A stretch of DNA of 64,000 nt from Octopus vulgaris (lineage: Eukaryota): the NCBI GenBank assembly GCA_951406725.2, contig OX597819.1:53878001-53942000 (forward strand). The letters are read 5' to 3'. Position 1 is the first letter of the stretch; every line of letters starts with the position of its first letter. Below the pieces are notes generated by a model, which saw nothing but the letters and a program-made list of their open reading frames with translations, did no database searches and was not told the DNA's origin. Of the stretch, positions 1 to 64,000 are shown one piece after another. Made by a program: the position numbers and the translations under genes.

Positions 1-129
1 AGCATCACTAGATATGCTAAGCTTTATGCTTGTGATAGATATGGATACAATCTCTCTGCTATCTGGAATTGTTGGAAATTTTAAAATGCACAGGTGATGT
101 TATTAATAGATCCACCGAACTTTCTTATA

Positions 130-381
130 TGGCGAGCTGGCAGAAACGTTAGCACACCGGGCAAAATTCTTAGCAGTATTTCATCTGCTGTTACGTTTTG
201 AGTTCAAATTCCGCTGAGGTCGACTTTGCCTTTCATTCTTTCGGGGTTGATAAATTAAGTACCAGTTACACACTGGGGGTTGATGTAGTCGACTTAATTC
301 CTTTGTCTGTCCTTGTTTGTCCCCTCTATGTTTAGCTCTTTGTGGACAAAAAATAAAAAATAGAATATTTTTAAAAAATAA
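130..381 (+). mobile_element. SINE family A (Nin/Deu-domain-like central region)
   Basis: 13-bp TSD gaactttcttata (117-129 and 382-394); B-box-like gagttcaaattcc; the core ggtcgactttgcctttcat..gataaattaagtaccag recurs many times in the window. Confidence 0.85.
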
Positions 382-560
382 GAACTTTCTTATACTTCAA
401 TAGATTCTATAAAATCTCTGAACACTAGATACATATCAATAAACCTACAATGAATTATGTATTTAGGCAGCCTAGCATATCCTAATATTATTAATACTAA
501 TAATTTGATCATACTTTAACTACCTTTGTATAACATTACTTCTAACAACATATGCCAATA

Positions 561-1847
561 CGAGGGGTGTTCATTAAAGATTTCCCCTGACCCACTTCCA
601 GTTATTGCAGGAAATGGAACTTGTACAGGTGTAATTATACATGTCTCTACATGTCACAATATAAATTGTAGCTTTCCACTAATATTCATTTGTCTTTTAC
701 AACTGCTGAAGTGGACTAAAGTGTTATAATGGAGGCAGTTGAATGCAGATCAGTGATTAGGTTCTTATACTTGAAAGGTCGTACACCAAAAGAGACTTTC
801 AATGAGATGAAAGAAGTTTATGGTGACAATTCATCATCATATGACGTAGTCAAGCACTGGCATTGCCAGTTTAAAAGTGGTTGGACGTCAGTGGAAACTG
901 CTCCTATTACTGGATGACCACATTCTGCCACTGATGATGACACCATCCATAAAGTGGAAGCTGTCATTTTAGAGGATCGCTGCATAACTATTTGACAACT
1001 AGTCGAAGACGTGACGATAAGTGTAGGGTCTATGGAAAAAATAATTCATGACCATTTGCACATGTGGAAGTTGTCTGCATGATGGTTTCCCTGGATGCTC
1101 ACACCTTTTCAGAAGCAGAAATGAGTCAATTGCTCCCAGGCTCTTTTGGCAATGTACCAAGAAAACGAGGAAGATTTTTATGCAGGCTTATCACACAGGA
1201 TGAAATATGGGTCCATTACTACAATCCTGAAACTAAAGTCCAGTCAAAGCAATGGAAGCATGATAACTCATTACCTCCAAAGAAGGCTTGGGTCCAACCC
1301 TCAGCAGACAAGGTGATGCTCACAGTCTTTTGGGACCAGCATAGAGTAGTGATGATGGATTTTCTGGCAAAGGGCAGTACAATTAACAGGACATTATGCT
1401 TTTCTGCTGCAGAAATTGCAGGACACCGTCAAAGTAGGGAGGTGTGGCATGCTGTCAAAGGAGTCCAGTTCCTCCAAGACAATGCCCCAGTTCACAATGC
1501 ACATGTTGCCCAGATGATAGCATGCTCCTGCAGCTATGAAATCCTTCCTCATCCCACTTACTCCCTCGACCTCGCACCATCTGACTTCCACCTCTTTCCA
1601 ACCATGAAGTCTTTTATGAAGGGGAAGCACTTTTTGGATGATGAACTTATTTCCGGGGTAAAGTCTTGGCTCCAGATGCAACCTACCGACTTCTACAGAT
1701 GAGGACATCACAGCTACATAAAGCAATGGGAAAAGTGTATCATCATTGGTGGTGGCTATGTAGAGGAGGACTAATAATTATGTCAAGTTTCATTTATCCC
1801 AGTCCTTGGGAAGTGGATCAGGGGAAATCTTCAATGAACACTTCTTG
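561..1847 (+). mobile_element. Full-length mariner (DD34D, irritans/Hsmar2-like ends); transposase pseudogene
   Basis: ~39-bp TIRs (cgaggggtgttcattaaagatttcccctgacccacttcc; right copy has 5 mismatches) and TA duplication at 559-560 and 1848-1849; 1287 bp. Broken ORF with CRSVIRFL, WFPWML (WVPRxL), TQDEIW, LQDNAPVH and YSLDLAPSD; 34 residues lie between the second and third catalytic D. Confidence 0.93.
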
Positions 1848-3029
1848 TAATTGTAATTTTATATAATTTACAATTTAATAACTTTAATCAATTTGCTTTT
1901 TATACTTGCTTCATCCTCCCTGGTTATGATTTTTACAATTCTGTATAATCCTTATAAATTCTTTTAACATTTATGGCCTTTTTAATTCTTTTATAATTCT
2001 TTGTAATTTATTTTAAATTCTTTTAACATTTTCTGAATGTTCCTCGTAATTTTAAATTATTATTATTATTACTGGTATGACCTATCTACTTAACCTATAT
2101 GATTTTAATAGACTTGCTTTACTCTCAATAATAATAAAGTAACAATATCGATAAAAATATTGGGATTCATGGTTTTTCGAGTTTTTAATGTGACTGTTGG
2201 TTTTGTTTTTCCATCTCTACCAATTCTAGCCTTTCAACTTGTAACTTCATAGCAGTTATATAATCGATCTCTCTAAATTTTGATATTTAACTAATGTAAA
2301 TTTTATACCCTTTATATCTTTTATGTTGATACTGATCATGCCATTGATGTACAAGACATTATAAATTGTAAATGGTTTCTTTTTGTTTTCTTTCTTTTTT
2401 TTTTTTTCTGAGAACGACAATAGCAACTGACTTCAAAAATGTTTTGATAGAGTCAGATGTCATACTCAGCACCTGTTATCTGATGCTATATAAGCCTGTT
2501 TTGCTAGTACCAGTTTTTATGAGTGATGTCACAAAATGTAATGACATCTTAGTTATACTTTTTAACTATTCTATAATTTACAACCATATTCTGCTATCAA
2601 CCCTCTTGATTATAGTTCCACCCACTTTACATTTCTGAAATGTTGGTAATTCTGATTCAAACTTTCATTTGTTAATGATCTGTTGACTCTTCAGCATGTC
2701 ATTGCTCGCTTGTATATTTGGTATATCTGATGAATTGAGGGTTGCATAATGTATTACATGATTTAAAGGAGTTTGTGCATACTACATACCTGAGTATACC
2801 ATGTCACAATTAAGAGTTGACAAAACAATTGTAACTATACCAGATAACCCAATCATCTGTGTTTATTATGTTTTTATGCCACATTTATGGTTCTATTCAT
2901 CCTTGGATTTTCACTTTGATATACCTAGATCCTTAATGGATCTCCTTTAACACACACACACACACACACTACACAGCATACAAAATTACATGCCCTAGTG
3001 AAGGACAATACAACATGAATTGTACATAG

Positions 3030-3264
3030 ATATATATAGACAGATATTCATACGTATGCATGTGTCTATCTGTTTGTGTCTATATATGTATATGTGAAAA
3101 TATTTGTGTGTATGTGCATATATATATATATATGTATAGATAAATAAATAGATAGATATATATGAGTATGCGTGTTTGTGTATGTGTGTGTCTGTGCGCA
3201 TATGTGTGTGTGTGTATATATGTGTATGCATGTGTTTGTATGTGTGTGTGTGCACGTGTGTGTG

Positions 3265-3310
<46 letters not shown>

Positions 3311-3435
3311 TATACATGTGTGTGTATGAGTGTGCATATATATGTGTGTGTATATATACATACTTATACACACACACATGCACCACATACTGATGTGTAC
3401 ATACATGCACACATACACATGCACACATGTGCATA
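3030..3435. repeat. Compound (TA)n/(TG)n/(CA)n microsatellite
   Basis: Visible dinucleotide runs; they explain the overlapping low-complexity ORFs. Confidence 0.9.
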
Positions 3436-4319
3436 ATTTTAGTTTTAATGGGGTGGCATAAAGGATAGGGCTGTACCTATGCCCATCACAGGCATTAGGA
3501 GTGGGAATTGAACCTTTTATATATACCTCTTATATTCACTCCAATATCAGACTATTTTCTATAACCTATACATGGTGAATACTTATAAACTTAAAGCTTA
3601 TAATTATTATTTACAGAATTTTCACTTGTCACCATTTCTTAATTTAACACAGAATACACACATCTTTGTTTGTTTACATAACGCTATGAAATTATAGTTG
3701 TTAAATATAATAGAAAGAACTCAGATGGTCAAGTTGGTGTAATTGGTCAGCACACTTATCATCAATATAAGAGATGTGGGTTTGATTCCCCCATGTACTT
3801 ATACTCATTTTTTTTTTCCATCAAGGGATTATATGCTCCAATATCAAAATATTTTCTATAGCTAGTACACGGTGAATTCACCACAGTGAATGACCTAGTG
3901 GTTAGGTTGTTGCACTTGTAATTGTGAGATTGTGATTTCAATTCCTACACCAGGTGGTGTGTTCTTGATCAAAACACTTCATCTCACATTGTTTTGTGAT
4001 CACTTTGACACCTGACGTGTGGTAAACAATGCACCTCTGTTCAGACAACATTGATTTGATGGAGAGAGTGAGCTAATTTGTGGCACAAACATTTGATCAC
4101 TATAAACAAATCATGTGTGCAGATTGTTTGGCAAAAGCTGAATGCTAGTATGTTGTCTTTGATGGGAGAGTCCATCATATATATGTGTATATATATATAT
4201 ACTCTAGGTATGGTCGATGAGTTCAGTAAAAAATTTAGATTCAGATGAATATGGTACTTAAGTTGAGGCACCAGAATTTAGTATGGTATTATCCATACAA
4301 TTTAAAATAAGGTGATTAT

Positions 4320-4472
4320 AATCAAAATAAGCAACAAGGATATCCAGAGGTAATGCAGTACAATCGTTTCATGCAACTCCATTTAATTGAACAATGTTCA
4401 TTGTTCAATTAAATGGAGTCATATGAAACGATCATACTGCATTACCTCTGGATATCCTTGTTGCTTATTTTG

Positions 4473-4475
<3 letters not shown>
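4320..4475. repeat. Palindrome with 77-bp arms and a 2-nt loop
   Basis: aatcaaaataagcaacaaggatatccagagg...acaatg TT cattgt...cctctggatatccttgttgcttattttgatt; 5 mismatches. Confidence 0.92.
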
Positions 4476-4515
<40 letters not shown>

Positions 4516-4559
4516 AGGTGTACGTGTGTGTGTGTATATATATAATACACATATACTTC

Positions 4560-5690
4560 AAAGAAACAATTTGTAAAGTTTCAGCTTCCAGTAAAATCTA
4601 CCAATATATTACTATTCTTAATGAAACATATTCTCATGGGGTAGATCAACTATATGAAATAGGAGAAATTTATCCTTTTTATTGGAAATTCAAGGGAGAA
4701 AATGAAACTTGGTCATCTGGTCATGGATTGGCAATAAAAATTATCATTGCTAAACAACTATTAGCCCTTTGTCAAGGTCAAAGAGATTATAACATTAAAA
4801 GTAGATGTGAAGGAGAGGTACTCAACATATTTTATAAACTATCCTCTGAAGACAGCAAGCTGGCAAAACCATTAGGCTATTGAACATAATGTTTAGTGAC
4901 ATTTCTTCTTGGTCTTTATATTATGAGTTCAAATCCAACTGAGATCAAGTTTTCCCTTCATTCCTTGAGAGACAATAAAATAAAGTACCACTCAGGTACT
5001 GGGGCCAATACAATCAACTTATCCCCTCACCTGAAAAATTGATGGTCTTGAATCCTGCAAAAGACCATCATCCCATTCAGGGGGAATATTGTGATCTCAG
5101 TCATGGAAACGGTTTGACTGAGCTTATAAAGCCTAGAGTTCAAGAAATTTTTTTTTTAAATAATGTTTTGACAATCTCAGAAAATGCTTTTTCTGATAGC
5201 TTACATTCTACCTTCTCATAAGCCTATAATAATGACAAGATCCTACTGCTCGGTAACTTCTGATTCTGGTAATTGGTCTGGTGCCATTGATAAGCAGTGT
5301 AGGCGAAAAGAATAGTAATGGTCTGTGTCTGATGTCTTTTTCTAATGAATTTTTCCTCCCTGTGGCAAACACACTGTTCCAGCAACCAATTAATTATAAA
5401 ACAACTTTGATGCATCTTTGATCTGAAGATCGATTACATAATCACTGGAAAATGAAATTAAAAGAGATGTTCGTCTACTCACTCATTCTTTGCAATTAGT
5501 TGGGTATTGAATCGCTCTTTGTTTTGCGACAAAATATTTCAGAACTCTTGAGAAACCAATGCTATCAAAATATCAAAGTTCTTAGATCTGTAAATGTCAA
5601 ATCACTCAAGGCTGAAGATAAGAATTAGATGTAACTGTAAATAATACAGAAAATGGTGAAGAATCTTGGAAGTACCTCAAAAAGTAGCAA
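4560..5690 (+). mobile_element. Degenerate RTE LINE AP-endonuclease fragment, interrupted by a SINE (~4848-5040)
   Basis: LNET..YPFYWK..SGHGLAIK, DKILLLGNF, KENSNGLCLMSF, VANTLFQQP..KTT and IDYII motifs across several frames. Confidence 0.7.
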
Positions 5691-6432
5691 TAATATTTAT
5701 TAGATGAGAGTGTTTTAGGTTAGTGTTCTTAGGCCGAAGTATTTTAAACCAAGTGCTTTAGACCGAGTACATACATCCATGTCTTTAAAAGTATATATGT
5801 ATATATATTTATATGTACCTATAGATGTGTGTATGATAAATGATATGACATCAGTAATATTTGTTGACAAAGGCTCATTTGCTTCCCAACCCCATGTTTC
5901 TGGGTTATGTCCCAATGTTGGTGTGTTTATGTCCCCATAACTTAGCAGTACAGCAAAAGATACCAATGGAATAAGTACCTGCCTTAAAAAAAATAAGCAT
6001 TGGGATCACTTCATTTGACTACAAATTCTTCAAGGTGATGCCCCAGGATGGCCATAGTCTAATGACTAAAAAAGTAAAAGATGAAAGATATATATCTATA
6101 TCATGGCTTAGTAGGTAGAGCATCGAGCTTGTGATTGTGAGGTCATGAGTTCAATTCCTGGACCGGGTTATGTGTTATGTTCTTGAGCAAGACACTTTAT
6201 TTCACATTGCTCCAGTTCAATCATCTGTAGAAATGAGTTGCAACATAAGTGGTGCCAAGCTGAATCTGGTCTTTGCCTTTCCCTTGGATAACATCAGGGG
6301 CATGGAGAGAGGAGGCTGGTATGCATAAGTGACTGCTGGCCTTCCACAAACAACCTTTGCTCAGACATGTGCCTAGGAGGGGAACTTTCTAGGTGCAATC
6401 CCATGGTCATTCATGACCGGAATGGGTAATTT

Positions 6433-6539
<107 letters not shown>

Positions 6540-6646
6540 AAAATTATACAGAACCACTATAGAATTGAAATTTTGAATGAAACACTAGTAAGTCATTGGT
6601 GCATTAATTTGTCGCTGGACAATTTATTATAAACAAATGATAAATT

Positions 6647-6808
6647 GGCACAGGAGTGGCTGTGTGGTAAGTAGCTTGCTTACCAACCACATGGTTCCAG
6701 GTTCAGTCCCACTGCATGGCACCTTGAGCAAGTGTCTTCTACTATGGCCTCGGGTCGACCAAAACCTTGTGAGTGAATTTGGTTGATGGAAACTGAAAGA
6801 AGCCCATC

Positions 6809-6847
<39 letters not shown>

Positions 6848-7050
6848 TGTGTGTCTGTGCTTGTCTCCCCTCCATCACTTGACAACTAATGTTACTGTGT
6901 TTGCGTCCCTGTAATGTAGCGGTTCAGCAAAATAGACCAATAGAATAAGTACTAGGCTTACAAAGATTAAGTTATGGGGTCAATTTGGTCTACTAATGGT
7001 GAAGCTCCAGCATGGTCACAGTCAAATGACTGAAACAAAAGAAAAAAGAG
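6647..7050 (+). mobile_element. SINE family B (tRNA-derived head, CORE-like accttg(g/a)gcaagt, internal (TA)n)
   Basis: ggagtggctgtgtggtaag..ggttcagtccc head and tail gtcaaatgactgaaacaa; near-identical to the copies at 11200, 24490 and 55310. Confidence 0.82.
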
Positions 7051-7380
7051 TAAAAAATAATTTGTATCCCAAATTCAATGTTTACAATGCTTTACGAAAA
7101 TTGTTTAAATATTGGTAGAATTAGTAAATATATATATATATGTATTAGATAGGATTGATTTGATTTCACTTGCCTCAACAGGTCTGTGAAATCAAGTCAA
7201 TCCTATCTAAGACATATATATATATTTACTAATTCTACCAATATTTAAACAATTTTCGTAAAGCATTGTAAACATTGAATTTGGGATACAAATTATTTTT
7301 TATTCTTTTTTTTGTTTCAGTCATTTGACTGTGGCCATGCTGGAGCTTCACCATTAGTAGACCAAATTGACCCCAGAACT
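6970..7380. repeat. Long near-perfect inverted repeat (arms ~200 bp, 16-nt loop)
   Basis: 6970-7169 matches the reverse complement of 7186-7380; loop 7170-7185 is ttgcctcaacaggtct. Confidence 0.93.
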
Positions 7381-7825
7381 AATACTTATCCTACTAATAG
7401 GATAAATAAAAAGAACTTCCATTTCTTTCTAAATAACAGAGCCTTTCTTTGAATATTAATACCAACCTGCATGCTGTAGGTTTCTGAGTTATTACACTTA
7501 ATCTTTCTACAGGGCTCTTTTATCCTTTCTTTCTGCCAACAAGGAAATTTTGAAGAAGCATACTGACTATTGGAGGGGCAATTTGGTGAAACAGGATTCA
7601 AAAACCTAAGCTTCAAACTGCACCAGCCAGTTTTTTCATAGCTTATCTCCTACTGCCCTCCTTACAAATCTGCTCCTTGATCCCTGCTACTTTCCTTACA
7701 AATACTATTGTCATGTCAATCTACTCTTTATGTACTCTATATGTTATGTCCTTCATATACTCTCTATTCTATGTTACTCTGAATCCTTGGCTTTTCTTTA
7801 ATATTGGCAATATTACTCTAAAACA

Positions 7826-8233
7826 AGATGGTCAGCTGGCAGAATCTTTAGCATGCCAGACAAAATGCTGCATTTTGTCTGTTTTTATGTTCTGAGTTCA
7901 ACTTTGCCTTTCATTCATTGGTATTGATAAAACAAGAACACTGGGGTTGATGTAGTCAACTTACCCCCTCCCCTGAAATTCTTGCCCTTGTGCCAACATT
8001 TGAAAACATTATATGAGGGCAATGATCTGGTAGAATTGTTAGCATGCTGGGCAAAATGCTTAGCAGTATTTTGCCCGTCTTTATATTCTGAGTTCAAATG
8101 CTGCTGGGGTAAGCTTTGCCTTTCATTCTTTTGGGAGTCGATAAATTAAGTACCAATTGAGCATTGGGGTCGATGTAATTGACTAGCCCACCTCCCTGAA
8201 AATGCTGGCCGTGTGCCAAAATTTGAAACCAAT
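7826..8233. mobile_element. Cluster of SINE family A pieces
   Basis: Repeated gcagaat..ttagcatg, ctgagttcaa and ctttgcctttcat motifs. Confidence 0.7.
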
Positions 8234-8986
8234 ATTACTATAAAACAATATTTTTTATGAATTGACTCATTCAGACTTTAATGTAACATTAAACATTACA
8301 AATATCAGTTGGAGACAGAAAAGAAAAATATGTTCATTTAACAAGGCTTAAACCATTTACCTATCAATTTCTAGACAACTGTATTACCAACAACACTACA
8401 GAACCCCTGTCTTTCTATACCCTCAAGTTAGATACCATAATTTTTGTATGCATTTTTTACCAATGATATTTTTATCTCCATAAGAAAATTTGTTATTTAG
8501 CAGTAGTAGACATGAAAGATAGACATGTGATCAAAGTAAACTTATGTTGGCCTTTTCTTTTTTTTATGTTTTACATTGGTATTTACAATGTCTGATACCA
8601 TCTGATTTATGTAGTTGATATTTCATGTTTCTCTGTTCAAAATATATTAAATTCAACTTTCTAGTTTTACTGAAATATGTACTAGTAATATCCTAGGGTC
8701 AATTTCATATGCTGCACAATACCAGTATATTAACAAATATATGAGTAATTATCAAAATAAATCATAGCATTATTGTTGCTGTTGTTGTTAGCATGCTGGA
8801 TAAAATGCTTAGGTAGCATTTCTTCTGCCTTTACATTCTGGGTTCAAATCCTGCTGAGACCAACTTTGCCTTTCAACCTTCCGTGGTCAATGAAAATAAA
8901 GTACCAGCCAAGGACTGGGGTCAATGTAACCAAGTAACCTCCTCCCTTCAAAATTGCTGGCCTGGTGCCAAAATTTAATGTCACTA

Positions 8987-9013
8987 CTATTATTATTATT
9001 GTTATTATTATTA

Positions 9014-9096
<83 letters not shown>
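8987..9096. repeat. (TTA)n-(TAG)n compound microsatellite
   Basis: Visible directly. Confidence 0.95.
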
Positions 9097-9097
<1 letters not shown>

Positions 9098-10705
9098 AGA
9101 GAGCAGTGCATGCCATCAAAGTGACACTGGAGTAAAATATACGAAGCCCAATATACCCACCATGACTATCTGTCTGATAAGGGTACACCAGGCACATGCA
9201 TCACAACCATATGTGCCTGACATGGTGAGCTCATATCAAAATAAACAGCACATGACCTTGCAGGTGGGACCCACGTCAAAATAGCCCATCCTGCTCAAAA
9301 GGTCCCTGAATAAGGGTCGTTTGAGGATGATGAACAAAATAGCCATGTTTCCAGACATGAATTATTCAAACCCCAAAGAATTCCTTTCAACACACGGCTA
9401 TGATGCTCCCTCACTACTTCTACTCATGATCAGAGATGCACATATCATCAACCACCAAGGGACCTGCTCAACTGGACAAGCCTTGCTATATTATCATTGC
9501 ATCTCTTATAGTCCTTCTGGGCTAGTGGCATACATTGGCTGGTAATGTGCCATACGGTTTCACCATTTTGTCCACAGATTCTGCACTTATCTCTTTCTGC
9601 TGTGTTGTTTATTCTGTATTTTATGTAGTTTGTTCTTAGTGCTTGCTCTTAGTGCTTGCTCTTGGGCAGCACAGATTAGAGCCTCCGTTTCCAGTTTTAA
9701 ATCACTTCTAGTCATCCACAGCCATCTTTTTTCTCTGTCTGTCTTATCTTCAACATCCCTATGAAATTGTCCATGCATTCTTTTCTTTACCCACCTATTT
9801 TCAGTTTCATTCGTTTTCAATTGCTTGTACAGTGCTTTATTTTTGCAATCTTTCATCCTACACAAGCCTGACCTTCTTACTTCTAATAATAGCGGTTCTG
9901 TGGCATTTTTTACATACCATGCTATGTTGTTTTCTTCTGCTCTAATGCTGTGTTTGCATCCAGCAAGTCCTCTTCCCTCTCTTTTTCTTGGAACATACAG
10001 TCTATCTGTGTCACTTTTGGGGTGGAGTGTCCCATATCTAGTTAGCAACTTCCCTGTCTTTTTGTCTAATCTGTTTAGCTCGTCTACTGTCCATGTGATT
10101 ACCCCTGCTCCATATCTAAGGAGTGAAATCGCTCAGGTGTTGATAGCTTCAATCTTACTCCATCCATTTAATTTCAACTTAAGGATCGGTCTCAGTCTGC
10201 AAGTACTCCACTTTAAATTTTTCTGTCATTTCTTTCTCCATCAATTTATCCATTTCCAAAGTCCCCAAGTACTTATAGCCCGTCTCTTCTATCTGCTTCA
10301 TAACCTCCACCGACGGTATCGTTAGCCCATCCATACATTTGATTTTGCCTCTCTTCAAGACTAACACACCACACTTTCTCAGTCCAAACTCCATTCTGAT
10401 ATCAGCACTGAAAGTATACACTGTATCAATGAGGGAACTGACTTGGGCTTCATCTTTACCATAAAGTTTGGGGTTATCCATGAGTAACAAATGGTTGACT
10501 TTTTGTTGGTGGCTTTTGAATACGAACCCAGCTTTTGCTTTCCTCAGAATTAGTGTTAGCAATATCAAACACAGTACAACGATCAGTGGGGACAGGCAGT
10601 CCCCTTGGAAGATGCCCCTCCTGATTTCTACTGTCCCTAAACTTCTTCCATATGCTGTCAAGTCCGTCCTCCAATTCTCCATACTTCTTCCAAGCAATCG
10701 CTCAA

Positions 10706-10706
<1 letters not shown>
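9097..10706 (-). mobile_element. R4/Dong-clade non-LTR retrotransposon, 5'-truncated and internally deleted
   Basis: RT motifs RRGIFQGDCLSPL, NHLLLMDNPKLY, MEFGLRKC and YKYLG; then DRLYVPRKREGRGL, MHGQF, ETEALICAAQEQAL and the CCHC knuckle CRICGQNGETVWHITSQC. Flanked by (TAA)n-type repeats on both sides. Confidence 0.88.
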
Positions 10707-10765
<59 letters not shown>

Positions 10766-11199
10766 CAGTTATTATTAAACCATCATCCACACTATCAATC
10801 AATAATAGCCATGTATTACTGACTTGTGGGTTTGTATCAAAGAGCTACTGTTTTGTGTAGGATAAATCTATAGAAGAAATCAACATGCCATCTTTCTTTG
10901 ACAAAGAAGGGCTACTAACCTTTCTCTGTCTTCTGATTACCACCAAAGAAATTGAGAGGTGGGTTTGTCAGAAAGATTTGAAGACATTTTCCTTTCTGGC
11001 CAAGTTCTCATCAACTTCAAGTTCTAGTTGAAAAGGAAGAGGAAGGTTGTGTAGGAGGTGCTATCTTTTAGGGTGTTTAACCCCTTTGTTAACATATCTC
11101 TGTTAAAATACACTACTATTGTGTCAATTTTGAAAATGAAAAATTTAACAAAATAAATTTGTCATTACTAAGCAGGTGTTTGAAACATAAATTAACATA

Positions 11200-11361
11200 G
11201 GCATATGAGTGGTTGTGTGGTAAGTAGCTTGCTTACCAACCACATGGTTCGGGGTTCAGTTCCACTGTGTGGCACCTTTGGCAAGTGTCTTCTACTATAG
11301 CCTCAGGCCAGCCAAAGCCTTGTAAGTGGATTTGGTAGATAGAAACTGAAAGAAGCCCGTC

Positions 11362-11392
<31 letters not shown>

Positions 11393-11590
11393 TGTGTCTG
11401 TGTTTGTCTCCCCAACATCACTTGACAACCGATGCTGGTGTGTTTACGCCCCTGTAACTTAGCAGTTCAGCAAAAGAAACTGATAGAATAAGTACTAGGC
11501 TTACAAAGAATAAGTCCTGGGGTCGATTTGCTCGACTAAAGGTGGTGCTCCTGCATGGCCACAGTCAAATGACTGAAACAAGTAAAAGAG
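11200..11590 (+). mobile_element. SINE family B copy, inserted in a TTAA-type MITE
   Basis: Full-length match to the 6647 and 55310 copies. Confidence 0.82.
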
Positions 11591-11689
11591 TATTTAGATG
11601 ACTTTCAAACAGGAAATTTGTATCATGGAACCAGGGATAGTCTCATGTTGGTTGATATCATAAGAGTTAATGAAAGATAGATGAAAGTG

Positions 11690-13275
11690 GCAAAAACTTG
11701 CCCTTCGACCATTCAGGATTAATAAAATAAGTACCAGCACTGATGGTTATTGTAATCAACTTACTCCCTCCCCAAAATTGCTGACATTGTGCCAGAATTT
11801 GAAACCATTATTATTAGTAGTAGTCTTAAGGTGTCAAGGTGGCAAAATAGTTATCATGCTGGGCAAAATGCTTAGCAGCATTTCATCCATCTTTACATTC
11901 TGAATTTAAATGCTGCTAAGGCCAACTTTGACTCATAAATTAAGGGCCAGTTGAATACAGCAGTCAATGTAAACAACTCGCCCTCTGCCACCAGATTGGC
12001 CTACCCTGAATATGCTTTTCTATACAGGTGAAAAGTTACTGGAAGAGGGCAGTTTTGATGCCTTGAGTGTAGCAGAGTAATCGAAGTCTTTTGTGTAGGT
12101 TTTACCCTAAATTACCCTAGCTAGTTTGGTGGGGGTTAGCCGGTTACATTGACCCCCAGTGTTTGACGGATACTTATTTTATCAACCCCAAAAGGATGAA
12201 AGGCAAAGTCAACTTCAGTGGAATTTGAACTCAGAATGTAAAGACAGAAAAATGCTTCAGCATGTTAATAATTCTGCCAGCTCGACATTTACATCTTTAC
12301 ATTCTGAGTTGAAATGCTGCCAAGGTGAACTTTGCCTTTCATCCTTTCGGGGTCGATAAATTAGGGGCCAGTTGAATACTGTGTTGAATGTAATTGAATC
12401 GCCCCCCCTGCTACCAAATTTCAGGCCATGTGTTTATAGTAGACAGGATTATTATTATTATTGTTAGAGTTATTAGTTTTTATTAGCCTGCGATGTAGCA
12501 GCACTATCAAACCCTCTTGGATGGAAGATCTAAGACAACTGGATGAAATTAATGTGATTGTATCCAAACTGCTGCGCTAATCAGTAACAGGGATATTGAG
12601 AAAGCCACAATTCTGGTGAAAAAATTGCTCAAGAGGCAAAGCAAATTTAGTGAGTTCAGAGCAGTAAAGGTCATCGGTTGTGACAATATTATTAGTATTA
12701 AAGATATTATTAGTAGTAGTATTAAGGCAGTGGGGTGACAGAATTGTTATTGCACCAGGCGAAATGTTTAGTGGCAATTTGTCTATCTTCACATTCTGAG
12801 TTCAAATTCCGCTGATGTTGACCTTGAATTTCAACATTTTGGGATCGATAAAATAAGTACCAGTTGAGCACTGGAGATTTGGGGTCGATGTAATCAGCTT
12901 ACTCCTCCCCCGAAATCACTGACTTTGCACAAGAATTTGAAATCTTTATTATTTGTAATAGTCTTAAGGTGACAAGGTGACAGAATAGTTAGCATGCTGG
13001 GCAAAAGGCTTAGCAACATTTCATCCATCTTTACATTCTCAGTTGAAATGCTGCCAGCATGCTAACAATTTTTTGCTACTAAAGGCACAAGGCCTGAAAT
13101 TTAGAGGGAGGGTACTAGTTGATTACTTCGACCTCAGTGTTTCACTGGTACTTAATTTATTGACCCCGGAAGGATGAAAGGCAAAGTCAACTTTGGTGGA
13201 ATTTGAGCTCAGAATGTAGTGACAGGCAAAATACTGCTAAGCGTTTCATCCAGCGTGCTAACAATTCTGCCTTAA
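11690..13275. mobile_element. Dense cluster of SINE family A copies and fragments in both orientations
   Basis: + copies at ~11830, ~12290, ~12720 and ~12970; - copies at ~12130-12285 and ~13060-13272. Confidence 0.7.
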
Positions 13276-14681
13276 TGCCTTAACAATAATAGTAATTATA
13301 TATATATTTAGAGAGAGAGGGGCAGGGAGAGAGAGAGGGAGAAAGAGACTGACAGACAGACAGATAATCTATTCATGTGCGTGTTTGTGCCTCTGCATCT
13401 TGTGTGATAGTTGTAGATGAGTGTAACTATCATACAAGTGGTGTCATTTATTCTGAGTCTTTCATGAAAGCCTGTCCAGTTGCAGAGAAATCTGTCTCCA
13501 TGAATTCCATCTGCTCCTTGCAAGCATGTAAAAGCAGAGATTAAAATGACAATGATGGCAATGATAATAACCATAGTGATCCATAAGTTTTCTGTTTTGA
13601 ATCCAACTGTTTCTGTAGTTAAATCTTAAAGAGAATAATCTCTCCAAGCCTTATTTGCTCCATGATATACCACATGAAGAAAGAAGCCTGTGGTCCAGCA
13701 GATTATGGGACTCTTCCCAACTGTGAATATTCATGCAAGCCATACATGAATGTCTGTGTGTGACTATGTATGACTGTCTTCTGGCTAATGTGATTTCCGT
13801 TCATTAGGTATGAGAACATTTTCGATGGGTTGACAGCAATACTGGATCAATAGTATTATCACTCCACTAGTATATTATCAGTCCTTAATTTATTGATCTT
13901 GGAAGGATTGAACAGCAAAGTAAACCTAAGCACAATAAGAACTCTGAAAAATAAATAACGTAAATCATGAAGCCAAACTCCCTGCTGTTAGCACTAGAAA
14001 GAAAAATATAAAAATGATCTTGCTAATTATATTACTGCATATACACACATCAGCTATACAACACCATATAACATTCTGTGCTATAATCACTATATTTTAT
14101 ATACATGACTTCGAAGACCCGACAAATGAAGTAAGTATACTGTGACTTCGAAGATAAATGAAATGAGTTCATGGCTCACAGGACGGCCTGCCATGTTAAT
14201 CTTAGATCGTAGGGTGACTTGCTGCGCTTGAGGAGACCTATTGAGTCAAGTACATCAACATCAAAATAAAAATCAAATGGATATTGTAGTTGTGATACCC
14301 ATGCCAGTGGCACGTTGGGCCTCATAGACGAAATGACAAAAGACCAAGACCTCTGTGATATGCTGTGACTGCGAAGACCCGACAAATGAAGTGAGTTCAT
14401 GGCTCGCAGGACAGGCTGCTGTGCTAACCTTGGATTGTAGAGCCACCCGCTGTGCTTGAGGAGACCTATTGAGTCAAGTACATCAACTTCAAAATAAAAA
14501 TCAAATGGAAATTGAAGTTAAGATACCCGTGCCAGTGGTACGTAAAAGCACCATCCGAATGTGGCTGATGCCAGCACCGCCTGACTGGCGTCCATGTCGG
14601 TGACACATAAAAAGCACCAACCGATCATAGCCGATTGCCAGCCTCCTCTGGCCCCTGTGCTGGTGGCACGTAAAAAGCATC

Positions 14682-14718
<37 letters not shown>

Positions 14719-14939
14719 AGGTTAGGTTAAAGTAGTGAGGAAAGGCAAACAATTAGGTAGGGCAAGATAAGGACATTTAATTTAATATAAATAACGAAAG
14801 GTAAAAATAGTAAAATTTTGGTGGCACACCTATTTGAGCGCTCAGAACATATACCTATTAGTTTGAGGCACCCTGGTGAAGACTCCTCATGAAAGACAAC
14901 TGGTTTTGAATAGTAAATACGTTCATTAAGCAGAGTCCT

Positions 14940-15330
14940 TACAAAGACACATGGACGCACACATACACACATACACACACGAACAGACACATGCACACAA
15001 ACATACACACACACATGGACGGACACACATGCATGCACTAACACACACACACATGCAAAGACAAACAAGGACACAGACATGCCCTCACACCCACACAGAT
15101 ACACTCATATACACATACACACACACAAACATGCATACAGAAGTACAGATGCACACACAAACACAGAGGAACTCACACACATGTGAATGCAAACACATAC
15201 ACACAAACACATAAAGACACACTGAGACACAGACACACACTCATACACACACACGTACATGCAAACACAGACACACACTCATACACACATGGACACACGC
15301 GCACATACGTATGCTCATGCTCACACACAG
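14940..15330. repeat. Degenerate CA-rich microsatellite
   Basis: Visible directly. Confidence 0.85.
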
Positions 15331-15991
15331 ATAGATATCAATTTATTCAACGTTTATCAAAGAAAGAAGACGGTTTAACTGTCTTTGAGAGAAACGTTAT
15401 ATGGTTGAATGCGTGAGTTTGTGAAGAAAACAAAGAGAAAGCCAAAATAGCTTTCTTATTTATATGAAAAATGACATAGTATTTAAAAAAACACACACAC
15501 ACACACATACGGATGCAGACACTTATGTATAAACACACACACATGCGGACATACACACACTCATATACTCATCTCGGACAGATCTCGGACGAATCCCAAT
15601 GCTGGAATATAAGTTCAAAAGAAATGGAAGTAGAGAGACGTTTCACTGAAGAGATTCAACAATGCGATGAAATAATTATTTGACAAAAAAAAAAGAAATA
15701 ACAACACTAACAACACTGGACATTTGAATGATTAACTGTTTGACTAAAGTATTTAACATATGAGTTTGAAAAACTAGTAAAAAAACTGCTAATCGGAGTA
15801 ATTAACCCATTAACTAACAATAACAATAAAGGACCAAACCAGTGTGTGTGTTTATTATTACCAGCATAATGCCCCTCCCAAGGTTCAATAGTATTTTTTT
15901 CAACACACGAATTCACATCAAAGAATCTTGCAAACAAAATATGTATTGGCGATTTTCTTCCTCCATCTTCCTTTCTATTGAACTTTCCTCT

Positions 15992-16026
15992 GTTTCTGAA
16001 GAAGAGCATTGCTCGAAACATTAAAC
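15992..16026 (+). ncRNA. Minimal type-I hammerhead-like motif (Penelope type), probably inactive
   Basis: gttt-CTGAAGA-a-gagc(att)gctc-GAAAC-att-aaac. Stem I gttt/aaac and stem II gagc/gctc pair; one change from the palindromic GAAACGTT. Confidence 0.5.
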
Positions 16027-16303
16027 CATCTTTCTTTCCTTCCCTGAGCGTCTGCTACTACTTTAGGGTTTTTCATCCATGATGTCAACCCTAGTGCTTA
16101 TTCCAATTTGGTACTTATTTTAACTGTCTCCATTGAATGGCTAATTTTGACCTATTTTTAGCATAAAGGATGTATCTGGTCCTATTTGTTTGCACATTTA
16201 TTCACAAATGCACTGAAATGCATATATGCAAAAACTTACATACATCCATATACACACATATAGACACACACACACATGCACACACATGTATGTATATACT
16301 GTA

Positions 16304-16348
<45 letters not shown>

Positions 16349-16403
16349 CTTTTAGAAAAACCTAAATCTGGAGTAGAAGCACACTCGAAGAAGTAGAGCA
16401 GTC

Positions 16404-16591
16404 TATATTTTTTCCTGGTGAAGGCTGGTTTATGGGATTACCCTGGGTTTCCCATCCATAAAGGGTTTAATTTATGTCATATTGTAAGACCCCCAAGACT
16501 TGTTGGCCAACAGGTTTTGGGTTCTGATGATGTGCCATAAAGTTAAACCCTTTATGGATGGGTAACACCATAAACCGGCCTTCACTAAGGA

Positions 16592-16599
<8 letters not shown>
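16404..16599. repeat. Imperfect palindrome centred on ttgg|ccaa (16506/16507)
   Basis: Paired blocks gtgaaggctggtttatgg/ccataaaccggccttcac, cccatccataaagggtttaa/ttaaaccctttatggatggg and cccaagacttgttgg/ccaacaggttttggg. Confidence 0.88.
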
Positions 16600-16629
<30 letters not shown>

Positions 16630-16666
16630 CATATGTGTCGCCAATATTTCATTCCATATTGGCTAC

Positions 16667-16750
16667 CTCTGATGAGCGTAGGGTGACATAATCAAATTGT
16701 TATCTAACACTCTGTTGAATCCCTAGCGTGAAACCTATTGGTAAGGTCAG
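16667..16750 (+). ncRNA. Type-I hammerhead-like motif with intact core
   Basis: CTGATGA (16669-16675), stem II gcgtaggg...ccctagcgt, GAAA (16730-16733), stem III acct/aggt and GTC triplet (16746-16748). Proximal stem I is only ct/ag. Confidence 0.5.
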
Positions 16751-16808
16751 CTCTAATGAATATATAATACTGAAACTGTGGATAATATATATATGTATAT
16801 GTATGTAT

Positions 16809-17324
16809 ACATTATTTATATTTGACAGATATTTATCCTCATCTTGTTTGTTGCTAACACAACGTTTTGGCTGATATACTCTCCATCAGATGTCTTGAGA
16901 AAATTTAAAACCTGGGTTCTCATTCCTAAGGTGTTTTTCAATGTCATTATTATTATTCAGGTCACTGCTTGGAATCGAACTCGGAATCTTGAGGTTAGTA
17001 GCCCACACTCTTAACTACTATGCCATATGCCCGTGGGCAATTATGGAGTGAATTTTAGGGTTAATAAACCTAATATTTTCCTATCCTTCCTCAATACTGA
17101 TTCCCATATGCTACTCTTATCTGCACTCGGTCTGCTAAGGGGGTTATTATGTCCTATCATATGTGCTGCTTCTTTTAGTTTTTATATTTTCCAGTGGTGT
17201 TCTCTGTCTATTATTTTAACTTCATTCCACAGACACCTGATGAAAACTGGAGAGTATATCAGCTGAAATGTTGTGTTAGCAACAAACAAGATGAGGACAA
17301 ATATCTGTCAAATGTAAATAATGT
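16809..17324. mobile_element. Element with ~90-bp terminal inverted repeats carrying hammerhead-like remnants (Penelope pLTR-like) and an internal tRNA-like head
   Basis: 16809-16895 is the reverse complement of 17230-17324. The right arm reads acac-CTGATGA...GAAAtgtt-gtgt. A tRNA-like A/B-box segment lies on - at ~16960-17031. Confidence 0.6.
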
Positions 17325-17391
17325 GCATAATTCCTCATCTCTCAAATATAGAACTGTATATGTATGTATGTATAGATGTATATGTGAATGT

Positions 17392-17941
17392 CAGGTCACT
17401 CTCGAGTGCTACTGGTAACATGTAACCCAGTACAACCTGTTGCATGGTTGGGCCGTCAGCGACTAAACCGGCAACCCCACCAAGCTTGCTTGGTGAGGAG
17501 GGTGTTTATTGGACACCCTGCGGGATGAAAAACAAAACCCGTCAAAGGGCGGAGGAACTCTTGAGAGTCAACGGCCATCCAATAAATGTCTTAAGGCTGT
17601 ATCATGCGCAGGGACATAGAAATAATCGGACTGAATACCCGATCGCGCGGTTAAACCATTGGGAGTGAAGGACTCCTAGCCTTTGTTAGGGCATGCTTCT
17701 AGGAGAAGGTAACTCAGGTAACTGGGATAACTCCGACATAAAACCTGCAGCTCAGTGGTTCACAATGATGTTGACTTGTTCTTCTTTTCGGATTATGGCT
17801 GCTGTTGCTTAGTGAGTAGGATTGGCTCAGTGCACAGCCTTTCCTCACTTTAAAAAAAGTCTCTTGCACAGGCATTGCACGATAACAACATTGATTAAGC
17901 TTTGTGCAATGGCCATACTCGATAACGAGGGGGCAGCCACC
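17392..17941 (+). mobile_element. 550-bp non-autonomous retroelement, probably derived from RTE 5' and 3' UTRs
   Basis: Perfect 12-bp TSD atatgtgaatgt (17380-17391 and 17942-17953). It is GC-richer than the flanks, carries the RTE-5'UTR-like motif ctaggagaaggtaactc...aaaacc and a 3' stem-loop ctcg-ataa-cgag, and has no transposase or RT ORF. Confidence 0.7.
17394..17471 (+). ncRNA. Decayed HDV-like self-cleaving ribozyme candidate
   Basis: Nested double-pseudoknot order: P1 ggtcac/atggtt, P2 ccagt/accgg, P3 aca/tgc with loop acctgt, GG for P1.1, P4 ccg-tcag-cga, J4/2 CTAA. There are several mismatches and L3 is short. Confidence 0.45.
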
Positions 17942-18722
17942 ATATGTGAATGTGTTTGTGCTTGTCTACCCACCCCTCTCAGCTGCTTGACAACTAGTGT
18001 TGGTTTGTCTACATCCTATATAACTTAGTAAATAGTACCAGGCTTATATAAGTGTGGTACTTATGTAAGAATAAGTACTGGACTTAAAAATAAGTACTGG
18101 GCCCAGTCTATTTGACAAAAGCCCATCAAGATGGTGTCCCGGCATGGCTGCTGTCCAATTACTGAAACAAGTAAAGGAGTAAAGATAAAGATAGAATTTT
18201 TTGTGTGGTAAAACTTACATAAAACATAATGACATTATAAATTAAGTTATAGTAATGATTGCTTTACAGCTTCCTTTAGTTAAATAATTAATTGTCCTCA
18301 CCAGATATGTTTGTACATCTGTAACTAGTTTATCCAGTATTTGGAGAGCATTGGTGAAGGGGAGTGTTAGTAGTTGGAAGTTTGCTTGTTTGATGGTATT
18401 TTTTCTTGGTTGTAAAATGGGGAAAGTTTAAAACTTGCAACAAAGTATTTAACCTAAAGGTGAACACAAGTTACCAGTTGCTAGCAGGAACCCTTTAACA
18501 CCAGACAAGCTTTTTATTTATTGTTGTTGATGCTATTGTTTAACCCTAAGTCATCTTTAATTGAATAGACATATGATTAAAGACTTACCATTCATGGCTA
18601 CTCTGTTTTGCTTTCAGGGATAGTGTATCCACAAGAACGACATTATTTAAATTTCTTTTACACATTTGTTTTCAAAAGAAAGTAGGAGAGTATGTTTTGA
18701 AGGATATTTGGCTACTATTTCT

Positions 18723-18954
18723 TATTTTTTTACTGTCCACGAGGGGCTACACACAGAGGGGACAAACAAGGACAGACAAACGGATTAAGTTGATTATATC
18801 GACCCCAGTGCGCAACTAGTACTTATTTAATCAACCCCGAAAGGATGAAAGGCAAAGTTGACCTCGGTGGAATTTGAACTCAGAATGTAGTGGCAGACAA
18901 AATACACCAGTAAGCATTTCGCCCGGCTTGCTAACGTTTCTGCCAGCTTGCTAT
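18723..18954 (-). mobile_element. SINE family A copy
   Basis: 16-bp TSD tttggctactatttct (18707-18722 and 18955-18970). Confidence 0.85.
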
Positions 18955-19194
18955 TTTGGCTACTATTTCTAGCTGATCGAGTGACAACATAGAGGTTTTT
19001 TCATTAGCTCAACATCAAACAAGTAGCCTTGCTTAATGGTTAGGAAGGGAGCAGGCAAAAGTTCACCATTATGTTGATATTGTAAACAAAAGCTGTGTTG
19101 TTATTATTACAGCGGGTACTGGATTTATTTAGCTCTACTTGATGCTTTGAATAAACTTAATAACATGAAATGAAGCCATAAACTAATTGAATTG

Positions 19195-19490
19195 CAGAAA
19201 GTTGTGGATAAATTCAGTAATTTAGGTGACATAATTAATGCTGGGGGTAGGGACAGCTTGGTGGCTAGGGATCAAGGAAGTTACAGAGGTAATTTAGAGA
19301 ATTGTTGTTTCTGTCAGCAACAAATCTTCTTCTCAGAACAGTGTTAACAAATACTTTTAACACCCAGTCATTTTTTCAGTGTATCATATGAGGCAGATTG
19401 GGTGTGATGGTGTTTAGCTATGAAAGATGTGCTGTGAATATAGAGACTCTACAGGAGTTAGAGAGGAACAAGATAAACAGGGTCCTTTAG
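19195..19490 (+). mobile_element. Highly decayed RTE-like RT fragment
   Basis: VVDKFSNLGDIINAGG and FRELL motifs. Confidence 0.45.
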
Positions 19491-20398
19491 GTGCTCAATT
19501 AATTTACGATACGTAACTTTTAACTTTTATCTTTTACTTGTCTCAGTCATTTGACTCTGCTCCTGCTTGGGCACTGTCTTGAAAAATGTTAGTCAACTGA
19601 ATCAACCCCAGTACTTATATTTTTGTAAAGCCTGGTTCTTTTTCCATCAGTCTCTTTTGCCGAACTGCTGAGTTACAGAGACATAAACACACTGACACTG
19701 ATTGTCTAGTGGTGGTGAGGTGGAGCGGGGAGACAAACACATGCACAAAAACACACACACATATATTATATATATATGTGTGTGTGTGCGTAGGCACAAT
19801 GGCCCAGTGGTTAGGGCAATGGACTCGCGGTCGTAGGATTGCAGTTTCGATTCCCAGACCGGGTGTTGTGAGTGTTTATTGAGCGAAAACACTTAAAGCT
19901 CCATGAGGCTCTGGCAGGGGGTGGTGGCGATCCCTGCTATACTCTTTCACTGCAACTTTTTCTCACTCTTTCTTCTGTTGGCCTGCTCGCTTAGCCAGTG
20001 GGGTGGCATCATTTGAAGGCTAAAACAATGCGAAGCACATTGTGACCAGCGATGTGTAGCAACATCTGATAGCCTGATCGGTCACAGTGATCACGGTGAT
20101 ATATATATATATAAATATAGAAAGAGAGGGAAATATACAACAGGCTTCTGACAGTTTGCATCTACCAAATCCAACTCTCAATGCTTTGGTTAGCCTGAGG
20201 TCATCGTAGAAGACACTTACTCAAGGTGCCATGCAATGGGATTGAACCCAGAACCATGTGGTTGGGAAACAGACTTCTTACCACACAGCCACACCTGTAT
20301 GTGTGAGAAAGGGACTAAATATCAAAGGCATTTGGCAACACTGTTTTGACCTTTAAGCATTTAAATCAACCAAGGCAGATGGAAACTGAAAGAAGCTC

Positions 20399-20432
<34 letters not shown>

Positions 20433-21184
20433 CATATTACTGTTTCCTAGTGTTGGCTTTGTATGATAGTTGTAAACAAGTATCACCATCATATAAGCAG
20501 TGTCCTGCATTCCCAGAGTATATAGAATTTAGGAGGAAATGCTAATAAGGTATGTATACTAAAAGCGTGAAGCATCTTACATAATAACAGGCTAATCAGA
20601 TATGCGATAATAACAATTCAAAGTAAATAACTCTGAAAAGGGCTTTTGTGCATTCCCAGAGAATATTACCCTCAGGAGTGGTAATGTTGGTATATTCGTG
20701 AATAAGTCATTAACCGAAAATATGTGGATCTATTGTTAAGGAAAATACTATTTACTTGTTTAAGGGTTGTACTGGATAAATTGCTAAAATAACTCTAACC
20801 ATTCAAATACTAAGAAATAAGCATACTCAATTTGATTTATACCAAATGATTTAGGAAAATGAATGGGTTATTTCCCTTGGCTGTTAAAATCTGGACGAAT
20901 GGGTTATATTAGATATATATATATATAAGGATCCCTTCCAGGAGCCCTATTATTAATTTTTTCAACAATCTGAGTATACCATGTGGTTTGCAGACATGAG
21001 TTCTACTCACATATCAAGTTTCATCAAATTCGATAAAATGATGTAGGAGGAGTTAGCTAACAACTCCACAAACACACCCACAGACAGAATTTCCCACATA
21101 TGTAGTAGATGTCCTGCACCACTGTGTTTTGCTTCTTACGATTGGTTGCATTCACACTATACAGTTTGTGATTTGTTGGACTAT

Positions 21185-21390
21185 GGTGATACAATGTCAT
21201 CGTCATTACCGTCATTGTTCTCATTGTCGCTGTCGTTGTTATCATTGTCGTCAACACCTCCACCACCACCACCACCATCACTGCCACTACAACCATCATT
21301 ATCATCATCATCATCCTCACCAGTAACAGCAGCAGCAGCATCACCACCACCACCATCATCATGATCATCCTCATCACTACTACTACCACC
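21185..21390. repeat. Mixed trinucleotide repeats (TCA/CCA/GCA); similar tracts at 21815-21895, 22452-22560 and 27210-27330
   Basis: Visible directly. Confidence 0.85.
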
Positions 21391-21813
21391 ACATTGATTT
21401 AACTCCAGTGTGTATGTGGGTGTGCATAAGCATACCTGTGTGTGTGTGTGTGTTATGTTTTGCTTACTAACAATTGTCACCAAACCAAAGTTGCTGAGCA
21501 GATAATGTATCAGATTACTTATCCATGGATTTGAGTTCAAATCTACTCGCATTTTGTTTTGTTTCAAGATACGAAGTTTTATTCCGTATTGTCTCAGTTG
21601 ACTTCACTGTCAAGAATAGTTAACAGAACAAACATACTGGGAAGCTGTAGCTTTTAAGACCAAGGTGGGACACTTTCCTAGGCTGTGACATGCTCTTGCC
21701 TTTAATTACTATCAACCAAATTATTTAGCTTCAGAGTTTACATCTTTCAATGGAAAAAATTAAATCTTATTATCTTGTTGTTACTACTACATGCTGACCT
21801 TGATAATAATCTT

Positions 21814-21862
<49 letters not shown>

Positions 21863-22049
21863 GCCACCACCACAACCAACAACAACAACAACTACTGTTA
21901 CTGCTACCTCCTCCCCCTCCCCTTCTTCTCATTGTCATCACTGTCTTAGTGATAACAATGATAAGAAGAAGAGAAAGATCTTCATCATCATTGTCATCAC
22001 CATCATCATTCTAATCATCCTTACCATCATCGTCATCATTGTCATCATT

Positions 22050-22775
22050 AGAGCATCAGACAAAATGCCAATTCAAATCCTGTCAAAATAAACTTTGCTT
22101 TTTGTTCTTCAGAATTGATAAACTAAAGTAGCAGTCTCATACTGGTGTTGATGGCAACGGCTAATACCTTACCTTCAAAACTTTTGGCATTGTGCCAAAG
22201 TTAGAAAGAATTATCGTCGTCATCACCGCCGCCATCATCGTCGTTATTTTTAAGGTTGCGAGCTGGCAGAATCATTACAGCACTGGGCAAAATTCTTGGT
22301 GGCATTCCATCTGTCTTCACATTCTGTGCTCAACTTTGTCTTTCATCCTTTTGAAGTCAATGAAATGAGTACCTGTTGAGAACTGGGATTGATGTAATCG
22401 ACTAGTTCCCTCCCACCGCAGAAAAAAATTTCAGGCCTTATAGTAGAAAGGGTCATCATCATCATCATCATCGTCATCATCATCATCATCATCATCACCA
22501 TCACCATCATCATCATTATCATGATCATCATCAGCAGCAGCAGCATCATTGTTGTCATCGTTGTCACTATTATTAAGCTGGAAGAATCATTGGCGTGTTG
22601 GAGTAAATGATTAGCAGCATATTGTCTGGGTCTTCACATTCTGAGTTCAAATTTCACCAAAATTGATATTTCACAAAATTTACCTTTTGAGTTTGATAGA
22701 ATACAATGCTGTGGTTGATGTAATCAACTAACCACCTTCCCCTAAAATTGCTCTTTTGCCTTTTTGCCAAAATTA
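22050..22775 (+). mobile_element. Three tandem degenerate SINE family A copies separated by (ATC)n
   Basis: Each repeats the core motif and ends in ..tagaaag followed by catcat repeats. Confidence 0.65.
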
Positions 22776-23886
22776 GAAAGAACTGTTGTTGTCATTATCA
22801 TCGTCATCGTCGTCATCATTGTCATCATTGTTGTTGTCTATCGTATTGAAAATTTGGGACTAAGTGCTGGAAATATTTAGGCTAACATGCTCCACATTAA
22901 AGGCCGCATGACTACATCCAGAAATGTTAATCAAATGCTTTATCCACTTAACTCCCTGTGTGTCACAAGTTTGATCATGCACGGCTGACAGAGATAATCT
23001 GCCTACAACGATAACAATAACAGCTGCAACAAAAACAACAACAACATACCAAGCACAAACTTCCTACAAATCATCAGAAAGTCTATGAATGTTCCTGTTA
23101 TTAATTACACCATTACATTTCAAATCGTTACTTGCCATGGACAAATGGCCATTAGAAATTCAAATTGCTTTCATCTATTTCTGCAATTTAATGCAGGATC
23201 CATTTATTTTAGTTGCCTGCAATGTCTTTTCTCTTATACTCAGTTTCATAGTACTGGTATAGCTTACTTTGTTTACTACTTCTAACCATCCAGCATCATC
23301 AGACACTTGCCCACAACCCACTGAAACATGTCCCCACTCGAATTCATGTTCACTCTCAGCTCTTCTTGATTCATGTGCTCTTCCAATGAGTTACTGTTTG
23401 TACAATGGTCAAATCCTTTATCATTCTGAACTGCCTATGTCTTGTTATCCTCCTTAACCTGTATCACCGACTTACTCACTGACACACAAGATATTAGTTA
23501 CCTTTCCATCACTACCCACTAATCCAGCCTTTATTCAACCATCAATGCCTGGATAAAGGTAAGATGTGGACGACAAGCTTCAGTTTTTCATTGATCAACT
23601 GAGCATCTGACTCATTAAATTTACCCTTTTGATATCGACCCACTTGAGACTACCCTTGGTTCTATGAAACAGACTTCCTATTTTAAATTGATCAAAATTA
23701 AAACCTTCCATCAAAATTTCATGTTAATTTATGTTTCAAATGCCAGCTTAATTATGGCAAAGTTATTTTACTAAATTCTTCCTTATTTTCAAAATTAATT
23801 GAAACAAATGCAGTGTATTTCACTAGAAATATAATAATAGAAGGATTATGTGGAACTGACAGAGTATTCCAAAGACATATGTACCT

Positions 23887-24116
23887 ATTTCTTTACTACC
23901 CACAAGGGGCTAAACATAAAGGGGACAAACAAGGACAGACAAACTAATTAAGTCGATTATATCGACTCCAACGCGTAACTGGTACTTATTTAATCGACCC
24001 CGAAAGGATGAAAGGCAAAGTCGACCTTGGCGGAATTTGAACTCAGAATGTAGCTGCAGACGAAATACCACTAAGCATTTTGCCCGGCATGCTAACATTT
24101 CTGCCATGTCACTGCC
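23887..24116 (-). mobile_element. SINE family A copy
   Basis: 20-bp TSD ttccaaagacatat(g/a)tacct (23867-23886 and 24117-24136). Confidence 0.85.
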
Positions 24117-24489
24117 TTCCAAAGACATATATACCTTAAAGTAATTCTCCAGCTAAATCAATGTAACACAGTATGTGACATAGCTGAACTTTTGAATTAC
24201 AGATACAATCCATTCAACATACTTTTACACAGTTTCCATCTACTTATTTTCACTCAGAAAGGTGAAGGCATGGGGTTTAGTGGTTAGGGGTATTGGCCTC
24301 ACAATTGTAAGTTTGTAAGTTCAATTCCCAGCATTGCATTAGGTCCTTAAGCAAGACACTTTATTTCACATTAATTCAGTCCACTTAGCTGGCTAAAATG
24401 AATAGTACCTGTATTTCAAAGGGCCAGCTTTGTCACATTCTGTGTCATGCTGAATCTCCCTGAGAACTAGATTAAGGGCACACATGTCT

Positions 24490-24879
24490 CTCTCTTTTTA
24501 CTCTTTACTCTTTTACTTGTTTCACTCATTTGACTGTGGCCATACTGGAGCACCACCTTTAGTTGAGCAAATCAACCCCAGGACTTATTCTTTGTAAGCC
24601 TAGTATTTATTCTATTGGTCTCTTTTGCCAAACCGCTAAGTTACAGGGACGTAAACACACTAGCATTGATTGTCAAGCGATGTTGGGGGGACAAACACAG
24701 ACACACAAACACACACACATATATACGATGGGCTTCTTTCAGTTTCTGTCTACCAAATCCACTCACAAGGCTTTAGTTGGCCCAAGGCTATAGTAGAAGA
24801 CACTTGCCCAAGGTGCCACGCAGTGGGACTGAACCTGGAACCATGTGGTTGGTAAGCAAGCTACTTACCAACACAGCCT
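24490..24879 (-). mobile_element. SINE family B copy nested in a family C SINE
   Basis: Reverse complement of family B with atgtct on both sides; the host SINE resumes at 24880. Confidence 0.8.
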
Positions 24880-25524
24880 ATGTCTGTGGAGTGTTAATTT
24901 CACAAGCAAGCTGTTCCAGTGATTGGATCAATCGGAGCCCTCATCATCATAACCAACAGAGCATGAGTTTTTTCTACTCACAAGGCTTGGATCAACTTGA
25001 GGCTTTGGTGAAGACATTTACCCAAAGTATCATGTGGAGCAAACTTCTCAACCACTCAACCATGCCAGTATCAACTCATTTAGATTGCTTTCTCTCTGAT
25101 TGTACCATTACAATGCATTCTGACATGGCCCTATTTCTAGTGTGCCTCAAATTTCAGTCAAGTCTGTTTCACTCTATCTTCTATACATTAATGACGTATT
25201 TTACTGCCACTTCTAATAACTCATTCCTATGCAGCTGATACCACCCTTAACTCCTTCTAAATAAACATTTAGCACATGGGTGTCATTCCTGTAAATCAAG
25301 CTGCCTCATTCCAAATCCGTTCTACTTTTACCAATAGGGATCTTGGAAATCTTCTTCTATAGAAAGATAGCAATCTAGTGCCCTTAAATAGCATAAAGAT
25401 GCACTCACTACACATCTCAAAGAAATGGTCTTTTACTTCAGCTTTTCTTTTCAAGAACAACAGAAAATGAGAACCCTTGGCATTGTTACAAATGCTAGGC
25501 CTCATAATATATGATGGGGACCTC

Positions 25525-25625
25525 GTATGTATGTATGTATGTATGTATGTATGTATGTATGTATGTATGTATGTATGTATGTATGTATGTATGTATGTAT
25601 GTATGTATGTATGTATGTATGTATG
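25525..25625. repeat. (ATGT)n microsatellite
   Basis: Visible directly. Confidence 0.95.
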
Positions 25626-25754
25626 CATGTACATATGTATACATACATACGTATATGATATATGCATCAAGTGTCTAGCCCTGGGTTGACCAAAGCCTTG
25701 TGAGTGGATTTAGTAGACAGAAATTGAAAGAAGCCTATTGTATGTGTGTATATC

Positions 25755-26305
25755 ACCATCATCATCGTTTAACATCTGCTTTCCATGCTGGCATGGGTTG
25801 GACGGTTTGACTGAAAACTGGCATGTCAGGAGGCTGCACCAGGCTCCAATCTGATCTGGCAAAGTTTCTACAGCTAGATGTCCTTCCTAATGCCAACCAC
25901 TCTGAGAGTGTAGTGGGTGCTTTTATGTGTCACTGGCATGGGGGCCAGTCAGGTGCTACTGGCATCAACCATGCTCGAATGGTGCTTTGTACGTGCCACC
26001 GGTGTGGGAGCCAGTCAGGCAGCACTGGCATCAACCACGTTCGTATGGTACTTTTTCTGTTCCACCGGCACCGGAGCCAGTCAGGTGGCACTGGCATCAG
26101 TCTTGCTTAAATGATGCTTTTTACATGCCACCAGCATGGGAGCCAGTCAGGCAGTACTGGCATCAGCCATGACAACGATTTCACTTGACTCAACAGGTCT
26201 TCTCAACCACAGCATATTGCCCAACGATTGAAGGGTACTCTTAAATGGGCTGGTTATGCGACACTGGCATTAGGCTTCGACTACGATCTCACTTGGCTTA
26301 CTGGG
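25755..26305 (-). mobile_element. SINE/LINE-tail family D with (GAT)n tail and internal ~63-bp tandem units
   Basis: catcatcgtttaac..tttccatgc..ggatg(t/c)ccttcctaatgccaaccac motif, with ~4 tandem units at 25925-26170. Other copies at ~14100-14680, 33738-33833, ~50806-50960 and 56131-56428. Confidence 0.7.
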
Positions 26306-26599
26306 TATATATAACAGTGTGTATGTGTGAGAGACTTTGTATTTGTCTTGTCTGCCACCACCACTTTACAATCAATAGAATAAGTACCAGGCTTAAGAAA
26401 AGAAGCTGAGTTGTAGAGTAGATTGGTTTAGCTGAAACCTTTCAAGAGAGTACCCCAGTATGGCTGTAGTCCAATGACTTAAAACAAGTAACAGAGGAGA
26501 AAAATAATAATATACATAGATACACACCTACACACATACACACATACTTTCGTATATACATACATATATGCACATGTACATATATACATACACACACAT

Positions 26600-26634
<35 letters not shown>

Positions 26635-26773
26635 TACATACATTTATACATACATGAATACATACTACATACACACACACATCTACACATATACCTTTAT
26701 ATATACGTACATACACATATACATGCATACACACTCATACATATATACATGCACACACACAAATACATACATG

Positions 26774-26810
<37 letters not shown>

Positions 26811-27679
26811 TATAATGAATTTGTCTACGTTTGGTACAGAGTGTGCTAGTCAGTGTATGTTCCATTGTTATCAAACAGGCATAGCTGAGTGGTTAAGAAG
26901 TTTGCCTCAGAACAATGTGATTAGGGGTCTAATACCCCCTGCATGAAATATATCAGTATTATGTCAGGGGGCATAACTTCTATACTATGGTGAAACTAGT
27001 GGAGAGAAACTGCTGGAAAAAGTGGATGATGATGACAACAATGATGATGATGAGGAAATGGAGGAAGAGGAGGAGGAGAAGGGGTGTGAAGCCTCATGAA
27101 TTAAAAATACCTTACTTCATAAAGAAGGGTTGGCAGTAGGAAGAGCATCAAGCCATAGAACACTGCCTCAATATGTTTCATCCAACTCCCATACAAGCAT
27201 GGAAAAGCAGACATGATGATGATGATGGTGTTGCTGGTGATGAATATGGTGGTGATAGTGATGGTGATGCTGGTAGTAATGCTGGTGGTGATGCTGGTGG
27301 TTGTGGTGGTGGTGGTGGTTTGGTGATGGAAGCCATGGTAGCAGCGTCATTGATGGTGACGACAGTGACAGTGTTGGCAGGGATGTCAGACTTTCATAAT
27401 ACACTTGAATCCTGTTCACCAATGCAATCTACTCCTCTGCATGGACCCTTTATGGATACAGACAAATGGATTATCAGCAAACAGGTCGTAGATGTATGAT
27501 GAAAGACTTTGATATTCTAACAAATATGATAGCAATGAATATAATGTGGCATTTGTGTGTTTTAATTAGACATCATGACCATTCCATGATAGATTTGTTT
27601 CAATACATGACCTCAGTTGTTTGACAAACAATAACAGTTCTAAACAATGTTTATGTTTTACTAAAGTAAGTTTGGGAGC

Positions 27680-28524
27680 CGTGCTGGATTAACCATTAAG
27701 CAAAATAAGCATGTGCTTAGGGCATCAAGGGAAGTAGGGTGTACCACAGAAACAGTAAAAGAGCGGCAAGCTGGCAGAAACGTTAGCATGTCAGGCGAAA
27801 TGCTTAGTGGTATTTCGTCTGCCGTTACGTTCTGAGCTCAAATACCACCAAGGTTGACTTTGCCTTTCATCCTTTCGGGGTTGATAAATTAAGTACCAGT
27901 TACACACTGGGGTCAATATAATCGACTTAATCCGTTTGTGTGTCCTTGTTTGTCCTCACTGTGTTTAGCCCCTTGTGGGTAGTAAAGAAATAGGTATTTC
28001 GTCTGTCTTGACATTCTAAGTTCAAATTCTGCCGAGGTCGACTTTGCCTTTCATTCTTTCGGGGTCGATAAATTAAGTGCCAGTTATGCACTGGGGTCGA
28101 TGTAATCGACTTAATCCCTTTGTCTGTCCTTGTTTGTCCCCTCTATATATTAGCCCCTTGTGGGCAATAAAGAAATAAGAAACAGTATATGGTTTACAGC
28201 ACAAAAGAAATCACTTTAAACTTGCTAAAATAATATTCAAAGTGGTTTATATGATTGGAAACATAGTTTTGAAGTGTTAATGGTACTATAGCGAGGATCT
28301 AATCAAAGACTTTGCAACTGAAAAAAGGAGGAGAAAACTTTTCAAATATAAATAAAGTATACAAAAATAAACATCATTTTTCTTCTTACTGTTAGTTTCA
28401 TTTAATTTTATAAAATCAAAATTTATTTTATGGTTTATTATTGTCTGGATTTTGAATTACATGTATATGGGGGCACCAAAATCTTTTAAGTACCTCAGGC
28501 TTTTGTGGGTTTTAATCCATCCTC
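27680..28524 (+). mobile_element. Deleted hAT-family DNA transposon interrupted by a SINE dimer
   Basis: Degenerate TIRs gtgctggattaa / ttaatccatcct. A remnant at ~28293-28343 encodes EDLIKDFATEKRRRKLF, resembling a hAT transposase C-terminus. Confidence 0.55.
27758..28177 (+). mobile_element. SINE family A head-to-tail dimer
   Basis: Two tandem bodies (~27761-27990 and 27991-28177) inside one 10-bp TSD agaaacagta (27748-27757 and 28178-28187). Confidence 0.85.
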
Positions 28525-30619
28525 ATCTAGAAGAAATAACTTAGAGTGGCCAGTGGCATGTATTTGAACCATATAGACTGATACAGATATATTAAATACC
28601 ACACAGCACTAATTATCTCTACCTGTAGTGCATGTTTCTTAATTACCACTGGTAGCTAAGACCAGCTCTATATCAGAAGGAAAGATCATCTCAAGAATTG
28701 AGAATTCTCCAAAGGTTTGACAGTTGTCATATTGACATTTACCAAGGAAGAAACACATGTCCATGACTGTCCTATTGTCTCCTGAAGATAAGCCTGTCCT
28801 TTTCTTTAATGGCATGTCAACTTTGATGAAATCCTTGATTCTTGATGTTATCTGCTCCTCTCATACAAAGCTGTTCTTGTTTACCATTTAATAACCATAT
28901 TACAATTAAGAACATTGATAACTATTTGAGATTTTAGATAAAAAGTATTTATGATTTTTGTAATAAATATTAAAAAAAAGTATTATCATTACTACAACTG
29001 ACAAAACATCAAGAGTTGGAAATTATTGTTTTTGGATTGGCATGGTTGTAACAGTAGTCAAAATGTTAACTGGTCATTGTGTGTTGCTGTTGCCGTTCAT
29101 CCATTGTGGTTAACTTCTGGTTATGCTGCTGTCTTCTGATATCTCTCATTCTCTGTATGTTCATTGCTTTTATGTTGATCCAGCACTTGGATCAGCTGCC
29201 ATCCAACATTTGTTGTCAATGGGGTTTGCTGCGTTAAATATATAGAGGTGATTTGGCTCTAACAGAAGCATGCCAAAAATGAAAGTGCTGTTTGTTGGAG
29301 CCAACTTCACATAAGCCTTGTCGGGTCAGAGTTTTCATATGATGTAGGTAGTATTCTAGCAATTACCTATGTAAATGATCTGATTGCTAAATATTCCTGC
29401 TACATCCATGATATATATTCTACAAGCAGAAATAATTTTAAAACATCAAGAACTTGTATTGTATGGTATTTGATATACCTGTATTTGTGTATGTTTTTTT
29501 ATATCTTGTGTTTTGGCTTCTATATGGTTCATATTCCAGCTGCTGCCACTGTGTTGCAGTAACCAAGGCAAAGGACATTACCTGTAATCAAAATAACTGA
29601 AAATAGATTGAGTGGTTAGCAATAAAAAGGGCATTCACCCTCACTTATTATCATAATTATTTCTTAATGGCAAAAAGCTGTAGAGCAAGAAATAAGTTCC
29701 TGTTAAATGAACACTTCCAGCTGCTTTGTTTGATTCTTGGCTGAAACCAATTCAGTTTAGTCATGCCAACTGATGCCCTTGAGAAATATATAAATGTCAC
29801 ATCACACAACAAACCAAGAAACAATCTTCTATGAAGTTGCTTGATTTGTTAGAAATAGCAGCCAAATCTCTTACAAGCCACACCCTACCTGCAATACACT
29901 GAGACGCACTACATCTGGGGGGAAAAAAAGGACAGCTTGATCACATGACTAGAATCATTGTGATTCTTTGAGTTAAACAACAACAATAAAATGTTACACA
30001 AATGTGACCTTCTCTCTAAGTTAGTTAACTGTGGAGGAATATTTTGAATGAAAAATAAGAGGCAAATCTTATGGAGTACCTAACTTACTACTCTTCCATT
30101 TTTTTTTAACAAACTCATCCTTTCAACTGACTTTACTAATACAAAGTATTTAAACTGGCCAGATTTGACCCAAATATTCTAGCTGCTTTGTGTTAAAATT
30201 GGCCAGATCCAGCTTCTCACACTTAACCTACTATGTCATTCTAATAAACAATCACATCGTTGAAATCTCAAAACTACAAGGTAATGCATGATAAATTCAA
30301 AACAATGTTAATAAATAAGCATTACATTTGATGGAGTAATCTGAATGCTAAAGGGTTAAAATGTACAGATAATATTATTTACTGATACATTTCACTCAGA
30401 CTGGGTAAGATTTTATGTAAATTCCCAAGAGAAAAATAAAAAAATTACTTCATTCCCTTCTACTCTACTCATCCTGGTAACTACAGACCATCTACAAAGA
30501 TCAGCTGAGACCTTCACTAAAGTCCTGTCCGTGTGTATTTTGAGAGAGTGCTGTTGCTACATACACATGCATGCACACACACACACACACACACACGCGT
30601 GCGCATGCACACACACACA

Positions 30620-30670
<51 letters not shown>

Positions 30671-31099
30671 GACCAGATCTAGAGCAAGGTCATTTGATAG
30701 ATTGGCATTGCTGATGATGACTTAAGATGTGGTTGAACAACCAATCCCAACAAGTCAGGTTTCAGAGTGTGGCTGCTACTATTCATCCTTTCAATCACCA
30801 AATACAAAACATGGCTCATGAGGCCTCTATTCAGGTGACTTTCCTAAGTGACCATCTCACCCTTGCATCACAAGGTTAGCTGAGCAGACTGGAGCAATTT
30901 GAAATGAAATGTTTTGCTCAAGAACACAATCCACAATCATGAGTGCAACACCAGAAGCACCAGGCCATGCACCTTCACATTAAATCTCTCACATATGGTT
31001 CAACTTGTGGCCTATAGTTGTATTGTCATTATCTCTCTCCCTCTTTTCTACCCTCTTCTACACTGGATACTGGTCACATGATGTCTCAACTCAGGTGCA

Positions 31100-31216
<117 letters not shown>

Positions 31217-31639
31217 TTCATCCCTTTAATCCTGTACTATCTATCCCTCTACCCATTGGTCTTGCCTCTCCAGAACATTATCCTGCTAGAATTCACTCTC
31301 TATTCATTTTTTTTCTTCTTATGGAATATTAATGGCATCAATCTCACCAGTCTTTGAGGCTTTGCAAAGGCCATGGGCACAACTTCTTCCTCCAGACACA
31401 TGCTTAGCTGTTACATACCATTTAAACATTGGGGTCAGTGTGATTGACTTACTCACTCCCCTGAAATCACTGGCCTTGTGCCAACATTTGAAATCCAGTG
31501 TATCAGTTGTGTGAGCCTTATCTCTGGTCTCAAGTCCTGTCAAATTTGTTTTGATCAGTGGTCTGTCCTGGAAGTGTCTGACTAGTGCTGGTGCATGCAT
31601 ATACAGCTGCGTGCATGTGCACATACATGCAAGTACTGT

Positions 31640-31920
31640 CCAAATCTCCGACCAATCACATACAGCTAGCTGGCATTCAATTGGCGTATCAAGTTTCAGG
31701 CATTTTGATTGGGTTTTGGATGGAAAATTCACAAAAAAGTCACTTCTATTGATTTTTTAATGGCTTTGCGGGGTGACTGGGGAAATGTAAAGATGTGCAC
31801 GACCACCCTTGGACGGTTTTGAATGACCATAGAAAGTGCGAGCCTTCTAACTGAAAAATTGTGGATTTGTATAAAGGACACACACACAGACAGACATTTT
31901 GCCGTTTATATATAGAGAGA
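31640..31920 (+). mobile_element. Possible Helitron/DINE-like non-autonomous element end (similar end at ~20990-21110)
   Basis: Ends acacacacagacagacattttgccgtttatatatagagaga. The short repeat plus tatatag terminus is typical of such elements; boundaries are approximate. Confidence 0.35.
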
Positions 31921-32410
31921 TAATGGCTAAGACATTGCAACAGAAATGCCCAAACAACCTCCAAACAAGATTATGGGAGCTAATCAATGAATTATGTTTG
32001 ACTTGGGGTTGGTTGGTTGAGAACAATGGGAGACAGAAAATCATACAATGGATAGATTTAAGCAATGGTCGTACAGAGTTGGTAAGTTAAGTGCCCAGTC
32101 AAAAGGAGAAATTATAATAAATATATTATTTCAATGTATTTTTTTTTATTTGATATTTTCAGTTGGTTATAGGTGTTCTCTTTAAAGAAAAAAAGCAAAA
32201 GAAAAGAAATTGATCAACAAAAGATTATTGGAAGCTTTCCACTTAAATCCGACAAAACTCTGTGTTCATATGTTGGTTGGTCTGACTGATTTTATACCCA
32301 TCTTGTTGTGTAATTTATATATATATATAGCATATTTATAATATATATATTATATATATGTTATATACATATATAACATACATATAATACACACACAAAT
32401 ACATATATAC

Positions 32411-32485
<75 letters not shown>

Positions 32486-32597
32486 TGTGTGTTTAAGCTA
32501 TGTTTGCTGGCCCTGCTGGCTGATGAGCTGCCAATGTATTCTGTCCACTCAGCCTATAAGCTACATGTCTGAACATGTTTCTTCCTCTTCATCACCA

Positions 32598-32656
<59 letters not shown>

Positions 32657-32974
32657 TCTCGCACATATTCTAGCTACAGTTCATTAAGCTCGCAGTCATG
32701 TACTCAAGATTAACAATTGAATTATGCTTAATCTACCAGCCTTTGGTGATAGTCACAGAGGTTCTCACCTCACATGGAACATTGTTTTATAAGCAACAAA
32801 TCTTAACAAACCAATCAATGCCTCCTTAATATAGTTGTAGGATGCATTATATAATACAGAGAAGATGCCAGTATTATATACTTTGTATTTGCTACAACAT
32901 CCTACAGTTATAAATACTACAGTGATAATCATGTGTATATATATGAGTGTATGCTTCAGATATTATACTGGTAC

Positions 32975-33290
32975 TATGGTTCAGTTGTTAGAGTATTCAG
33001 CTCACAATAGTAAGGTTGTGAGTTCAGTTTCTGGTGGGGCATTGTGTTCTTGAATAAAACTCTTTATTTCACATTGCTCCAGTCCACCTAGCTGTCAAAA
33101 ATGAATTGTATCTGTATTTCAAAGGGCCAGCCTTGTCACATTCTGTGTCATGCTGAGTCTCCCTGAGAACTACATTAAGGGTATGTGTATCTGTGGAGTG
33201 CTCAGCTATTTGCATGTTAATTTCACAAGCAGACTGTTCTGTTGATCGGATTGACTGGAACCCTTGTCATCATAACCGACAGTGCCATTA
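32975..33290 (+). mobile_element. SINE family C (tRNA head plus ..tttatttcacattgctccagtccac.. core); related heads at ~3885, ~6100, ~19792 and ~24265
   Basis: Shared tggtt...gtgagttca head and core; the tail tcaaagggccagccttgtcac recurs at ~24415 and, inverted, at ~55820. Confidence 0.65.
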
Positions 33291-33917
33291 TTAGAACATT
33301 ATGATATATTATATATATTTCTGTGTGTCAGTGTGTCACACTTTGGCATCCCCTTCTCTCACTATTCAATGACATTTCTACTATTCCTCGTGCTGGGCAT
33401 AGAGACGGTGAGGGCAGTGGCAAAGAGAGTGAGGAGAGTTAGAAAGAGTAAGAAAGAGAGGGAGAGAAAGAGGGGAGAGTTGGTGATGTTTTAATAAAAG
33501 TAAGTTGTGTTGCTAGTGGCAGTGGAAATAATAATAAGAGAGAGAGAAAGAGGGAGATGATGGACAACTTTGTTTAACCATATCTCTTTGACAGAAATTC
33601 CTGTGGCTAACATACTGAACACTGAACCAAAATATTGAACCAACATATTGAATACCTTTGCACACATATTTAGCCTTTTGCTTTTATCATTTTTGTTTTA
33701 TTTTTTGTTTTCTTTAATATATATATATATATATATTGGAGCCTGGTGCAGCCATCTGGTTCGCCAGTCCTCAGTCAAATCATCCGACCCATGCTAACAT
33801 GGAAAGCGGACATTAAACGATGATGATGATGATGAAATATACACAGACACACACACACTTTTATATTGTTGAATAGTATATTTTTGGTTATGGCATACAT
33901 ACATTTATACACAACAC

Positions 33918-34046
33918 ATACATACATACATACATACATACATACATACATACATACATACATACATACATACATACATACATACATACATACATACATA
34001 CATACATACATACATGCATGCATGCATGCATGCATGCATGCATGCA
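33918..34046. repeat. (TACA)n-(TGCA)n compound microsatellite
   Basis: Visible directly. Confidence 0.95.
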
Positions 34047-34254
34047 TGGCTGAAAGTTGTACAAGAAGCAAAAAACAAGACAGACTCATGAGGGAACAAC
34101 AAACAAGGTGTATTAGTTTGACACTCAGGAAAAATAGAAAAGTCTTTAATTTTTAAGCCTATGCCCTTGTACAGAAAAGAATAAGGAAAGAAAACAATAG
34201 AGAGAGGAAAAACATGTCTGGATATACTAATATATATATATATATATATATATA

Positions 34255-35477
34255 TTGGGTTATTCCATAAATAATACTATTTGCATCAACTTGCTATAAA
34301 AGCAGGTAGTAATTTTACCTTGTACTTATTCTTAGTGCAAGTTTTGAAGAGTGCAGTTCGATTTTAATAGTTTTTTTCTTTTCAAAGCTATAATAGAAGT
34401 GACAAAGGAGCATATTCGGCATGTTTTGCTTTATGAGTTCAATAAAAGCAACAAGGCAACAGAAAATACGAGGAATATTAATGCAGTATATGGGGATCAG
34501 ACAATAAGTGTAAACCAGTGTCAATGGTGGTTCCAGAAATTCCGAGTCGGAATCTACAGCCTAGAAGACGAACCTTGTCCTGGAAGATCTGTAGAGCTCA
34601 ATGAGGACATCCTGCAAACCCTGGTGAAACAAAATCTCATTGTATCTGTTGAGGAACTAGTAAAGATGCTTCGATTTGGTCATTCAACCATTCATTGACA
34701 CCTGCATGCCATCAGAAAAGTTAGCAAATTGGGTCAATGGGTTCCTCACAAACATTCTGAGTTTAATCACGCACAGAGAATGAATGTATGCGCTTCTTTG
34801 CTGTCACGCTTCAAAAATAGACCCTTTTTCGTGACCAAATAGTGACTGGTGATGAGAAATGGGTTCTCTATAAAAATGTCAAACACCAAAAACAGTGAGT
34901 AGGGAAAGGAGAAACACTGGCACCCTAGGCTAAAGAAGGTCTTCAACCACATAAGGTATTGTTATCTGTTTGTTGGGATATGAAAGGTTTAGTCCACTTT
35001 GAACTTTTAAACCCAAACCAAACGATAACAAAGGAGATCTACTGTGAGCAGCTTAAGTCAGCGCTAGAAGGAAAATGACCATTTTTGGTTCCAAGACAAA
35101 AGGTGTTCTTTCATCAGAATAATGCTCAGCCACATACAATGAGGATGACATTCCAAAGGCTGGAGCAGTTTGAATAAGAAATGATGCCCCACCCATCATA
35201 TTCGCCAGACATTGCCCCCTCTGATTATAATTTATTCTGCAGTCTTCAATATCATAGGACAGAAAAAATATGAATTCTGTAGATGAGGTCAGAACAGTAC
35301 TGGAAGTGTATTTTTCATCACAGACAAGGGAATTTTGGAAGAGGGGCCCTTTCAAGTCTACCAGATAGATGGATGAGCATTGTCGAAAATGAAGGATTAA
35401 AAAAGAACTTTATTTATCTTAATTTTGAAAAATAAAAGAAATATAAAAAAACCTACATTATTTATGGGATAACCCAA
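34255..35477 (+). mobile_element. Full-length mariner (second subfamily, TTGGGTT ends); transposase pseudogene
   Basis: 21-bp TIRs ttgggttattccataaataat / attatttatgggataacccaa (1 mismatch) with TA flanks, at the end of a (TA)n run. Motifs HIRHVLLYEF, LEDEPCPGR, WVPHK, VTGDEKW and YSPDIAPSDY, with stops and frameshifts. Confidence 0.92.
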
Positions 35478-35639
35478 TATTTATATATTGTAGTATATCA
35501 CATGTATTATGTTGGTGATTATATATTGGACTTTGAAGTTTGCATCCAGTCTTGTATCCATCCTCTCATCTACCTATACATCCATGGAATTATTGCAGAC
35601 ACCCAATGTTTTGATCAGCTGGGCAATCAGCCATTCATT

Positions 35640-35890
35640 TAGTTATCCAACCAACCAGCTACTCAGCCAGCCAACCAGCCAGTTAACCAGCCAACCGTTT
35701 ACCCATTCAATCATCAAATAACAATCAGCCTACATAATCATGCAATCAGTAAACACTCTGTCACCTAACCATCCACTCAACCATCCATCCAGCCATCCAG
35801 TCAGCCAGCCAGCCAACCAGTCAGCCATCCAGCCAGCAGTGTAATCATCAAGCTATCCTGCTATCCAACCATCCATCAAAGCAGTCAGGC
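35640..35890. repeat. Degenerate (CAGC/CAAC/CATC)n tetranucleotide tract
   Basis: Visible directly. Confidence 0.8.
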
Positions 35891-38491
35891 AGAACATATT
35901 TTGACCAGTCCTTCTTAGATAATTGGCAAGATAAACTGTAGTTGTACCTGAATGATTCTAAAGATAAAACACATTTACATTTCATATAAATGTTGTTAGT
36001 GGTGGTGGTAATGGTGGTGGTGGTGGTGGTGTTGGTTATATTTCTGTTCTTGTTTTTCTACTCCTTGTCAATGAAGCAGACTGCTCAGCTGCACTGGTTA
36101 AATAGACCTATGGTTACGAAAGTGATTTTTATGTCTAAGGCAATTTATTAAAAAATGTGACTTTTTTGTGTTTTTGTGTAGCTTTTACTCCCTTTTGATA
36201 TCAACCCACCTGAGACTGACCCTAGTTCCTGATTTAAAGTGGGCTAAATTAAAACTTTCTATAAAAAAAAAAAAGAACATTTTTTTTTTGGTGTTAATTT
36301 ATGTTCCATACACCCCCAACTTAATAATCCCTTCTGCAAAAGGCACAAGGCCTGAAATTTTGGGGAGGGGAGTCGATTACATTGAAACCCCTCTCCAGTA
36401 CATGACAGGTACTTATTTTATCAACCCCAGAAGGATGAAAGCCAAAGTCAACCTTAGTGGAATTTGAACGCAGAACGTGATGAGGGACAAATGCTGCTAA
36501 ACATTTCACTTAACATGATAACGATTTTGCCATTTTACCCCAACTTAATAATGACAAAAGCTATTTTAACTAAACTCTTCATTATTTTCAAAGAGAATTG
36601 AAACAAAGGGAGTGTATTTTAAAAGAAATGTGTTATCAAAAAGGTTAATAGGTCCCAAAGCTACATGAAATGCTGCTGCGGGTACTTTTCTTTTAAACCT
36701 TCGAAAGATGAATTGCAAATTTATTTCATCTCCTTTCCTCTTTCATTTTTTTCTGTTTGTTTTTTCATGGTCTGATCAGGAGAAAGAGGCTGTGCCCTTG
36801 GTTTTTAAAGGTCCCTCAAGACCCATGAAATCTATGTGATTAATGTTTCTCTTGAACAGTTGTGAGTCAACAGCTGCATGGAAAACATGGACAAAGAGAG
36901 AAGTGAGAGGATTGACTTTCCAAAGAGGACAGACTGGACCTAGCAGTTAGTGTGGGTTTTTAGGGGTGGAAGTGGTTGTAATATGGGTGTTGGGAGGAGA
37001 GGAGAGATATTTGAGTTGAGTGAAGGTTGCATAAAGTCAACTCATTTTGAAGGGCAGGGGCCACTATAGCAGTGGTAGAAAAATTAGAACGAGGAGACAG
37101 AGGCCAGAGTGTGTTGGTGAATGATACAATCAACAAGAACTCCACTTTTATTGATTGTAACAACATGAATTTAATTTGCTTCTTGACCATTTTATGCAAT
37201 AATATTGTATTGATAACATTATTGATAAATATCTCATATGATATTGTATTATCATTTCAGTTCCAAATGTCATGATATTTTACCTTGCATGGCATCTTGG
37301 GCAAGTGTCTTCTACTATAGCCATGTGCTGACCAATGCCTTGCAAGTGAATTTAGTCAATGGAAATTGTGTGGAAGCCTGTTATACACACACACATGTAT
37401 GTATGTGTGTAGATATGCATGTATTTGTGTTTGTCTCCTACCACTGTTTGACAACCAATGTGGGTTTGTTTATGTCCTTGTAACTTAGTGGGGCTGATTT
37501 GTTTGATTAAAATATTTCAAGGTGGTACTCCAGCATGGCCACTGTCCAATGACTGAAGCATGTAAAAGAATAACAGATAAGATATTTTGTATGGTATCAT
37601 TTAAGAAATACTTTGTGGTATTTTCATGTTATCACAATTGCCAAATATTTTCTGTGACAAGAATATTCCATGTTCACTAATCCCTTTGTGTAGTACACAG
37701 TCCTGTGAGGATAAAGTGTTGTGCTGTTGATCACAAGGTTGTGAGTTCAAACTTCACTATAGTTGTTACAGTGTCCTTCTGGGTCAAATATATTTTTCTG
37801 ATTGGGTAAAAGAAGAATAGAAGGATGGACCTCTAACTGTAAATGCCCTTTTTTTAGCCCTATCTTTTAAAATTCTTCTTACTCCAGCTCATTTATTGTT
37901 TTTTTTTTGTTTCCAAAGGCTCTAACTGAAAAATTTTTTTTTTTCTCTCAAGTGCATTTCTATCACATGGACAACATTGCTAACACTCATTCATCAGTAT
38001 CTCTGGTATAATGTCTAATTGTGCTGTGAGCTATGAAGTTCTTACAGTCTCTCAATTTCCTTTAATGACAGAGTGCCTCATGGTCCTAGCAGACAAAATG
38101 GTAAAAGTGTTGCTCTAGAGGGTGGCAAGGAAGATACTCTGGAACAGCCATGGGGCTTGCACCTGTGGATAGCCATCTGCCTTGATAGTAGTGAGCAGGG
38201 ATGTGGTCTTGGGTCCAAGAATGCCTGAGTTCTCCACTGCCACAGGTTCAACCTAGACCTGTCAGAGAGTGACCGATATTTTGACAATTTGCTTTTTCTC
38301 ATCCTGACGAGCAGCAGAGCCTGCGCTGGTAGTTCAACACACCAAGTTGCTATTGCATATGGCATCCCAGATGGGGGGATGGGGGCAACTGCCATGGAAT
38401 AAGAAAATAGTCATATCGTCAGGTTTTCTACTGTCCCCTTGCTCTAGCCTTGCTGGCTCAAGTTGGAAAGAGAAGTCTGTAGCATCTAGGC

Positions 38492-38743
38492 CAGGGATGG
38501 GCAACTTTTCATCAACTGGGGTCCTGCATTGTATCATTTCCAAGTGGGAGAGGGCCACATGATAAAACACATATGCACTGAATTTTTTACAGTTCTTAAT
38601 TTCATTTGTCTTATTATGAAAGTTTATTCGTCTTAGTATGAAATTTTATTTGTCTTGGTATGAAATTAGTAACTTGTCGAGGGCCACACAACAGCATGTT
38701 GAGGGCCGCAAGCAGCCTGCAGGCCACAGGTTGCCTTTGCATG
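38492..38743. mobile_element. hAT (Charlie-like) MITE
   Basis: Perfect 8-bp TSD atctaggc (38484-38491 and 38744-38751); ends cagggatgggcaac / gttgcctttgcatg; internal GGGCC(A/G)CA subterminal repeats. Confidence 0.82.
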
Positions 38744-40052
38744 ATCTAGGCCGCCCTTTATGATTTCTTTAAGGGCAACATGGCACGGAAGGCAGCCAGC
38801 ACTATAATGGCATTACTTATTCTATCAGTCTCTTTTGCCAAAATTATGTTATGGAGATATAAACAAACCAATACCAGTTGTCAAGTGGTGGCAGGGACAA
38901 ACCACAGCCATTGAGTTTCTATTTGTGTTCCTGATATCATGGTACTGCTTTTGAGTAGTCTCCTCTCAGTAGCAGTAAAATAGAGCAATCATTGGTAGAT
39001 AGATCAAAGGAATAGATTTAATGGCATCAAATATAATAGACACTTCATTTAGCTTGGTATTATTTTTATTTATATGGGGTACAGATTTCAGCTATTTTTT
39101 ATAGCATAAGGTCAGTGTAGGTTAATGATGAAAATAGGGTAGTACTCATGGGTATGACATTCCCTTACTTTTCAGCTCCCTGTATTCATTCCAGTTGCAG
39201 GGTCTCGATAAAGTCCTGTGTCGTTATTTTTCATCACTACCTCCCCGTGCCAAGAGTGGGTAATTTGCACACCTGCTGCCTTCCTTGAGTGTTGTAGTGT
39301 TTTCACATGCTCCCTCTCCAGAACTGAACTAAACCTCGGCCTCAAAGACCTTGGTGAACCCCAAGTCCCTAAAAATCCATTTCCATTATTGGTGTGGATG
39401 TCCTTGGTGCAATTTTGAGACACTCGTCAGTGTGTTCTAGTTAACTCCTGATCAGCAAATTTTTTCATTTTAATGTTTGTACATTGTTTTCTCCATTCTG
39501 TATAAATATTAGGGGTTTATTGAATACTACTCTGAGATACTTAGGGTATTTCTCTGAGTGGAGTAATTTATTACTGTGCTGTATTTGTTAGATTTTGTGG
39601 TGTTCATTTTCAGATGCCAGTCACTGAAGTTCTTCATTACTTGAATGTCTCTGTTAAGCATTGTCTCCAATTCGGTCACATTGTTGGATTAGTAGACTAC
39701 AGCTACAAAATGTAAGATGTCTTACATCTCTTCTCTGAATCATTCCTATGCTATTACTGTGGTGATGGCGAAAGTACTTCAGTGATCCTGAAGAGGAAAT
39801 CAGCTGCTAAAATTCAATCAGGCTGAACCAGCAGAGAAGAAGGGAACCAACCTAGTACTTACATCCTCCACATGAGGACATCAGTGCTATGCCCAAAGAC
39901 TGTCAGGTGGTTTGATTGAATACTTTACCTCAATATCTCTGTTATAGCCCAACTGGGTAACTGAATTATTATATGTTAAATGTTTATGTATATTTTTCAG
40001 ATATCAAATTTTTCTAATGCTTTTTTTTCTCTCATTTCTTTTTTCTTTACAG

Positions 40053-40862
40053 AATTCTATACGTCACAATTTGTCTTTGAATAAATGTTTCCAAAAAGTT
40101 CCTCGGAGAAAAGATGAACCTGGTAAAGGAGGTTTCTGGAAGGTGAATCCTGAATATATTGACCAGATAGAAAATGGTATATTGAAGAAAAGAAAGCACA
40201 ATGATCTTAACTACACACCCTTGAAGCGAAGTCGGTCAGACATTAGCTGTCAATCAGACAGTTTGAATTCCCAATCAGGACCTGATTGGGAAGGCAACAA
40301 AGCTGCAGAAATGCTGTCAAATGTCATTCACCTGCCTCCCACTGATGAAGTGAGTAATGACTTTAACCTGAACTTCCTGTTTGACCAAGACATCATGGTT
40401 GGCGATGTGAAAGTGAAAACAGAAACAATTATTGACGAAGTAGATTATGGTTCTTTGATGGCGCTTAGTCCTCCAGATTCTGATGGATCCAACGCTGACG
40501 ATATCAGCATGGACAATTTTTTCTGTAGCAATATATTAAACAAGCCTGTAAATTCTTCCATGAATGGTCGGGGGCATTCACTGGATGGTTCTCTAACTAA
40601 TAACCCCCTCGATTTAACTGTAAAAGGTACTGGTATCAAACATTGGTGGGCTGGGAATGACATGTGTAGCAACAGCTTCAATCTTAGTGCTGAGACTCGA
40701 GACTTTCTTAACAACACTATATTCACTATATGTGACAGTGCTGATGGACTGAACACACCTGAATCAAGTTCACCTTTACCTGAGAATCCCCACCCTTGGG
40801 CAGAATCTCGAACCCATTCTGACGATATGACAGCAACTTTTGATATTGATACAATAATGTAA
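40053..40862 (+). CDS. FOXJ1: Forkhead box protein J1, terminal coding exon (C-terminal half of the forkhead domain plus acidic/Ser-rich tail, 269 aa + stop)
   Basis: A polypyrimidine tract ending in ttttctttacAG (40051-40052) is followed in phase 0 by [35 protein letters not shown]...KKRK. This is FoxJ1-type helix 3/wing ([10 protein letters not shown]). C-terminal LDLTVKG..WW and HPWAE motifs follow; stop TAA at 40860-40862. The upstream exon (KPPYSY...WQ) was not recognised in the window. Confidence 0.92.
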
Positions 40863-42114
40863 ACCAGACAAAAAAGAATGGTAACTGAGTGTGACATATA
40901 ACAACATCATCTTGGAAAATGGTTCACAAAAAGATCAGTAAAATTTAAACACCAAAAAGTTATTTGGTTTCTAATTCTACGATACTTCTACTAACATTAA
41001 ACACCTTCTAAACATATCTTTCTAATCTTAATAATTTCTTGGTGATATATTACTACTTTTTGTTTGCCTTTCCAATCTCCTCTCAGATTCATACATCCTG
41101 CAGTAACCTAAAAAGCAGCATTTTGGCTTGGTTTGGTAGTTTGTTTGTTTTGTTTTGTTTTGTTTTATTTTACAACAAAAAAAAGAAAAGAAAAAAAGAG
41201 ATAAAACAGAGCAACACAAAAATAACAAAATATATAAAATGAGATAAAAATATTGTACCACTGGTCAATGTTGAAAAATTTTAAGATGCTATATTTTATT
41301 TTAATTTAGTCCCTCCCACCCATTTTTTTCTTTTTCTTATGTGAACAATCACTTGGTAACTAGGACTTAATGAACCATTAATGATTTTGGTCTCCTGAAG
41401 TTGCTGTAGAGGATCGACTGATATCTTAACAATGGGCGGAGTTTGTTTTTCCATTTGCTGTCATAGATATGAACTTCAATAAAGTGTATTCTCCATTATT
41501 ACCTTTAAATTCTAACACAATGAACTTTCTACCCAATTGTTGTCAACTACATCTTCCTTCAGCTCATTACAACAAAGCATCAGATTTCTAAGAAGATAAT
41601 TTAGCCATGTGGTAGGTTTTCAGTTTTCATGTTTTGAAAATCTATTGAAAAAAAAAATAATAAAAATTTGGAAAAAAAAATTTACAAAAATTAAAAACAT
41701 TGAATACATTCTTCAACTTCCGGTTCTAATATTTGTTGACTGCAGTTACTCATAGCTTCCATATGGTATTGATGGACAGAGCCACACAGTCCAAGTTGCA
41801 TTCTACAAGGACATATTTAATCTATTGTCTAAATCATATATCTTAAGTGTTTGTTTTATGTATGCATGTGTGAATGTTGTTTGTATATGAGTGTATGCAT
41901 GTTGTGTGTGTGTGTCTCTTTAATTGTGTCTTTATATTAGTCTTCTACTCTGTGGCAATGCCTTAATCTTTTAATCTTGGTTGTTAGATTGATTACAATG
42001 GAAATCTTAAGAAATAGATACCAAAGTCTTATGTGCTTTGTTATATATATTCCTTGTGAGATTTTCTATTGAGCCTTTAAAAAAACCTCCGTCCATTTTA
42101 TATTTGACTGAAAT

Positions 42115-42120
42115 AATAAA
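42115..42120 (+). promoter_or_regulatory. Candidate FoxJ1 polyadenylation signal (alternative at 41478-41483)
   Basis: AATAAA followed within ~20 nt by GT-rich tgagtgtgttttct, at the end of a largely repeat-free AT-rich stretch (putative ~1.3-kb 3' UTR). Confidence 0.4.
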
Positions 42121-42329
42121 TACACTGTTACATTTGAGTGTGTTTTCTCAATGCTTGTATTCTTCTAAAACCCTCTTTAGAAATTGGAACATGTTTTAAA
42201 CGTTGCAGTAATTTACAGAAGCCAGAAAAGAGTTACTGTTTTGACATTCTGTATAATACCAAGCATTAAAAGTAAATAACAATTACAAAATTTTCATATT
42301 TTTATAGGTAAGATTCTAAAAGAGGAAGA

Positions 42330-42735
42330 TATTTATCTGACTCAAGCACCACTCATAAAAGAGAACACCACTATTCCACACCCTTGCTAAACATGAGCAG
42401 CACTCTGCTAGAGCCCTCACAGTTACTCCTAGTGCTGAGCTTTGTATCAATTAGGCAAATGCACATTCTTAGTGCAGCTAGGACTGCATCAAAGCCAAAA
42501 GATATTTGAGTCCCCAACAATAACTGACAGTTTACAAGACTGAAGTGAGGCCCACAGTGGTGTAGTACTCCCTTTTCCATGACAGTGTTACTGCTATGCA
42601 TCAAGAGAAAGGTCACTTTGCTAACTGGTATTCAGTCACTTAGGGACATGCTCCAGCCACTGACCCACAGGCATGCAGTCTCCTCTCTCCATCTTTCAAC
42701 CACTTCTATAATGGTCTTTGTTCTTCAGAGATGTG
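42330..42735 (+). mobile_element. CR1/Jockey-group LINE RT C-terminal relic
   Basis: YLSPQQ*LTVYKTEVRPTV, LQPLTHRHAVSSL and FYNGLCSSE across frames. Confidence 0.6.
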
Positions 42736-45053
42736 ATAGTTCTACACACACACACACACACCACAAACAATAGATTTTTTAAAGACAATATTAAGTAGAC
42801 TCCTCCATATATGTTCAGGAATCTCAGTCTGCATTTGCCTCCTTCACTTTCATGCAGAATAAACTAGAGAACTGTAAAAACCCAATTCTCAAATTTATCA
42901 AAGACTTTTGTCACGTCATTCTGCCAAATTAAGCAATCCTTCAACAACCTGCACTTCGTCCTGCTACACACATTCACATTCACATTTTTAGTGAAATTCT
43001 CAACATGTATTTAACAGAATCATGGTTATACTGTTTGAACTAACCACATTGATATGTAATGTTTGTACTTCTAGTACTAGTTATGTTGGTATGTATTTTT
43101 TTGTACTGATGGTATTATGCTGGTATGTTTAGTATAATGTAAATTACTGATGATGCCATTGTCACATGTTAAATCCAACATACTCATTATCACTTTACAC
43201 ACATATGTCCTTATGACACAGTTTTTCCACTTGCCAAAGCAAAGAAGCTCCGTAACAGGTTACAGCAAAGAGCCTAATTTTCTTCCCCATATACTCTATT
43301 ATCGACCATGTTTGCTAAACAGTAGCTTTGAGAGAACCATTGTACTGTACAACTGCAACTTGAGAAAAGAATGTTGATCCAGTTACTGTAGTGTTACCTT
43401 AATCAAACCAGTAACATGTGCAGATCACTTTCAAATTATATATGGATCTAGGGTACTTGATGCTTTGCACAATCTTTTACATCATCATATGATAATCTGA
43501 ATGAATTTCCATCTGTCCTGAAACTGATGCACATCACTTTAATTTTTCCATGATTGGCTTCAAGATCTATGTCTAAGGTAACAGATTAAAGGTTTATTAG
43601 GAGCTAAATAGACGGTTTATCATCCAGGAGAATATTATCATCTTTGAACTCCATATCAAGAAATGTGAGCCACTGACCACCAACTCTTTAGCGTTTAATC
43701 TACGTTTATTCTTTAGCATTTATTCTACATGTTTTATGTTGAAATCAGATTCTACATGTTTTATGTTGAAATCAACCCATCTCTCACACCTACCCTACAA
43801 TGTCATTCTAATAATATACAATCACATCATTGAAATCTTGAAGCTACAAAATAAGACATGGTTAATTCAAAACAATGTGAATAAATAAGACAGAGTAATC
43901 TGAATGCTAAAGAATTAAAGCATGATGCCATGCTCTCTGGTTTTAGCTGAAGACAAATAATCCAACACTACTGTCACTATAAATGGTATTAATAACTTTT
44001 GCAGGTACCCTGTAGTGTTATAAGGTAACCCATATAATTTGCCAATTTACAAAGTCAAAGCCCTTAAGGTATTACACACATATGACTCGCAGAAGTTTTT
44101 TTTTTTTATGATAATCTTCCATAATTCTTCCCAGCTTGTGAATCAGTTTAGCAAATATTCTGCCTCTCATGAAACTAACCCAGGGAAGAACGATAGTAGT
44201 CATATGTTAAACACTGCATTGATTCAGTTCAGAAAAATTCTGTTGTAAATTTGGGATTAGTTAAGATTCTAACGTCATGAAAAGAAGGAAACTTCTAAGA
44301 AAAGAAAATTAATCATTGTAGAAATTTTTCAATATACTGTTGAAACTCAGTGGAGAACCTGCTACATGTCTGTAACAAAGTCTTTAACCAAAGAACTTCT
44401 TCGAGTCAGTAGAGAGAAAGCATTAATATAAAAATATCTAAAATGACAATGGCCAACTTTAGAGGAACATTGCTCATGTTAAATCTGGCAAATATCATCA
44501 GATTTCTTATAATTCAAATCTATTCAGAGGAATTTTTTATATATTTATACTACACTAAGTGGACAAAAGTGTAATTGGTTACAGATTTCCAGTTATTCCA
44601 GCCTATTACTAGTTCGTTGCATTTCTGTTGGTAAGGGTGACATAAGGATTGTCGATAATTCAATGCAAAACAAATATCTCAAAGAGCTTCCTTCATAAAG
44701 GACCAGTTTTTCAGTTTTCTCAGCAACATTTATAGACACATGCATAGATGTGTGGTTAAGAAGTTTGCTTTGCTGCCATATAATGTTGGGTTCAATCTTA
44801 AGCAAGTACCTTTTATTATAGCCAACAGACCAATGCATTGTGAGTGAAAATTGGTAAGTAGAAACTGTATGGAAGCCCATCATATCTGTGTGTTTGCATA
44901 TGTATTTATATGTATACGCCTGTTTTTTACATTGATCCTGCTCAAAATCCAGTGACTTTGTGATTCAACAATAAAAACTGCTAAAGGCATCACTCACAAT
45001 GAATGAATGAATATATGTATGTGTGTGTGTGTGTGTGTGGTGCATGTATGTAT

Positions 45054-46630
45054 ACCTTGGCTGCTGTTTCTCATATCTTAATCTTCAGGTCTTACCAAAA
45101 CTTCTGTGGGTCTGTTTCAGCTACTTTGATGTTCAAACTTACTGTTCAAACTTGACTGAAGCTCTTCCTGCTGTTGTGGAAGTTTGTTGTTCTTTAGTTT
45201 CTTTGTTAGAGGAGTTGTCTCTTTGACATGCTTGATGGACAATCTGACTTTTTCACAATCAAACCTATGGTTTGTGTAGCATGACTCTTATGGAGCATGT
45301 CCTTCATATCTGCCTGCCACAACAAGATGTAGTCCAGCAGAATGCCAGTGTTTTGACCATCCATGTCTTCAGGTTGTCTTGAACTGTGCTTTCTGCTGAA
45401 ACAGAATATTGGTGATGACAAAACGGATGTTGTGGGTTTCCTCATTGAGAAAGAACAAGGACTGGTCTGATGAAAAGGATGACGAGATCCAGTAACTTCT
45501 CTACTAGAAGTGCACTTGTCACCAAACAGTGCTTGCCAACCCCAACAGCTTGTTAGCCAAATCTTCCTATATGTCTACCAGCAGCATCCTCTAGTGGAAA
45601 CTGCAGGATATCCAGAAAAACTGGTGGGAAACACTTGCTGAGAGAACACATTGTTATGCTGACCAAGCAGACATCTTTCTATAATGCGTTTCACACAGTA
45701 TACAGTCCTACCAATCAAGCCCCTCTGCACTCTGTTGATGGATCAATTTTACTGACAGAGAATAAGGACATCATGCATCACTGGACTAAACAATTTGCAA
45801 ATCTTTTTGGGGACAGGCATACACTCAGTGCAAGCAGTACCAGAATACCACAACAGGAGGCAAAAACAGAGCTGGACAACACACCTTCCATCAGTGAGAT
45901 AAAGGCAGTGATTGCTGAGCTGAGAAATCATGAAGCTCCTGGTGTAGATGGTCTTCCAGGAGAAATATGCAAGTATGGTGGGAACTGACTTCAGAAGCTC
46001 ACTAACCACTTTTAATGGTGCTGGGTGAGAAGGGAAATCCTGCATGACCTGCACAACACCACAGAAATATCTCTGTCCAAAGGAGAAAAGTCAGAATTCT
46101 CCAACTGCAAAGGCATCATGTTGCTTTCCCTTGCAGACAAGATGCTGGTGTATGTTCTTCTAGAAAGACTCATCTCTGCCATAACTGATGAAGTCTGTCC
46201 AAAGCATCATTGTGGTCTTTGTCCTCCACCAGATACAGGAGAAATTCAGAGAGCAAAACATGGCCCTTTATGCTGCTTTCAAAGATCTGACAAAGATATT
46301 TGATATGGTTAGTAAGTATAGGCTGTGGAGAATCCTGAGTGGCTCAAGTCTCTCTTTGTCTTCCAACTTCTACCCAAGGGCCAGTGGGGACAGCTCAAAT
46401 ACCTGTTGAAACCCTTTTCCCATTGAGAACAGTGTGAAACAAGGTTGTGTCCTAGCCCCACCTCCCTTCATGATCTTCAGCATGATGCTGTGAGAGACCA
46501 AGGAAGACTTGCATAAGGGCAACTACATCTGTTTCCATACTGATGGTAACATATTCAACTCTTGCCAACTCCCAAGCTCATGTAAAGGCTCTGAAGGAGC
46601 TTCTCTTTGACCTGCTTTTACAGACACTAC
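45054..46630 (+). mobile_element. RTE(-BovB-like) LINE relic with inverted 5' segment
   Basis: On + from ~45426: RKNKDWSDEKD, ELDNTPSISEI, APGVDGLPGE, KGIMLLS, QIQEKFREQN, DLTKIFDMVS and VKQGCVLAP. On - (45054-45427): the end of the endonuclease, VITNILFQQK..KTT, LLDYIL and ETAAKV. Confidence 0.85.
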
Positions 46631-47869
46631 TGGTTACTGTTTGATGCTTGTGCAGCATTTTTGCTGGGGTATTGACATCTCAGTGATGTTTTTGAACTTG
46701 TTTAATATGTTGTGAAGCTGCATAATGTCCTTTACAAGTGTGGGGTTCTCACCAGTGAAACAATTTTGGTTAAGTTGAGTTGATATCAATAAATGCAACA
46801 ACACAAATTCTGTTTGGATTTTTAAATACAAAATTATTTATTTTATTGTTAAACAGAACAATGTATTATCATCACAACCAACGACAGAAAAATGTTCTGA
46901 CCAAATTAAAATATTTCAGCAGTTTGTAATATATTTGTGTATCAAGAAAAAATAGCCTTCATTGTGTGATTTTAGCAGCTAGGTGATTTTGGCTGTGCCA
47001 CTGAAGTCATCATCCATTGGTCTTGACAGCTATAGCCACACTTGTAGCTGACCAGTTCAAGGCACACACCACTAATCTCTTACACACACCACTGGTTAGA
47101 AGAAAAACAGATCTATATGTAACTTTTTCTTTCAGAGAGAAAATGGCACCAAAAATGGAATTGTTAATGAGATCCTGTTCTAGTATAGATCCAAGTGATC
47201 AGTGCTTGATGACAGAATCAATAATTGAATGAATTGCATTCATGACATTTACTTGTTTCTACATCAAGTACAGTGATTCAGTTTTTCTTCATAGGTGCTC
47301 ATGTCTGCTAAATATTCCTGCTACAGACCACAGAACTTTTTACTCCAACCCCAAAAGAATGAAAGGTAAAGTTGACATTAGCAAGATTTGAACTGAGAAC
47401 ACAAGTATTGCAACAAATACTGCAAAATACTCCATCCAATGTGAAGGCATATGGCTTAGTAGTTAAGGAGTAGGACTCATCATTGTAAATTTGTGGTTTC
47501 AATTCTTGTGCTGGGTGATGCATTGTATTCTTCATTTCTCGTTTCTCCAGTCCTCTCAGCTGGCAAAAATGAGGAATCCTTTGACAGACCAGCAACTCAT
47601 CCTGGAATAAAATATATACACTAGAGAAATTGGTCCTATGCCCCTTATAGAGTATAATGTGAACTAACCATGCCATCCAATTCTTTGACATTTTGCCAGC
47701 AGACATTAATACAATATTAAAAGGGACAATAAATTTTAACCTTATTTATTCTTTGAGCATCTTCTACACAGTGATCTCCCTGATTTATTATTTGTTCAAG
47801 CTTCTTTCCTTCTAGTTTCATATTTGCTTCCTTTTGTTCTGTTTAATAACCGTTGTCTTTGCCTTTTAA

Positions 47870-48680
47870 ATAAGGCTAAAACAACATTTATAAGAATGAA
47901 AACGATCTTCACATCAGAAGACATAACACTGCACCAAAATTGAAGCAAATAAACTTATATTATACTAGTTGTCCTCTATGAGGCAGAAACTTGGGCAATG
48001 TACATAGTGATAGAGAAGAAAACAGAAGCCTATTAAATGCAGATCATTCACAGATTGAGCAGAATAAACTGGAAGGACAAAGTAATAAACATTGCAGTAC
48101 TAGAAAACCTGAGAGGCGAAACTAGTCCAGGGAAGAACAATAGTGGTCATGTGTTAACCACTGCATTGATTCAGTTCAAAAAAATTCTGTTGTAAATTTG
48201 GGATTAGTTAAGTTTCTAATGTCATGAAAAGAAGGAGTTTAAGGTTCCTAATAAGACTGAAAAGCTGCTAATATTTAAGAGAAGAATCAAGTGATGGTTT
48301 GGCTTTAAAGCAAGTTGCAGCCATCATACAAACATGATTGACCTTGAACTCTGCTGTGCATGTGCACTAAGTTTTAATGTTCTAGCTCACTTCTGCTGTT
48401 TACAGCAGTGCTTGGAAGGAAGGTGTGTAGCATGTGATCCTCATACTGACCATGAATCTGCATCAAATTTTGCCAAAACTATTGTCAAAAATCAAGTCCA
48501 CAAAGTCATCATATTTTGAACATACAATGTGCCATAAGTCACTACTCAAGACCACATTATGGAAAGGAAGAGAGCAAGAGGTCATCAAAGGTGTTTGTGT
48601 GCTGACAACATCGAAGAATGGACTGGAGGCAAGAGCCTGGCTGATTGTGTGCATGCAACACAAGAGTCTCATGGAAAGCT
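47870..48680 (+). mobile_element. RTE-clade LINE C-terminal relic interrupted by a chimeric insertion (48118-48478)
   Basis: KAKTTFIRMKTIF, VLYEAETW and RINWKDKVIN..VLE on the left of the insert; SYFEH..SLLKT and DNIEEWTG on the right. Confidence 0.7.
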
Positions 48681-49514
48681 GACCCCTGGTTGATGGCTGA
48701 TGAAATAGGCCAATAAAACAGTTTCTACATGGTCACTTGGCCTGTTAGAAATAGTAGCCAAATTTCCCTTATCTCACACCTTACCATCTTTAGAAAAAGA
48801 ATGGCATATGGGATAATGTATTTTTAAATATAATGTCTGAAAATAAGGTGGAATGTTCATTGCTGGAATACCTTTGATCAGAGATTTACTTGATCAACAA
48901 TAGACATTAAATTTATGACACAGGCTAAATGAAAACTAACCCCTTTCTCAACCAGGGTCTGCCCTCCACCAGTTTGACAATCGATATTAGTGGATTTATG
49001 TCCCTGTAACTTAGTGATTCAACAAAAAGTAACTGATAGGATAAGTACCAGGCTTAAAAGAAAGTTCAAGGTGGTGCCCCAGCATGGCCACAGTCTAATG
49101 ACTGAAACAAGTATGAGATAAAAAAATGAACTGGTTATACATCTACAATATCCAAAATATTAAAATAACTTTTTATACAATTCCTAATAATATTTAATCA
49201 TAAAAATATAATAGAATTTTGTAAACATCAAATGACTACTCCCTACACTGGAGTAAAATAGAAATGAAAGGGGTCCATAGATGAACAAAAAAATGGTTGA
49301 GAAACTGTTCTAATAGTGTCAAACATTTTTTGGGGGTTTCTCTTTTCCCCCTAAAGGCCAATAAATTATTACTGCTTGGAGAAAAACAAATATGAAAAAA
49401 AAAAAAAGAAAATCCAGTAGATGCAGACAGACATGGCTGCGTGGTTAAGAGGTTTGCTCTGCAACCACATTGTTTCATGTTCAATCCCACTGTGGTAACT
49501 TCAGTAAACATTAA

Positions 49515-49735
49515 CCCTTTAGTGTTCAAACCGGCCAAATCCGGCCCAATATATTCTACATGTTTTATATTCAAACTGGTGATATCTGGCCTCTCACTCC
49601 TAACCTACAATGCCATTCTGAAAATAAACAATCACATCATTGAAATCTCAAAGCTATAAGATAATGCATGATTAATTCAAAACAATTTGAGTGAAAAAGC
49701 ATTACATTTAACAGAGTATTCTGAACACTAAAGGG
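49515..49735. mobile_element. piggyBac-like MITE (related copies ~30140-30355 and ~43680-43915)
   Basis: TTAA on both sides and a perfect 14-bp TIR ccctttagtgttca / tgaacactaaaggg. The internal sequence (caatcacatcattgaaatct..., aattcaaaacaat) recurs at the other loci. Confidence 0.7.
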
Positions 49736-49925
49736 TTAAACTCAGCCTCTCACTTGATTGTTTTAACATCTCTATTATGTGCTGCAAACTATGGCAGGCA
49801 GTAGACAGGCAAAACATTCACTGAAGAATTACATAATGGAATAAAGGCATATGTCAGTTTGGGTGGTAAACTCTCTCTCTGAACACCTACTTTAAGAGGC
49901 ACCCATCATTGCCACATCTTTGCAA

Positions 49926-50788
49926 GAGTTTAAGGTTCCTAATTAGACTGAAAAGCTGCTAATATTTAAAAGAAAAATCAAGTGATGGTCTTGCTTTAAA
50001 GCAAGTTGCAACCATCATAGAAACATGATTGACCTTGAACTCTGCTGTGCATATGCACTAAGTTTTAATGTTCTAGCTCACTTCTGCAGTTTACAGCAGT
50101 GCTAAGAAGAAACGTGTGTAGCATGTGATCATCACACTGACCATGAATCTGCATCAAATTTTGCCAAAAGCTTAGCAACACCTGCTCAGAGGTCTACACA
50201 AAGTTACAGAAGGTGTATGAAGAGGAGTGTATGAGCCAAAAAAATGTCGATAGTGATGAACATTCTGGGAGATTGCAACCAACAGAACTGAGAAAAACAT
50301 TGCAGATGTGCATGCATCTGTGAGAAGAAATTGTCAGATCACCATCTGTGAGTTAACAGAGGATGTGCAGGTTAATTACGGTTCAGTTCAGACCATTATC
50401 GCTGAAGATTTGGGTAAGAGATGCATGCCAAAACTGCTTTCAGCTGGCAACATACCTGCCCATTCAGCACAGCTTATGCAACAGCTTTTGGATAGGTGCA
50501 ACATTCCCGAGGTCTCACAGCCAACGTATTCCCTAGATTTCATCCTTTGCAGCTTTTCCTCTTTACAAAAATCAAATCCCATTTGAAGGGAAGATTTCAG
50601 GATGTCAAGGAATTCAAAGTGAATGTGACAAGGCAGCTGCTGATTATCCCAAAAAATGAGTTCCAGGAATGGCTTCCATTAATGGAAACAGCACTGGCTT
50701 AAGTGTGTGGCTTCCGAAGGGGACTACTTTGGTACATGTTGCAGTTGTCTTTATAGCACCAGTCCAGATACTTATTGATCAGACCTTG
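49926..50788 (+). mobile_element. Internally deleted mariner relic (third family)
   Basis: Translates as CIKFCQKL..EVYTKLQKVY, DEHSGR, ITICELTEDV..GSVQTII and PKLLS, which joins directly to NIPAH..PTYSLDF and KCVASEGDYF. The right end agtccagatacttattgatcagaccttg+TA looks like a TIR; no left TIR was found and the left boundary is approximate. Confidence 0.75.
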
Positions 50789-51380
50789 TACATACATATG
50801 TATGTATCATCATTATTGAACATCCATATTCCATGTTGGCATGGGTTGGATACTTTAACACAATCTGATGTCTATTTTTGGCATGGTTTCAATGGCTGAA
50901 TGCCCTTCCTAATGCCAACCACTTTACAGAATGCTTTTCTCATGGCACCAGCACTAGTGATGATCACCTTGTAACTTGTCAGGTCAGACCAGAAGAGAAA
51001 CTGGGTAATGATCCTTGGCTGAGGGATGAGAGAATGGTAAGTAAGAGATGGTGGAAAACTACAGGGAACAAGGGAGAGGAAAGAGATTAGTGATAGGGTT
51101 GAGAAAAAGGGAAGTTCAAAAAAGCTATAAGGGGCATGTGTAAACATAAGGTGTGAGGGAAAAGGAACAGGAAGGGAGCAATAGACCAAGGTGGGGGAGG
51201 AATTTTGTGAAAGTCACTGAAGGAAAGAGAGGCATAGGGGAGGTCATTTGAGTAGGTCAGAGGGGAAAGGTAACCTACAAAACCCACCAGGTGGTGCTGA
51301 TCCAGCATGACTGATACAAATAAAAGAAAAGAATAAAACACAAAAATACAAGACAAAGAAGCTTCAATAATTTATACATA

Positions 51381-51386
51381 TTTATT
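51381..51386 (-). promoter_or_regulatory. Candidate WBP11 polyadenylation signal (others at 51900-51905 and 51931-51936)
   Basis: AATAAA on the - strand ~810 nt past the stop, followed by T/GT-rich sequence on that strand. Confidence 0.35.
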
Positions 51387-51691
51387 TTTTCTTCTTTTTT
51401 ATCAATATAACAAAAATATTTGAAAAAAAAAAAACCTCCTCAAAATTAGCATCCTATCCATTACTTGTTTCTGTATAACAGAACACGTGTGTGTGCGGAT
51501 TTCTGGGGAACAAAGCAAAAAGAAATTAAGCTTTGTCTTTGTGAAGCTGGGCCTAATATAGAGAGCTTGTAGTTTCTTTAGACCCACAATGCACTCGAGA
51601 TCACAAAATATAGAGGAAGAGGAGTTGAAAGGGAGGCAGATGTAGTGTAATCATAAAACCAATTCAAGAAAGGAATTCTGTACAAACTAAG

Positions 51692-51748
<57 letters not shown>

Positions 51749-51981
51749 TATATATACATATATATATATAAAACAGATATTTAATCCACAATCATTAGTC
51801 CAACAAAATATATTGTTTCACCTGTGCCTCTTTGGGAATTGTTCTTGCAAAACAAAATACATTTAATTGGATTTATGATTATGGATTCAATATACATGTT
51901 TTATTCACTCTCAGATTTGTCTTTGAGCTTTTTATTCTAAGTGGCCAGGCACAGCTTCTTTTGAACTTATTAGCCCATGGA

Positions 51982-52013
<32 letters not shown>

Positions 52014-52195
52014 ATATATATGTATTTATGTATGTATAATTAATGTTTTAATAAAGATGTTTTGCTTAGGTTGTTAATAAATGACAATGTACATGACAAG
52101 TGTTGGATATAAGGCAAGCCACCCAAGGTAAGACAGAGGCTGTAATCTTGCCAACGATACCCAAGCAAACGCAGTTCTCAACAGGAGAAATGTAA

Positions 52196-52332
52196 TTACA
52201 AAAGGTTTTTCATTTCTTTCATAAACTCTTCATACACATCATCCTTAGTTTTCGTCTGTGTCACTGTGGGTGTGGGTTTATTCTGCATTCCGGAAGGTCT
52301 CTTTTCTTCTTCCTTCGCTGCCAGATTAGGAT
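52196..52332 (-). CDS. WBP11: WBP11 last coding exon (...TKDDVYEEFMKEMKNLL*)
   Basis: Acceptor tttgttttttAG; stop TAA at 52198-52196; conserved WBP11 C-terminal helix. Confidence 0.92.
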
Positions 52333-52412
52333 CTAAAAAACAAATAGTTGTCACATGAATATATGTTAATGTGAACACAAACATACATGTACACCTATTT
52401 ATCCATCTCCCA

Positions 52413-52453
<41 letters not shown>

Positions 52454-55400
52454 ATCTCCATCTCTCTCTCTCATCCAAACATGGAAAAGTGGACATTAAA
52501 ATTATATATCTATATCTATATATATATATCTCATCATCATCATCATCACTGTTGTTTTGTTAGCTTTCCATGCTGGTATGGCTTGAAAGGGGTGTCACAG
52601 TTATTTTCAGTTTGTCTGAAACTTATTATGACAGCATCAGTGAAGCATAGCATTGACCATATTTGGCAACAAACATAACTTTGCATGCTCCTCTTTGCTG
52701 GATTAACACAAAAAAAAAAAAACATGTATTACTTCTACCTCAAAGTAGAGTGGTTAGCAACATGAAGGTCATTCAGCAGTAAAACCAACCTGTCCATGCA
52801 AGCATAGAGACATAAAAATAAAACTGCAAACAGGAAAAGCAGAAATAAAGACATGAAGCAACAATACTTACTGATTATCTTTACACGACCTCTAGCATCA
52901 CGGATACCTCTCTTTACTTTTAGAGCTGTTGGAGTGAACCGTGTCACATCAGCTAGGAGGTTCTTGATCTGTGGCTTAGCTTCAATAGTAGCACTGCTGC
53001 CAGATTTCACATTGTCCTCACTGGATTTTAATGGAGGTTTCACAATGCTTGGAGGGGCACTCAACACACTGGCATTTAATGGACCGAGCCCAGTCACACC
53101 AGGTGGGGGAGGCAAGCCAGGAGGTGGGATGCTTGGTAATGCTCCAGGAGGTCGTATGAGTCGGGGTGGAACAACACCTGAAAATACAGAAAACAGAATC
53201 AAAATCCAAAAATTTTTTATGCACATTAGTATTTAATAGGAAGAAGAAAAAAGAGAGAGAGAGAGCAGGGAAGGAAAACAAAAGAAAATGTGATGTTTTC
53301 TTTGTTGAAAAATTATACCTTACATCTATGTATTTGAGCAAGTGTAACATAATGGTGTAAGGCCATCATTTCCTTTTGGGTCTCACCCTTCTCTCTCCTC
53401 TTACATTGACACCACAGGTGCTGTGGCTCAATTCATTTGGCATGTCTGCAAGTCTGCAGGGACAAACAGCAGGAAAAGTCCTAATGTCAGTAACAGAATA
53501 AAACTTCATGTAAAGTACTAGAAGTGGTGGCATGAAACAGGGCAACATGTCAAACCTCTGACTAAAAGGGGGTAACTACCAGAGCCCCTCAGAGAAAATT
53601 TGGTGTGATACGCTGACACTCTCTCTCCTGAGGAAGATTTATATACCCAAACAATAATGCTGCAGAAATTGACAAGGTACTAGACCTGAGGTGGGTGAAA
53701 AGATTAACTTTTACCATTATCAAATACAAAAATGATGTCTCTACACTTTTCTGGCACTCTGCTGGTTAGAATAATGAGTGCCCTAGTTGATCTGATCAAT
53801 GGAACAGCTGGTTCATGAAATTAAAGTGCAAGTGGCTGAGCACTCCACAGACACACATACCCTTAAAGCAGTTCTCAGAGAGATTCATTAAAAGGAGAAA
53901 AATATAAACAAAAAACAACAGAAAATTCACTCACCAGGTGGTCCTTGGGGCAATCTGGGAGGTAAGCCACGCAGATTAGGTGGTAGGCCAGGTGGTGGAC
54001 CAGGAGGTAAACCAGCAGGTCTTCCTGGTGGTGGACCTGGTGGTAACAGACGCGGCATAGTGCCAGCTGGAGGACGCAGCGGTGGAGGTCTCATGAATAC
54101 TGGTGCTCCAGGTGGTGGACCTAAAATGATAAAGAATTAACAAAATAAATACATTCACAAACACCTGACAAAATAAAAAGTAAAATGAATTCAAATAGTG
54201 AAATCCATAGATAAACTACTGAAATATTGTATCTTTAATAAATAAAAGAACTCCTTCCTTTAGAAACCGAATGGTTCATCAGCCAAGTAAATGATTAAGT
54301 ACTGTCCCACTTCAGCTTACCTCTCTGTCATAAAGCATTGTCTCCCAATCTCTTTTTATCCTTGACATAATGCACTCTTCCTGAACCTTTGCTCTCTCCC
54401 CTCCTAACATAATGTACTATCCCTTACTTATGTTAGTGGAGGCACATAGCTTAGTGGTTAAGGTGTTGGATTCATGATCATAAGATCAATGTTTCAATTC
54501 CTGGACCAGGCAACATGTTATGTTCTTGTGCAAAACAGTTCATTTCATGGTGTTTCAGTCCACTCAGCTGGCAAAAATGAGTAATCCTGTGACAGACTGG
54601 CATCCCATCCAGATGGCCCTTACAAGTCGGCATGACTTGAAAAGGTAACCTTTACCTTTGCTTATGTTACCCCAACAACTTAATGTTCTCCCTAACAGAA
54701 ATAGCCTCCAAACTTCTGCCTGCTCTGCCCAACATAATGCACTGTTACCATTCCTTTGACCTTCCTAAAATAACACAATGTCCCCTAATTTCTGACTCCC
54801 ACCAACATAATGCCCTGTTCTCAACATTTACCCCACTTCCAACATAATGTACTAACTCCTACTTCTGTCCTTCCCAAACTCTGGCTCTCACCATCCCCTT
54901 CTTCTGTTTTTGTCCTTTTCAGAAATAAAAAAGTTTTACTGACCTGGTGGAACCCCTGGTGGTCCTCCAGGAGGTAGTCCTGGAGGTGGACCTGGAGGAA
55001 TCAGCTTATTAGGATGTGAAGGGATGTCTGTTGCTGTTGGTACTACAGGTGCCATTGACATAATTGGTCCAGATTTATTATCTTGAGTGTCTGTATCGGA
55101 ATTCTGTTTAGCATTGTCTTCTTCATCTGAGAGCTAGAAAGAGAAAACACCGTATGTTTACTATAAAACCAAAAATGCATTTACACCGTAAATAATAAAA
55201 ATCAAACAAGTAATCTTTATGTCTACACTCTTTATGGCACTCCATCGGTTATGATAATGAGTGTTCCACTTGATTTGATCAACCAGACAGCTTGATCATT
55301 AAATTAATAGGCGTAGGAGTGGCTGTGTGGTAAGTAGCTTGCTTACCAACCACATGGATCTGGGTTTAGTTCCACTGCATGGCACTTTGGGCAAGTGTCT

Positions 55401-57612
55401 TCTACTATAGCCACTGGCCGACCAAAGCCTTGTGAGTGGATTTGGTAGATGGAAACTGAAAGAAGCCCATCATATATATATGTATATATATATATGTATG
55501 TGTGTATATATGTTTGTGTGTCTGTGTTTGTCCCCCCAACTTCGCTTGACAACCGATGCTGGTGTGTTTACATCCCCGTAACATAGTGGTTCGGCAAAAG
55601 TGACCGATAGAATAAGTACTAGGCTTACAAAGAATAAGTCCTGGGGTCGATTTGCTCGACTAAAGGCGGTGCTCCAGCATGGTGACAGTCAAATGACTGA
55701 AACAAGTAAAAGAGATAAAAGAGAAAAAATAAGAGAGAAACATGCCAGTGGCTGAGCACCCCACAGGCACACATACCCTTAAAGTAGTTCTCAGGGAGGT
55801 CAGCATGACGCAGGGTGTGACAAGGCTGGCCCTTTGAAATACAGGGGTACATATTCATTTTTGGCAGCAGAGTGGACGGAAGCAATGCTAAATAGAATAT
55901 CTTGCTCAAAGATACAACACGTCACTGGATATCGAATTCATGACCTTATAATTGTAAGCTGAATACCCAAACCACTACATCATGTGCCTTCACACATGTC
56001 AACACTAAGTAAAGTATAAATGGACACATTAAGCTCATTGATCAGAAAAGGATGCAATCTTAATTTTGACTCAGTTGCCTTTGTCAGACAGTCAAGTCGA
56101 AAGACAATGGAGCTAAAATTCCAAGTCATATACACCATCCGAGCGTGGCCGTTCGCCAGCCTCGTCTGGCACCTGTGTCGGTGGCACATAAAAAACACCA
56201 TCCGAGCGTGGCCGTTCGCCAGCCTCGTCTGGCACCTGTGTCGGTGGCACATAAAATCACCCACTACACTCTCGGAGTGGTTGGCATTAGGAAGGGCATC
56301 CAGCTGTAGAAACACTGCCAGATCTGACTGGCCTGGTGCAGCCTTCGGGCTTCCCAGACCCCAGTTGAACCGTCCAACCCATGCTAGCATGGAAAGCGGA
56401 CGTTAAACGATGATGATGATGATGATGATTGTTAACCTTAAATGTATCGAGTGACCAATTAATTAATGTTTGATTATTTTTATATATAACTACACATGAA
56501 AACAACCACTTTTAATAAACATATGCATATACATGTTGTGCAATCCATGCCCATAGGAAAAATAGGAAGTGTGTGTGTGTGTGTGTGTTTGTGTATCATC
56601 ATCATTTTACATCCACTTTCCTTGCTGGCATGAGGTGGACAGTTTGACTGTATCAGTCAGATTGGAAGACCATGGACTGCTCTAGTGTTTCAGATTTGGT
56701 AAGGGTTTTTATGGCCCTTCCTAACACCAACTACTTTACAGAGTGTACTAAGTATATTTTTAATGCACTAGCATTATGGAAGTTGTCTTGCCCTCAACAA
56801 AAATAAAAAGTCCTCATAAGCCATGATGCTAGCACATAAATTTCATGAGCAGGCTGTTCCATTGATTGGATGAACTGGAATACTTGTCATCATAAGCAAT
56901 GGAGTGTCAGTGTATATCTTATAAAATATAAAAGCAAGTTGACAAAAAAAGATGAAGTGTTACATTTTTCTGTTCAGTATTTGTATTTTCATCCTCTTCA
57001 TTGACATCCTTAGAGTCATCCTCTTCACTATCAGAACTGTTCTGCTCTCTTGATTTACTGTCTTTCTCCTTGCTGTCTTTACTGTCACTCTCTTCATCTT
57101 TCTCTTCGTCTTCATCCTCTTCCTGTACATCAGGGGCCTGTTGTCCAGCCATACGCAACATCATCGCTTGTAGAGGGGTGACATTCTTACGTATTTTCTT
57201 AGCAAACTGATACTTAAACTCTTTCTCAGTTTCCTCAGGAGCTGCCTTTGCCTTGTCATCAGCAAAACGGATTTTTCTAATTTTAGCTAAAACAATTGAA
57301 AAAGAAATAATAAAAAAACCAAATTAGAGAGAGACATCTAAAATATTTCAACCAATAAATTTAATGCTATTTGTCATCATTTAATATCCACTTTTCCATG
57401 TGTGGGTCAGATGGAATTTCTGAGGCAGATTTTCTACATCTGGATGCCCATCTGGCCAACAAATTTCTACATCACTAGACATATTTTTCATGGAAGACTG
57501 GAAATGGATAACCTCACTAGTATGATGATGCCCCTTACAAACATCACATGATATCTAGCTAAAGGTACACACAAACACATATAAATGTACATATCTATCT
57601 ATCTATGTGTGC

Positions 57613-57666
<54 letters not shown>

Positions 57667-59800
57667 ATACATATACATAAACACACACATTTACAAAAGC
57701 TTTTTTCAGTTTCCATCAACCAAATCCACTTGCAAGGCTTTGGTTGGCTCAGGGCTGTATTAAAAGTCACTTGCCCGAGATTCCACACAATGGCAAAATA
57801 AACTTCTTAACTATACAGCCATGCCTACACACATACACGCACATGTGCATGCGAGTATATAACACACACATACACACATTTGTAATGTTGAAGGAAATAG
57901 AATAAATAAAAATCTCAAATGATAGATTAAGGATACAATACATTTCCTTTCTTGCAAACACTAGACACTTTATTCATTGATGCATTCAGTAGAAACAAGG
58001 CTTAAGACTTTGTAACAAATAAGGAGTGTATTGGGTTATGAGAAAAAAGAAGAAAAAGTACCAAGCCATACCAGCAGGTGGTTCTCCAACAGGCTCAGGA
58101 ACATTTTGTACAACTTCAGCTGCATGTTCCTCAACATCTACATTACCAATGATTTCATGAATATCTACAACAGAAAGAAACACAAATGTCAAAATGTGTA
58201 GTGAGAAAAATATTGCACCAATCTGAGCAGTTACTGATTTGGTTTTACACCTACAGGTAGCAGAATCACCCCGTATACAATCTAAGATTTACAGTTATAT
58301 TCATATTTACCCAGTATTGTTAAAGAATGTTATGGTTGTCAATAAGAATTAAGTATGTGAATTGAGATCTGTAACAAAACTATTTCTGAAATTTTTAGCC
58401 ATTTTCTTTTATATAAACTGATAGAATTATCATCACCATTTAATGTACATGTTTTATGCTGACATGGATTAGACAGTTTGACAATCCAAAGAGCCCCAGG
58501 ACTGCATCATGCTCCACTGCCTGCTTTAGCACGGTTTCTATGGCTGGATGCATCCTGCCATAGAAACCACTTTCAGCATATTCTGGGTGCTTTTTCAAGC
58601 CACTAGCCTAGTGACAGTGCCATACAGCTTGTAAGACTATGAACGCCAAGAGAGATGAGGGGTAAAGTATGAGAGAAGAGTCAGAACAGAACAAGTCTCT
58701 TGGTGTAGAGAAGTTGCAAGACTACTCACATTTTATAAGAGTCATGTAGAATAGAATCATGAATATATTTATTACAAACTGAATTAGTGTCAATTATTGG
58801 TTTGTTTGCTCAACATTTTCTTCCACCACTTTTAACAGTCTGCTAATCTTATTCCTTCATTTAACTTCAGGTGGTGGCATTATTATTATTATTGAATGAG
58901 AGAGCAGTGCATGCCATCAAAGTGACACTACGGTAAAATATACAAAGCCTTGTATAAGGATCATGACTACACAACTGATAAGGGTATACCAGACACATGC
59001 ATCACAACCATATGTGCACAATATGGTGATCTCATATCAAGATAAATAGCACATGACCTTGCAGGTGGGGCCCAGTTAAAATTTTCTTCAGGTCGAGTAG
59101 CCCATCCTGCCCAAAAGGTCCCTGAATAAGGTTTGTTTAAGGATGTTGAATGAAATACTCATGTTTCCAGAGGTGAATTATTCAAATCCCCAAAATTCCT
59201 CTCAACACATGACTATAATGCTCCCCTACTACTTCTGCTCATGATCAAAGATGCACATATCATCAGCCAATAAGGGACATGCTTAACTGATCATGGTCAA
59301 ACAACTGACAAGCAAATCTGTGGTATGGAGCAGAATATTTGCTGCAGCCCATCTTTTATACCAAGACAAAACAAGCTACAGTAGGAAAAAAATTAATGAA
59401 AATTTTTATATGAGATAATATGTAGTGACAATAGACAATCTAGAATTTAACAGTTAAGACTTAAAAGCTGGAATGAAATAAAAAAAAAATATTGGAATTT
59501 TTTTAACTAATGAAAAGATGATAAGGACAAGAGATTGAAAGGTATATGAATAAAAGAAAGAAAAGATTAAAAGGAAATGTATAATATGCAGAAATAGTAA
59601 TAAGAATGTCTTACCTTTTTCAGGATCATACTCTTCATCTTCACTGTCAGTAAGAGGAGGCGGTGAGCCAGGTGGAGGTCCTGGAGGTGATTTTTCTATG
59701 TACAGTTTCATATCAATGATTTTACCATCACCAGTTTTAGGACTAGAAAAAAAAAGATTTATATTCATTAAGAGAATAAATGCATTAATAGTAAAAACTG

Positions 59801-59848
<48 letters not shown>

Positions 59849-62800
59849 GAGAAAGAGGAAGAGATACAGGATGGCTGCATTGGATACAATGCCTGGCAGT
59901 ATTTGTTCCAGCTCATTAGACACTGTTCAAATTCCATCAAGTCAATAAAAAAAGATATCAGATCCAATCAATTATTGGGATTAATTTTACTGACTGTAAA
60001 ATTTGGCAACAAATTTTTTAAGTCAGTCTGAAGTTGTCTTAAACTTTGTTCTGGCAGCTTTTGCAACAATGCTACTACTAAGTTGCACTGGCCCTTCTTC
60101 ACAGACAACATCAGTGGCTCAGAGAGAAGAGAGCTTCAGCATAAGCAACTGCTAATTTTCAAACAAACTTGTCCAGGCTTCTACTTTGTAGAGAACACTC
60201 TAACAGCACCTCAGTTCACTCTCTAAACAGAAACTGAATCAAGACTTCCAAATGTTTGATTGCATGGAACATACAGATGTTAAAAGACATCATCCCCATC
60301 ATCATTTAATGTCCATGTTCCATACTGACATGAGTGGAACCATCGGACAAGGTCCAATGGGTACAAGGACTGCATCATACCACAGTGTCTGCTTTGGCAT
60401 GGTTTCTATGGCTGGATACCTAACATCAACCACTTTATAGTGTGTAGGTGGTGGCCTTTTTTGTGCCACTGGCACTAGTTACATCCCCATGCAGCTTGCT
60501 AGTATACAAAATCAAGGGAGTTGGGGATATATAATCAGCCGAAATTGTGAAGATAAGCTGGTACTTGACTGAGGAAAGAAAACTTTGAATGACCCGTCCT
60601 TGTTTTCTTTGTATCGTCTATCTGGATTTTTTGTTGTCCCATATTTGTATCACCTGACTGTCCGGATGTTTTGCGTTCTTGTCCCATTTTGTATTTTACA
60701 AAAGAGACCAATAGAATAAGTACCAGGCTTACAAAGAATAAGTCCTGGAGTTGATTTGTTCGACTAAAACCCCTTAAGGTGGTGCTCCAGTATGGTTGCA
60801 GTCAAATGACTGAAACAAGTAAAAGAATCAGCTCTTGAGTCACTCTATGTATATTCTCGTAATCAAATGTATGAGAAGTTACAGTTAGGAGATCCTCCAC
60901 ATATTCTCAACATGTATATGCTTATTATAAATTTATTATATTTATAATATTAATACTAATATTTATAATGTATTTCCTATACTGTAATGAAGTGTAACAT
61001 GGAATTAAAAATGTACCAAATTTTCTAGTCTTTGTTTTAATGAATATATGGAAGTAGACTGGGTGTGTGTGTATTAAGCAAAATAAACTATAAATGGGTT
61101 AATTTAAGCTTCTTGTCTTGACGGGATAATTTTGAAATCCATACATTTTAAATCAGCATAAAAGTTACAAATACAATCATTTGTATTTACATTTTGTGGG
61201 TAAATCATGGGGGCATAACTCTTCAAGGATGAAAATGAGTTGCTTCCATTACATTAGGTACAACAGTAACAAAGGACTTAAATAAGTAAATTAATAAATT
61301 TAATGGAAAAGGATGAAAAATTATACCAGGCTATGAGAAACAGTATTTGTTTTGAAACAAATGAAGGGTAGCCAGCCATAGGAAATCTACCTCAACAAAT
61401 TCTGTCTGATCCATGCAAACATGGAAAAGCGTATGTTAAATGATGACAATGATGATGATACAGAGGGCTTCTCTTAGTTTCTGTCTACAAAATCCACTCA
61501 CAAGGCCTTGGTCAGTACAGAACTATTGTAGAGGACACTTACCTAAGATGCCATGCAGTGAGACTGAACTCAGGACAAAGTGGTTGAGAAGCAAGCTTCT
61601 TCACCACACAGCCACACCAGTGCCTATCCATGCCTGAACCTCAAATGTATTCGATATTTTGATATATTCAAGATTTTGGAGGAGGGTTACTACTTGTATA
61701 TATTATGATGGTGTTGACCAACTGAAATTTCACTGTATCATTCACATCAATTGAGATTTTTATTTAAATATGAATCCTTTAGTATAAGCAGGGTAGGGTG
61801 ATATTGAAAAAGCTAATCAAGACGAGCAAAGAAACAACTCATAAAGCAATACTTACACAAACAAGGATGGTTTTTTAAGAATGCCTACAGGTTGTTTCTG
61901 GTTTGGAGCTGGTATTGCACCAAGAGGAGGCATTTCATTTGGTAAAGGAATCATAGAAGGAACTGAGTAAAGAAAAAAAAAATCCAATGAAATATTTATA
62001 GTTCAAACAGTGGAAATAAGTATTCAATGATTTGTGTTAAACTTCTTTAAATCTAAGTTTATAACAGAAATATAGAAGATTAACTAAATTATTGCTAAAA
62101 GATGATTATAGAATTTAAACAATCTTCCTTGATCTTACAATATGTTGGTTTAATTTTAATTTTTATATCACATGAAATCATTTTCACAATTAAACTTTAA
62201 CATAATTTATTTAAGTATGTTTCTAGATAAAAAAAAACTTCTAATTAATAACAATCATTAAGATAAGATATTATATTTTGATATTTACATAGTTTATAAA
62301 GCATACATACAATCATCACCACACCAATTTACATCTGTTTTTCCATTCTGGTATGGGTCAGATAAGTTATATACTTGACATGGTCTGCATCATCTTGCAC
62401 ATGCAGCAACTGAGAAAGCAAGCCAATACATCATATAGTGTGAACTGCATGTATTTTATTGTGCTCCTTGCATGTGAGATATTTTCCTATGCAGAAATAT
62501 TTAAGAGATCCCCTGTATATCTGTACGAGTTCTTATTTAGAGTTACAACCCAACTAAATGCCTAGCATGCATTGCACCTTGCAGAGTCCATGTCTTGCTC
62601 ATGTATTTCATTTTTTGGCTTGCTATCTATGCTGGATGTATCTTCTATCACCAGCCTCTATACAAAGTGTATTGAAAGCATTCAATCATGCCACAAATAC
62701 TAAAGAAGCTGTCCAATGAAAGAGGACCAAAGAGTAGCCTCTGCTCTGAATAACTCCTTCTTTAGAGTTAGTGTCCTCCAAATGGATTACCTGGGACATA

Positions 62801-63048
62801 GTTTGCAGAGTCCACACACACACACACTTTATATATAATACAATAGTTTTGGTTAACATTAATTAGATTTTCATCCAGTAATTCTGAAACATTCCTATTT
62901 TAAACACTGGAAATGAAGAACATCATTAATCATTATAAGGACACAAAGAAAGAAGATAACAAAGATGTTAATTTACTGGTGTATTCCAAGGGTAAGTCAG
63001 GCAGTGGAATCTGATCCAGTTGTACACGTTCAGCATTCTTCACTTGTT
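52196..63048 (-). CDS. WBP11: WW domain-binding protein 11 (WBP11/SIPP1/NpwBP), 5'-partial; join(complement) 62977-63048, 61857-61962, 59615-59742, 58072-58164, 56964-57286, 54944-55133, 53935-54120, 52872-53177, 52196-52332
   Basis: Nine GT-AG exons splice in one open frame (1541 nt, intron phases 1,2,1,1,0,1,1,1). Diagnostic motifs: VKNAERVQLDQIPLPDLP, GILKK, PPGPPPG, KIRFAD, VTPLQAMMLRMAGQ, Pro-rich PPGPPP tracts, TIEAKPQIKNLLADVTRFTPTALKVKR and C-terminal TKDDVYEEFMKEMKNLL*. Confidence 0.93.
52872..53177 (-). CDS. WBP11: WBP11 exon (VVPPRLIRPP...VLSAPP...TRFTPTALKVKR...KII)
   Basis: Acceptor gtattttcAG, donor GTaagt; 306 nt, phase 1/1. Confidence 0.92.
53935..54120 (-). CDS. WBP11: WBP11 proline-rich exon (PPPGAPVFMRPPPLRPP...LPPRLPQGPP)
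   Basis: Acceptor ttatcattttAG, donor GTgagt; 186 nt, phase 1/1. Confidence 0.9.
54436..54660 (+). mobile_element. SINE family C-type copy
   Basis: 9-bp TSD cttatgtta (54427-54435 and 54661-54669). Confidence 0.7.
54944..55133 (-). CDS. WBP11: WBP11 exon (LSDEEDN...IPPGPPPGLPPGGPPGVPP)
   Basis: Acceptor ttttctctttctAG, donor GTcagt; 190 nt, phase 0/1. Confidence 0.88.
55310..55735 (+). mobile_element. SINE family B copy in a WBP11 intron
   Basis: Full-length match to the other family B copies. Confidence 0.82.
56131..56428 (+). mobile_element. Family D copy with two near-identical 63-bp units
   Basis: Units start at 56132 and 56195; the copy ends gttaaacgatgatgatgatg. Confidence 0.75.
56964..57286 (-). 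CDS. WBP11: WBP11 exon (KIRKIRFADD...VTPLQAMMLRMAGQ plus acidic tract)
   Basis: Acceptor ttgttttAG, donor GTaaca; 323 nt, phase 1/0. Confidence 0.88.
58072..58164 (-). CDS. WBP11: WBP11 exon (DIHEIIGNVDVEEHAAEVVQNVPEPVGEPPA)
   Basis: Acceptor ttctttctgttgtAG, donor GTatgg; 93 nt, phase 1/1. It keeps the frame but is poorly conserved in sequence. Confidence 0.75.
58896..59372 (-). mobile_element. 3' UTR fragment of the same R4/Dong element, in a WBP11 intron
   Basis: Colinear with 9097-9470 (gagagcagtgcatgccatcaaagtgacact...) and abuts (tta)n at 58881-58893. Confidence 0.8.
59615..59742 (-). CDS. WBP11: WBP11 exon (PKTGDG...SPPGPPPGSPPPLTDSEDEEYDPEK)
   Basis: Acceptor tttttttttctAG, donor GTaaga; 128 nt, phase 2/1. 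Confidence 0.9.
61857..61962 (-). CDS. WBP11: WBP11 exon (IPSMIPLPNEMPP...GILKKPSLF)
   Basis: Acceptor ttttctttactcAG, donor GTaagt; 106 nt, phase 1/2. Confidence 0.88.
62977..63048 (-). CDS. WBP11: WBP11 exon (QVKNAERVQLDQIPLPDLPLEYT)
   Basis: Acceptor tttctatttcAG, donor GTaaat; 72 nt, phase 1/1. Confidence 0.85.
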
Positions 63049-63699
63049 CTGAAATAGAAAAGTAATATTTAATTGAAATACACAAGGGCTAGTGGTGACA
63101 AGAAGATGATTGAATCTTACAAAGTATTTCTGAGATTATAAACCACTGGAATATTTGACAAATCACTTTAATTCTAATCCTTTTATGCTTTTATTTTTAA
63201 ATTTAACTTTATAAAATTTGTCAGTAAGAAGATTGCTTCCTAACCATATTCAATCTTACTGCACAACAACTTAGGCAAGTGTCTTCTCATATAACCTGGG
63301 GGCCAACCAAAGCCTTATGAGTGAATTTGGTATGGAACCTGAATAAAGCCTATCGTATATGTATCTATATACGAGCACGTGTGTACCTTTGTCTTGACAT
63401 CATGTGATGATTATAAATGGGCATTACTGCCATACAAGCGATGTTGTTTAATTTTCAGTCTTCCATGAAAAAGATGCCTGGCCGTGAAGAAATATTACCT
63501 AGCTTGGACACAGGTAAGGGATGGTGATAGAAAGGGTATCTGGCTATAGAAAACTTGCCACAACAAATTCCATCTGACCCATGCAAGCATGGTGGAGTGA
63601 TTGTCAAAAATGAACAGAACTTATAAATAATTTCTAGCATTCTAGTTGTAGCTTCAATTTACTGTATGTTACATATTTCAGTCATACAATTTGGACATT

Positions 63700-64000
63700 T
63701 ATAATGATAATGATAATAATGAAATTATTGTATACAGTGCTCAGGTGCACCACAACTTGTCAAAAAGTGAGCATAAAGTATATGCAGTAATGTACAAATG
63801 TCTGGAAAGCGAACAGTGTATGAGTCAGATACATGCTTGTGTGTATATGGAGGGGAGAAAATCAGGTGTAGTGTTGGCGAATCTCAGGAAGCATGGAAGT
63901 TTTGAAGGATGCAGTGCTCCGACAACTAACAACTGATGCCGGCAGTCAGTTCCATACTTCAGCAACTCTTAGCATGAAAAAGTGTTTCCAAAAGTCATAG
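63700..64000 (-). mobile_element. 3' end of a CR1/L2-group LINE, continuing off the window
   Basis: The - strand reads KHFFMLRVAEVWN*LPASVVSCRSTASFK, then a short 3' UTR and an (ATT)-type tail at ~63702-63722. Confidence 0.7.

What the first reader, a model, noticed from the sequence alone, without database searches (positions are those of the whole stretch)
17392..17941. 550-bp TSD-flanked retroelement that begins at a decayed HDV-like ribozyme
Seen: a perfect 12-bp TSD (atatgtgaatgt) brackets a GC-richer non-coding 550-bp insert. Its first ~80 nt can be read in HDV-ribozyme order: P1 GGTCAC (17394-17399)/ATGGTT (17444-17449), P2 CCAGT/ACCGG, P3 ACA/TGC around loop ACCTGT, GG, P4 CCG-tcag-CGA, and J4/2 CTAA with the putative catalytic C at 17463. 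The predicted cleavage G (17394) is only 2 nt inside the TSD. The P1 and P2 mismatches are CpG->CpA type. Known: HDV-like ribozymes process the 5' ends of RTE, R2 and other non-LTR retrotransposons, and bipartite RTE 5'+3'-UTR non-autonomous elements exist. Inference: this is a promoter-less mini-retroposon that releases its 5' end from host transcripts by self-cleavage and borrows RTE machinery. If the region is FoxJ1 intron, it lies in the sense orientation. This copy has a short L3 and several mismatches and may be dead.
Basis: partly seen in the sequence, partly recalled or inferred. Interest (0 to 1): 0.72.

Follow-up and report, generated by a model that had tools for sequence, protein, structure and literature searches.

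The report
Virus-like RNA knot heads RTE retroelements
This is one of well over a thousand copies of a short jumping element made from the two ends of a larger retrotransposon, and it begins with a sequence laid out like the nuclease-blocking RNA knot of flaviviruses, which likely sets the element's start by stalling the cell's RNA-chewing enzymes rather than by self-cutting.

Summary
The insert and its 12-bp TSD are real. It is the first 507 nt plus the last 45 nt of a 4-kb APE-RT LINE of the same genome, in 1,494+ copies, mostly in (ATGT)n tracts, sense within a forkhead-gene intron. The HDV reading fails: copies start at G17390, not G17394; P3 pairs in 40% of cells; the P1 and P2 flaws are family-wide. 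Instead 17390-17446 has each class-1a flavivirus xrRNA feature I could check: three-way junction, 5'-end pairing, U·A-U triple, junction C, loop pseudoknot (91.9% paired, 0/500 shuffles). Rfam's flavivirus stem-loop model aligns here, below threshold. The same head tops LINEs whose proteins are only 27-50% alike, and two metagenome loci. One lineage carries up to 0.9 kb of upstream flank; 14 of its 15 loci have the triple broken. Likely mechanism: host read-through RNA is trimmed by 5'-3' exonucleases to the knot. Nuclease resistance is untested. My two paper searches found no retrotransposon xrRNA; one scan note reached a similar idea in another genome.

The parts
17380..17391 (+). Left target-site duplication; its last two bases are also the element's first two (microhomology)
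   Evidence: 5' boundary
17390..17941 (+). Whole non-autonomous bipartite retroelement, no ORF
17390..17896 (+). 5' part: first 507 nt of the parent LINE's 5' UTR
   Evidence: 88-95% identical in full-length parents that continue into an endonuclease frame
17389..17446 (+). xrRNA-like knot (predicted): P1 17392-96/17435-39; P2 17397-17408; junction C17409; P3 17410-15/17427-32; 5'-end pairs 17389-90 with 17433-34; triple U17391 with A17411-U17431; loop pseudoknot 17419-23/17442-46
17447..17503 (+). Middle of the shared head: hairpin 17452-17463 and hairpin 17474-17503; role not determined
17507..17584 (+). Second, strongly covarying three-way junction that ends the shared head; possibly a translation-entry or protein-binding domain (inferred)
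   Evidence: 9 of 19 pairs with changes on both sides, 0/500 shuffles on all five measures
17895..17941 (+). 3' part: the parent's 3' UTR with its terminal hairpin, joined at a 2-nt TT microhomology (17895-17896)
17942..17953 (+). Right target-site duplication
40053..40862 (+). Host context: exon with the second half of the forkhead domain; the element lies sense in the intron before it

Best explanation
This is a short non-coding element made from the two ends of a resident APE-RT LINE and likely copied by that LINE's enzyme, and its first 57 bases are predicted to fold into a flavivirus-type exoribonuclease-resistant knot that likely sets the element's 5' end. Shown: the two-part origin, copy number, microsatellite targeting, TPRT-type truncations, one fixed start at G17390, and a head shared by distant LINE families. 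Inferred steps: (1) the element has no promoter and is transcribed inside host RNAs such as this intron; (2) once the host RNA is uncapped, 5'-3' exonucleases (Xrn1/Xrn2 type) degrade it until they stall a few bases before P1; (3) the protected RNA is bound at its 3' hairpin by the parent's protein and reverse-transcribed into (ATGT)n DNA; (4) the new flank supplies the U that pairs with A17434 and the microhomology for 5' joining; (5) a source with a broken triple can only be copied from longer RNA, so its daughters carry upstream flank.
For: Identity: 9 of 14 stretches fetched hold the 5' part, endonuclease, RT and the 3' part in order (Pfam PF03372 and PF00078 on L325). 18 of 30 position-ordered copies reach the 5' end, 11 are truncated, 1 has a 5' inversion. 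Fold: pair counts on 29 heads give 91.9% paired with 0/500 shuffles as high, and 8 cells changed on both sides with 2/500; slid controls give 25-47%. The loop pseudoknot has two pairs changed on both sides in the metagenome loci. G17390, T17391, C17409, A17411, T17431 and C17433 are invariant across 8 family-level sequences. Rfam Flavivirus_SLIV aligns base for base with the head in four different heads, with C-G to U-A changes at the junction pairs of P1 and P3. A descriptor built from published class-1 features (PMC5760640, PMC8374639, PMC8128465; passages) hits at the first base in 9 of 11 family-level heads, in this copy and in 76 of 118 single heads, against 100 hits in 3.39 Mb of other DNA. 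MFE folding gives the junction in 3 of 4 non-mutant heads. Natural mutants: 15 loci keep 59 to about 940 nt of one shared upstream flank; the 8 with a complete 3' end share no downstream flank; 14 of 15 have a change at 17391 or 17431, the fifteenth at the P1 junction pair; 0 of 15 pass the descriptor. A single extra G, the mark of a capped template (PMC4859970, passage), is rare: T precedes G17390 in 84 of 90 heads.
Against: No nuclease assay or RNA-end data: only contigs were available. Rfam scores are 17.9-23.8 bits against a gathering score of 54.5 (E 0.03-0.27), and in the seven-locus scan only 1 of 7 heads was listed. The descriptor was written after I had seen the sequence. Many heads were found with patterns that fix parts of P1 and P3, so invariance there is partly by construction, and P1 and P3 show no change on both sides within the alignment. 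Folding energy is no better than shuffles (z 0.46, 0.03, -1.87, 1.46). The flank-carrying loci are one lineage, so the link is one event; six members of that lineage with the 17431 change start at G17390 with no visible flank, and no TSD was found around the 8 complete extended copies. The published halt site lies 5-6 nt before P1, i.e. 3-4 nt upstream of G17390; TSD offsets in 8 informative of 50 copies could not confirm carried bases. RTE clade is assigned from architecture, not from a tree.
Confidence: 0.65

Rival explanations
1. The head holds an internal Pol II promoter that starts at G17390; the RNA structure serves translation, stability or protein binding, and the flank-carrying lineage simply used an upstream promoter, as some SVA elements do.
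For: T before G at the start (84 of 90) fits a pyrimidine-purine initiator (recalled). 47 of 88 genome-wide non-T junctions have G (my count). 5' transductions occur in elements with internal promoters (PMC4859970, passage). Plant RTE 5' UTRs are described as exchangeable promoters (bioRxiv 2022.11.04.512097, abstract).
Against: In 30 non-T junctions examined, 5 are re-copies of the first 4-5 nt and 8 are single G that the ATG target register can also explain. It does not explain why the first 57 nt match every xrRNA tertiary contact, nor why the transducing lineage is altered at the triple.
Confidence: 0.15
2. The head is a self-cleaving ribozyme of a non-canonical or new class that cuts just before G17390.
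For: Fixed start at G; RTE elements are known to use HDV-like and twister ribozymes (PMC5786205, PMC6765202, PMC8501958; passages). An extended P1 from G17390 with a G-U or G-C first pair also scores well (89.7% paired, 3/500). Loss of cleavage would also give 5' transductions.
Against: In that extended P1 the second position is unpaired in 27 of 29 rows, which the triple explains. No Rfam ribozyme model matched any head. No HDV-type solution starting at G17390 is shared by two families.
Confidence: 0.12
3. One reading: a canonical HDV-like double pseudoknot that cuts before G17394 with C17463 as catalyst.
For: CC/GG pairs in 93% of cells, the 5-bp core of P1 in 95%, P2 in 88%. GGG-hairpin-CTAA spacing resembles HDV-type cores (recalled). 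With relaxed rules a variant with P3 shifted by one base and one mismatch is found in 3 of 8 family-level sequences.
Against: Whole model 78.8% paired, 101/500 shuffles as high; P3 40%; three of the five P1 core pairs are G-U in most rows. Strict search 0 of 27. Cutting at G17394 would remove four bases that all families and both metagenome loci keep. P1, P2 and P3 exclude the better supported helices.
Confidence: 0.03
4. The flavivirus likeness is chance or a non-functional relic, and the sharp start comes from reverse-transcriptase joining at ATGT microhomology.
For: Sub-threshold Rfam scores; most copies sit in microsatellites, where carried flank would be invisible; several truncations fall at ATGT-like microhomologies.
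Against: The start is the same in heads with unique flanks (list) and in two loci from other sources; descriptor background is about one hit per 34 kb; compensatory changes in P2 and the pseudoknot.
Confidence: 0.05

Closest known systems
Class 1 (subclass 1a) flavivirus xrRNAs; Rfam RF01415 Flavivirus_SLIV (PMC5760640, PMC8374639, PMC8128465; passages read)
   Same: Three-way junction P1-P2-P3, two 5' bases pairing with the two junction bases, U·A-U triple, C between P2 and P3, L3 pseudoknot with downstream bases; near base-for-base alignment to the Rfam consensus.
   Different: Lies at the 5' end of a genomic retrotransposon, not in a viral 3' UTR; scores below the gathering cut-off; the first base of the 5'-end pairing comes from the insertion site; resistance not shown.
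Bipartite ORF-less non-autonomous RTE elements: Bov-A, RTESINE1/2, WALLSI3, MAR4_MD, RTE-N2_Lch (PMC5786205; passages read)
   Same: 5' end plus 3' end of a resident LINE joined by internal deletion, microsatellite tail, no ORF, no tRNA head.
   Different: Their 5' ends are discussed as ribozymes or promoters; here the head looks like an exonuclease block and is shared by several distant LINE families.
Ribozyme-headed non-LTR elements: HDV-like in R2, L1Tc, baggins, RTE (PMC6765202 passages; PMC4908430 part 1 of 4) and twister in Perere-3 (PMC8501958 passages)
   Same: Works like them in outcome: a promoter-less element gets a defined, uncapped 5' end out of a host transcript.
   Different: No catalytic core found; the end would be made by host nucleases (5' phosphate), not by self-cleavage (5' hydroxyl). 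Ruminski 2011 and Webb 2009 were not held, so their RTE examples could not be compared.
SVA and L1 5' transductions (PMC4859970; passages read)
   Same: A source copy below a host promoter yields daughters with upstream flank.
   Different: Here the transducing lineage is altered at the predicted triple.

Membership tests
Bipartite non-autonomous RTE element | 5' part equals the 5' end of an autonomous LINE | tested here: met
   17390-17896, 88-95% identical
Bipartite non-autonomous RTE element | 3' part equals the same LINE's 3' end with a microsatellite tail | tested here: met
   17895-17939, 91-98%
Bipartite non-autonomous RTE element | No ORF, no small-RNA head | tested here: met
Bipartite non-autonomous RTE element | TPRT marks (TSD, 5' truncation, inversion) | tested here: met
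Bipartite non-autonomous RTE element | Parent falls in the RTE clade by RT phylogeny | not tested
   Only architecture: one APE+RT frame with C-terminal zinc fingers, as described for RTE-2_OV (PMC9115989, passages)
HDV-like ribozyme | Cleavage site (first base of P1) is the element's first base | tested here: not met
   Start is G17390, the drawn P1 starts at G17394
HDV-like ribozyme | P1 of 6-7 pairs | tested here: not met
   five pairs, three mostly G-U; sixth pairs in 18% of cells
HDV-like ribozyme | P3 helix closing L3 | tested here: not met
   40% paired
HDV-like ribozyme | P1.1 pairs between L3 and the bases after P1 | tested here: met
   93%, no change on both sides
HDV-like ribozyme | P2 of about 7 pairs; unpaired catalytic C in J4/2 | tested here: inconclusive
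   5 pairs with a family-wide mismatch; C17463 conserved but pairable with G17452
HDV-like ribozyme | Self-cleavage dependent on the catalytic C | not testable with these tools
   needs an in vitro assay
Flavivirus class-1a xrRNA | Three-way junction of P1, P2, P3 | tested here: met
   (alignment fold)
Flavivirus class-1a xrRNA | Two 5' bases pair with two junction bases (PK1) | tested here: met
   G17390-C17433 in 28 of 29 rows; position -1 with 17434 in 24 of 28
Flavivirus class-1a xrRNA | U·A-U (or C·G-C) base triple | tested here: met
   Sequence level only: the three bases are invariant in 8 family-level heads; the register is taken from the Rfam alignment and from recall of the Zika structure
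Flavivirus class-1a xrRNA | Conserved C between P2 and P3 | tested here: met
   C17409 in 10 of 11 family-level heads, U in one; U is tolerated in CFAV (PMC5760640)
Flavivirus class-1a xrRNA | L3 pseudoknot with downstream bases (PK2) | tested here: met
   90.9% paired, 2 of 5 pairs changed on both sides
Flavivirus class-1a xrRNA | Halt site 5-6 nt before P1 | tested here: inconclusive
   DNA boundary is 2 nt before P1; any further bases merge with the target
Flavivirus class-1a xrRNA | Score above the Rfam RF01415 gathering cut-off | tested here: not met
   17.9-23.8 bits against 54.5; so 'works like', not filed as a member
Flavivirus class-1a xrRNA | Protein-free resistance to Xrn1 | not testable with these tools
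   needs an in vitro assay
Hammerhead ribozyme (for 17507-17584) | Conserved core around a three-way junction | tested here: not met
   A 7-nt linker resembles the core, but four core positions differ in all families (numbering recalled); no Rfam hit

The most novel reading that the evidence does not exclude
Animal RTE retrotransposons carry a true class-1a xrRNA at their 5' end: the first xrRNA encoded by a cellular genome, a third way (beside promoters and ribozymes) for a LINE to get its 5' end, a module passed between distant LINE lineages and related by descent to the flavivirus knot, with a natural loss-of-function lineage recorded in this genome as 5' transductions.
Probability: 0.45. 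Interest if true: 0.92.

Novelty: new variant of a known kind. Interest (0 to 1): 0.8.

Why it matters
A 2021 review states that xrRNAs had been characterized only in viruses and asks whether eukaryotic genomes hold them (PMC8374639, passage). My searches returned no paper on a retrotransposon xrRNA. If the knot blocks Xrn1, it answers that question with thousands of genomic copies, explains how promoter-less LINEs without a ribozyme keep a fixed 5' end, predicts stable non-coding RNAs from sense-intronic copies, and bears on where the flavivirus fold came from. One gel assay can test it, and the genome supplies the mutant control.

Tried and rejected
RNA evidence: no RNA holder listed on record; four runs laid were contigs and cannot show ends, strand or level; they agree with the family letters at 17401, 17449, 17453, 17458. 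Distant homologues: 18 of 22 metagenome hits were chance; viral contigs gave 120 pattern hits, of which the 80 tested showed no head, and 0 in two further scans; prokaryote genomes gave 0 and 1 chance hit. HDV descriptor: strict 0 of 27; loose 8 of 27 rows with no solution shared by two rows; it found planted folds in 100, 83 and 64 of 100 at 0, 2 and 5% decay but missed the natural decayed motif L490, so its sensitivity is limited. A 190-nt HDV fold with long J1/2 or a hairpin in L3, suggested by scan notes on other genomes, was allowed in both searches and not found. Rfam drz-agam-2-2 had no match among 34 scored candidates in the genome. A Pfam endonuclease search meant to find other RTE heads returned another LINE type without this head. 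tRNA head: none. Twister, hatchet, pistol and hairpin were compared by eye (twister from the table in PMC8501958, the others from recall) and did not fit. TSDs around extended copies: none in 8. Covariance model R1 was built but not used. Supplements of PMC9115989 (8 of 12 files) and PMC5786205 did not hold the head motifs; four unsearched files may hold the RTE-2_OV sequence. PMC4758252, named by a scan note for a shared 5' domain of several LINEs, was seen only as a search listing and may already describe this domain.

Full report
1. Observation. The 12-nt repeat flanks the insert at 17380-17391 and 17942-17953 and occurs nowhere else in the window; the insert is 48% GC against 35%. A genome search gave 1,777 candidates; all 40 scored were 95-100% identical over nearly the whole length. 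The last 21 bases occur exactly 1,494 times, the reversed control 0 times. Among the first 30 of these by position, 18 reach the 5' end, 11 are 5'-truncated and 1 has a 5' inversion; by eye 28 have an ATGT/AT/GT tract at the 5' junction. Runs labelled as five further organisms hold half or more of its sampled words. The genome is probably an octopus (inferred from size and repeats; scan notes say the same). The site is sense within the intron that splits a forkhead domain.

2. What the element is. A pattern from the head pulled out longer elements. Following the 3' end and then the sequence behind the 5' part gave the parent: 9 of 14 stretches fetched hold 17390-17896 (88-95%), an endonuclease frame, an RT frame and 17895-17939 (91-98%) in order, over 3.8-5.1 kb (Pfam on L325). 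The two parts meet at a TT microhomology. This is the bipartite non-autonomous type described for RTE (PMC5786205, passages). The clade rests on architecture, not on a tree.

3. The real 5' end. All families begin at G17390. Of 118 near-complete heads, 90 have the first seven bases intact, and T precedes them in 84. The start is the same in unique flanks and in two distinct metagenome loci (4 of 22 hits). The head runs to about 17587 and is 82-88% identical between the element and families whose proteins are 27-50% identical to the parent, while the UTR behind it aligns only to the nearest family.

4. The HDV reading. On 29 heads the drawn structure has 78.8% of cells paired, with 101 of 500 shuffles as high; P3 pairs in 40%, the sixth P1 pair in 18%. 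The mismatches are family-wide. For it: CC/GG 93%, P1 core 95% (mostly G-U), P2 88%, and a shifted variant in 3 of 8 family-level sequences under relaxed rules. A strict descriptor found 0 of 27, and a loose one allowing a long J1/2 and an L3 insert found no shared solution; the descriptor missed a natural decayed motif. No Rfam ribozyme matched. Cutting at G17394 would drop four conserved bases.

5. The fold that fits. Helix enumeration and alignment folding give a three-way junction with a loop pseudoknot. This is the layout of class-1 flavivirus xrRNAs: two 5' bases pairing with two junction bases, a U·A-U triple, a conserved junction C and an L3 pseudoknot, with Xrn1 halting 5-6 nt before P1 (PMC5760640, PMC8374639, PMC8128465; passages). 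Rfam Flavivirus_SLIV aligns to four different heads at 17.9-23.8 bits, below its cut-off of 54.5; its consensus continues upstream with au, the letters the ATGT target supplies. The model has 91.9% of cells paired (0/500 shuffles) and 8 cells changed on both sides (2/500); slid controls reach 25-47%. It explains why T17391 faces a mismatch in a plain helix in 27 of 29 rows. A descriptor of these features hits at the first base in 9 of 11 family-level heads, this copy and 76 of 118 heads, against 100 hits in 3.39 Mb elsewhere. Limits: the descriptor came after the sequence; search patterns fixed parts of P1 and P3; folding energies are ordinary. A second junction at 17507-17584 covaries strongly (9 of 19 pairs, 0/500); its role is open.

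6. A natural mutant. Three parent copies shared upstream sequence. Two searches and longer stretches gave 15 loci (two are duplicates of each other) with 59 to about 940 nt of one flank, variably truncated. The 8 with complete 3' ends share no downstream flank, and 5 paralogs of the flank lack the LINE, so these are 5' transductions. Fourteen of 15 have a change at 17391 or 17431, two of the three triple bases; the other breaks the P1 junction pair; none passes the descriptor. Against: it is one lineage; six members with the 17431 change start at G17390 in microsatellite flank; no TSD was found.

7. Cap test. Only 88 copies genome-wide have a base other than T before an intact start (47 G, 25 A, 16 C by my count). 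Of 30 examined, 5 are re-copies of the first 4-5 bases and 8 are single G that the target register can explain. An untemplated G is the mark of capped L1 RNA (PMC4859970, passage); its rarity leans against a promoter but does not exclude one.

8. Mechanism and odds. Shown: origin, family, fixed start, shared head, sequence-level xrRNA features, transducing lineage. Inferred: transcription within host RNA, exonuclease stalling at the knot, copying in trans by the parent protein. Odds: exonuclease block 0.65, internal promoter 0.15, unusual ribozyme 0.12, chance or relic 0.05, HDV as drawn 0.03. The identity as a bipartite LINE derivative is near certain.

9. Novelty. The element type is known. 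The head is not an HDV-like ribozyme by the tests above and works, if the prediction holds, like a class-1a xrRNA; it is not filed as an RF01415 member because it misses the cut-off. Searches for xrRNA with retrotransposon (8 listings) and with transposable element or cellular RNA since 2021 (9 listings) showed no such report in the listings; searches for octopus with ribozyme terms gave 1 and 0 papers. Subscription papers and Repbase were not searchable, and PMC4758252 was not read. A scan note on another genome (e1-10133478), seen after I had written the idea down, proposes a similar roadblock; it is an unchecked AI note and not independent support.

Noticed in passing
L440-L447, L450, L451, L453-L456, L458: A lineage of the parent LINE carries up to about 0.9 kb of one upstream flank; five fetched paralogs of that flank lack the LINE (L448, L449, L452, L457, L459).
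   Followed up: yes
L091, L092, L100, L103, L106, L107, L172, L176, L177, L179: Several LINE families with proteins 27-50% identical to the parent carry the same 195-nt head at 82-88% identity, while the UTR behind it does not align; likely head swapping (no tree made).
   Followed up: partly
L093, L133, L099/L105/L108/L073, L180: Other internally deleted derivatives: one from a different LINE family, an older 71%-identical sister, a longer subfamily that keeps the last ORF codons, and a copy with another family's head on the parent's 3' end.
   Followed up: partly
window 17447-17478: An echo of the knot's start and junction (GTCGGGT ... CA ACCC) without a proper P3; perhaps a worn second unit, as flaviviruses have tandem xrRNAs. 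The transducing lineage also has C17472T here.
   Followed up: no
window 17386-17389 with 17442-17445: The upstream ATGT flank can pair with the pseudoknot's 3' strand, so the knot may latch only after the flank is chewed back.
   Followed up: no
L490:1501-1578 (- strand): A decayed but recognisable HDV-like motif elsewhere in the genome (RF02682, 35.5 bits, cut-off 44).
   Followed up: partly
L497, L502, L505, L506, L517: Short re-copies of the element's first 4-5 bases at the 5' junction, suggesting the enzyme reaches a template end near G17390.
   Followed up: partly
window 16809-17324: Element with 77-nt terminal inverted repeats (94%) just upstream, MITE-like.
   Followed up: no
window 9587-10844 (-), 45557-45988 (+), 1052-1702, 34348-34698, 50260-50586: LINE relics (R4/Dong-like and RTE-like) and mariner-like relics; names recalled from motifs.
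   Followed up: no
window 52735-59801 (-): Exons of a proline-rich and acidic protein gene on the minus strand.
   Followed up: no
L460-L489: Young Tx1/L1-like LINEs with intact 1,138- and 1,145-codon frames, some in tandem arrays.
   Followed up: no
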